Part shown: positions 1 to 64,000 of the stretch, piece by piece | How the letters are laid out: every line of letters begins with the position of its first letter | Position numbering within the stretch: position 1 is the stretch's first letter | Source of the DNA: Enoplolaimus lenunculus | Lineage: Eukaryota | DNA: 64,000 nucleotides | Direction of reading: 5' to 3' | NCBI GenBank assembly: GCA_030248215.1 | Contig: JASANG010002509.1 | Coordinates: 496,001-560,000 of the forward strand | Translations under genes and position numbers: made by a program | Notes under the pieces: model-generated | The model's database searches: none | Told to the model about the DNA's origin: nothing | Seen by the model: the letters and a program-made list of their open reading frames with translations, nothing else

Positions 1-766
1 CCAAGCCAAGTTTCACCACTGGTCACTTGTTTTAGGTTCAGGTGTACAAGCGTCTAGGAGCTCAGACCAGTTTTACACATTTATTTTGAAATCTCAGAAA
101 CCCCATTTGCGGTGTTTACACCGTTGTTCTTGTGTTTGAATGAACGGCTATCACAAGCTCGTTGTGGCACCGTTGACAAAATTATTGTGAACGACGCATA
201 ATGGCTTGTATGTGAAACGGCGGTTGCAAACATCTTTTAATTTGGTGCATTCGGTTAAAATTAATGCCCAACAACGTCGACATCTGAAAGCTTTTTTAAA
301 CATTTTTGAGCAATTCAAACCCGCAAGTTTGGGTCCATATAGCTGAAAGATTCCATTTTTAGACATCCGTAACTTTTTTGTCGTGGGTCACCAATGCTTA
401 TCTTGTTTGATATATACTCAGTAAAATAGTCATGTGATTTTCTTAGTAATTCAGGCACTATAGACTGTTAAGCATACAATATTAACGTCTTAGCATTTGT
501 TGAAGCACAAGTTGGTACATGGTTTTCAAATTTTTTAACAGAAAAACGAAAAACCCGTATCTTTCGACGATTCAGTTTTTCCGGAAATGCCAACCATGAA
601 ATAATTACACGCTACAAAACTGAACGCAAAACGCAAATGTGTTATAGCGAATGAAATGTTTTCATTAATCTTAACGGTTGGGTTTCTGAAATCTTACATA
701 AAATTTACTATTTCAATTGTTCAAGTAAATCGAATATCTCATTTGGTTTGATTTGTAACTTAATTC

Positions 767-2080
767 TTAATCCTGATCGGTACGTTTTTGCATCATTACA
801 GCAATTAAGCCAACCGCCTTTGATTTCTTCCCGGACACTGTCATACTATTGGCTGGTCCATTAGACGAGTTTCCGTTCGACCTATCAGCTGCGAGACGTA
901 CAATTTTTCGTGTGAAAAGTATCCAATCAACAAACAGCGCACATCCTGCAGTCACAATCGACGCAACAAACGTGTACACTGCCCATGCAGGGATCTGATT
1001 TCGCCGCGCTGTTCCTGACAGAAATTGGTCCATTTGGCTGCCTCCGAGGTGGTCTTGCTTGTACGCGTTCAAGGCATTGCCAATAGTCCTAATTGCGTAC
1101 AAAATCATTTCTTGATAAGATCGAGGATTAATTATGATACAATCACTGACGTAGGATTCCGTCTCGCGAAGTAACTGTTCCGGCAGTACCGAGTCCAGTC
1201 TCCGGTTCGTCGCGATCCGAAACAATGGGCCTTCGAGGATCAACTCGCCAGACCTACAGACAGCACCACCCATGACCAGAACCAACAAAACGTTTAACGA
1301 ACAATCGCTGCTTGAGTTATGACCGTCAGGTCGAGCGTGGGTTGAATTTTCACGACCCGTAAACCAACGCGAATGTAAAATTCGACCAAATTCGTCTAGA
1401 TATTTCAACGCCCGAGTAGCGTTCCATTCAAAATTATCAACAATATATCGAAGTTGAGGCAACCGATTACAGTAAGCGGTGGCACCGTTTGAAAACTGCT
1501 CTAAAGCGTTGAAATCAGGCAACGCCAGTACGGGTAGAATGACGATTCCAACTGATAAACGATAGCTCACGGGATCGTTTATCGACCCCAGAGCATTTGT
1601 TGAAGCCGACGGGGTACTGCGTGAGTGTGTCTCTGGGCCAGACAGCGTTTGTTGAACTTCGCCTACTACAGTGAATATTTCATGACGGAGCTGACTAGAG
1701 AACAAGCCAGATGCGTCACAGAGTGATACGCTTCGCTTGCGGTTACTGCGAGATTGTCCAAGATAAACAGGCGGTGAACTACAAATATCAATTGTATTTG
1801 CTCCCATATGAACAAATTCGCGACGGGGAAAATTCGTCCGGCCGGTCGGAATTTGTTGAGGGAGAGGAAAGTTACAAGGACTATAGAGTCCGTTGTTAAC
1901 AGATGGCGCTGGGTCAAATTTTCCAACGTAATAATCGGTAAACGACTTTGAAAAGGTTGCTGATTGGTGTGATTTTGATTTCGCCGGTAGCGAGTATGAC
2001 GACTGTAGTAGAAGCCAAAAAATCAGCTCAAAGAGCTCGAATAGTTTAGTTGGTGGGTCGGCATTTATTACGAGAAACAT
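767..2080 (-). CDS. Intronless type-I membrane protein with MOLO-1/TPM-like ectodomain (candidate nAChR auxiliary subunit), 437 aa
   Basis: 1314-bp ATG-to-TAA ORF with a hydrophobic N-terminus (signal peptide-like) and one C-terminal TM (IPAWAVYTFVASIVTAGCALFVDWILF). Motif order resembles the MOLO-1 family: YSPxNFPxP...C...SLCDASGLFSSQLRHEI...LSVGIVIL...FGRILHSRW...DCSLNVLLVLV...YQEMILYAI. A TTTTAG 13 nt upstream of the ATG is a possible trans-splice acceptor. Family call is by motif recall. Confidence 0.72.
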   Translation of the reverse strand: MFLVINADPPTKLFELFELIFWLLLQSSYSLPAKSKSHQSATFSKSFTDYYVGKFDPAPSVNNGLYSPCNFPLPQQIPTGRTNFPRREFVHMGANTIDICSSPPVYLGQSRSNRKRSVSLCDASGLFSSQLRHEIFTVVGEVQQTLSGPETHSRSTPSASTNALGSINDPVSYRLSVGIVILPVLALPDFNALEQFSNGATAYCNRLPQLRYIVDNFEWNATRALKYLDEFGRILHSRWFTGRENSTHARPDGHNSSSDCSLNVLLVLVMGGAVCRSGELILEGPLFRIATNRRLDSVLPEQLLRETESYVSDCIIINPRSYQEMILYAIRTIGNALNAYKQDHLGGSQMDQFLSGTARRNQIPAWAVYTFVASIVTAGCALFVDWILFTRKIVRLAADRSNGNSSNGPANSMTVSGKKSKAVGLIAVMMQKRTDQD

Positions 2081-2794
2081 TTAGAGTTTTTTACTAAAAT
2101 ACTTTGTGTAAGCTATTATAAGTGTTATATTTTGTTTGAGAACAAATATTTAAAGTTTCAGTTAATAAGCGTGCTGTAGCGATTATAAAATTTCAATTTT
2201 CCTTAACTTAAAAAAATATAGACAAACTTTTTAAGTCGGTATTAAAGTTTTGATGATAATACCATGTAATGTAAACAAAATATTTTAAATTGTAATTCAA
2301 TGAACGTATGCATTATTTTGATGCTAATATGGTTAAGAAAATGCAGTATAACTGATAAAAATAGCAGATTTCTAAGCTAATTTTGTACAGCAACATTTTC
2401 AAAACGAACAAGCATTATATTCGTGAGATTGTCGTTATACTAAATTTGGTGATTTCTCGATGCAACAGCTATGCTGTGTCACGATATATATTTGCTGATG
2501 TTTCACGTATAATTTCCAAACTGAACGCTTCTAAAAAAGCTTAAATTTTAAAAAGTATAATAGTAAAAATGTATGAATTTGGGCCAATGTAAATAACAGG
2601 GGCGGAACAGTATTATAAGCATATTTCCAAGCCGAAGCCTAAGCCTAAGCCTAAGCACAAGCCTAAGCCTAAAGAGTAAGAACGAACATATTCCTAAGTC
2701 TAAGCCTAAGCTAATGTTCCACGTAAATTTCAAAATAGAAAGCTTCTACTTAGCTTAAATTTTAAAAATATTAGTAAAAATGTAAGAATTTTTC

Positions 2795-3011
2795 GGCCAA
2801 CGTAAATAACAGGGGCGGAACTGTATTATGAGCATATTTCCAAGCCGAAGCCTAAGCCTAAGTCTAAGCCTAAGCGGAAGAATGAACATATTCCTAAGCC
2901 TAAGCCTAAGCACTAATCCTAAGCAAAGCCAAAAAATTAGTCTAAAGCATTAAGCTTAGGCTTTTCGAGTGCCACGGAAAACGTTCCGCCCCTGATCTTT
3001 TAACATGGGTC
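2795..3011. mobile_element. Telomere-repeat MITE (GGCC-terminal family)
   Basis: ggccaacgtaaataacaggggcggaac ... gttccgcccctgatctttaacatgggtc with internal (GCCTAA)n; a partial duplicate lies at ~2582-2715. Confidence 0.8.
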
Positions 3012-3351
3012 GAATTTTGAAACATATCTAAAATTGATAGTTGTTATAAGAAAATCATTTTGCGGTTTGTTTGTGGCAGTAATCCGTGTTATAATTCTGC
3101 TAACTAAAAATAAATCTTGATGAAAATTTTGATTTTATATTAATAATTCAAAAAGCAAGTGCACTATACTCTACTTGTAAGACTCTATATTGATATTCAA
3201 CGTTTTTCTTTTTGGTTTTATTAATATCAGAAATGTCACAAACTTATGGCCTGTCAATAACCAGGTATGCTTAACAAGCAACAAAAACGCATTTTTAGCT
3301 CAATAATCATCTTTGCCAGCTTTTCACTTTAAGTTAATCTGTAGAAAGACT

Positions 3352-3550
3352 GGCCTATGTAAAGATCAGGGGCGGAACGTTTTTCTGTGAGACAGCAATA
3401 GTGTAAGCGTAAGCTTTAACCTAATTTTATTGCTTAGCTTATAGGCCTAGGCTTAGGAAAATGCTCATTCTTTACGCTTAGGCTCAGGCTTAGGCTTAGG
3501 CTTAGTAATACGGTTATAATACTGTTCCGCCCATGTTCTTTACATTGGCC
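3352..3550. mobile_element. Telomere-repeat MITE
   Basis: Family TIRs; TSD gaaagact/gaaagatt (7/8). Confidence 0.85.
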
Positions 3551-3703
3551 GAAAGATTTAAAGAAATCAAATATGAATAAGTAGGCTTTTTGACAAATAT
3601 TTTACTGTAACCAGCGTCAGGTCAAAGAAGCAACTTTAAAATTGCACCATGAATAATGCAATGATCGAAACTGCGTTATTTTTAAGCTTGTTTTTGTATC
3701 TTT

Positions 3704-3905
3704 GGCTCATGTAAAGATCATGGGCGGATAGTTTCTCTGTGGGACTAGTAAAGAATAAGCGTAAGCTTTAGACTGGTTTTTTGCTTGGCTTAGGCTTAGG
3801 CTTAGGCTTAGGAATATGCTCATGCTTACGGTTAGGTTTAGGTTTAGGCTTAGACTTAGGAATGTGCTTATAATACTGTTCCGTTCATGTTAGATTATAT
3901 TGGCC
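3704..3905. mobile_element. Telomere-repeat MITE
   Basis: Family TIRs and internal TTAGGC tracts. Confidence 0.8.
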
Positions 3906-4172
3906 GAAACTTTTATTGACTAAATATATATTATAGGTTATTGCTGACAAACAACTTTACCTCTTGACGCTAGGAAAAACGGTAAAAATGCGGCGACAAA
4001 CAGGAAACTGCGCTGGTTTCCGAAACTACTCGCTATAAATGTATCACTGGACTCATAAATCCTATTCAACGGTTTAACGTACGATTCCATAAGTGCAATC
4101 ATAAAATCTATGATAGTATTCTGAAATGTGTGTAGCACCTATCATCAATTGGCGATAGGTCTTGGAACTTTC

Positions 4173-4320
4173 GGCCAATGTAAAGAACAGAGACGGAACA
4201 GTATTATAAGCATATTCCTAAGCATAGGCCTAAGCCAAGCAAAAAAATTCGACTAAAGCTTAAGCTTACTCTATTCTGGTCCCACAGAAAAACGTTCCGC
4301 CCGGGATCTTTACATGTGCC
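4173..4320. mobile_element. Telomere-repeat MITE, short copy
   Basis: Perfect 8-bp TSD gaactttc (4165-4172 / 4321-4328). Confidence 0.9.
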
Positions 4321-5302
4321 GAACTTTCGAATCACTGAACGGAAAGCTTACGTATTCATCATAGCTTTCACGTTTTATTTACCTTATTCCTGTGCAAAAT
4401 TTGACATTTGCAACCGCAACAGTTTGTTAGTTTGAAACCTATTACCAACTGGTGATAGATGCTATACACGATTGAAAATATGCGCCCTAATCGACAGCCT
4501 AACACTTGCACTGTCTATCTGCCATGGATGTAAATAAAGCACCAAGTTTGAACTAAAAATCAAATTTCAACTGAAGAACTCGGCTAAATTATTGTTTATT
4601 TTGAATCGCTAATTAATTTGTCCAATCAAATTTCTGTCTAAAAAATATATCCAATAGGAGCACAGTTTGTGCTCAAATTAATGACCAAAATCCAACAAAC
4701 GAAAACCAAACGAAAATATGTTGTCAGAGGCGGTGAAAAACAAACCTAAAACATTCTCAAGCCATCGCCGACTGATAATAAAACAATAATATATATATTT
4801 TGACGTCACTGAGAATCGAACGTCGGTCGAAACATAAAGACTCAAAGTTGTAATGTTCATTAAATTCAGATCCGACAAATCTCACGAGGCTTGTGTGCTC
4901 CAAATGAGACAACAGTGTTTACGTTGTTTTCGCCTTGTTTAGGCCTGTCATGTGGACTCGCACTGACGGATCCAAAGTATAGAGCCGCTTCAGGGGGTGG
5001 GCTACCAACAGGAATCAAGACAAAAATTTTGTGTTACCACTAGTAGTGTTTGGCTTCTTACTCGCTTCGCTTGCGAGCTTTTTCACTGACATATATCTCC
5101 CGTAGCCTCATCAGAAGCTTATGATCTCGCTACTATGTATGAGGACTTATTTCGTTCTATGGTTTGCAACACGCGTGTCTCGAATTTTAAATTTTAACTG
5201 CAAGGATGTTAATAGTTTAGTCCAATGCAATCATTGTATATATATATATATATAATATATATATTTATATATATAAATATATATATATATTTATATATAT
5301 AT

Positions 5303-5587
5303 CAAGGTGCAACGGGAATTATAAAATACCGGAACCGGAGTAGGTGGAAACCTATGGTAAACTGTGGAGCATGGTACAAATTGAATATTTTGGCAAAACA
5401 GGTTTGGACAATTTTAGAAAAATAAGTCAGAATAATATGACAAATTTTTAAATTTTTGAATGAGAAAGGTTTTTAATACCTAAAATACTGGAAAATTCCG
5501 GTGAAAAAATAACCGAATTATTACCAGAACCGGATAGTGAAAAACACCACATTTCCTTGTCGGAAGCGAAGTTCCGGTTGCACTCTG
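5303..5587. mobile_element. hAT-like MITE inserted in an (AT)n tract
   Basis: caaggtgcaacggg...ccggttgcactctg; flanks atatatat/atatatac. Confidence 0.72.
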
Positions 5588-6089
5588 ATATATACACACA
5601 CTGCTAAATCGTTGTATAATTTAGCTTGCTAACTACTCACATTAAAACCGCTAAGACACGAGTCCTTAAATGCTAAAGAATTGTCAGAAAAATGTTTTGT
5701 CAGCGAACGCTCAGCTCACATTACATTAAAACTGAGAAGGTATAATCGGCATCAAAAACACACTCGACAATTTACCTACGTATCAGTCTGGCTTGGGCGT
5801 AGCCAGGGATTTATTCAGGAAAGGTATAAAGCGTTGTGTAATATATTTTAGGTATCCTGATGGATATTCTAAAACCTGCTTTAAAAGCAATCTATTGGCT
5901 GTCTAGAAATTTTGAGGAGAAAATATATTCCCTTTACGTCTTCGGTTGTATACGTTCCTGTTGTCTGGCTACTGATTGTACTATTTTTCATTACACTTTT
6001 GTGTGTTTGCTGTAGGCAGCTAATTTCCGTTGTCTAAAAGTCACAATATATTTTACGGATACTCAAAGCTTTAGCAAATGATACAATTC

Positions 6090-6280
6090 GGCCCATGTAA
6101 AGATCAGGGGCGGAACGTTTTTCTGTGGGTCTAGAAAAAATGTAAGTTTAAAGCTTTAGACGACTAATTTTTTTTGCTTGGCTTAGGCTAAAGGTTAGGA
6201 ATAAACTCATTCTTATGCTTAGGCTTAGGCTTAGGAATATGCTTATATTACTGTTCCGCACTGTTTTTTTTACGTTGGCC
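6090..6280. mobile_element. Telomere-repeat MITE
   Basis: ggcccatgtaaagatcaggggcggaac ... tacgttggcc. Confidence 0.82.
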
Positions 6281-7658
6281 GCTATATAAACATTTTTTAT
6301 CTCTAATTTGCAACCCTTTGTGATAATTGTCCTGTGAAGACTATTTTGACGGCATATGCCACTCACCGAGACGAAGTGAAATGAGCTAACTCAACTTTAA
6401 TTGACTCAAAAAAGTATCGAAATAAAGTTTACGCCTTAACTAAGACATGCACAGCTTAGAATAAATCTATTCGCAGCAAAACTGTTTTTATTGTCCATGC
6501 CAGGCAATACGAGACTGTAAAAAACTGTACGCTAAGTCTTTTCGGCATTAATTTGATCAATTAGAGTTTCCCCTTCAGAATACAATCGGGGGTCTGCCTC
6601 CAGCTCCGGCATAAAATCGACCTCCGGCTCCGCCTCCGGTAGAATTTTTGCCTGGAGGTTTCGGCAATTTCGGCAGTGACATTTTGCATAATTTTACAAA
6701 ATTTATCTGTTTGGCGCGTTTCGTTTTAACTTTTGGCACCAAATTGAGGACAAAAGTGCATTGGTAGCCGATGCAGTGGCTTGGTTTGGTATTAGGATAT
6801 ACAAATCTGGGTACAACAGGAGATCTGGCTCCGGCTCCGTCTCCGGCAGAAAATCGGCCTTCGGCTCCGGCTCCGGCTCCGTTAGAATTTTTGCCGGAGA
6901 TGCCAGCAATTTCGGTAGTAAAATTTTGCATACTTTTGCAAAATCTATCTGTTTAGCGCGTTTCGTTTTACTTTTTTCACAATATTTAGGAAAGAATTAA
7001 CGAAATTTCGCAAAAAATTAGCGCGTAAAAACCAAACAACTTAACAACATATTGCAGATATTCGGCTAAAATCAACTAATTAACCATCATTTTCACAACC
7101 TAATTTCGCGTTAAATTTTGATTTTGAAAAATTACTATTTTTTTGATTTATTTTGACACTTTGAGAAATACGCAAATATATGTAATATTGACACCAATGT
7201 TTATGACAACCAACACTGTATCGACCATATCGTTCTGATCCAAATTATCTGACAGTTCAAGAGAATCGACATCAAAATTTGTACAATCACCCGTGAACGC
7301 TACGTACAGGCTCTAGGGATTTCTGGCGAAATTTAGTTTCGCAGCCAAATACAATACGGCAAGTAAAAAATAATTTATTAAATAAAAACAGCCATCGTAG
7401 ATGCAAGCGAGTAATAAAATTATACAAAAAGTAACTTTAGGTATTTTTATATATTGGTTTTGCCAAAATTGCCGACCATCGCTGTATGCTCAAAGTTCAA
7501 TTATTTATTAACTCAGGTTCCATATTTAAGCTTGGTTTCACTGTTCGAATGTGTTGTCAAGTTGCACATGAGAGCTTAAGGTGGTTTTTTAAAGATAAGT
7601 AAATTACGATAAAATACTTCAATATAATTCACGCTAAACTGAAGCATAAGCTTAGTCC

Positions 7659-7860
7659 GACCAATGTAAACAACAGGGACGGAACAGTATTATAACCATA
7701 TTGTTAAGCCTAAGACTAAGCATAATCCTAAGCGTAAGAATGAGTATATTCCTAAGCCTAAGCCTAAACCTAAGCCAAGCTAAAAATTAGTCTAAAGCTT
7801 AATCTTTACTCTATTGTAATCCCGCAGAAAAACGTTCCGCTCCTGATATTTACATGGGCC
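7659..7860. mobile_element. Telomere-repeat MITE
   Basis: Family TIRs; degenerate TSD cttagtcc/cttggtca. Confidence 0.8.
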
Positions 7861-8411
7861 CTTGGTCATATAGTTAGTCGGTACTGTGGTAATTCAAAAA
7901 ATAGCGTGGAAGAAGTAACAAGTGTTGCAACTATACGGTATGTACGACCCCTGTTGGAAGTTTTGGCCAAAGTTAAGAGCCATACCGGGAATCGAACTTC
8001 GATCCTCTTGCACTCGAGTCAAGTGTGTTACCACTATACTGGGATCGTACTGGATCCGTGAATCCGTTAAGGTGGAAATCGTTTTGGGGGTTCCCGAAGG
8101 ACGATCAGTTTTAACGCATCCGGTTGTAAACCACTACTTTATAGCTTTTCTGAGCCATAACGGAGTCTTTGACTGAGAGATCCAAGTATGTGACAGCCTG
8201 GGGTAGCAATCCATAGGCATGAAATTTCGTGGTTTCATATTTGAGATCTAAGAGTCCAAGCGAAGAGCAGCAGCCGTTTAAAAAGAATGAAAAGTGTTGG
8301 ATCAAACATAGTTTAGATAATTTTGGACCTGTTACAGTGTTTGCTGGCTCTTGCTGAGTTAAATGGAGCTGATAGCAATATTTGTAAATGGAAATCTTTA
8401 AATTTTGAATC

Positions 8412-8483
8412 TAACCATGCTGGGAATCGAACTTCGGTCCACTTGCACTCGAGTCACGCATGTTACCACTACACCATGTGGTC
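8412..8483 (-). pseudogene. tRNA-derived sequence (pseudo-tRNA or SINE head); second copy at ~7977-8045
   Basis: Minus strand GACCACATGGTGTAGTGGTAAC...GTTCGATTCCCAGCATGGTTA has A- and B-boxes but poor stem pairing. Confidence 0.6.
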
Positions 8484-10877
8484 TTGCAACAATTTCATAT
8501 TCCGGTTATGTGCACATCTATGGCAATTTTTTTAGTTTACATACATTCAAAATAATATTTCTGAGATTTAAGAAAAAATTTCTTACATTTAAGAAATACA
8601 ATTAACGAGGTGCACTTGAAAAGTATTTCTGTTATAACAGAAAAGATTTCAGAAAAGTTTTGAAATAAAGTCTGAAAATAAACGTTTTCCAGTTATTGTT
8701 TGCAAAATTGTCTTAAATTTCAGAAAAACTTGTCAGATTTGCCACAGAAAATACTTTTCTGACTAAATTCAGAAATACTTTTTTGCGTGTACACTTTACC
8801 GCGCATATATACTGACAACCAGAGTGCGACATTAAAAAAGCGGGTCTGAATCAACAGGAGTCTAAAGAGTCCAAAAACGTTAATTACAATAATTCAATTA
8901 CACAACTGCTTCATGGATCAACTAAATGAAGTTTAGCACGAAATTCATTGCTCAAAGTACGCGTTACCTATGTTCATAGCAGTATATTCAAGAATTAAAA
9001 CCATATTGCTAAAACAACGTAGTTAAATATGCTTGAGGTTCTGAGCAAACATTTTTTTCGTTTGGCCGAATTTGTCAAAACTGCCAACTCGCTCGCAGTG
9101 TTCGCGTCGTACTCTTAGAAGAAACGCTTTGAAAACACCACAACTCCTCCGATTGAACGCTTATGTGTTCACCCTTTCAGCTCCAACTTAACAAAAAGTA
9201 TATTATCTCAACAAATTATTTACGATCCGATTCTGTTCTACATCGCTTTTTGACGCTGAAATCGACCTACTCAAAGGTAGAGTTATGGCTATTTGTGGTT
9301 TCAAAGTATACTCACTGGTGTAAAACTTGTGATAAATGATAAGAATGCAACATTATCGCGTGAAAGGTGTCAACTGAACAGCTGTTTTAGAAATTTCTAC
9401 ACGGGAGATGTGCTAGATTGAACTGGTTATAGTGCGCAGTGAAACGAACCAGAAGCCAAACGCAATTTTAGCGCGGAGTACTAACTTTTAAACTCATAAC
9501 CTTTAAATTGGTTTAGAAATCTGTTAGTCGCCTAGGACTGGTTAGCCTCTTTTTAGATACCCTTGTGAAACTTCTATTCTGAGTTTTGATGCAGAGCGGA
9601 AACGTAATGAAAAAGTTGTTAGCTTTTCACGTTCTGCACACACATATATATACATATCCTGGAGTGACTCGAATAAGAGGGCAGGGACTGATATTTACTT
9701 TTCCTTTATCGGGTGTACCCCCTGGTATTCTGTTGCGGACAATTATTTGTTTTAATTCACCCCATTAGCACCCCACGTCCTTCTTTTTATATTAATTGTT
9801 GTGTGTTACATATTTAAGCAGTCTAAGCCATTCTTGTAGCTCTTCAAACTAACGAACTGCTGCAATTGCAGATCTCAAAATTTTCACATAAATCGAATAA
9901 AAATCGAATGTAATAAAAATGTGCTGAATTTCACACGTCACCATTTCCTGGTTCGACAGTTACAAGGCCTATCTCGAACTGATGATAGGTGCTACACACA
10001 TTTGAGCATACGGGCTCTAGATGCTAAATTCAAAGCCTATTTTCTGTTTTCAACATTGTAATTTTCGACGTTTCAAAAGTTCCTCAGCTCAATGCAATGT
10101 TTTAGTGTCTACGGTCCGATTTAAATCCTCGTGTCAAATTCGTCGGCGTAGTTTTTATAAAACAAGTTTTGGCATTTTCATTTTGCATTTCAATTGCAGT
10201 CATGATAATCACTAAGCGAAATGGTGTGTAACTCCTCTTGTAAACTTATTAATAATTGTCTGGGGGGTACAAAGCAACGATTCTTCGCTTGAGAGCTTTG
10301 TTCTCTGATTATTATCGCACAGGGCCCGGTGTAAAAAATTTTACATCACAATTATTTGTACAAAAAACAAGCCGACTTTGAGCTTTGAACGTTTAATACA
10401 AACGGAAAACTATTAATGAGATCAGCAAAATCATTTTTGTATTCTAGGACTGTAAAATGCCAAAGTTGTCTAAAGGCAAATTTTAAAAATGTTTAACAAT
10501 TTAGCACTACAGAAGACATTGTACTTTGAACAGATGAAAAATGACTATAAAACAACCCCATGTCATATAGAAATAAAGATAATTAGACTATACTGAAGAA
10601 TAAAGCACCAAAGATATTCACAATTTAAAAGGTCGGTCTATTGAATAATTTCAAGAGATATACTACAAGCCTCAGCGTAAGCGTAAGCCTATTAACCGAA
10701 ACGTCAAGTAAATAGTGCATAATGAGTTATATTCCTAAATCGTAAACGCTTTACTTTGTAACAATGTTAAACCACAACTAAATTGTTAATGAACTCATTT
10801 AAAATACTCACTGTTTTGGTGTTACAAATAGTAAAATGTCCTAAAATTTAGAAAAAATATTTGTTCGTGCAAAATTA

Positions 10878-11349
10878 GGCCCATGTAAAGATCAGGGGCG
10901 GAACGTTTTTCTGTGTGACTGCAATAGAATAAGCTTAAGCGTTATACTATTTTTTGCTTCGGTTAGGCTTAGGCTTAGGCTTAGGAATATGCTCATTCTA
11001 ACGCTTAGGCTTAAGCTTTGGCTTAGGCTTAGGAATATGTTCATTCTTACGCTTAGGCTTTGGCTAAGGCTTAGGAATATGTTCGTTCTTACGCTTACGC
11101 TTAGGCTTTGGCTAAGGCTTAGGAATATGTTCGTTCTTACGCTTAGGCTTAGGCTTTGGCTTACGCTTAGGAATATGTTCATTCTTACGCTTAGGCTTTG
11201 GCTAAGGCTTAGGAATATGTTCGTTCTTACGCTTAGGCTTAGGCTTTGGCTTAGGCTTAGGAATATGTTCATTCTTACGATTAGGCTTAGGCTTAGGCTT
11301 GGGAATATGCCTATATAATACTGTTTCGGCACTGTTCGTCACATTAGCC
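10878..11349. mobile_element. Telomere-repeat MITE with internally expanded array
   Basis: TSD caaaatta/caaaagta; ~7 internal units of (TTAGGC)n-AATATGTTC(A/G)TTCTTACGC. Confidence 0.88.
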
Positions 11350-11741
11350 CAAAAGTAAATGTCACTATATAAAATGAACTGGTCGATCGAGGCAAAATTT
11401 ACTTGAAAGCGACAGTCAACGCAAGTTTAATGCAAGATAGAATATATCAATATATCAGTAAACATTCTTTGTTAAAATTTTCCGAAGGCTTCAAGAATAA
11501 CCACCACCAGCTGATTTCTGGGTTGAAAAAACTTGCATCGATTTTGGAATTCAGTTGAAAATTTAAACCATACAAAGCCTAAAAATAGCAAAAAAGTATA
11601 TTTTTTGCGTGACTTTCGCATCTTTTAACTTTTATATAAAAACAAAAACTGTTAGAAATGTGTTTATTTTGTATGGCCTTTCATATGATTGAAAATATAG
11701 CAGCAGTATAGTAAGTTGCAAGCAAACTGCTGACAACTATG

Positions 11742-11946
11742 AGCCCATGTAAAAATCAGGAGCGGAACGTTTTTCTGTGGGACTGTAATGAGAGTAAGCT
11801 TAAGCTGTAGACTAATTATTTTGCCTGGCTTTGGACTTAGGTTTAGGTTTTGGAATATGCTCATTCTTGCGCTTAGGCTTAGGCTTAGGCTTAGGCTTAG
11901 GAATATGCTTATAACACTGTTCCGCACCTGTTCTTCACATTAACCC
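11742..11946. mobile_element. Telomere-repeat MITE
   Basis: Family TIRs and internal TTAGGC. Confidence 0.78.
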
Positions 11947-12423
11947 CTAACTTTGTTATGCTTTTAGTATCAGCAGGTCTAACGGGACAACCTGATCATA
12001 CTCCAAAACAAGAAAAACCAACACTAAAATGTTTGTATCTAAGATTTAGTCCTACGATTGCAGTTGGTGTTCGAATCACTAAAGTTTTTTGTTAAATTAG
12101 GCTCAGCTTCCGGTTGTTGAATACTATCAAAGGTTTTTACTCAATCACAAAGCTGTATGTTCAGCAAAAAGGTGTCTCACATGATTGATTCCGTTGTCGT
12201 AAATAACAGAATATTAAGTGAAATTATAGACACAATGCCTAGTGAAATTATAGCGATGTCTGAGTCAATTTTTTGCAGTTCCGTTGCCAAAATTTAAAAA
12301 TCAATGAACAATTGACTGCTAATGATAGCTGTACTCGCAAGGGTTTAGCAATATTTATCTGTGTGCATGGGCATAAGTAGCAAAGATTTTGGTTTGGGAA
12401 GAACCGTACCAATTACCTATGTA

Positions 12424-12849
12424 CTGTATTGACCCGAATAAGACGGGGTAATAAGAGGGGGTCCGCATTTTGAGTCCGAATCAATTGGAGTTCGTAAGCG
12501 GATAGATTCCCTAAACGCTAATTAGTGTCCATAAATGTCAATTAATCGTAATTGTAGCGCATAAATGACTCCAAGCCCAAATAAAGTTCAGTTCGAAACT
12601 ATAAAGCGTACTTAAATTTTGAAAGTACATTCCTAAGTATAACCTTGTATTATCGCTCAAGCTATTGACACAAGACAAATAAACATTTAATTCAACGGAT
12701 AATTGCAGTACCGGATATATATCAGTAACGAACGGCGGCTGAGCGTTTTTTAAAAATAAATCACAGTCCGTAACCGAATAACAAGGGGGGGTACCCTCTG
12801 GAGAGGCCAAATAAATATCAGTCCCCCACACATATTCGGGGCACTACAG
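12424..12849. mobile_element. Tc1/mariner-like MITE (TA-CTGTA ends)
   Basis: ta-ctgtattgacccgaata ... tattcggggcactacag-ta; homologous segments at ~17910-18165 and ~44200-44510. Confidence 0.68.
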
Positions 12850-15399
12850 TATAATAAGGGTTTCGGTTTAAGGTCTACTATTCAGCTAGCGTCTAGTCAT
12901 TTACAGAAACAAATCGGCTAAAGGATGTTTAGAGGGGCGACAGCCTCAGCTTTTCTCCCTGGAAACGTTTTGTCGCTTGAGGTTTCAGTTGACGGTTTGT
13001 AAAATAAAAAATATCATATTTAACTGCAAGTTGTCTCCCGTTTTTGCTAATTTGAAAATTTTTTGGACAATTGTGTCAGTTCCAATTTAACGTAAGCTTT
13101 ATTACTATTAACAAGAGTGCTTAATACAAGAGTGTGTAACTCTTACTGTTTCGCGTGGTAGAACATGTACTACCGGGCGTTGCGTCTTTGGCCGAAAGCC
13201 CCCTTGCTTAGAGGGGGGTCATTGTCACATGTAATAACACTAAACTAAACTATAAGCGGATCATTTTTGTTGGCGGATACATAAAGTGTCATGGTTCGCA
13301 CCCGGTTGTACTCCCTCTAAATAAAGTGGAGTTGGGCAAAAACGCAACGCGTGCCGGTTACATTCTTATCTACACAGAACGTATCCAGTTGCATACTCTT
13401 GTTGAAGTACGCATCATCCACTCTTGATATTAATAATAATTTAAAAAAAGCACTGCAGACTGAAAAACTAATCTAAACTTTAACTTTACATAACAAAATC
13501 ACAATATTTAAAGCAATCAACCAAATGGGACCGTTGCATCTATAAACATCAGGCGCCGACAAAATATTAGCGATCCAATGGATAAAAATTTGAAAATAAA
13601 AACTGCCGTAGCTCTGTAAGCTTTCTATTTCTAAAAAAGGCTTTTAACCCTTCATCCCTACCCAAAACTTGGTTACGGTACCAAGCATTGAACCATTGAA
13701 CGCAACTGCAAATACTTTTCCTTGTGCACCAGGTGTCGCATGTTAAAAAATGAACTATGCTCACTCAAACTGTCGAAAAACACAACCCGGGTAACCAAGC
13801 CAGCGATTAAATATTGTAATACTGCGCAAGCCAGCTAAATCTCGCTTTTTTTGAAACTTGTAAAATGATTTGTGCCACAACGTCTCTGAAAGTCAAACGC
13901 GTCAGACGTATCGTGCTGAGAGTTATTAGTGTATTTTGTTGCTCAATTTTTAGCAAAAACGTAGTGCAAATCGAAGTATAAAACGAAAAATAGTTGTCAT
14001 GAACAAAAAACAACTGCAAATGGTTTGAAAGTTGTTTAGCTTATTTTAAGCTTCCTGCTGTGTTTTCAGTACACCTGGTTTGTTGTTCAAGAGAGGCAGG
14101 ACTTTACTGCTTACACCATAATTATTGTTTTTGGTTTAACGATCCCCGGACTTGCATGCTTACTCAGTAAAAATATGCTAAATTTTAAATATAACTGTTG
14201 CCGAATTAAAATGTCGGTTTTACTTGTATTATGGTGCTTGGCAAAGTTTTTTACTAAATTTCAAGTAAACACAAAATTATTAGTTCTAAATTTACTTAAT
14301 AATCAACAAAAGACAACAGTTGTTTTACTTTTATTTACATTGTTTCACTAACGATTTACTCAATATACAGGAAATTTGTACTTAGACACAGTGTTTGTAC
14401 ACAGACAGTTTCGGTGCCAGCCAGTATCTCAACACACGTTTGTCATTGTCAAGAAGCCCAAATGGCCATTTCGTTAGGGGTACCCATTTTGCCGTGGGAC
14501 TACAATGCTACACGTAAGCTTTAGACTCAATGGCGGATCCATGGGGAGCCACCCCGGCCGTGGCCCCCCAACAGCATCTCGACAAAAATTATATACCAAT
14601 TTTGTGACAATAGTTCGTGGTTTGTGTATGGGTCAAAAGCAAGTTTATTACCTGTGAAATTTTGGCCCCCCATTTTGAGATCCTGGATCAGCCACTGTAG
14701 ACTAATTATTTTGCATAGGCTTCAGGCTTAGTTTTAGGCCTATTGTTCACACTGAGGCTTAGGCCTACGCTTATGCTTAAATTATATGCAATTACGCATG
14801 CGTCCATAAATATGTCAATAGCTGAATGCTAATATGAAGATTACGGCTGGATCCCAAGGATGTGTGCACTTTTCCGGATAAAACCCTTAAATGCTATATA
14901 TATGATCTTCATCAGGTTCGTAGCCAGTTCACCTTGCTAGGGAGGTGGCTAAAAAAGTTTCAGGACGGGCATGCAAGGGTTTTTAATGAATTACAAGTAA
15001 TGTTGATCATTTTCTATGTGTAGCTAAAAATTTTTCCAGGGGCCCTGAGCCGTCCTACGCTCCAATTTGTGGCTGCGGGCCCGATTATTCTATTCAATGG
15101 CCACATATGTAGCCATTTTTTCAAGTATATATAGGAAATGCGGCTGAAAAACGTGTTAAATATATCGTACTTAATATTAACGAAACCTTATTCGCTACTA
15201 AAACAGTATACTATAACCGTATACGCAGGTAAGAATACAGACGTAAACGATAAAGGTATCAGGCAAAACATTTTATATTATAACCTTGAACCTAAATATG
15301 ACTCGCAAATTATATTATTAGAACTCTAACCAACTCTATTCTAATTAATGTATAGTTTACGTAAACATCTGCACCAAAAATAAATCACCTGAGGTTTAA

Positions 15400-15591
15400 C
15401 CCTTTCACTCATAGAGTATACTTTTATGCGCAGTGTAAAATCTCCACAAGTGAGAGTCCCCTATGGCTTGAGCGTCAAGCTCCTATAGCTCAGTGGTCAT
15501 CGTGAACGCCTCCCACCCGTGAGACTGAGGATTGAATCTCACCTTGAAATTACATCTCATGTGAAATTGCAAATATTCATGTGAGAAAGGG
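15400..15591. mobile_element. piggyBac-like MITE carrying a tRNA-derived segment
   Basis: TTAA-ccctttcac ... gtgagaaaggg-TTAA; internal TAGCTCAGTGG A-box. Confidence 0.75.
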
Positions 15592-16187
15592 TTAAGGTAA
15601 ATTTTGAGCTGTTTCACAATTTAAACCCTGATTTATACGAGACGTATGCGAGATTGACTACGATGATGAAATTTGCGCAAAAAACATCATAAATTGATAC
15701 TGAATGAAAAATATCGTTTAAATTTGAAAGAAATGAATTCGAATTGAAGGTTTCATTCATTGTAATATACTACAGCGTGTCCTATTAAGTTAAGTAGGTA
15801 TCGACCGCTATACAACTGACGAATGGTGAAAGGAACGCCAATAACTCTTAGAAAACCGTATACACCGTTTGTAATTAAAACTAAAATATTTCTCCAGTTT
15901 GAGAACATTGGTTCAGGTTTGACTTTTACCATCTGGTGCGGTTAAACTTGCGCGTTGAGAGTGAAGATTTCACGTTGAGCTGAGAAACGTAAATACTGGC
16001 CCATGTACAAATTGCGCGCAGAACGTTTTTCTGTATTAAAACTGCAATAGAGTACGTTTAAGCTTTAAACTATTTTTTTGCTAAACGGCTTACGGTTAAA
16101 GGTTAGGCTTACGAATATGTTAGTACTACTTTTACATCCCTGTTCGATATATTGGCCGTATACCAGTGGCTGCAAATTAATGACCCG

Positions 16188-16435
16188 GGCCCATGTATAG
16201 AACAGGGCTGGAACAGTAGTATAAGTATATTCCTAAGCCTAAGCTTAAGCCTAAGCCTAAGCGTAGGGATGAGCCTATTCCTAAGCCTAAGCCTAAGCGT
16301 AGGGATGAGCCTATTCCTAAGCCTAAGCCTAAGCTTAACCCTAAGTAAGCCTAAGCAAAAAAATAGTCTAAAGCTTAATCTGACTCTATTATAGCCCCTC
16401 CGGAAAACGATCCGGCCCTGTTCTATACATTGGCC
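16188..16435. mobile_element. Telomere-repeat MITE (subfamily with tgtatagaac TIR)
   Basis: TSD atgacccg/atgatccg; an adjacent degenerate copy lies at ~15998-16157. Confidence 0.85.
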
Positions 16436-19428
16436 ATGATCCGAATGCCAGTAAATAAATAAAAAATTAATATATAATCATTTAGAGACGCACTCAAAAC
16501 AATATTTCTATATTTAAGAAAAAATTGCTTACATTTAAGAAATATAATTAGCAAGGCGCACTTGAAAAGTATTCTAATATAACAGAAAAGATTTCAGAAA
16601 AGTTTTGAAATTAAGTCTGAAGATAAACGTTTTCCAGCTATTTTTTGAAAAATTGTCTTAAATCTCAAAAAAATTGTCAGATTCGCCGCAGAAAATACTT
16701 TCGTGAAAAAATTCAGAAATACTTTTTTATGTGCGGAACTGTTGATATTAAACAGTTTGCCGCTGAGAAACAAAACAAAATATTCTAAATATGTGATGCT
16801 CAAGACGAAAAATCAGGCACGCAAAAAATGCTTGGAAAACAAAAAAATATGCAAAAATCCTGGCTCATGGACAAAGGCAGCTCTCAGTAGTTAACTGAGA
16901 GAATAGGCTAATTTTTAAATACCAGATTCGTGATTATTTTGTTATGATCGCCAATGTAAAGATCAGGGGCGGAACGTTTTTCTGTGGGACTGCAATAGAG
17001 TAAGCTTAAGTTTTAGACTAATTTTTACTTGGCTTAGGTTTAGGCTTAGGCTTTGTAGATAACGAAATTTCTTAGAAATGACTATTCAAGAATTAAACGT
17101 GGTAAAATTTTGTAAACTCTTTGGTTATGAAATTTCACTGCGCGAAAGAATTTCAATTCCTATACGCCTCCTATTTTATATGTTTTCAATTCCTGAACAC
17201 CTAGTAGTGCAAAACGTGGATTTCTGGAATTGAACAAAAACGTGAAATTGAGATGTGGAATTGACGCCAAAATTTTCCACCACCCCACAGTTTTAATTGT
17301 GGAGCATGCATTATGCTTAGGCTTAGGCTTAGGAATATGCGTATAATACTATTCCGCCCCTGTTCTTTACATTGACCGTTATGATTATAACAAATCAGAA
17401 ATATAATGGCGGTGTCGCTGTGTCGCATAATTATATATCATATTTAGTACAAAGATGAACCGACAAAGACTACACAGAATAGTTTGCTAAAACAGACCTG
17501 GAAAATATTATATTCTGAATTCAAAAGCAGGTAAAGAAGAACTACATAGAGCCGAAAAATTTACAATTACGTCTCTCAGGGCGGCATAATCAAAAATAAT
17601 TTAACTCATATACATCATTTTATTGCCATTTTTAAGCAAAGGCTTAATCAGAAGATTACTTAAAAGTATAATCCTTAGGCCTTGACTAAGCTTAAAATTA
17701 AGTCTGAGCCTAAACATTTTAAATTGGAAGAAAAACTATGCTTGCAAGAGCCAAGCTGGTAGGAAAAATTTAGTAACACTGTAAATTTCACTGAGTTGAT
17801 TTTAACTCAAAATGATTTGAATCACGCGGTCTGAGTTAGGACTATCAGAACTCACAATTTGGAGTTGATTAAATTCATTCTGAGTTAATGGTGACTGATA
17901 TTTATTGGACTTGTCCAGAGGGTACGGTACACCCTGTTATTGCGTTACGAACTGTTAATTATTTTTAACCCACGTTCCCCAGCCTTTGTTACTGAAATAT
18001 ATCCGGTACCGCAATTAACCGTTGAATTAAACGTTTGGCTTGTATTAAAAGCATGAGCGATAATGCAAGGTTGTACTTAGGAATGTACTTTCAAAACTTA
18101 ACGCTACAATTTAAAGGTTCGTACTCAAATTATTTGGATCTCGATTCGCTTATGCGCTACAATTAGAACAAACGTAATCGGGGCCTAAATTTAAGCCTAA
18201 TCGAATTCCAAACGTCGACAACTTTGTGCGAGAACTCATGTTTGCTTTTGTGAACGCAAGCATGACGTATAATACTTGGATCCAATGCTCAACGCAAATT
18301 GACTCGTTAGACGTGTATATGTTTGCTGACTTTCAAACGTTTTCAACGCGAAATACTGTTCAATTATAATACGTTTAAACGATTATTTCAAACAATTTAA
18401 ATATTTAAGCGCAGGCCTGGAAATTCATAATGCAGTTTCAAAACACACTTGGGTACCAACAACCGTTTTAGTCTATTTTATTTTGTGAAACCTACCACCA
18501 GTGGAGATTGTCAACTGCTGTTGTGAAAGATACTTTTTGTATTTTGAAATTTTACGAGAATCAAAATTCAACAAGCATTCGTAACATTTTTTACGGATCG
18601 AAATGATTCCAACGAGTATCAACATTATGACATTTACAATTGGTTTATACTGAAATTGACTGAGTTTCCAAAACCCTAGTAAAAGTACAACTTAGTACTT
18701 AACTACGGGCTAAGTAATTACTTGAACATTTTGTCGTTTTTAAAAGCGTACTTAAGTTAACTAAATGCTTAAATCGCTGACTAAATTTGGTATATTACCA
18801 AGTAACCGTTGAAGCATACTAAGCTTGGTTTAATTGAAATTGAATACTCATTTAGTCTGCGTAATATAAAGCGAAACTATTACTTTCTTGTTATGATAAT
18901 TGTTCACATAGGCGTTTGTTTGTTTTTGTTCAAAAAGTTAAGTAATTCCTTAAGTATAACTTAAGTAAATGTTTAAGCTGCTGACTAAATCTGATACATT
19001 ACAAATTAACCGATCAGATATACAAACTTTGGTCCAACTGAAATTGCAGATTCGTGGTGCCTCCTTAATATAAATCAACACGATTACTTTTTAGTGATGG
19101 CAAAGGCTCACATTCGGCGTTTACCTGTTTTGTTCGAAAAGTTAAGTATTTACTTAAGTCGCTGACTTAAGTAATTGCTTAAGTATAACTTAAGTAAATA
19201 CTGAACAAAGATTTCAGAAACCCAGCCAATATGTACCTACCTATCCTTAAATTCTTGGAAGAATTCGAATATATTCTTCTGCTAAAGACTAAAATTGTTT
19301 TGTTGCTCGCTCTCGCTGCACGCGAACATAAAATTATTTTGTTTCCTGTAAGGTAAAGGTGTACTGATGTCATTGAAAGCCTATCACGAATAATTTACAT
19401 CGCGAGTTTTTTAATGTATAACAGTAAT

Positions 19429-19690
19429 GGCCAATATAAAGAACAGAGGCGGAACAGTATTATAAGCATATTCCTAAGCCTAAACCTAAACCAAAGTGTA
19501 AGAATTAGCATGCTCCTAAGCCTAAGCCTAAGCCCTAACCTAAGGTGTAAGAATGAGCATATTCCTGAGCCTAAGCGTAAGCCTAAGCCTAAGCGTAAGA
19601 ATGACCGTATTCCTAAGCATAAACCTAAGCCAAAAAACAATAAGTCTAAAGCTTAAGCTTACTCTATTGAAGTCCCACAGAAAAACTCTC
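19429..19690. mobile_element. Telomere-repeat MITE, right end truncated, just 3' of the nAChR gene
   Basis: Left TIR ggccaatataaagaacagaggcggaac followed by (GCCTAA)n blocks. Confidence 0.75.
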
Positions 19691-19717
19691 CTCAGCATTG
19701 TCGTCCAACACTTTTCA

Positions 19718-19856
19718 AACCCACAGGAATTTTTGACAATTTCACATCTCACAATCCGCAGGAATTTTCACAATTTCACATCTCACAACCCACAGGAAAT
19801 TTCACAATTTCACATCTCACAACCCATAGGAAATTTCACAATTTCACATCTCACAA
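19718..19856. repeat. ~33-bp tandem repeat x4 immediately 3' of the nAChR stop codon
   Basis: caatttcacatctcacaacccacaggaaatttca units. Confidence 0.85.
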
Positions 19857-19870
19857 CGGTCATTGAGTGA

Positions 19871-22800
19871 TCAATCCCGGAGTCGCAAGTCGCGTTGAAA
19901 TATCACCAGAACGCTCGACAAAACAGTGATAAATATAAACGCAATCAGTAACGCTCGGTCGATAACAAGCGCAAGTTGTTGCCATTCGAGGCGAATGCTG
20001 TCTTTATGATCTTGTGTCAGTGATCTTTCCTGTACAACAATTGGCAGCGTTTTATTACAACGACAAAGTGCATTTCTAGCATTGGATACTTTTAAATTAG
20101 TAAAATACTGTACAGGAACGTAGCCAGCTCAATATGGTAGAATCAGGAGGGGTACGCATGGATTTTAATGGTTACAAACTAGGTGGGAACGTTTCTCTTG
20201 GGGTCGGATTTTTTTGGGAATATTAGCCCGTTGCCTCACCTGTGGCTGATGGCCTGACATCGGCTCACGTTGTCTTACCTCGTTGCGATTAATCGAACAC
20301 TGAATTTTTTCGAGCACATGAATAAAGTGTTGTTCAATGTACGGTGACGGCACGCCAGCACCTGCTCGCTGTTGAATACTTGAGCCAATCAACGGACGAG
20401 CACTTGCGAACGACCCGAAGCGTGCTGGATTACCATTGGACGATGCAAAGTTTGTTGCAGTTGAATTCAAACCGGCCGCCAATGGCGATTGAGCACACGA
20501 CGGTGACGTTGATTTGAAGCCACGTGATTCGCTAGTTTGATCTTCACTGCCGCTATCGTAGTTATTGTTTGCGTCGTGGTACATGCTGGATAACTTTGAT
20601 TCACGATTAAACAACGGATTCGTTTGCGACCATTCGAGATCTCCGCACGGCTGAAAACTTGGAACCGGTGCAGTTTGAGCAGTTTGAGACCAATGAGTCG
20701 GATTTGGATTTGCTGGTAACTGCCGATCGTTTGGAGGACCCTCAGCCGTAACAAAATGCCGTCCACGCTGATTTCCTGCTTGTGATCGAGGCAAACTTTT
20801 GCTAACGTTAATTGGCATATGATGATTACGGCAACGTGTATCGGTGCTTACTTTGCGACGCTGCAGTTCAGAAGACACCGTTCCGCCTGGAAGAAGGTCG
20901 CCGTTTGGAAGACTTGGACGTGGTTTTGTTGGTTCGGCAGGGTGACAGTTGCCACCTGGCTGCGCTGTTCTTGCGCGTTGATCAGCCGCAAATAGAGCAG
21001 TTGTCAACGGTTCGAGTTCGTCTCGTTCGCCGTTTTTCAACAACTCTGGTGATCCTCGCTGTATCATCAAAATATACAACAACAACAACAACGACAACAA
21101 CAACAACAACAACAACAATGATACTTATTGGGTTAAGTTTAATGTCAACAACCAACCTTAAAACATTCAAACTGTCAAGTATTAACCCCTTCTCACATTG
21201 AGTTGCCTGTAGGCAACTAAGCGCAGTGTATATACGTTAAATAATGTATATCGCACCGTGTTTAACAATTGCAACACGTATACATAGTACTAAATCACCA
21301 CAAGACGTGAGAGCCCCCTCGGGCTCGAGCGTCAAGCTCCTATAGCTGAGTGATGATGGTATACGCCTCCCACTCCAGTCACTGGAGTTCGAATCCTAGC
21401 ATAAAAGTAGGTCTCAGGGGAAATAGACAATATTCATGTGAGAAAGGGTTAAGCAACTAAAAATTGTACAGATAATTTTTAATCTTCGGTAAATTTCACA
21501 AATTTTCGTTTACAGCAATTAATGAAACAAAACCTGGAAACACGAGAAAAATATTTTTTGAAATCAGGAAAGACATTGACGTAAAATCGACAAGAATAAC
21601 CGAAAAGAGTCGTTTTTTGTACATTTTTTATTATAGTATATATGTCGTAGACCAGTCTGGTATTCAGGCTAATTACCAATTGACCTAGGCGAGTCTGTTA
21701 TTCTTAGCAAATAGCCAATTGGCCTAGGCGAAATGGCGATTGTAAGATATAGCAAAACAACAGCGTTGCGAAGCCAACACGAATGGGTTGTCGGTATTGC
21801 GCCTGTCCAAATAATCAAATCGGATTGGTCTATAAGCTTTATAGCAGTTTAGCATAGGCGAATCGCTATTACGGAAAATAACACATTGGCCTAGGCCAAT
21901 TGGTAATTTAGCTGGAATAGCAAATTGGCGTACGACATATACAATAATGTAACCGAGTTAGAGGGGTAAATACTACATACACCACCCAGAATTATGGCAT
22001 TTTTTTGTAAAAAATGAAAAATATTTCATAAGAACAAGTGTACCACGTGATTTGGAAATTCCATAAATCAATAAACCTAAGATTCAGAACCAGCATCTAT
22101 TTTATGTTCCCAAGACAGCGTCCGTTGGTTTAGATAACAGTTAAAAATAATCAAGGCCGTATACTCAAATGGCTATTAATATCAGTTAGCGGCAGGTTTC
22201 AAACAATGGGATAACTCTTACAGAATGTTAACCGTCGTTCTAATATCCTGATTCCGCCACTGACTACCGGATGTTACATAAAAACTACAATAGATCAATC
22301 ATACCCGATTTCGATACAGTAACGTTGTACCAGTTGCATAATGATGCGTTGTAAATACGGTCCGTGGTTCACTGTAACATAACGGACTATGCTGAGCGGC
22401 AGAGGTTGGCACAACTGCGGCCCGATTGGACGAATGTCGACGATTGCAGCCGCTGAGGCGGTGTCCATGATGCGGCCGGCATGTACAGTGTGAAATTTCA
22501 CGCTCGGGCCCAATATTTGGAGGCACTAAATCGACACACATAACTCGAGACAAGTATCTGAAGATGAAAATTCGCAACAGACGTGGAACTCGTTTGCCTC
22601 GAATGCCTTTATGATGAATGTTCAGAGTGAAAACGGTCATCGCTGTTGCGCAACTGACCAAGCATATGGTCACGCCGTAGTACATGCCTGAAATTGTAAT
22701 TTTCAAATGCGCTACTGTGTCTGCGACTGGCTCAGGCACGTATACCTGACATTGCTAATAGAAGAGCATGTCTGACGTACTTCCCAGCCGGAACCGGAGG

Positions 22801-25800
22801 CGCACTTTCATCGCGCTTCCCAAAATGAGAGCGCTTAAAACACATGGGTGAAAATTATATTTCTCTAATCGAAATTTTTTATTTTTGAATTACTGGTTCC
22901 GGGTCACTTGAAGGCGCGGGACCTGCCTCTGATATTAGGATCCGCCCCTGTACAGAAAGTCAGGTTGATTTAAAGAGGGCCAAGAAATTTTTTCTACAAC
23001 ACAATTTTCTTAATTCGATTAATAGTGCATAATACAAGAGCGTGCAATTTTTTTGGGATCAGCATGGTACAAAATGTACCACCGGCCGTTGCGTTTGTGG
23101 CTGACACCCCCCTTGTTTAGTGGGGGGTCGCTATCACATGAATACCTCTAAATTAAACAATAAGAGGACTATGTCTGACGCCGCATGCATAAAGTGTCAT
23201 GGTTCGAACCGGTTGTGCAAAGAACGGGTAGGGCAAAACGCAACGCGTGCCGAGAACATTCTTTTCTACACAGAATGTGCCCAGTTGCATATTGTTGTTG
23301 AAGTATGCATCATCCACTCATGGTTCTATCGACTGATTTTTTTGGCAAGTGGCGACGAATCAAATAACGAGAGAAATTTTGCAATGATGTAAACTAAAAA
23401 CGGGACAGGTTCTAATCTACGAACGGTTCACCAGCTATCAGATTTGCAAGACTATCGTTCAACTAAAGTTATTAACAATATCCGTATTGTTAGGCGCTGT
23501 TCGATCTTACCCTGACAATGGCATGTTCAATTTATATATACCGATTGGCATACAATAATTTAACCATACTTCGCATTAATATCATTTTTATTGTTGCATT
23601 ATTCATATAACGTACGTAACGTTTCCTAAAGCCCTATTCACACGCGCAAGTTTTTGTTGTAGCGAAAACTTGCACATGCAAATTGTATTCGCAAGTTTGG
23701 TCATAAACCAGGTTTGAAGTTCTTGCATCTGTCAATTATTCACTGGAATTTATGCTATTTTATCTAATTCGCAACCTATCAACACAGTTGCAACAATTTC
23801 TTGCACCTGCAGTTTGATTGGTTAACCGGAATGTTCCTTTAAAAATACTTGCCGCTGCGAGTACTTCGTACAAGTCGCTGCTGCGAGTACTCGCTGCAAA
23901 AACTGGCACGTGTGAATGGGACTTAAATCTAATTTGTTATTGCAAATAACAATTAAAATAAACTAATGAGCTTTTAAATTTTTAAAATGGAACATTAAAG
24001 TTTTATAAAAATTGCCTAAATCAGGATAACAGTTGCCTGTCCATGATCCATTCATTGCCAAGTCACCAAAGATTTGTAGGAATAAATGAACGAATTTAGA
24101 CAATAACGTCATTACATATGCAAACGGTCATTACTTACCAATCAGCGGCAGGGCATCAGAAGTTGGAGGCATATTCTCTGCAACAAGCATCATAAACACT
24201 GTCAAACTGAGCAATGTTGTGATTCCCAGCGTTACTTTTTCGCCCGACTCGGAAGGCATATAGAACCCCAACAGTGCAATACCGGTAATCATTACGCAGG
24301 GTAGAATCAAATTGAACACGTAGAACAACGGTTTGCGATTAATGCTAATCACAACGGTTATATCTGGATACGGCTCCTCGCAGCATGAATATTTGACAAT
24401 GTGTTTTTTGGCAGAAATTTTAACCAAATCAAATTCAGTGCTGACCAAATAGTTTGAGTCGTCGCCTTCTTCGGATACAAGGACCAGGTCGATAAGACTG
24501 CCGTCGAATGCCCATGATGCAAATTTGAGCGTACAAACCTGAAAATTTGAAAATCAAAACAAATTAAATGATTTGACAACATTTCAAATAAAAATGACTA
24601 TTTTTTGTTTAAAGCCCTATTCACCCGGTCAAGTTTTTGCAGCAAGTGCAGTTTGCAATGTGCAAGTTTAGCCACAAAGCAGGTTTCCAGTGGAGTCGAT
24701 GATGTATCAAACGATCGGCTCGTACAAAGATCACGGGTGGTAGGTTTTTCTTTGGGACTGCAATAGAGTAAGATTTAGCTTTAGACTAATTTTTAGCTTA
24801 GACTTAGGCATAGGTATAAGCTCATTGTTATGCTGAGTCTTAGACTTCGAAATACGCTTATACTACTGTTACGGCCCTGTTCTATACATTGGCCAAAGGT
24901 TCTCGTATCAGTGTCCAGCCACACAAAGTGATTATCGCATTTGTAACAGTTTTTAATAAAATATACAAACGTTTATTAGCAAATTCCAAGCGGTTACTTG
25001 TTCATCAAACGGATAATATCGAACATTCATTTGGCAGGAACTTTTAAGTATTGCGGCCGATAGCCAAGTAACGTTGCCCATGTAATTTACAAACACATCG
25101 GTACTCATTATAGCGGTGTTGTACTGTGAATCGGCACTAAAATATAACATAAAATTGGCCAAATTTCGGCCCATGTTACTTTTAGGGTCGTCCCGGTTTC
25201 TGGTGGGTCTGTAAAAGAGTAGGCTTTACATTCTAGGCTACATTTTTTCATTTAGGTTTAGGCTTAGGAATACGTTTTTGCGACGTTTAGGCTTTGGAAT
25301 ACGTTTTTGCGACGCTTAGGCTTAGGCTTAAGAATACGCTTAATCGACTGGTACGGCCATAAAAGTAACATTTTTGGCCAAAATTGCAACGACATTTTAT
25401 TCACAGTGTTGGCACATGTACTGAAGGGGTGACTCCCAAAACCCACGGATATTAACAGGCGAAATTGGGTTTTTTAAAAAAATTCGGATATTACCCGGGA
25501 AATTGGAATATTACCCGGGAAATTGGGATTTTGGGCGCAGCCGGTTTCGCTCGGGATTTTTGCAAATTCGGATATTACAAGAGAAATTGGGAATTTCGCA
25601 AACAGGGATATTTATCCAGGAAATTGCGATGGACCCGTTCCATACATGGACCACAACGTTTATAAAACACGCTTACCGGCCTACTAATGGTGCAAATATT
25701 AACAGCAACAACAAATAAGATGATAAAAATTAACATATTCCTATCAAACCAAGCGAAAACAATGTTCTGCTCCAAATCATAATAGCAGTTTTATGCTCAT

Positions 25801-28651
25801 TTGTCTGATGAGAGTCCGAATTTAAATATATCCTAAACTTGCAATCGCCGCCTGATACAGGTAAATATTTTACTTGTTGTATAGCACAATATCTGGTCGC
25901 CATATCTGATCATGAGGCAGGTGCATTTTTTTAATTCCTTCATAATTATCAGGATTCCAGCGCAACTTATAATCAACCCACATCTGAAACGTTCGAAATA
26001 CAACAACTCTGTTTATACTTCAAATTGTTACTAAAAATTAGCGCTAAGCGTTTGTAGATATTGGTCTTTATATAGTTATTTTCTGCCAGTGCCGGCGGAA
26101 CCGCGCGCCCCCCCACCCCCAAACTCATCAGCGGGGGGCCCCCGACTCTTCGAGGGCCCCGACCCTCGAGGGTCCCGATCCTTGAGGGACGCACTTTAGC
26201 AAACTATAAAATTTGTTCGATGACCACGAAGTTATAGAGTTGGAAAGCATTTTATTGTGAGCGTCCTCGGACTCAGTTTGGGGGCCCACTATCTTATGGT
26301 CGGCCCTGTTTTTACTGCACAATTATAAATTTGAGGAATGTAGCATTTTGTGTTTTAAGTTAAAATGAATTACTACCGGGAACGTTTCAGCAATTTTGCA
26401 AACATTTTTTTGGTCTGAATTTCAGTTATGCAACTTGCACAATATCTCATGCGTACACCACTTAACTTTTGATTGAACAGTGTGGTGGACACTGTAGTTT
26501 TATTTGGCATATCACACTGCGGTTCAAACGTTACCTGGTGTACGCATGATATTGTGGAAGTAGCATTATTTAATAGCCAATTTTCAGATTCTTATTTTTG
26601 AAATTTGCGCAAAATAAAGACGACCAAATAATCATAAAATTAACTTTTGCCATCCACACTGTCAATTGCACTACTGTACTGCAGTTGCATTCTGTATACT
26701 AAACAACTCCGATGTGTTTCGGAGCACATACATTCGAGTATCAGCAATAACTTAAAATAATTTTCTATAATTTAGTAATAGTGTCAAAGACAATGCGAAT
26801 TAAATATACTTGATTAATCCATGCGTTCGTCGTCAGGATCTGGTTCCTCTCGTCCTACAAAAGAATGTTTCACTGTCGCCAAATAAATCAAGCCATCATG
26901 TAACGATATAAAGCAAATACTTGCCAACTTGTACTGTCAGTTGCGTTCAGCATTCTGGCCAATGTAAACAACATGGGCGGAACAGTATTATAAGCATATT
27001 CCTAAAGCCTAAGTCTAAGCCTAACCCTAAGCCAAGCAAAAAAATTAGTCTACAGTTTTAGCTTTTATCTATTCTAGCGCCACAGAAAAAAAACGTCCCG
27101 CCCCTGATCTTTACATGACCGCATGTTTTTGATTCGGTATGATTTTAGGTTAAGTTTGTCTTTTCTGACATCTTAAAATAAACAATGAAATATATACGCA
27201 GCGTTCAATTTTATCACATATTACAAATGTGTAAGCTCAGGTTTGGGCTTTAGCTTTAAGTCTAGCCATAGTCTTAGGCGCGAACAAAACTACTGCAAGT
27301 AAATCAGGCTTAAAGTCTACCACGTCGTCTCTACATATCGGCAGGTTGAAGCAAAAGTTGTTTTTATTATAAATTAATAACCAGAGTTTTTAGGAAATAA
27401 TTAGGAAATAATAAAATATTTTGAACAAAAAAAAAGAAAGTTTGCCCAATTGTACCACATCGATAATTTGTGTAAGTGAAAATCCAAATGTCACATTCAA
27501 CGGTTGAGTGTGATTGATCGACGGTCGAACGTTTTTCGAATAATTGTGCATTAAATCATGGTACAGCTTGTAGTAAAGATTACGATGATGGATTAATACG
27601 GGATGCGCGACGGTGGGACTACCTGAAATTATAAATTTCCATAAATACTCACCGGGAAGAATCCACGTGAGTCGTAGGATGATGCTTTCAACGACGACCC
27701 AAGCGGTGGTATGATATTGTTGCGATGAAACTATGGTTTTATATCGAGCTCGCAGTGTGTTTTTTTGCGGCCAAATACTAGAAAATTGATGGGTCGGAAT
27801 TACGAAACGAGGTACTGAGATTGGAAGCACAATTTGTAAACATTAAGATAATTTGCTAAATACTCGTTATCACCTGGGTCAATGTATCGAACAGGGCCGT
27901 AACTGTAGTATAAGCATATTTCTATAAGCATAAGCCTGAAACTAAGCCTAAACCTAAGCGTATCAATAAGCTTACCCCGAAGCCAAAGCCCTAAGCAACT
28001 AAACTTTGTGGAAAGCTTAAGATTACTGTATTGCAGTTCCTCAGAAAAACGTTCCGCCCCTCATCTTTACATGTGCCAAAACCCATAGCTTGAAACGTCT
28101 AAGCAAGTAAACGCAGCCAGCATGGTGTGTCCTGTAAATTCCAGTGAGTTGATTAATCAACTCAGAGAGAGAATTAGTTATTTCTGGTTGTTTTTGACTC
28201 AATAACAGTAAACATTAACGCACTCTGAGCCGATTTAATTCTAGATAGTTCAGTGAATAACTGAGCATGAGCTAAATCAATTCAGAATTCCGAGTCGTAA
28301 AAGGCCTAATTCAGAGCTCAGGCTTCTGAGAGTGGATCCAACTCATTCTGAGTAGAAATTAACTCACTGGAATTTACAGTGTGTCACGAGCAACCGTGTA
28401 TTAACAATAAGCGTAATTTTAATGCAACAAAATTGTCGTATAAACGTTCTCAGCTGTTGGACATGTCAAAAAATATAATTTTACTAAATTCATTGTGTTT
28501 TTACCTTCAATTAAGTACACGTCAATGATGCATAACGCGAAACCAATAAATCTGTTAACCAACTAAAAACACACAAAATTGCCATACCTGATGATAAGCT
28601 GAGCAATTTGACTGCAGCGATAACATGCATAATAGCGTTCACAACCTGCAT
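19871..28651 (-). CDS. Nicotinic acetylcholine receptor alpha subunit (Cys-loop cation channel; alpha9/10- or ACR-26-like), ~748 aa, 9 exons
   Basis: Phase-consistent GT-AG exons (minus): 28651-28588 ([22 protein letters not shown], signal peptide; least certain), 27622-27456, 26854-26810 ([15 protein letters not shown]), 25983-25874 ([10 protein letters not shown]), 25136-24998, 24538-24139, 22687-22305, 21058-20279, 20029-19871 ([11 protein letters not shown] + M4, TGA). Cys-loop [15 protein letters not shown]; vicinal cysteines YSCCEEPY (alpha subunit); M2 [17 protein letters not shown]. Confidence 0.93.
21077..21118. repeat. (CAA)n microsatellite next to an nAChR splice acceptor
   Basis: ~14 CAA units. 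Confidence 0.9.
21186..21448. mobile_element. piggyBac-like MITE carrying a tRNA-derived segment
   Basis: TTAA-ccccttctcacat ... atgtgagaaaggg-TTAA; internal GTTCGAATCC B-box. Confidence 0.78.
21640..21941. mobile_element. Palindromic MITE (nAChR intron)
   Basis: tatgtcgtagacc...ctaattaccaattgacctagg / cctaggccaattggtaatttag...tacgacata. Confidence 0.65.
23629..23923. mobile_element. MITE (PIF/Harbinger-like by termini)
   Basis: aagccctattcacacg ... cgtgtgaatgggactt; related pieces at ~24611 and ~28751-28970. Confidence 0.6.
24717..24894. mobile_element. Telomere-repeat MITE (nAChR intron)
   Basis: Diverged family TIRs. Confidence 0.7.
25168..25379. mobile_element. Telomere-repeat MITE, second subfamily (ggcccatgttact TIR)
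   Basis: Matches the copy at 40355-40543. Confidence 0.75.
26957..27120. mobile_element. Telomere-repeat MITE (nAChR intron)
   Basis: Family TIRs. Confidence 0.8.
27877..28077. mobile_element. Telomere-repeat MITE, diverged
   Basis: Family TIRs, degenerate GCCTAA tracts. Confidence 0.72.
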
Positions 28652-29055
28652 GATGCGAACATTATCCACTGGTCAGTATTAATATCGCATTTACATTGAC
28701 ATAATTGAATATTATTTTTCAATAGCTTTATAGTAAGATGTAAAAACACTAAAGCCCAATTCATGCGTGCAAGTTTTTGCAGCAAAATTTCGCAGCTGCA
28801 ACTTGCATGAAATACTTGCAGCTGCAAGTGTTTTTAAACGAACTTTCCGATTGACCAATCAAACTGCAGGTGCAAGAAATCCAAGCGACATGCAGCTGCA
28901 TTCACAGGTGCGAATTAAATTAAGTAGCATATGAATTCCAGTGAATAATTTGCAGCTGCAAGAACTTCAAAGCAACTGAACTGAAACAATGCATATAACC
29001 GTAGAAGAATTTATGTTTCACGCTCATACACGCTTAACCAATGCACAGCAACCAG

Positions 29056-29204
29056 GGCTCATGTATAGAACGGGGCCGGATCGTTTTCCGGCGGGGCCGT
29101 AGTAGAGTCAGTTTAAGCTTTAGACTAACATTTCTGCTTAGGTTTAGGCTTAGGCTTAGGAAAATGCTTATACTACTGTTCTGGCCCTGTTCTATACATT
29201 GGCC
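29056..29204. mobile_element. Telomere-repeat MITE
   Basis: Perfect 8-bp TSD gcaaccag (29048-29055 / 29205-29212). Confidence 0.9.
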
Positions 29205-29461
29205 GCAACCAGAACGATGCGTAGGTGGGACTTGGCTCAGACCATTTTTGAAGTAATCAATTTGGCATTACATTGAGTGAAATTTTTTATGAAAAATTAG
29301 TAAGATCATTTTGTGCCTTACAAATTATTGAAATTGCATATAGTTTGTCGCTCATTTTGCTCACGGGGTTTCATGGACCATTATATATTGTGCCATAACT
29401 CATCTTGCCAAACTTGGTTTTAATTAGCTTCTGAACATCACTTACATGTGTAGCGTTCTAA

Positions 29462-29720
29462 GGGTTGCGCTATACTTTTGTTGAAGCCAGACGCCGTCTG
29501 TAACCGTGCGTCACTCGTACGGCGCCGTTAGTCACCGTGCGTCACAAGTATGGCGCCGTCCGTCGGCGCGCGGTATCATGCGCTGATAACTCACGTATGC
29601 GATAACGTATGGTACGAACGGTGACGGACGTCGCCGTACGCGTGACGCTGGTTGACGGACGGCGCCATACGGGTGACGCACGGTGACGGACGGCGTCGGA
29701 CGTCAAGTATAGCGCAACCC
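29462..29720. mobile_element. MITE with GGGTTGCGCTATACTT TIR and (C/T)TAA flanks (Kolobok-like by termini)
   Basis: TIR pair visible; relatives at ~42913, ~43674, ~56106. Confidence 0.7.
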
Positions 29721-30121
29721 TTAAATTTAGAAAATTTACTAAAAGCAAGATTGAAATAAAACCACGAGAAAGGCACATATTTGTTGCGCTATTCGGTTTT
29801 GTAAGCACATACCTGCAAGCGGTAAGTGCTTTGAGCGATGCTAATGTTTGAAAGAGCCGGTTTTGCGGCTGCCATAAGCTACCGCCTAAGGGGTCCGGGC
29901 ACTAGAGGCTCCTATCTAAACTAATCCAGTGTCCGAGTTTAAAAAATTTTTGTCCCTTCGGCGCAATTTAAATTAAGAGTATTGTGGTGGTTCGCGCTTA
30001 GGCCAGCTGCGCTTATATTCAAACCTAATCTCGACGACAACAAATTGGAATCTTTTCTATTTTTAAAACGATAAAACGATGAAGCTCATCTCGTAGTTTG
30101 GGCAGGGGTTCAGATACCCTA

Positions 30122-30330
30122 CACTGCAAGAAATGGTAAGTCAAATTGACTTTCTCCGAAATAAGCTTTTTCTACCACACAAACTGAGTCAAAATTTGAC
30201 TCCGCCAGAGTCAAATCCGATTCACTAAGTCGCATGTTTGACTCTAGCGGAGTCGAATTTGACTCCGTTTGTGTAGTCCCGTAGAGCCTATTTCGGAATG
30301 AGTCAATTTGATTCACTATTTTTTGCAGTG
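30122..30330. mobile_element. Palindromic CACTG MITE
   Basis: Same family as 50514-50722. Confidence 0.78.
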
Positions 30331-31696
30331 CACTTTGTTTCCACCGTGTGATCTACCTAGGCTTAATCTGCTGGACCCACGTATGTTCCGCAGATGCCTC
30401 TGGTTAAATTCAGCAGTGCCGCTGTGATGTTCATCCCGCCTCGCAACCAAAAATTCAGATGGTGTTTGACGGTTTGTATATACACTGCAAAATATGGCGA
30501 GTCAAATTGGCAGTCTCCGAAATAAAGCTCTACGGGACTACACAAACTGAGTCAAATTCGACTCTCTAAGTTGCACGATTGACTCTAGCAGAGTCGAATT
30601 TTGACTCAGTTTGTGTAGTCAAGAAAAGACCGCATACAACGCTTTAAAACACGGTAAACAACAGTGTTTTTGAACCATTTATTTTTTAAATTTAAGTTTT
30701 ATGACGAACAATGATAAATTTATTATTATTAGCTTTTCAATGCGCAACTAGCAAACTTTTAAAAAGCATCAGATTACACATTATCACAGCTAAAAATGTG
30801 CATGAAATAGGTTTTTCGTTATTCTTAAAGATTCAGCAAAACACATTAGAGGTCATGTAGAAATATGAATTTGTACTGAAAGTAATTTCTAGTATAAATA
30901 GTGTCACTTTTTGTAACACTGACGCATGGCGGTTAACCGGGAACTGCAAATTTAAATTTAGTGCAAAATTGTCAAACTTATATTCCATATGTAATGTATA
31001 TGTCGCGACTCAAATAGCTATTTTCTCCAGGTGACAACTGGGACGTCCCAAGCGACAGTTGGCTTTTGATTAGAGGATTGTACAGACCAAGCAACTACTA
31101 GAATGCAGACTAATTTTGATTGGTTGCTCAGGTTAGACTATATAGAAGAGAACTGACTTGCACAGTAATTATTTGCCTTCACCATATTTGCAAATTATAA
31201 ATTAAACAAGGTTACATTCGGTGAAGAATTGCAATTAATACAAAGGCGCGATGAGATTAGCTGTTCGAAACAACAGTATTAAAAACAGCATTACCCACAT
31301 ATCTTTGTATTCGATTAAACATTACAGCACGCGCTCTCAAAGCTTCGTTTGTACGCTATACAAACCTTGTTTCATTTGTAATTTGCAAATATGGTACAGG
31401 TGAATAATTATTGTGCAAGTTGTTTTTCTCGAACATATTCACAACCAATCACAAACAGTTTCTATTCCAGCAGCTGTTATTATCCAATCAAAAGCGGTTT
31501 GTATTCCAGTAATTGTTTGGACTGCCACAAACACCAACTCACAGCAAATATGGTGAAAACAAATAATCAATGTGCAAGTCAGTTTTCTCGAATAGCCAAA
31601 CCTAACCGTTTGGGGGCATAACATGTATACTTCACGGTAGCTTACGACCAATAAGCTTTAACGAAACATGATTAGAGCATTTTAATTTCATTGTAA

Positions 31697-31993
31697 CGAA
31701 GCTAAAAAAGCTTCAGAGTGCTGCACGCTGAAGACAAAAAGCTTCCGTATCCTGGTTATTGTAGCTTTTTTGGCTTCACTGAAGCTTTTAGGCTTCAGAA
31801 TGCTCTACACTGACACCAAAAAGCTTCAGTATGCACGTATCATGGCTACTGAAGCTTTTTTGGCTTCAATATGCTGGACGCTGATGGCAACAAGCTTCAA
31901 TAGCCAGAATACTGAAGCCTAAAAGCTTCTGTATCCAAGATACTGAAGCTGTTGGTCTCAGTATGCTGAACATTGAAGCCAAAAAAGCTTCAT
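31697..31993. repeat. Array of ~10 short palindromes TGAAGC-N6/7-GCTTCA with variable spacers
   Basis: Units near 31697, 31729, 31760, 31780, 31811, 31850, 31882, 31913, 31944, 31974. Confidence 0.8.
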
Positions 31994-34721
31994 CGAAAAG
32001 GATACTGAACGCTTTGAGGCGGTCCGTGAAGCGATTGAGATATAGACTGGGCACAGACCGTACCAAAATAGACCGTAGCATTAGTCGGACCGCGCCATTG
32101 AAACATTCAAGATGGATCCGGATAGGGCCCTACTCACTAGCATCCGCTAATAAGCGTTGCGGTAATGCCACACACTGCGTAACACAATATCGACCAGCGG
32201 TATTTTTCCCTCAGACTTCAAAAAAGGTTTCGGGCGAGTCAAATTTCGTAACCAGGGTTTCTGAAATAAACACTTAATTCAAGTAAAACGCGGATGCTTA
32301 TCAAATACACAGTCGCCGGCAGGTACGTTGCACATGGCATCGCCTGCGCCCGAACGAGTTTTCTAATAATTTTTATATTTATCAATTTATAGAGTAAAAA
32401 TATCGCTCATTGTTGTCACACTGTCCTGTCAGCCTATTCTACGTTTCGCTCAAACGCGCCCACCCATCAATACAACCCCTACTCTATATTCTGGCGGCGC
32501 CTATGGTCGAACGACAAACGACAACACATGTTATGCAAGACTTGGGTCGGAAAATTTAATCGCGTAAATGGAATTTCAGGAAACCATTTTCCTAAAACGC
32601 ACATTGAATCCGAACGCAAACAAAATTGATTTTCGCAGTTTTGAAAAATCAATTTTGTATTCAAAAATGTCCCATCCATTCAAACCCAAGCCGGTGTCAC
32701 GTTTCAATGAAATTTCAAAAGACAACAACTCGGGTTTATGGTATCGGCAAAAATCGACATAAACACAAAAGTAAACGGTTTGGAACTCGAGACGCTCTTA
32801 ATCCCACGGCGGTGAGCGCAAGAGCGTAGCCAGCTCACCTTGCTAGAGGGGGGCTAAAAAATTTTCAAGAGGGGCATTCAAGGGTTTTTAATGACTTACA
32901 AACAAGGTTGGAAATTTTGTAGGGTGGCTAAAAATTATGTCAGGGTGGGAGGGCTGAGTCCCCGGGCACTCCCTTGGCTACAAGCCCGGGTCACTGAGGT
33001 ATATTTAATATTGATATAAACTTGACATATCTTGTAGATTAACTTTAAAAACAAACTCAATTTTCACAATTTTCCATAAAAGAACGTTTATATCAACAAC
33101 ATTTATTTCTTATGTACCTGGTCTTTTCAAACTTAATCGAACCAGGAAGACCCATCGGCTTGCAAGACGGGCGTCGACCTCATGCAACAAAGCCCATTGC
33201 AACGACGTATTCAACTCGTTTTGTTCTATATTTGCAATATGGCTTGCGTGCTGTCCAGCGGAATATCTTATAGCCAAAGTTGTGCAGTTGAAAATTCGCT
33301 AATTTTTTACTACATATTCCTACAAATATAGGAATCGGTAAAGAAAGCTTGCAGCTGTAATGACTTTATACCTAAGGACCGTATTCTCAAATGTGTGTAA
33401 CACCTATCACCATAAGTGATCAATCTGGTAACTTTCGAATCGTTGAATGCTGATGCTTAAAATTGAGCACATTTTTCGCATATGATTTGTTCTACTCCTG
33501 TGCCAATTTTGAGTTCAACAACTGCAATCTTTAGTGAGTTTAAAAACCAATCATATACTAACTAGATCGTAGTTGTTTTCTACGTTTGAGAATATGGGCC
33601 CAGGTGCTAGCACCAATGCATATTAACAAGAAAAGTGTTGGTTTAAATTTCAATAAGACATTAACACTCGCTCAAATAAATGTTCGCCTTGAGTTTGAAA
33701 AAACTTCCACACAGTTTTAGAACCGGGGGATATAATACAAACCGTTAAAGCACAATACATTTTGGATAAATAATGAACGCTAGACGCTTGAAACCGTTCC
33801 ACTTATGATTAATAGTAGGTATACTGCGATATGCAATGTGCGCCGCTATTTTTATTATCTTAGGTTGACTGGTTTAAAAAAATACGGCATTTTAAAGACA
33901 TAACCCGAACCATTTGGCTGATTTTTTTGACCAGATCAAACCAGATCACTCTATGGTGCCATATAATGTTTTATAATATGCGTTATAATCCAAGCTGATT
34001 GCTATTTAAGACACGGATTTAGCTTAATGATCGGAGTGGGGCGGAACAGACGTTGGCAATTGATCCTAAATCATTAAGTATATTTCTACGCAATCCTCGC
34101 TTTCTAGTGATACAATTTAAGTGACACATTGGCATGAATTTATGAAAATATTTTATAAGTCAAATGCAACCGAATTGAATTATAGCTAATATTTTCGGGC
34201 GACAACTTTTTGACGCTGGTATATTACCACGGGTAAACAATTTCAAAGCGCAGGTAATAAAAGATTGTTAATTTTTTGCCGAATTAAAGTTTGGGTAAAC
34301 AAACGAAAAAAACAACGTATCATAACGGAGGGTAAAGATGGGTCGCGGGTAAAGCAATGCTGCACAAGTAAGTCCACCGGTACTCAAATAAAATTTGCGC
34401 CGGTAAAGCGCGGGTCGAGAAAACAAATCTTTAACCACTCACATTTCTGAGCCTAAAAGAGGAATATTGCGAAATAAACCTAAAAGAACATACAAGCTTG
34501 TAGCCATCACACATTGATAAGGGGGAGGGGGTGGCTAAAAATTATTCAGGAGGGGCATTCTAGGGTTTTTAATGACTTGCAAGCAAGATTGAAAATTTTC
34601 TTGAGGGACGAAAATTATTTCAGGGGAGATGAGCCCCTCCTGCTCCCCCCTTGGCTACGTTCCTGAGAGCATACCTATCTCCTGAACTACTACACACCTG
34701 AGTTTGTTTATAACTTGCACA

Positions 34722-35396
34722 CACTGTAAATTTCAGTGAGTGGATTTTAACTCAGAATGAGTTGAATCACTCAGTCTGAGTTAGGACTATCAGAACTCAG
34801 AATTTTGAGTTGATTCAATACAGTTTGAGTTAATTAACCAACTCACCCAAAGTTAACTTAACTCAGAGTAAGAATCAACTCAACTCGGAGTGAGTTTACG
34901 TTTACTGATATTAATTCATAAATAACCAACTCACTAGCTGAATTGATTAATCAACTCATTGGAATTTACAGTGCAATGTAAACCAACCTGTAAAACAGGC
35001 TTTCACATTACTGTTTCAACTGATGTACATCTGCAATATTTCCGCAAGCTTGAAGCTTAAACTCAAGCTTAAGCCTAATGCTATGTCTAGGCCTGAGATA
35101 ATATCAAAAACTGTCCTGATGAAAGTCAGGCTACAACAGTGGCACTTTGTAAATTGCGATCAGTTGATTAATCAATTCAGCTAGCGAGTTGGTTATTTCT
35201 GAATTAATATCAGTAAACATTAACTCATTCTGAGTTGAGTTAATTCTCACTCTGAGTAGAGTTGACTCTGGGTGCGTTGGTTATTTAACTCAGAATGAAT
35301 TGAATCAACTGAAAATTCTGAATTCTGATAATCCTAACTCAAACTGAGTGATTCAACTCATTCTGAGTGAAAATCAGCTCACTGAAATTTACAGTG
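34722..35396. mobile_element. Two inverted copies of a second CACTG MITE family (AACTCA/TGAGTT-rich)
   Basis: 34722-34973 and 35143-35396 are reverse-complement homologues; other copies at ~28131-28382 and ~17777-17900. Confidence 0.8.
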
Positions 35397-36850
35397 GCTT
35401 GCTTTAACACCTCGCCGACATGTGATTAAACCGAATAGTTGGCAAAGTCGCCTTCGCAACATTGGCCAATCTAAACAGTTCACAGTGGTACACATCATTT
35501 TATACAAAAAAAATGCAGCAATCAAACGCAAAAATAGGCCAGTTTTTTCTAGCTAACACATACAACAACCCTAGTAATGATTTGATTTGTTCTCCAGTAG
35601 TTTCTGTTGTCTTTATCTCAACATAATTTTTGCCGATAATGGGTTGCATCGCAGCCATGCCCCCCCTCTGTGTCAATGGGGGTTAAATCGAAAATTTTGC
35701 CGTATGATTTAGTACTGAAATTGTGTTTGATATCTTGCTCGCTTTGCTCGTTTGGTTCGGTTAACACACTGTGTCCCCGTTTGAAACTCCTTAATCCGCC
35801 GCTGCTAGCGATGAATACAGGTCCGCAACTAAGGAATGGTAGCGAATTGAGGGATCGACGAGGGTGCCGGTCCTTAAGAACATTTTTGGTATCCTGGACG
35901 ACGGTTTTTCGACATCTTTAAAGCAATGCTAAGTTGAATAAAATTGTCTTTGTCCATTCACGAAACATTGTTTCCTCCATCCTGATAATTCCTGGTTACG
36001 GACTGAGATCCAAAAAAGTATTAATGATTTGTCCAGTTCAAAAATGAATTTAAACTGATTTATCAATATTTCGCTTTTTACAAACCGTATCTAAACCAAC
36101 ATAGTTTAAATTTATTTCCAGTACCCCTGGCGTTGCTCACAAGCGCTCGTAGCCAGCTCACCTTGGTTTAGGGGTCTAAAAAAATTTTTAGGAGGGACAT
36201 ACAAGGGTTTTTTGATAAGTTACAAGCAAGGTTGAAACATTTATAGAGGGGTCTGAAGTTTTTAAAAGGGGGGGTTGAGTCTCCCCCTGTCCCCCTAGCT
36301 GCCGGACGGGCGCTCTTCAAATAAATAATTTTTTCTTTTACAAAGGTCGAAGAAAGCCAGTTGTTTCTTCTCCGACGCTCGAAAATGCTCTGACGTTGCG
36401 TATAGCCTTGGGCCAAAGTATCTAAATAATGCCCCTGTTGCACAGTATCCTGCCATAGCGCAGTTTGTTTCTAATGAAAAGTAGTTTGTTGTGCCAATGA
36501 CAGTCCTAAATCGAATAATAGACCGCTCGTAGATGTATCATCGTAATTTTGGCAAACATTATCATAAACAATTTTTAGTAGCTTGAGACCATACGAGTTT
36601 CTCATTGGAATATTTTCTATTTCATCTGAGATGTAATTTTCAAATTGCTTAGGAACCGCATAGATGATCAATTCCAATAACTGTAACTAAAACCGAATTT
36701 CTAAAGTAGGCGCTTTCACCAGACCTGTGAAAATTGTTTTCAGTGGTGTTGCTGATGTTAAAGCCTAACCGCTAAATAATTCACAGTTTACTGATAATGG
36801 CAAACCTGCAACTCACAATGTCTTTTAAAGGACGCGTGCCGTACAAAGTA

Positions 36851-37059
36851 CACTGCAAAAAATGACGAGTCAAATTGGCTCTCTCCGACATAAGCTTTAC
36901 GGGACTATAGAGTCTGAGTCAAATTCAACTCGGGCTGAGTCAAATTCGGATTAATTAGGCGCACGTTTGACTCTGGTGGTGTCGAATTTGACGTAGTTTG
37001 TGTAGTCCCGTAGAGCCTGTTTCATACGAAGTCAATTTGACTCACCATTTTTTACAGTG
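36851..37059. mobile_element. Palindromic CACTG MITE
   Basis: TA-flanked; same family as 50514-50722. Confidence 0.8.
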
Positions 37060-37685
37060 TAATATTAATGCCGGTCCGGGGCAGTAGTCAGTGTTGCTAA
37101 CGCAGTGCCAGACACGTTTGTGTGTTTGTTTGCAATAATAACACCTAAACATTTATTTACCGCATCATCATTGAAACACGTTAGTGTTTACAATATATGT
37201 TTCAAGCATCGAGAATGCCCGCTTTTTGAAAGTTTTGCAGAATGTTCTCTGCAGGAAAGCAGAGCTGGAATGAGGCAACTTGCGTATAGAATATCCTAAT
37301 TAGCCGCTTCGACACCATACACAAATTGGACAGCTAAACGTCTCATTTAAGTTGTTATTAAAAGTTTGATTTTTGTAATTTTTCGAAAAAATTGTATTAC
37401 AAATATGTAATTACCATAGCTAGTCGATATTATTGTGTGATGCTAATGACACCGTGCAATAGATTACGTGTCCTTGCGATGTTTGTCTACTGAAATTTCT
37501 AACTAAGACAGTAATATTTTGTAATAACATCCTATGCATTATAGCTTAGAACAGGCTGCTTTTTGGTGGATTCCAACGGAGCAAGTATACGCTTTAAGAC
37601 TTATATTTTGTTTAAGCTTAGGCGTACGCTTAGGAGTACTCTTAGCATAAAACCTCACCGTACCCCATGTAAAAGAAAGAAACTA

Positions 37686-38599
37686 GGTAAAAGTGCCCCT
37701 AGAAGGGACATATTGTGATATGTTTCGCTTGAAGCATGTAAAAAGTTTAAACAAGGGTTAGTTAGACCATAGATCAGTAGGTAATGCTAATAATATTAGC
37801 TCCATAACTTTTATGAAAATAGTTGCCATTTATATCTTTGACGGCTGTCTTTCAGTGTTAACACGCTTGCGGTCAGTGAAACAAGAAACATATGGGCCCA
37901 GCAAACTTTCATCTGTTAAGCTATAAATCGACACTATGGGTTTTCAAGGCGTTCTAAAGTACAACTCTCAACATGCCTTTCGTATAACAGTCAGTTGCTT
38001 TTTAAAGTTATCTCAATTGAGCGCCTGCAGAACATGTTCTTTGAAATATCTTGCAACGTTTGAATGGTATTTTCTAGATGAATAGCTTAAATATGTCATG
38101 GCACAGAACACAATTTGGAAAAGTTTCTCGACTTCACATCATCAAATTGTCACGGTAAAGATAGGTAAAATAGTCGAGCACGTATGCGTGACATTTTTTA
38201 TTCAATAGACGCAATTTGTAATCTTGCAATATTGAAATATTTACTAATCAAGTTTTAGAAACATAAATATTTTAAAACTCAAAAAATATTTTCTTCCAAT
38301 GAAGAATGCTAGATAGATCACTTATAAACTGAACATTGTACAACCCAACAAACGCCAAAATTAAGCTGATAGGTGATGTCCGCTCTGCCCAGATGTTTCT
38401 TGTTTCACTGACCGCAAGCGTGTTAACACTGAAAGACAGCCGTCAAAGATATAGCTGACAACTATTTTCATAAAAGTTATGGAGCTAATATTATTAGCAT
38501 TACCTCATGATCTATGGTCTAACTAACCCTTGTTTAAACTTTTTACATGCTTCAACCGAAACATATCACAATAATGTCCCTTCTAGGGGCACTTTTACC
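37686..38599. mobile_element. Non-autonomous DNA transposon with ~205-bp near-perfect TIRs
   Basis: 37686-37891 is the reverse complement of ~38393-38599; TA on both flanks; a TIR fragment recurs near 51160. Confidence 0.85.
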
Positions 38600-38631
38600 T
38601 AATATTAATATTGCGCACCCAATTATCTAGA

Positions 38632-38843
38632 CACTGTAAAAAATGGTGAGTCAAATTGACTGTCTCCGAAATAAGCTCTACAGGACTACACAAACTGAGT
38701 CGAATTCCACTCCACCAGAGTCAAAAGTGCGCCTTAGTGAGTCGAATTTGACTCTAACAGAGTCGAATTGGGACTCAGAATGTGTAGAGTCCCGTAGAGC
38801 CTATTTCGAAGAGAGTCAATTTGGCTCACCACTTTTTGCATTG
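38632..38843. mobile_element. Palindromic CACTG MITE
   Basis: Same family as 50514-50722. Confidence 0.78.
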
Positions 38844-39631
38844 TATAAGTTGTTCGTGAATTTGCAAAACGCTCGCGACACTATACGCACTACGGTGTTT
38901 ATATTTTACGAACAAAATGAAATCCGAAATAAAATAATAATAGTTTTTGACTTTTGTCTTTCTGAGTGTGTGACAAGTACACTGCAAAAATTGGTTAGTT
39001 AAATTGATTCTCTCCGAAATAGGCTTTTCCAGACTACACAAACTGAGTCAAAATTCGACTCCAAGCCCAAATATAAGCCTAACCCTGAGCGTACGAATGA
39101 ATATATTCCCAGAAATTCGGATATGGTCGTGTTTTACAAAATCGATATATATGTCCATCAAATTAGTACCATTGTTTGGTCGAAGTTTTAGTCTGAATCA
39201 TTTTCGTAAATATTCATTTATTTAATGATATTTGCTAACCGTTGAGTACCGCTCCTACCGAAAACAATAATTAAACTTCTGGTCAAACAGTTGTAAAAAA
39301 TTTGAATTTTTAACTTAAATTTTTGTGAATTCAAATTTTTAAATATTATCAAAGTTAAATTTAGACAGATGTTTGCGGCTCGCGTTTCAGCCGACAGTTT
39401 ATGATAACAAATAAGGTCAAATCGTTTGAATCTCAGTTGGAAACAATAGATTGACTATCAATAAAACATTAACGGCCAACCGGAAGCGTAAAACATCGGA
39501 TACGGAAGGTCCACAAAATTTGTTGCAGCCGGATTCGCATCCGTAGGGAGGGGCACAATTAACGCAGAAAAGCTATTGTAGAATATGCAAAATTTCCGCT
39601 GTGAAACACTGTCAACTCAATGAACACCGCT

Positions 39632-39737
39632 GCTTAGACTTAGGCTTAGGCTTAGGCTTAGGCTTAGGCTTAGGCTTAGGCTTAGACTTAGGCTTAGGCT
39701 TAGGCTTAGGCTTAGGCTTATGCTTATGCTTAGGCTT
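39632..39737 (+). repeat. Interstitial telomeric tract (TTAGGC)~17
   Basis: Near-pure GCTTAG hexamers with no MITE termini; flanked by a 28-bp direct repeat. Confidence 0.95.
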
Positions 39738-40354
39738 ACACCGTCCACTCAATGAACTCCGCTGCATTCATAAACAATATAAGTAGGTAATAATTGTCGT
39801 CGCCGACAACGCTCAAACCTTCGGTTAAAGTTGAAATAGATTTTCTGTCGGAGCAAGGGTCAGACATCCGGTTCTACAATTTCTTTGTTTATGTCGACAC
39901 TAAACAAGTCATTGTTAAAGTAGAAAAAGGCTGGAAAAGCTATTATTTTGTTTTTGTGATGGGTTTTCTATGCATATCTACAGTTATACGATCCACCAAC
40001 TGTGATTACGTTTCAGGATCGGATAAAGAGGTTTAGCGGCTACTGGTTAATCCAACTTCGGACGTTTCAACCGTATAAACGTTACAATAATCATTCGCTT
40101 ATATTCAATATTTCTTACCTTTTTATTCAGTATGTACAGTGTATCTCAACCAGCGAACACCACTCAAATTCTTTTCAGATTCAACCTTGTGTATACCGGC
40201 TAATAGCCATCTCACTTTGCTACGGGGGTACAAACTTTTCAGGAGGAACATACAAGGGTTTTCGATAACTTACAAGCAACGTCGAAATGTTGCTCCAAAA
40301 ATTCTTCTATGCGGGCTGAGCCCCCATTGACCCGCCTCCGACTACGGGTTCGTG

Positions 40355-40543
40355 GGCCCATGTTACTTTAAGTGGCGTCCAGGTTTCTGGTGGGTCTATA
40401 AAAGAGTAGGGTTTAGGTTCTAGATTACATTTTTTTGGCTTAGGCTTAGGCTTAGGCTTAGGAACACATTATTGCAACGCTTACGCTTAGGCTTAGAGAA
40501 ATACGCTTAATCTGCTGTTACGCCCCTAACAGTAACATTGGCC
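40355..40543. mobile_element. Telomere-repeat MITE, second subfamily
   Basis: TIR ggcc(c/a)atgttact; TSD ggttcgtg/ggctcgtg. Confidence 0.82.
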
Positions 40544-41118
40544 GGCTCGTGTGTAAAGTCCAAAAAAATTGAAACAACATTACTCAAAAGTCAACACAGA
40601 AGTATTTTAGCATCACATGTCAAGTAGCGAAATATGCTGAAACTTTAATACTTACCAATTTTCAATATTCTACTATTTTTTCGTTCTGCTCAATTTCACA
40701 TCGGATGTTTGCCAATGAGTCTGCCGGCTATAAACCACATCAGCTTCAAAGTTTGAAATTCCACACGAGTGGCTAAAAATTGCTTGTAAACGCTAAATCA
40801 ATTACCGTTAAGCTATTTTTGGCCACTGGGTGTTGGTTAAAATTGTAAATTTGATAACAAACTACGTTGGCCAAAAACAAGTGAATACGGCGTTCCGGTG
40901 TCACCAGTGCTTGTGCCTAAGTTCAAACTTAACACTTGGCCAATTAGTATTAATGTGTCATTGAGCTTAGATTGGGGGTTCATAAACGCAATTTTAGTAT
41001 GTTAAATTTTACAGCAAAGTTTTGTTTTCAAAATCCAGCGGTGACCTTTGTTCAAATCTTCTAATTGCGCCGTTTTACTACTTTTTAAAACGTAATTCTG
41101 AATTAACTGTATCTATGG

Positions 41119-41794
41119 TTGCGGGGTTCACGTTATAACCGCGGCAGCCGGGACACGGTTTGTCCCATGTTGATTTTGCGTCAACGTGAAAATTCGGGCT
41201 CTTATATCGGGTCAACAGACAAAGGTTGAACATCATATGACATTTACTTACAAACCACCACTCTCAGATCAATGTGTACAAGAATCGGTATGTCACGTGA
41301 TACTGTGGGACATTTATGCGAATATCATTTGATATTCCAAAATTTCAACGAATATCTTATGATTTTTTCGGGACAGTGTAACCTTTGGGTACTAATAAAT
41401 GAACGAAAAGTTGGACGGCGGCGTCATAAATGCGCTTTAAATACCAAGTACACGTCAGCAATTCGTTTCCGACACAAAATCGATTTGAGCCACAGATGCA
41501 GAATTTAAAAATTCAAATTTCAACTTCTAGTACAATATGATATTCAACAGGATAATTCGGATATGTTACTTCAAATATGCAGACATTTGAAAATATATCA
41601 TATGATATTCGCAGACAATACCTCGAAAATCATCTGATATTGAAGAACAATAGGTGACCCACACATGTTAATAGCGGACAAATACAAATTTTTGAATATG
41701 ATACAGCGTTTATAAGCAGACAAAATGTTACGCAATAGTCCAATAGGAACAAAACGTGTCCCAAGCTGCCCCGGTTATAACGTGAACCCCGCAA
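41119..41794. mobile_element. Non-autonomous TIR element (~45-bp TIR)
   Basis: ttgcggggttcacgttataaccgcggcagc ... gctgccccggttataacgtgaaccccgcaa. Confidence 0.72.
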
Positions 41795-43108
41795 TAGTCA
41801 GAGTGAAATATATTATTTTTCACCAATAATAAAAGCGCCTCTAATCAAGAAATTTTTAGCAAATTTGCAAAAATAAAATGTAAAGTTACTGCGTGGCACC
41901 GGCATTTTTTACAGTATACTAATACCTTATGCTATAGTTACTGCGCGACTTTGTTCTTCCGGATCCGGTGATAGGGCGAAAACTCGTTGTCTATTCCCGG
42001 ATTCAAGTAAACCTTGTTGATTATATTTCCCAAAAAAAGTTTAAAACTGTTCAAACTTTATTTCCACAACCAAAATTTAGGCTTATGCGTTGATCCTTCA
42101 AATTAGCAACATTTCCATTGTTATAAAAATAATAAAAATATGGTTGAGAAAGCATTTCTTAGTAGTTTTTTTCAAAAATTCGTAGTCACGTGTAAAAGGC
42201 TGACCGCAACACAAAATCGTACCGTTTGACGCGTGTCAAACAACGCGTTTTCATACCATAAACTTGAAACACAGAACAAGCAAACAGTTTTCACAAAAGC
42301 GTCAAATGATATTTTCCGACTGACTGGAGGTAAAAGCGAAAATTTAATTTGACCGGCTATTCGTAGCCAAACTTTCGGTTTTCAAACACCAAAACAATCG
42401 AAACCATTGCATGAAACGTTTTGAGACGTTCTGACATCAGGATTGCTGCACGTGGTATTCTCTGTTAGCCTACTATCTATTTTCGACTAACATTTTAGTG
42501 AAACGAAATATTGCATAACATCAAATTGTACATAATACCGAATATTGCGGTAATTTTGCGATTTTATGCAATATTTCCGTTTACATAACGAATTAATTCA
42601 AATAGTAGCGTTCATAATACTGCTGAACACTATGACCCGCAAGTTTTTTGAGTCAGATGCGTATCAACAAACTTCATGCAAGGTTTTGGCAGCTTTGAAT
42701 GTTAAAACCGCACGTTTGGAGCCGAACAGGGTTGCCGATGTCAATGTTATATAGAGTAAACCCCTTAAATTAAATTATTTAGTTGTGCAATGTCTGTCTG
42801 TATTTGCGCTGCAAATGCAATCTTATGCAATCGGATGCAAATTCTGTCTTACACACGCACACGACTGAAACTGATTTCTTAGAATCTTCAGTTTTCTATT
42901 TTCCAAAAAATTAGGGTTGCTCTATAATCGACGCACCGCACCGCATCCGCCGCAACCGGAATTTTCTTCTTGCGGTGATATAGCGCCGTATGGCAGCGTC
43001 GTACGGTGGCACGCAACGGAGCGCGGCATACAAAAGTATATCGCAATCGTTACAGTGTTGAGTGTTGGTTGTTAATTCTTTTACTACTGCGAAATTTGTC
43101 ATATTTTG

Positions 43109-43386
43109 AGCCATGCAAAGATCAGGGGCGGAACGTTTTTCTGTGAGAATAGAAAAGAGCAAGCTTAAGCTTTAGACTAAATGTTTTGCTTGGCTTAGGC
43201 TTAGGCTTAGGCTTAGAAATATGCTCTTTCTTACGCTTTTACGCTCAGGCTTAATAGGCTTAGGCTTAAAAATATACTCATTTTTACGCTTAGGCTTAGG
43301 CTTAGAAATATACTCATTCTTACGCTTAGGCTTAGGCTTAGGAATATGCGTATAATACTGTTCCGTCCCTGTTCTTTACATTGGCC
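43109..43386. mobile_element. Telomere-repeat MITE
   Basis: Family TIRs, several internal repeat blocks. Confidence 0.82.
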
Positions 43387-45320
43387 GTCATTTGCAATTA
43401 ATTTTGGCTGGTAAAAACAACATTAGTGTCACCGTAATATACAAAATATTAACACAACTTGTACAAACTCCGGTTCTAACTGGCAGGGTCGTTAGCCTGA
43501 ATAATACACCTGGCTGTTAATTTTGGAATTGGTAAAAAATTAATGTTTACATCGCAGTGTAATAACCGTTTTTAAGTTTAGACGAATTTGCAAATAATAT
43601 ATATTAATTCGCTTTGGTGTAAGAATTAATCTTTACGCATAGAAGTGGTTATAGGTTTTAAGCACACAGTAATGGGTGCGCTATACGTGTCTTGAGGCAC
43701 CGTCTGGGACCGTATGCCGGTGTCCGTCAGCGTTCGTCACAGTATGGTATCGTACGCGAGTAATTAGCATACGATATCGCATAGTGACTGACGCTAACGC
43801 ACAACGACAGACATTTACTGCCGATTCAGGATAATGTTTACCTTTACTGTTGTTTCATTAGTACTATAAATTCGCTGATTTCATACAAAGACACTAAAAA
43901 ATCATGCTCATTTCGGGCCCGTAGCCAACTGGGGGACAGGGAGGCTCAGTCCGCCCCCTGGAAAAATTTTGGCCATCCTAAAAAATTATCGCCCTTGCTT
44001 GTAAGTCAACGAAAACCCTTATAGGCCCTTGCTGAAAATTTTTCAGCCCCCTAGCACGGTGAGCTGGCTACGGGCTTGGCTCACTTAACCTAAAAAAACG
44101 GTGCTAAAAATCCAATTAGGACGTTGCCTATTAGAAAACACTAAATAAACGCAACGTTTGCCTAAATTCATCTTTTTAATGAGTTTTTTGCTAACCTATA
44201 CTGTAGTGACCCCAACAAGAGGGGAGTAATATAATTTGGCCACTCCAGAGGATACCCCCTGTTATTCGGTTACGGACTCGTTCGTTACTGAGATATATTC
44301 GGTATTGCAACTATCCGTTGAATTAAACATTTATTTGTCACGTATCAAAACTTGGCCGATAATGCAAGGTTATACTTAAGGATGTACTTTTACAATTAAG
44401 TATGCTTTAAAGTTACAAACTCAACTGTGTTTGGTGCTGCAGTCATTTATGCACTACAATTGGGATAGTAGCCACTTATGGACTCCAATTAGGGTTTTTA
44501 GCGATTCTATCCACTAGGCACCGTCTTATTGAATACTCGCTAACAATCAGCTCGATCAGAAGCAATGATTTCGGTGGCTTTTTTGCCCTGAACACGACGA
44601 ATCGAAACTTTTAAGGTACACTTACACTTATAGTATTAAATCAAAACTGTACGCTCAAACGTACTGTAAAATATTGAAGCGTTAAGTGTAACTTAAATTT
44701 AGATATAATTTGGCCAGCAGTACGCAACTGGTTAAATATATGCAATCTTAACGATACGTTTATGCTAGAATTCGAATTAGGACCTCGAGGGTCAGACGCG
44801 TTTATTAACATCCAGCTGCCGAATCAGGTCTGGATTAAGGTGATGGGAGACCCAGCGCACTTATGACTCGCAGGCTAACTTAATGACCATAATTATTTTA
44901 TATAACAGAGCTTACGGGACGCTCGAGCCCATGAGAGTTTTCACGTCTTGTGGTGGTTTTGTACTACGTATACCTGTAATGAACAAGCAGTTCGCATTGT
45001 TTCGTGCATACACAGCTTGCGCTAAGTTGCTAATTGTCTAGTCTATGCGAGAAAAGGTTTTACTTAATGGCCTAGTACGGACGCTGTAGTCAAATATACC
45101 CTTTTCTGCATCTACACTGTTCAAAGAGTTTTCTGCTCATAAATAGCACCACGCAAGTCACGGGTTCGTTCATCGGAAATTATCGGTCTGCTATTCATTG
45201 ATGCTTTTCATCTGATGAAGAAAAGTTTTAATTTAAAGACAACGCAACTGAAGATATAGCGCGTTTGCCGTTTCAAAAAAATAATAGCATTTTGCTGTGA
45301 AGATTCACTCTGATAGTGAG

Positions 45321-45674
45321 CAGGGTGCAACCGGAGGTGTAAATACCGAAACCGGAGCCGGAAGTCAACGAAACTTGCCGGACCCGGAGGTGAAACGAAA
45401 TTGGGTAGTAACGATGATGGTTAACTAGTTAATTTTAGCATAATATTTGCAATATGTAGCTAAGTTGTTTGGTTTTACGCTAATTTTCTACGAAATTTTA
45501 GGATATACTTTCGTGAAAATTGTGAAACGCGCTAAACCGATAAATTGTGCAAAATTGCGCAGAATTCTACTAACGAAGTTGCGGAACCTCCGGCAAAAAT
45601 TTAACCGGAGCCGGAGCCGGAGAACGATTTTATGCGGGAACCGGAACCGGAGGCAGACCTCCGGTCGTACCTTG
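45321..45674. mobile_element. hAT-like MITE (same TIR family)
   Basis: cagggtgcaaccgg...ccggtcgtaccttg; homologous to 62664-63024. Confidence 0.8.
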
Positions 45675-47534
45675 ACAGTCAGTGGCGGTTTTATATTCCG
45701 TTCCAGAATACAAAACACAATGTTGAGAAGGTCATTTAGGCATCCGCTTTTCAAGTGACCCCGTAAATGTCAAAGTCGCAGAGGCAGATCCAGAAACTCC
45801 TTAGCGGGTTCCGTTGCGATATGAAAATAACTCGTAAGCGAAACGAATGAGTCGCTGAACAGTGCAAAGTATACACAGTCGAGTTTGACATTCAAATTGT
45901 TGTTGTATGCTTTAAAATGTGATGCCAAACTTTAACCCATTTATCAAACGAACCGAAGCAAATATGGTACGACAAAAACCAGGTTGACATCTCTGCTTTC
46001 ATACCGGTTGGGCGTCTACGGTATTTTAGATTTGTATCTTTTTAAAATTTAATTAACCAAATTGAACTCTGGTGTTTAAAATGCTACGAACAAAAACTCA
46101 ATTGAATCCGGCCGTCGCTTTCCTGACAGACTGTTCGGGTCGTATTAATAAAAATGAACAGGTCAAAAATTTGTATAGTTTAAGACCAAATATCCACATA
46201 TATTTATAGAACAGATCAAAAGAATATTTTTTGTTTGCGGATTTCCAAATTCGACCATACACACAGTAAAAACAGTGAGTCAAATGGACTCTCTTCGAAA
46301 TAGGCTTTTCCTGACTACACAATCTGCGTCAAATTCGACTCCGCCAGAGTCAAATTCGACTCACAGAGCGATTCAGTGAATCGAATTTGCTCAGCCTTCG
46401 ATTGACAAGTTGCAAAAAACGGCATACACGAACGTTAACATTTCAGAAACATAGGTCCATATTAAACTCTAAATGTTTTTGTATTTTTCTGCCAAAACAA
46501 CTTAAATTTGCGCATATTCAACGCAGATTTTGAACTTTTATGAAAAATAACGAATTTACTCAAAATTTTTTACTGTTTCCGATGGTTCACAACCAATTAT
46601 GAGCAGAAAAATAATACAATTTTCGGTATTTCTATAACAGAAATGAAAACTGACACTGCTTTACCGGATATGGACATCCGGTTACGCAATGAAATAATCG
46701 TTTATAACAATATACGTTTTGTGTTTTCGTTCAGCGTAATAGATTTATATATCAATATACACATATATACATATATAACTTTATATACATATATATATAA
46801 TGAGAATTGTATCATTATATTTCGTATAAGCCACCCTCATTATGCCAACGAAAATTGTGCATGACTACCAAAATCAAACGGATCCGCTCAAATTTTCACA
46901 CGACCCCATAAACTCACGTTTTTCGTACGCCTACAAATCAACATCTTACAGGGTTTTAAAAGAGCATTTATGAAAATATTTAACTAACACAGTGTGAGGG
47001 CATAGAGAACGCATTGTCTCGATCGGTGTTGAACCAAAAATTTGCTTAGGGTTTAAAATATATCGCTGATTGGTATCAAATTTGGGTTGTATGAAACGCC
47101 TGCAATCATATGACGAGTGTTCGCCAATAAAAAACAATTCTTTCTTGTTCGTTATTAACGAAAATGTTAGCTAAGAAACCTGTTTATTCAGCAAACTAAT
47201 TGGCTGACGGAACTTTTACTAAAGTGGAAATACTTTATAACCGGATGTACCCAAATATAGAAATTTTTTGCTATAACCGAAGGTAAGCACCATGGTTCGT
47301 ATTGCAATGTGTTGAAATATACTTAGCCACCGCGTGCTCGATAAAAAGGGTTGCGTTCAGAAGAACGTACAACTTGAAGTTCAGATTTGTAGCAGTAATA
47401 AATCCCTGAGCTCTTAAAACAGCACACATTTGTCAAAATGTAAAACTAAATTCTTAAAAATGCGAAATCGCAGTTTTAAATTGTAAGCACTTCGTTGTTA
47501 AAGTGCTAAAATATTTGTTCATGGTTCAAACAAG

Positions 47535-47689
47535 GGCCAATGTTAAGAATAGGGGCGGAACAGTATTATAAGCCTATTCCTAAGCCTAAGCCTACGCCTA
47601 AACCAGGCAAAAAATTAGTCTAAAGCTTAAGCTTATACTTTTCTAGTCCCACCAGAACAACGTTCCACCCCCTGATCTTTACCTGGGCC
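47535..47689. mobile_element. Telomere-repeat MITE
   Basis: Perfect 8-bp TSD caaacaag (47527-47534 / 47690-47697). Confidence 0.9.
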
Positions 47690-49249
47690 CAAACAAGTCA
47701 CCGGTGCCAAGATTTGAAATTTAGCGACTCGCAACTCCCAGCGGACGAATTAAATTTAAAAAATGCCTGTCGTAGCGCTGTATTTGGTATACTGTCAGTG
47801 GAAGATAAATGTATTTTCAGTAACTTCTCTTGCCAAGCAAAGTTTTTCCACCCTCGAGACATAAAGATTTACTCAATACACCTGGTAAAAGGAAGTCTTG
47901 CGTTCAGTATAATTCGGTTAAATGTCTGGTTTATAAAACGGCAAAATATGGCAATTAATTTAAAATTAGACCAGAGCCCACATTATCAAATGTGTATAGT
48001 GCCTACCACCAGTTTAGTGATCAGGTTTCAAACTCATTAACTCCTGTGTTACGCATCTCAAACTAGACACATAAGTAAATTAAATCTGGTAAACGTATTA
48101 TTAATTACAACGAAATCTACTTGATTAATAAAAATATTAGAGTGCTAAATCACTGCAAAGGTCTATGAACCATATCAACAACAATTGTGGAACGGTTTTC
48201 AGGAACACAGTTCACCAGGTTTCGCTTTTTCAGCTTCCCATAGCGTTCCAAACATTATAGGCCTTATGTCGTGGTATTTCTTCTTTAAAAGCGTTCAATT
48301 TAACCAACGCCAAACGAAACCCGACGCGGTTAGCTCCTTCAAAACACAGCCATAGACTAAATTATCGAATTTAGAACAATAAAGTTTTACCACCGCCGGC
48401 TTTAAGCAGTATCTGCTATCTATGTTTTTTTCTCTGAATATTCAGTAGTTTTCAAACAACTGCAAGTGTTGAACACATTTTACGCTTTTGATTGCCGTTT
48501 TAGGGACAAGTATTGATAAAATAAAACCAATAGCAAACTCAACAAAATGCTCATAAAACAAAAATCGTCAACACGAAGGCATCTATGTTTAGCTAAAGCG
48601 GCCAGACCGAACTACCGCGAGACTACAATAGAGTAAGTGTAGCTTTAGGCTAATTTTTTTTGCTAAGGCTTATCAATAGGCTTAGGCCTAATCAATGATA
48701 GGTTCATCTTGACATTGGGGCTTTAGTAGTATCAGGGTAAGTCTTAGGCTTAGGATTTTGCGTTTGTTTACCTAACTACTACCATTACGACCGTCATTAG
48801 TTGCCTAATAAACAAATTTGCTGCGCAATATTGAGACAGTAACCGTCACGCGATTATATGAACCTAAACTCAAATTTCCTTATGATTTTAAATCTATTAA
48901 ATTTAAAAAAATTTAAACAATCTTAACCGCAGAAATTATCGTTAACTTTTCTGCCAATATACCTATTTACTGTCGTAGACGAGATATTACGCAGTTTGAA
49001 AGTGGTCATTTATTTGCGTTTTAATTTGCTAAAAAAGTCTAAAAGTATATTTCCAATCCAACAAGCACCTTAAATATTGTACCAACTTGAGTTAAACTCT
49101 GGTTAAAAATAAGCTAAAAGTGAATCACGCAATATTTGTCGCCAGCAAAAACAACTATAAAACTTATGCGTAGTAGTTTTCAAACCATTTAAAAGTGTTC
49201 ACGCATAAATTTAAACACCTGTGTGAATTATAAGCGCCAGCCAACTATA

Positions 49250-50132
49250 AACTAAAGCCAAAGTTTAAGCCTAACCGCGTACACCGTAGCATAAGTCTAA
49301 ACAAGAACCTAATCCTGATCCTAAACCTACTGGTCTAACAAATCCGGTCTATGCATTTTCCAATTATCAACCCACTGGTAATTAACATGAACCGAAACTC
49401 CAGGTTTAAGCCTAACCGTACACCGTAGCATAAGCCTAAACAAGAACCTAATCCTGATCCTAAACCTACTGGTTTAAAAAACGCAATCTCTCTGCATTTT
49501 CCAGTTATCAGCCCCAATTATCAACTCACTGGTAATTAACATGAACCGAAACTCCAGGTTTAAGCCTAACCGTACACCGTAGCATAAGCCTAAACAAGAA
49601 CCTAATTCTGATCCTAAACCTACTGGTTTAAAAAACGCAGTCTCTCTGCATTTTCCAGTTATCAGCCCCAATTATCAACCCACTGGTAATTAACATGAAC
49701 CGAAACTCCAGGTTTAAGCCTAACCGTACACCGTAGCATAAGCCTAAACAAGAACCTAATCCTGATCCTAAACCTACTGGTTTAAAAAAACGCAGTCTCT
49801 CTGCATTTTCCAGTTATCAGCCCCAATTATCAACCCACTGGTAATTAACATGAACCGAAACTCCAGGTTTAAGCCTAACCGTACACCGTAGCATAAGCCT
49901 AAACAAGAACCTAATCCTGATCCTAAACCTACTGGTTTAAAAAAACGCAGTCTCTCTGCATTTTCCAGTTATCAGCCCCCTGGTATTTAACATGAGCCGA
50001 AAGCCCAAGTTTAAGCCTGAAAGTACACGATAACATAAGTCTAACCAATAACCTAATCCTGATCCTAAACCTACTGGTCTAAGAAACCCGGTAACCTACT
50101 GGTCTAACAAATCCGGTCTCTAAGCGTTTTCC
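49250..50132. repeat. 154-bp tandem minisatellite, ~5.5 copies
   Basis: aattatcaac recurs at 49362, 49516, 49670, 49825; central units are nearly identical. Confidence 0.92.
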
Positions 50133-50513
50133 AGTGCGGACATCCTCTTGATACTTAACACAAGCCGATCGAACAAACTAATTTCAAAGGATTATTGACT
50201 ATCATAAAGCAGTTATTAAAGCCTATTTTAATAAACGCTGCATGTACCATTGTTTAAAATCGTTTTAAGCTTCAGCGCTTAAAAAACAATAAAAGTATAA
50301 TTATCTCAAAGCATAGAGTTGTATGGTTCGGTGCTTAATATTAATTTATTAATGAATACCATCATTGAAAATTTGAACAAATTGAAATGAAATACACGAA
50401 GCATTCAGAGACCAAACTGCATTTAAATTGTAATTATTTTACAACAATCGGTGGTATAAATTCGCTAAACAATAACAATCGAGTTATGATTGTTTACCAA
50501 ACATTTTTAGGTA

Positions 50514-50722
50514 CACTGTAAAAAACGGTGAGTCAAATTGACTGCCTCCGAAATACGCTCTACGGGACTGCACAAACTGAGTCAAATTTCACTCCGCCAG
50601 AGTCAAACGTGCGACTGAGTGAGTCGAATTTCACTCTGACGGAATCGAATTTGACTCAGTTTGTGTAGTCCGGAAAAGTCTATTTCGGAAAGAGTCAATT
50701 TGACTGACCATTTTTTGCAGTG
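50514..50722. mobile_element. Palindromic MITE, CACTG termini, TA TSD (CMC/EnSpm-like by termini)
   Basis: ta-cactgtaaaaaacggtgagtcaaattgac ... gtcaatttgactgaccattttttgcagtg-ta; other copies at 30122-30330, 36851-37059, 38632-38843; partials at ~30483, ~38981, ~46262. Confidence 0.82.
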
Positions 50723-52065
50723 TATAATTACGATGTACCAAATCTCATGGATCCGTATCACACGGGGATGGAACCGGGCTACTAGTCGGTACTCTATCTT
50801 TCATTGGACGCCCACGTAAATACCGTTATGCATAGAAATGTTGGAAACCTTTTACGACCCGCGAGCATCGACCATAAGATTTTATCAGAAAATCACCTGT
50901 ATAAGACAAATGCCACCTTATCGAACTTAGCCTTGCCGCTGCTAAATATATACATGACACTTGAGTACAAGTTTATCGATTTGTTATTGCATTGTATAGT
51001 AATTCTTTGTATTTGAGCCAGTGCTATAAAAGTTTAAGTACTCTAGGCTTTGTTGGTTTTCAAAAGTAGACAAAATTTAATTAATAGTAACTATACACAA
51101 CACCGCCCGCGCCATATAATGTTTTAGACAACAGTAAAAACACGAACACACTTAAATTAGGTAAAAGTGTCCGTTACAAGGACATACTGAGGATATGTTA
51201 TCAAATTTTGTCTAATGGGTACAAAAAGGGTCAGTTACTTTCAGGAAAAATATACCTAAAATCGAGAAAATACGGTTTTTCCGCTTTTTTTCTGAAAACT
51301 GAAAACCCCAAAAAAATTGGAAAATATCTCATCATGCTTCAACAAATCAAGTGATGTTCAACGGATGCTAAATCTGGTGCAAGTCTGATACTAAGTACTA
51401 AAACTCATGACTATTTTACTATTTATATCAAGATCTGACACAAGATGATAAACATAGGGCAACCACTACAACAGTGTCAGATTTTAAAAAACGTTGCATC
51501 TGCTAACAAGCAGGGTATACAAACCTGTGGGTTGGTACTGCTAGACTGATTTGTAGTGTCATTGTCACAATCAAAAGTTTCACTCAAAATGTACGTTATA
51601 CTACAGCATGGGAATGTTAAATCAAACAAAGCCAACAAAATTAAATACAATGCATACAGATATACAGCAATTATTTTTCGAAACAACGAATGGGAGACAG
51701 CAGCAAAAACAACTCGATAAATGAAACCTCAGTTGACGCAACACAAATTACGACTGTTTCTAGTTCCGATCCGCCATCGCTACAATGAATACAAGCAACA
51801 CTTCTTAGTTTTCGGCGACTTTTTGTTGCTGTTATGCAAGTTATTTGCTGAAATTGATATGTTTTTTAATGTTTCCGTTTTTTCATTTTTTCAACCCCTT
51901 GGCAAAAAACAGCAGCATAAAACAACTTCATTTCACAAAATAAAATGAATGTCGACAGGATGGATAGTGTTAACCCTTATTTTCGTCGAAAAGTTCTAAC
52001 TATTACTGCATGCTGGTTCGTTTTGTCGCTATTACAATAGCGGGCAAAATTTTCAGCTATGACAA

Positions 52066-52278
52066 ATGGGACAGATGGGACAGATATGACAGTTGGACAG
52101 TCGGGACAGTTGGAACAGATGGCACGGTTGGGACAGATGGGACAGTTGGGACAATTGGACAGATTGGACAATTGGGACAGTTGGGACACTTGGGACATAT
52201 GTGAGAATTGGGACAATGGGGACAGTTGGACAATGGGGAGTTGGGACAATGGGGACAGTTGGGACACTTGGGACAGTG
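52066..52278. repeat. G-rich ~10-bp tandem repeat (TGGGACAGT/TGGGACAAT)
   Basis: About 20 degenerate GG(G)ACA units. Confidence 0.88.
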
Positions 52279-52888
52279 GAAACCAGTGGGGTAGATATGA
52301 CGGCAGGTAAACAAGAAGTGTCTATATGTATATACATATATACGTATATACACATATATGCATTCATACACATATATATCCTACGTTAATATATCTGCCG
52401 GTGCATATGTAAACAGGAGCGCATAAAGTGTGCACTCCAGGTATATTTCTGACCCGGGAAATTGGGACGGCCTTTAGTAACATGGGCCGAATGTCATATG
52501 ATACTAAAATTAGAAATTTGAATTATTCCTCTTTCGCCAGAAACAAAAACGCCAAAGCTAATTCAGTTTTCGAAGTTATTTAATGCATTACTGCTTCTGG
52601 AATATCTTAGGATATTCAAATATAAATGTCCAGCGGCATCATATGACAAGTGGATATATGTATACGATGGTCGCATGAGATCTGTGATTTGTAAGCCAAT
52701 ATCATGTGACATTTACATTTTTCGTATTAAAGTACTCGCTAGCAAAATTACCTGTTAGTAGTGGCGGATTTAAAAATTTTTGACGGGGCGACGAGGCGGC
52801 TGGCTGGCAAATGTTATGAAACGAAAAAATTAATAGGGTAGAAACCTTATCATTTTATCACTAAAAATTTTCTGAGTGCTAAAACTTG

Positions 52889-53048
52889 GGCCAATGTAAA
52901 GAATAGTTGCTGAACAGTATTATAAGCATATTCCTAAGCCTAGGAATAAAGCCTATTAGCCTAAGCCACGCAAAAAATTGTCTAAAACTAATGCTTGCTT
53001 TATTACACTGCCACAAAAAATGTTCCGCCCCTGATTTTTACATGGGCC
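52889..53048. mobile_element. Telomere-repeat MITE
   Basis: Family TIRs. Confidence 0.75.
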
Positions 53049-53905
53049 CGCCCTCTGGTTCTGCTAGTGCTTGTAGGTATATGTTTTTGCATGTAAACCC
53101 ATGTGTAAAATAGAACTGTTTTGAAACGGTAGGAATCTCAAAATTTCTTAGCTAATATCATTAGTAAATTTTTTGTAACTAATTGAAAAAGAAGAATTTT
53201 AGACGCACTTTGTGCTTATGGAAAATTATAAATGACTAAATTACGCTTACATATTGGTGAATTTCCGTGGTATTGGGTATTAATAATATATAGATTGAAA
53301 ATGTCACCACCTATGTAAAAATGAAACTTTGATTTTATAAACTACATTGAGCGTTGTCAATTTAGGTAGGAATCGGGATTTCATAACTTTAACTAAGCAG
53401 CTGAGAACGGGGTCTACAGAAGGAAATTTTTTTAGACAGAATTGTTGTATAAAATTAAACAGAATATAGCTCCTGATGGTTGAAATGTGGAAATATGAAA
53501 TTATCGAATCTTGGCGGTTCAAAGAATACCTATTTTTAAATTTTAATCGAAATTGTTTTGAATTTTTTCATCCAAGTGTCCCCTTATGAATATCCGAAAA
53601 TACAAAATTGAAAACGTCTACTCTAAATATAATCAATATATATATTTTTAAATTTTTCAGGTAGAGCTGAGCGCGAATGTACTAAAACTGCACAAATTAT
53701 GTTCTCTGCTTTTTCCCGTAAACCGAAAGAGCTAGTTTTTTTATACCTCCCGGTTCGGATTCGAAATCGGTATCGGCAAAATCGTAACGGATTAGGAATT
53801 GGTTAGATCGTGGGTTCTGTACCACCATGATCTGAACATTCTATTTTATACATGCTTTTTGGATCGAATGCATAATAAATATTTTGTGTCATTAATAAAT
53901 AAAAT

Positions 53906-56900
53906 ATGCTCGACGACGACTCCATCTCATCAACTGGCGTATCATCTGTATCACAGGATGCAGAAGACGTTTCGCTCACACATGTTGCCCGGGGTCCTGG
54001 AAGGCATGTATCGTAAGTTTTTATACATAATGGTTGTGTGCATCTTTGCTGCAACATATATGTTTATGGATCATAGTAACGTTGTAGTACATTGCAAACT
54101 TTTATATACTTGGCATCGATTGTCTATCACAGAATAGCCGCGTACATTCATTACAGAGAAACTGACAGTTAACATTGTAACATTTTCTGAGTTACCATAC
54201 AAACTAGTCGATATAGAGGTTGTGATGTGTGCACCGGGCAACTATTCAGACATACATATATAATTATTAAATTTCTTGTGCAGAAACGTACTATCCAGTA
54301 CAGCAGACAATTTGTTTCTGTTAATTGTAGTTATGTACGCTCCTGATTATGTTTGCTATTATCAGACACATACTTAGCAAGTATTACGTAAAGCGAAACC
54401 GTACAAATACGACACGATGATTCATTTGTAAAAGTGATGGTCCAATATTAACTTATTGTTTGTTTCAGAAGCACCCGAACGATTCTCAATATCTTAAAAG
54501 GCATGATTGGTGCTGGCTGTTTGTCACTACCTGTTGCATTCAAATTTTGTGGACTTTGGGTAGGTAACATATAATAGACATTGCAAATAGTAAATATAGC
54601 ATATTATGGTAATGTAATAAAATTACTGTACTGCGTTCGGATTCTGGCTAAATTGTGCACCGGGACATTGTTTCTGGTACTGTTCATGGTACGTATGGCC
54701 CCGGCCCATGACCGTAAAACATTATTTTATGCCGTGTCGTAAAATGTCGATCAATGTTGTATTTAAATATTATCATCATCTTAAGATTTTGCTGAGACTC
54801 AGCTAAAAATGGCTGCGTAATAGACTTATTCTGCACACATTAAATAATTGTGTTGTACCATCTTATTAGCACAATGCAATGTTCCCATTAATCCAATACA
54901 TTGCATCATTTTAGACTGGCCTTGCACTAACGTTTGTTATCGGAGCATTGAACACACACTGTATGATGATGTTAGTGCGAACGGCACATTTTTTGTACGA
55001 GAAGTAAGGGTGAAATTTTATATATTTTTGGGTTAAGCCGCGAATTACTTGTATAATTCAACAACAAATAGATATACCGCCCCGGTTCCGTCTCAGGTAT
55101 TATAGTTGCTGGATATTACCGCTGAAAAGTGTACCATAACTCTGCATTACACTGGCTCAGGCTGCGGTAAAATTTGCTATCTGGTCGCACCCTGTATACG
55201 TGCCGGTCAGTTTGCAAATCATATGTATATATACATATACGTGTATATATGTCAATATTTATGCGTTTCCACGTATTGATGAAATGAAACTGGAAAGATG
55301 TAAGGTAGCTTTATATCTTTATTGTGTTTAAGAAGTGGAAAAGTCGATTTGGATTACGCGCATCTGGCCAAAAAATCATTTGATTACGGTCCCGAAGCAT
55401 TTCGCTGTCATAGCAAAACAGTTCTGTAAGACTTTATATTATGTTGACAACTTAAAAGGTTTAATGATAGAAAGATAGAATGCGGTATAAACAAATAAAT
55501 AGCTGACATTGAGTTAAATTTGTATTCAATATAGATATCAGATGACTATAGTAAGTGGATTCTACCTAAGCTTTTCCGTAAACGTAAGTTTATGGACATT
55601 TATATCTTTAATGTTAGTTTGTTATTTTGCAGTTACGTCACTAATGTGATTATTTGTCTGTATCAAGTGGGCGTTGGAAGTGTGCAGTTTGTGTTTATTG
55701 CAACGAATCTGAAAGATGTGCGTATGCTTGATCCTGTTTTTCTATTACAAGAAAATAATTTTTATGAACAAAAGTTGATAATGTTCATTGTCTATATGGC
55801 ATATGAGCGTTAAACTGACGTGATAGTATATGACACAAAATGTGCCTCCTCGCGTTGCATTTTTGCCCGACAATGTGATTCGGTAGGGGGATTGTCGCAA
55901 TCAATCTATACATATTTACGAAAAAACGCGTGAGTTGCTCAAGAATATATAAGCGTAGCATAATTGATTTTTGTCAACAAAGCAAACTTGACCCCCTTTT
56001 ACACATGTAATCGTGGTCGGTATCTTAAACTAACCGTATTATATCATTCAAAATTGTTGCTTCGTAGAAGTTCTGACTTGCTTAACTTCTAAGTGAACGT
56101 ATTAAGGGTTGCGCTATACTTGACGTGTGGCGTTGGGCGCCGTTTGAGTGACGCATGGTGACGGACGACGCCGTACGAGAGACTCACGGTGACGGACGGA
56201 GCCGGACATCAACAAAAGTATAGCGCAATCGTCAGTTGTGTAACTTTAACGCTCAAGTTCTGTTATGTTTGCTGTCGTAATTCAATGTTTACTTCAGGTA
56301 TTTTAGGTTTTAAAATCATTCGATGCGAAAATAGATCTCGATGTAGGCGTGTATATGTCGTGCATTTTGTTACCTGTGATTTTGATTTGCTTCATACGTT
56401 CGTTCAAACCAATGGCGTATTTGTCGGCTGGAGGCAACCTATGCATGGTACTCGGGTTTATTATCGTACTACAGTACATCATACGACCACCGAATGTGTA
56501 CAACACCACTGACGCATGGTTCCATGATTTTCGTCGCCTCATTCTGTTTCTCGGTGGCGCTCTGTATGCTTTTGAAGGCCAAGCTATGGTGAGACGTTAA
56601 GTAAAACTGATGCTTTTGCACAAGAATGGAATTTACTGCTCAAGGATTATAGAAGTGAGTATACCAACGAAGTCGATTAAGTTTAAAACCTTGTGAATTA
56701 CGAAATTATAACGAATAATAGCATAGCAACTAATTTACAGATTTTGTACCATTGAATTTCAACGGTTATTGTTGTGATAGCTGGGTTGGATCATCATGTT
56801 ATGCGTGGCCTTGCTCCAGACCGAGAAATTCGGCTACTTTCTTCGGTTGCTTCCATAAGTCTATCGGTTGCAGAGTTGTAGGGTTAGAAGGGCACTTGAA

Positions 56901-59900
56901 CACGTGCTGCACATCGTGGGGGCGTGTCTTGCAGCTCGGACACTTGTTTTCGACGGACGAATCTATTTTGCACGTGTACGAGTTCAGCATCTTGCTATGG
57001 CCCGACCGTAGTTGTGCCATTGTGCATCTTGCTTCTCTGCTGAGTTCTTTCTCCGACTTGTCGATGTCAGGCGGAGGCCTGCAGAGAACTGCATTGGCGA
57101 TGTAATTACTCAGCACGCGGTTGACGGTGTCGGTGTGAATCGTTTCAAGTCCCTTCTTGTAGTTTCGCGGGTCCATAGAAACATCTGACCCTTCTTGTAT
57201 TCGTCGGATTGCTCTGTCGTATTTTCTGAACGTGCCCTTCATGTTGCGAGGTGGTAGACGCGACTTAGTCAGGTGGTGGCATGGACGAGACTCGCGGCGG
57301 CAGCTGAGTAGATACTGTTTCGAGAGCATCTCCGTGTGTGGTTTGACTGGCAGCATTAAAGTTTCCTGGTGTAAAGAGCATTGCGATCTGTTTGGAACAA
57401 TTTACACTTTTGCCATTGAACACGATTGCTTGCTTGCCGGCGGTGGAGTCGGCTCCTCTAGTCAGCGATTTAATTGTTTTCCACAACTTGTTGGTTGAAG
57501 TGTGGCAGTCATATGTGCTTAGGTGTTCACGCCACTTCGTTTGCTTGTAACTTTTAACGATGCCTCGGATTTCGGTGTTCAGCTCGAAGATTCGCTTAGA
57601 GTTCGGTTCCCGTTCTCTGAGGTTGTCCCTTTCTTTGGCTAGAGCGGCTGCTTCTTGTGGGTAGTTCGGCTTGATCTTAGGTATTCTACCCGTAGGAATA
57701 TGGTGACCCGAAGCCTTGTTGACAATTTTCTGAATTTCTTTTCTGCTTTTAGCAGCGAGGTCGGGGGGCTCAGGGCACTGAACTTCTCTTCTGTTTCCGC
57801 ACAGAAACCATCCCAATCGGCCTTGTTGAGATTTAGGTAGGTTTTACGTTCTGACCATACGAAGCCTTTATCTTGAGCAAGGGAGATGATCACAGGCAGG
57901 TGATCAGAGCTGAGCTTCTACTCAACGGACCATTCGGTGTAGGGCAACAGGGAATGCGATGCCAGCGATATGTCCGGTGAGGTAGGTCGGCCATTTACTG
58001 GGAGCCTGGTAGGTTGCTTGAGATTCATTACGCCGAAATTCGAGTTGCCGATAGCGTCAGATAGTAGATTGCCTCTGGTATCTGCAAGGGAGGAGTACCA
58101 TAGATCGTTATGGGCATTGAAGTCACCAATCACAACGGCATCACTGAACTTTAGTAGAGTGTCGAAGTCGGGTCTGAAATCTGTATCGCAACTGCTATGC
58201 GGCGGTATGTAGGTGTTGATGACAGTGAAATCCGCATTGCAAAGGCTGATCGAGATTCCATCTGTCTCAGTGAAGTTATCGTTGACGTTGACGTTGATCA
58301 GCGTGTGGGGTACCGAATCATGGACAATGAAGGCTAGACCTCCTCCAGCGTCTCTGGTGCGATCTTTCCGAAGGAGCGAGTAGTTTGCTGGGCACTTCAG
58401 CTTCGATTTGCCGGACAACTTAGTTTCTTGCAGGGCGGCGACCACAACTTCGTTCGCCTCCATGTAGGCCACGATTTCATCGATCTTGCTTTGAAGCCCG
58501 TTACAGTTAAATTGCAAGTTTTTCAGCCATGAGCCGGAGGTCGAGGTAGCCGGGGCATTGGTTTTGGACGGCTGTTGTTGATGCGGAGGACCTTGCGGAG
58601 CGCGCGGTGGCAGGGGTCCATTTGGCTGTGGCTGACGAAGGAGCACGCATGCAGGGCAGACATATAGTTCACTACATGTTTTTGGATTGATCGTTTCGGT
58701 TAAAATGACACCATTCTTGACACGACGAACATTGGACAGATTTTTGGTTCCAGGTGACCTTATTCTGACAGGCGGGACAGAAGTAGATAGGACCCGGGTT
58801 CCTTTCGATGCCAGCGATTTGGAGCAGGGTACGGATCAACGATACCGGCATGGGTTGATCCGAGCCGCAAAACACGGCCGCAATCTGGAGCATAACGGTG
58901 ATAACCATAACGATGATGACCATCCAGAGTTGAGTTCTCGTCCTTTGTACTCACTGTGAGGCGAGTAGCGGTCGAACCATCGAGCAGGCGACGAGAATGA
59001 CGACCTCAACGGTTATTGGAATTTATTGTTGCATCCGGGTCCGGGTATTCGGGTTATTCACGGTATTTTCGCCAAAAAATTTCGGGTTATTCAGGGTATT
59101 TTCGCCAAAAATTTCGGTTCCAGGTCCGGGTTTTCGCTTCAAGAACTTCCGGATCCGGGAAATCACAACAAATCATTCCGGATCCGGGTCCGCATATTAC
59201 AAAAATACCCGGAATAAAATTATCTTAGTGGTTTTAACATACCACGCGTACAGTCTGAATAACCTACGTCAGGGTGCAACCGGAATTACAATTTACCGGA
59301 ACCGGAACCGGAATTTGAAAATTTTACCGGAACCGGAAAGTGAAAAATGCATTTCACCAAAAATTTCATTGTAATCTTATTTTTCGCTCTGTTATTTGTG
59401 AAATAACCTTAGTCGAACATAGGTATTTATTTTATTTGTTGTATTTTAGATTTTCATCATCGACTGAAGTGAAATCCACCATCAATGGCTTATATTCGGA
59501 GTACAAGTGGCTTTCAAAAGAGATTCTTAAAAATTAGCAAAGTTAAGAAAACGGCCAAATTATAATACCGGAATTTTTAAATCCGGTAAAAATTTACCGG
59601 AACCGGAACCGGAAGGTGAAAAAATGCCGGAACCGGAATTCCGGTTGCACCCTGACCTACGTAGATGTACTAGGGTTACGATTACGAATGTTTAATTAGG
59701 AATGGTTGGGATGCAGAGACACGACATGTCTCATTTTAAGTTATTAATTCTACGTTTTACTTAATGATTTACTTGACATAAATTTTTGTGAACGTCATTT
59801 AGTCGCTTCGCATTGCATACCACCCATTAATATTTTACACACTGAGCTGCTAGAATATAGATGGAGACAGAAATTCTTTTTATCTTTAAAGTATTCGGAT

Positions 59901-61341
59901 CATGTTCAGTTTTTAAGTTATAAAAATTTCGCGCCCGTGTTTGTGCGGAAAACAAATCCGGGTCCAGGTTTGCATTCTTAAAAATTCCGAGTCTTGGCCC
60001 GGATTTTTCTCCGGGTCTGGGTCCGCGTTTGCATTTTTAAAAATTCCGATTCATTTTTGCCAGTTTGTAATAATTAATTGTGCTCAATTTTGTGCTTGAG
60101 TTGCTGTGAACTGATTTAATTCAGCTGTGAGATTGTCACTGAATTGACCTATCGCCTGATTTATATTTCAGATTTTGCCAATGGAAAACGAGATGAAGCA
60201 TCCTAAAGATATGGCTCGCACCATGGGCGTATTGCACACCTCAATGATTCTGGTGTCCACGATATTTGCTTCAACTGGTTTTTTCGGGTATCTCAAGTTC
60301 GGTTCCGCTGTTGGATCTACGATTACTATTAGTATGCCTGATTCACCGTATGTTAACATTTTAAATAATTTTCTTTGTAATTTCAAGCATGAACTTCTAT
60401 AGTAATTCCGCATCAAAGTTTTTTGATGCGAAATGCAAATAAAATGTCGTCGATAGTTTTTGATTGGGTACGTCATCTCGTATTCAGGTTCAGAGGAAAA
60501 TGGACATGTGTTTAATAATTTGAACCGTGGTGGTTCTGGAGTTACAGTGTATTTTGCAGTTAGGAGTATTAGGTAGAAAGTATATTTTCGACTGTGAGCT
60601 CATATCAGAGTCATCTCGTATCCCACCGTCTGCTATGTACAGACTAGTTCAAATAGTATTGTTGTTAGTGCTTTTCTCTTATATGTTTGCAATTAGTTTG
60701 TTAATTTCCATGTTAATTTACAGCGTTTATCAACTTGTTAATGTACTTGTGTGCGGTGCGACCTATTTTGGACTCCCATTGCAAAACTACGTCATCGTTA
60801 GTGCATTGTGGCCCGCAATTCGTAGAAAAATGCCACAATCTCTATTGTATTATGCAGTTGTGTTTGATTCAATATTTCGCGTGTTAATAGTGTTGCTTGA
60901 ATGTAAGTATCTTTTGGTTTTTATTAGCATTGCGTTTTAAATGATTAAAATAAAGCCAAAATATTAGATACACTGCGGTTTTGTTATTAAACGTGTAGGA
61001 CAGCATAATTTTTATACACAGAAATTGATTTTACAATTAAAAATCTGAAATCTGGCTGTGTGAAGGCCTTTTTGTTTTCAGATGCGCTTGCCATGGCCTT
61101 GCCAGATCTAACATCAATTATTCCGTTCATCGGCATTACACTTGGCATGGTGATTTCGTTTATACTTCCGCCTTTCTTGGAAACAGTTACATTTTGGGAG
61201 ACTTGGACTAATCGTGAACTGACCCCTCGCTGGACACAGGTTGCTCATTTGACGAAAAATGCTGCGCTCGCTACGTTCGGCATTGTATCGATTATTACAG
61301 GGTTGTATGCGAATATTGTTCAGTTGATGCATAAAGTATGA
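53906..61341 (+). CDS. Proton-coupled amino acid transporter, SLC36/PAT-like (Aa_trans family), ~453 aa, 9 exons
   Basis: Phase-consistent exons: 53906-54012, 54469-54559 (NILKGMIGAGCLSLPVAFK), 54915-55003, 55333-55425, 55633-55717, 56307-56588 (LYAFEGQAM), 60172-60347 (ILPMENEMKHP..GFFGYLKFG), 60724-60902, 61082-61341. Summed length is 1362 bp, in frame to TGA. Confidence 0.92.
56799..58923 (-). pseudogene. Disrupted single ORF of the retrotransposon (2A-like peptide, PHD-like finger, APE, [RT deleted], C-terminal Zn knuckle)
   Basis: Frameshift near 58680, in-frame TAG at 57918-57920, frameshift near 57725. Pre-RT linker sequence (LWKTIKSL...KQIAMLF) is fused directly to post-RT sequence (LHQETLMLPVKPH) near 57372-57376. 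No YADD-type motif seen in the ORF track. Confidence 0.85.
58935..59005 (-). ncRNA. HDV-like self-cleaving ribozyme at the 5' end of the retrotransposon
   Basis: Minus-strand RNA: GGUCGU CA UUCUCGUC GCC UGCUCGAU GGU UCGACC GC UACUCGC CUCACA GUGAGUA CAAAG GACGAGAA. Helices: P1 GGUCG/CGACC; P2 8 bp; P3 GCC/GGU; L3 UGCUCGAU; P1.1 GC/GC; P4 7 bp; J4/2 with catalytic-position C. G1 is the first base inside the TSD. Confidence 0.85.
59270..59654. mobile_element. hAT-like MITE (CAGGGTGCAACCGG TIR, CCGGAA subterminal repeats)
   Basis: TIR cagggtgcaaccggaatt / aattccggttgcaccctg; perfect 8-bp TSD acctacgt. Confidence 0.88.
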
Positions 61342-62663
61342 ACAATAGCTTATATGAAATATGAACATCCGGAGCAAATATGTCTCAAGTTATGAACGCA
61401 ATCAAATTACAAGGCAACGGATTTTTGATAATTTCTGCCCGGTATCACAGGCGATTAACATTTCTTTTCGTTGCATTACTGTGGGAAATTGTAACGAATG
61501 CGCAGTTGGAATTTCTCCGCTGAATACTGTTTAATTTTATTTTCAATAATTAACTAAATGAATCGTGTAAAATTATTGGGATCTGCTCACTGTTCGACAG
61601 GAAGGCTTAGAAACTGAGAGGCTTAGGATTAGAGTTATGTTTAGATATTTGGGTTTAGGTTTAAGCTTAGGTTTAGTGAACAGGCTTGTATAAGTAACAT
61701 GGACAGTTAAATACATAAATAGCATATTGTATTCTGGTATATTATCAAGTGCCATTGTACTTTTTTAAATTTTGCATATTTTTTAAATTATTGCATAGAC
61801 ATTTTAGTATGCATGTATTTTTTTACACAAGCTATTTGCGGAATGGACTGCTGAATTAATATTAATCTTTCTAAGTATGCCTCCCACATCTAATTTAACA
61901 CTTGATTTAGATTACTGTTAAAAATATTGGCTCATGTAAAAAGATCAGGGGCGGAACGCTTTTCTGTGGATATAGCATAGAATAAGCTTCTAATTTAGCA
62001 CTTTATTTAGATTACTGTTAAAAATATTAATGGAGTGTGGTTAGGGCCTTGTGCGCTCCACCTTACAATCATAATCCTAGGCATCAGTGGCCGTGCTTAT
62101 TTATAAAGGCATGTTCGATGGGAGACTGGGCAACATAAAGACTAGGCAAATGATTGGGCGTATGTTTACACAAATTGGTTAAATCCAAGCTTAGACTTAG
62201 TTGCAAGCCTTTATAATTACCACGGAGCGCCTAAGTTTTGTATAAATGTGTAAGGTTTGAACACTGTCGAGGGATGTGTACACAAGCCCTGTCACATTAC
62301 TGTAATTTTAATTTTGAAATTTGATAGAAATAAATCATGTGCTTGTCTTTTTTAGGAATTTCGATGACCATAAACGGTAGCAAGTGAGATTTCCATTGTA
62401 CTGTACTTCTCGTCGCTTTACTGTGTTGATTAATCTCATTTAAGTTTGTATATTTTTGACAATATTTTCGCGGTACAATTTTATTCTAAAATGTATTTAA
62501 TTGTTTAGAACAAATTTGGCACTGAACAATGGATTCGAATTTTTGTAATTCACCTGCTGTACTTTCTCTCTATCTGTAGACAACAAAATAACATCGATAG
62601 AGGAAGCTTAAATAAGATTTCGGACATTGTGATAAACCACTTGTGGATTTTGATTGTTATAAG

Positions 62664-63024
62664 CAGGGTGCAACCGGAGGTGAAAAATACCGGAGTGGGA
62701 GCTGGAGGTCAACGAAACTTGCCGAAGCCCGAAGTGAGGCGAAATTATTTAGTGCAAAAGATGGTTAATTAGTTAATTTTAGCCAATATCTGCAATATGT
62801 TGTTAAGTGATTTGGTTTTACGTTAATTTTCTGGAAAATTTCGGAAATTTTTTCTGAAAATTGTGACAAAAGTAAAGCGAAACACACTAAAACATATATT
62901 TTGCTAAATTCTGCAAAATTTTTATTACCGAAATTGCCGGACCCTCCGGCAAAAATTCTACTGGAGCCGGATCCGGAGGCCGATTTTCTGCCGGAGCCGG
63001 AGGCAGACATCCGGTTGTACCCTG
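62664..63024. mobile_element. hAT-like MITE (same TIR family)
   Basis: TSD gttataag/gtgataag; internal sequence shared with 45321-45674 and ~6580-7110. Confidence 0.85.
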
Positions 63025-63438
63025 GTGATAAGATTTGGGAGATTCTTGGGGCACAAAATGGCTCGGAGCAACAGTAACTAGGTTGAGAAAAAATTATGCA
63101 TTTAGTTGACGTTTTTATTAGGTGCGCTCCTGAATATGTAGCCCGCTGTGGTTTGATTCTCTGCTGTGTTCCTGGATGATACTTTGTAGATGGATTTTCA
63201 CATAGGTGGATGACTCCAAGGCTCTAACAGCAATGATTCCCTGCTAGTATTCAGGTGCGTCTATGTAAAATTTCTTAAATATATAGATGTATTAATATGT
63301 GTTAAAACTTCCATGCGTAACAATTTAGTTTTATAAAAGTATACACCTGTTTTTCGGATTTGATTACAAAAACCAGGAAGATTATCGCAATAATACTGAA
63401 CGTCGTTGCGAGTTTTTTTCTTGTACTTTGATTAAAAT

Positions 63439-63622
63439 GGCCAATGTAAAGAACTGGGGGAAACAGTGTTATATTCCTAAGCCTAAGCGTAAGAATGAGT
63501 TTATTTCTAAGCCTAAGCGTAAGCCTAAGACTAAGTCAAACAAAAAAATTAGTCTGAAGCTTAAGCTTTACTCTATTCTAGCCTCACACAAGAACGTTCT
63601 GCCCCTGATCTTTACATGGGCC
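63439..63622. mobile_element. Telomere-repeat MITE
   Basis: Family TIRs; degenerate TSD attaaaat/tgtaaaat. Confidence 0.8.
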
Positions 63623-64000
63623 TGTAAAATGAAGTGAACTGTTTTTATCGATAATCAGTTTCGTTTATCAAAAATTAAATAATTTTTGTACTTTGTTTGT
63701 TTGATTTAGGGTTTGAGCGTGCTATCTTGTATTTGTTCAAAAGTAGTTGACAGTGGGGAGTTCGCTGTAAGTACAAGCTAATTCTACGAACGTGGGAGAA
63801 TTTCAGAAAAAGTTGTGTCATTTATGATGCCGGTTCCGAGCAAAATTGTATTTTTCGCTTAATCCCTGCTCACAAAAAGTATACTGCGAACAGCGGAGTG
63901 CTAAAATGTGTAAGCAAAGTAATGGCATGAGAGCACTTACGCACATGGACAGTTCAAATTCATTGAACAACGTGAGAGCTCACTCAGACTCGAGCGTCTA

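Follow-up and report, generated by a model that had tools for sequence, protein, structure and literature searches.

A predicted HDV-like ribozyme with a flipped P1.1 pair at the 5′ end of an Ingi/Vingi-like LINE

HDV-like ribozymes at the heads of LINEs are already known from L1Tc/ingi, R2, R4 and RTE elements. In the L1Tc family they cut at the element +1, and some well-folded trypanosome copies are inactive (PMC4035085). R2 ribozymes have P1 stems of 6–7 bp; about a quarter of these are mismatched at the top, and a single P1 measures 4 nt. The weak activity of another HDV-like ribozyme was attributed to a U–U mismatch in P1 (PMC3774820). The importance of U20 and G25 for the active site has been described (PMC13635239, PMC6326823). 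A design descriptor combines the catalytic C with CRRA-type purines in J4/2 and fixes P1.1 as C21–G39/C22–G38 (PMC6326823), and natural HDV-like members differ at P1.1 (PMC13635239). Pair 21:39 is C–G in HDV, U.U in CPEB3, C.U in the C. briggsae ribozyme and U.U in the Ackermannviridae ribozyme (PMC13635239, PMC4836649, PMC9901934); pairwise mutagenesis of CPEB3 showed that G:C and C:G both give activity at the matching pair (PMC9901934). Activity falls with the nucleotide at −1 in the order U, C, A, G (PMC1874588).

The fold at the head of the element

We analysed a stretch of 64 kb (the window), in which a first-pass annotation had proposed an HDV-like ribozyme on the minus strand. A base-by-base check reproduced every helix pair and coordinate named there. 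At the level of sequence pairing, all five HDV helices occur in the expected order, which from 59005 on the minus strand reads P1, J1/2 (3 nt), P2, P3, L3 (8 nt), an unpaired U, P1′, P1.1′, P4, J4/2 and P2′. P1 consists of five Watson–Crick pairs (59005–59001 with 58974–58970), P2 of eight pairs (58997–58990 with 58942–58935), P3 of one G.U and two C–G pairs (58989–58987 with 58978–58976), P1.1 of a G–C and a C–G pair (58985–58984 with 58969–58968), and P4 of seven pairs including one G.U, closed by a 6-nt loop. J4/2, with the sequence CAAAG, opens with C58947, the equivalent of C75, and contains the CRRA-type purines. The equivalents of U20 and G25, which form the reverse wobble of L3, are located at 58986 and 58981.

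P1 is as short as had been claimed, since the unpaired U58975 between P3′ and P1′ faces U59000, leaving five pairs and a U.U mismatch; this falls inside the range reported for R2 (PMC3774820), and a short P1 is not new. P1.1 is indeed a variant in which pairing is kept and the orientation is flipped, giving G21–C39/C22–G38 in place of the C21–G39/C22–G38 of the descriptor. As G:C is active in CPEB3 (PMC9901934), the flipped pair would be compatible with catalysis. The nucleotide at −1 is A. In folding predictions, 10–20 nt of native leader compete with the core (leader pairing 0.5–0.6), and P2 stays intact (0.84–0.85) when the native flank is lengthened to 30 or 100 nt. An uncontrolled prediction of a duplex between head and tail of the element is not claimed.

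With the strict descriptor, the site at 59005 was the sole match on both strands of the window (128 kb), in line with the proposed location. Looser descriptors matched three other window sites in one version and one in another, all of them AU-rich with a short P2 or P1. The covariance models, also suggested as a check, gave no support: Rfam returned no ribozyme match in 57000–61000 at E ≤ 10 and none in seven relatives at E ≤ 1. A match to the Xanthine riboswitch at 57870–57928 (E 2.2) was dismissed as chance. The plain folding energy of the 71 nt is unremarkable (z −0.82), which is to be expected of a folding program that does not handle pseudoknots. The descriptor was loosened after the sequences of the relatives had been read, and pairing inside a match holds by construction; evidential weight is therefore carried by the position of the fold and the null rate, and not by pairing within descriptor matches.

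The retrotransposon copy and its surroundings

The fold stands at the head of a non-LTR retrotransposon copy, the whole segment of which is GC-richer (Table 1). The predicted +1 of the ribozyme is the first base inside the target duplication, so that the claimed coincidence of cleavage point and duplication boundary was borne out: 59005 adjoins the 13-bp repeat at 59006. The duplication may measure 10–13 nt, as its first 3 nt could be part of the CAA-type tail of the element.

Table 1. Features of the element and its host intron
Feature	Position	Strand	Basis
Host intron, amino-acid transporter gene (PF01490)	56590..60170	+	Flanking exon matches; GT/AG; boundaries by eye
Target-site duplication, 5′ copy	59006..59018	.	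13 nt, identical to 3′ copy
Non-LTR retrotransposon copy with internal deletion (2234 bp)	56772..59005	-	Target duplication; depth changes stepwise at either end (three runs, one study)
Predicted HDV-like nested double pseudoknot, 71 nt	58935..59005	-	Pairing check; predicted cut 5′ of G59005
ATG, hydrophobic leader peptide, 2A-like motif	58789..58923	-	Sequence; 65 of the 141 homologous proteins have a similar motif, and many of the 141 begin downstream of it
PHD-like cysteine finger, broken near 58662-58676	58675..58788	-	PF00628 E 0.017, weak, below cut-off
AP endonuclease domain	57921..58526	-	PF14529 E 5.6e-12, PF03372 E 1.9e-10
Deletion junction, ~440 residues missing including the whole reverse transcriptase	57373..57374	-	tblastn; high-depth contigs
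C-terminal region, CCHC-type motif and stop	56799..57373	-	43-45% identical to three full-length relatives at the C-terminus
Short 3′ UTR with CAA-type tail	56772..56798	-	Sequence
Target-site duplication, 3′ copy	56759..56771	.	13 nt, identical to 5′ copy

The ATG, expected about 12 nt downstream of the ribozyme, begins at 58923, 11 nt 3′ of P2. It is followed by the 2A-like motif GIERNPGP (58812–58789, minus strand), at which ribosome skipping may occur. This motif has a G where the 2A consensus has D; G replaces the usual D at this position in 55 of the 141 homologous proteins (P0001–P0141), and D is found in ten. The PHD-like finger, which shows a gap relative to other copies, has comparable weak matches in four of eight relatives. 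A stop codon at 57918–57920 comes right after the AP endonuclease. In tblastn against P0001 the window copy jumps from residue 456 to 898, the gap of ~440 residues in the window copy appears against three relatives, and the high-depth contigs depart from the window sequence at 57373/57374 from both sides. The first-pass annotation had overlooked this loss of the whole reverse transcriptase as well as the stop and the frameshifts. The CAA tails are longer in the relatives L002, L004 and L013. Together, AP endonuclease (APE), reverse transcriptase (RT), duplication, simple-repeat tail and many copies characterize an APE-type non-LTR element, the RT being present in the relatives.

Read depth was taken from three runs of one study, which represent at most two samples and possibly the source of the window itself. 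It increased from 35 in the flank to ~1000–1300 over the element in run X1 and from 14 to mostly 400–900 in run X3, a rough sign that the family has some tens of copies. The high-depth contigs contain neither the stop nor the frameshifts of the window copy and continue with different sequence where the deletion lies. The window copy is likely a defective member of a young family, the commoner form of which keeps the RT. Copies at high depth mostly differ by a few percent, indicating a recent expansion of the family with this head in place. Among the 40 of 98 differences listed, G–C takes the place of the P4 wobble (58953) in other copies, across the full depth of each of the three runs. One variant, which was seen in a single run (58942; depth 180 of 483), disrupts the final pair of P2, and none of the listed differences affects 59000 or 58975. 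At 56827–57282, contigs of single-copy depth are ~85% like the 3′ part of the element and may stem from a sister family or from copies that are older and have diverged.

The annotation had described an intronic retrotransposon and noted that some LINEs use HDV-like ribozymes to free their 5′ end from host transcripts. The position inside a transporter intron was confirmed. The element lies on the minus strand, antisense to the plus-strand gene; the host pre-mRNA would not be cut, and sense RNA would need antisense read-through or an internal promoter. The same intron contains a very high-copy, MITE-like element of 400 bp with 26-nt terminal inverted repeats (59262–59662), where summed contig depth reaches 1e5–7e5 against 35 in the flank. 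Another repeated sequence, at 59030–59220 (depth 300–4000, many variant contigs, 33-nt tandem unit), lies upstream of the target duplication and starts ~25 nt from it.

Further away, minus-strand exons of a nicotinic acetylcholine receptor subunit are found at 20165–27842, with nematode proteins as best named matches. Of the ten matches examined, eight are named, the top-scoring one not among them; for named matches, identity is 72% to Ancylostoma, 70% to Toxocara, 68% to Nippostrongylus and 65% to Caenorhabditis; outside nematodes it is 64% to a springtail and 63% to a snail. Many interstitial arrays of TTAGGC, the nematode telomere unit, are scattered over 2629–43347 (e.g. 10956–11309, 16232–16356, 19473–19631 and 39632–39738), some within longer repeated units. 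Receptor exons and arrays make the nematode host that had been assumed likely. The window also contains a 154-bp tandem array (49360–50086; 4.8 copies, 94% matches), a 9-bp minisatellite (52061–52277) and 31-bp tandem units alike at 29492–29695 and 56138–56198, perhaps one small repeat family.

Relatives of the element and their heads

The homologs are single ORFs, mostly of 1000–1200 residues with APE and RT (43 proteins in one search and 375, of which 120 were listed, in another). RNase H was detected in none of eight full-length relatives, and the C-terminus of the window copy is too small for one. The single ORF with an N-terminal 2A-like motif agrees with the published description of Ingi (PMC3708506), the missing RNase H does not; a compact single ORF lacking RNase H is the arrangement of Vingi. 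On these sequence features the element is an Ingi/Vingi-like LINE. The RT of the group is characterized by DLSKAFD (100 of 110 proteins) and motifs of the GVPQG-A/G-V-T/L-SP types. By comparison, the reference RTs Ingi-1_Pp, -1_BF, -2_BF, -1_AAl, -1_Tcas and -3_SPur, which probably belong to Vingi (two of them by matching names), mostly read DL(S/T)AA(F/Y)D and PQGSVLAP. These six RTs of the RNase H-less type came from the supplement of PMC3708506 and were compared by eye; the two matching names are those in PMC3391268. As judged by eye, the RT motifs would point away from core Vingi.

A metagenome scan left 80 loci, of which 18 count as close relatives at E 1e-36 or better. Twelve of the close loci have a 2A-like motif, hence reach the 5′ region, and make up the counted set; L001, L005, L006, L009, L010 and L016, which lack a 2A motif and extend only a short way upstream, were excluded. 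The fold criteria were fixed for counting, but set after inspection of the relatives' sequences; an earlier, stricter scan had found two of 18, and the next version five plus three with one P1.1 mismatch. Under the fixed criteria the fold was located 175–250 nt 5′ of the 2A motif in seven of the 12 relatives (193 nt in the window), and it was found in none of 13 antisense regions and none of 780 dinucleotide shuffles. Seventy distant loci (572 kb, both strands) contained two scattered descriptor sites, 20 pattern matches in viral contigs included no confirmed one, and eight distant loci in GTDB contigs gave no descriptor match. The distant APE-type retrotransposon-like sequences in bacterial MAG contigs (L081–L088) are likely eukaryotic contamination of the bins.

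The five relatives not matched under these criteria differ from each other. L011 carries the fold with A replacing G25, the sequence of L008 begins just downstream of the ribozyme position, and L018 has no ribozyme candidate even with a looser search. Looser, uncalibrated candidates occur at L003:369–470 (no P4, long J1/2) and at L013:231–310 (mismatched P2, and a P1.1 of U.U/U–A like that of the Ackermannviridae ribozyme).

Counting L002 and L007 once and including the window, the fold is present in eight lineages that are 33–58% identical in APE. They have eight different P1 sequences of 5–7 pairs, L004 likewise having five pairs and a mismatch. J1/2 comprises 2–3 nt and P2 6–8 pairs, J4/2 begins with CAA in all eight, C75 is kept, and U20.G25 is kept in seven. 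Pair 21:39 is G–C in five lineages, A–U in one (L015) and C.C in two (including L002), and pair 22:38 is U–A in four, C–G in three and U.G in one; this pair table is descriptor-based, as MAFFT alignments of the ribozyme were wrong by eye. On these sequences, what is new is a predicted purine-21 P1.1 with natural covariation; we found no natural example among the published HDV-like ribozymes compared here. The fold had been presented as a feature of a nematode element, but it is general to the lineage and not nematode-specific.

L002 and L007 represent separate insertions of a single family, unrelated upstream and 99.7% alike from −1 on. Their identity from one base before +1 provides a second case in which the element boundary is the predicted cut site. 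No target duplication was seen around the four full-length relatives tried, which may be due to collapsed assemblies of several copies. The ATG is 51–170 nt away in seven relatives, and none was found in one.

Proposed role, alternatives and known systems

The head of the element is very likely a ribozyme, judging from its predicted fold and the recurrence of that fold. On paper the 71 nt supply every part of an HDV-like double pseudoknot, which begins with the first base of the Ingi/Vingi-like LINE. We consider it probable that this pseudoknot cleaves itself 5′ of G59005 and thereby sets the exact 5′ end of the RNA. By analogy with the chemistry of the HDV family, C58947 would serve as general acid, Mg2+ would be held near the U20.G25 pair and the resulting 5′-OH end would be buried in P1. 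A transcript of the element strand, started upstream or arising by read-through, would be trimmed by the predicted ribozyme and might then be translated without a cap. Target-primed reverse transcription would copy this RNA to its end, placing +1 against the target duplication; the window copy, having no RT, would need full-length siblings in trans.

An unlikely alternative is that the head serves chiefly as an internal promoter, or as a 5′ structure that protects the RNA or helps translation, with cleavage weak or secondary. Pr77 of L1Tc is promoter and ribozyme at once (PMC3383444), the antisense copy needs another source of sense RNA, and the ATG is merely 11 nt downstream. However, the distance to the ATG is not conserved among the relatives, and the fold, C75 and U20.G25 (in seven of eight lineages) are kept while the primary sequence varies freely, a pattern more easily reconciled with catalysis than with a DNA promoter. 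The two roles are compatible with each other.

It is about equally unlikely that the ribozymes of the lineage work while the head of this particular family is slow or dead, owing to the U.U at 59000:58975 on top of P1 and to competition by the leader. Besides that mismatch, the predicted leader pairing with 10–20 nt of native flank and the coding-dead state of the window copy point in this direction. On the other hand, P2 is predicted to withstand longer flanks, L004 has a comparable P1, a quarter of the R2 ribozymes have a mismatched P1 top (PMC3774820), and the family multiplied recently with no variant at either position among the 40 of 98 differences listed. A chance match to a permissive descriptor, to which the additional loose-descriptor sites, the blank Rfam result here and in seven relatives and the z score might be taken to point, is already largely excluded and has a negligible probability in view of the exact coincidence with the element boundary, the seven further lineages with the fold at the same place and the 0 of 780 shuffles.

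The mechanism of a self-cleaving LINE head is itself established for related elements, and the surprise is accordingly moderate. With the predicted ribozyme, 5′ HDV-like ribozymes would be extended to a dispersed animal LINE lineage, and a blind spot of Rfam is exposed. Natural covariation would be supplied for the second P1.1 pair, position 21 being a pyrimidine in the solved or probed ribozymes compared. A literature search largely confined to open-access papers brought up no description of a ribozyme for Vingi or for an Ingi-like element from nematodes. A survey of ribozymes in LINEs that reportedly covers the Ingi clade (Ruminski 2011) may already contain this lineage or the G21 variant, and Kojima 2011 may also bear on novelty. 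The list of six ribozyme-bearing clades in PMC5786205 does not name the lineage as such, and the element lineage may be unnamed.

More tentatively, we propose a broader reading, which we regard as possible but not the probable case. The element might belong to an unnamed, widespread I-group LINE lineage of ~3.6 kb (2A, PHD, APE and RT, no RNase H) that is neither Ingi nor Vingi and is headed by a distinct purine-21 subclass of HDV-like ribozymes (G–C, with a natural A–U covariant). This subclass would be invisible to Rfam and to descriptors with a fixed C21, so that many eukaryotic ribozymes would have been missed, and the lineage could offer a new compact all-RNA scaffold for gene insertion with built-in 5′ processing. 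Gene-insertion tools are being developed from Vingi-type elements, and for such tools the part played by the 5′ UTR is important (PMC13708176).

Vingi itself (PMC13708176, PMC5786205) resembles the element in its compact single ORF, the absence of RNase H and its internal-deletion derivatives; it differs in the RT motifs, by eye, and in that 2A-like motifs, common in this group, were not detected in Vingi (PMC3708506). In R2, R4, Dong, RTE and LOA (PMC3774820, PMC5786205), too, a LINE is released from a longer transcript by an HDV-like ribozyme. These ribozymes share the variable P1 and P4, and a nematode example exists in the Ascaris R4; R2 and R4 are site-specific and use another endonuclease, whereas the window element is APE-type and dispersed. 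The ribozymes of HDV, CPEB3, C. briggsae and Ackermannviridae have the five helices, C75 and U20.G25 in common with the predicted fold (PMC13635239, PMC9901934, PMC4836649), but all four have a pyrimidine at 21, where the window has G paired with C. In the L1Tc-type elements, L1TcRz/Pr77 (L1Tc, NARTc, ingi and RIME; PMC3185411, PMC4035085, PMC3383444) is a compact HDV-like ribozyme of ~70–80 nt that starts at +1 of an APE-type LINE. Such a LINE has one ORF with a 2A-like motif near the N-terminus, internally deleted derivatives and target duplications, which measure 11–12 nt in trypanosomatids. The present element differs from these in its animal host, the lack of RNase H (0 of 8) and its PHD-like finger, and L1TcRz has a single P1.1 pair where the predicted ribozyme has two Watson–Crick pairs with G at 21.
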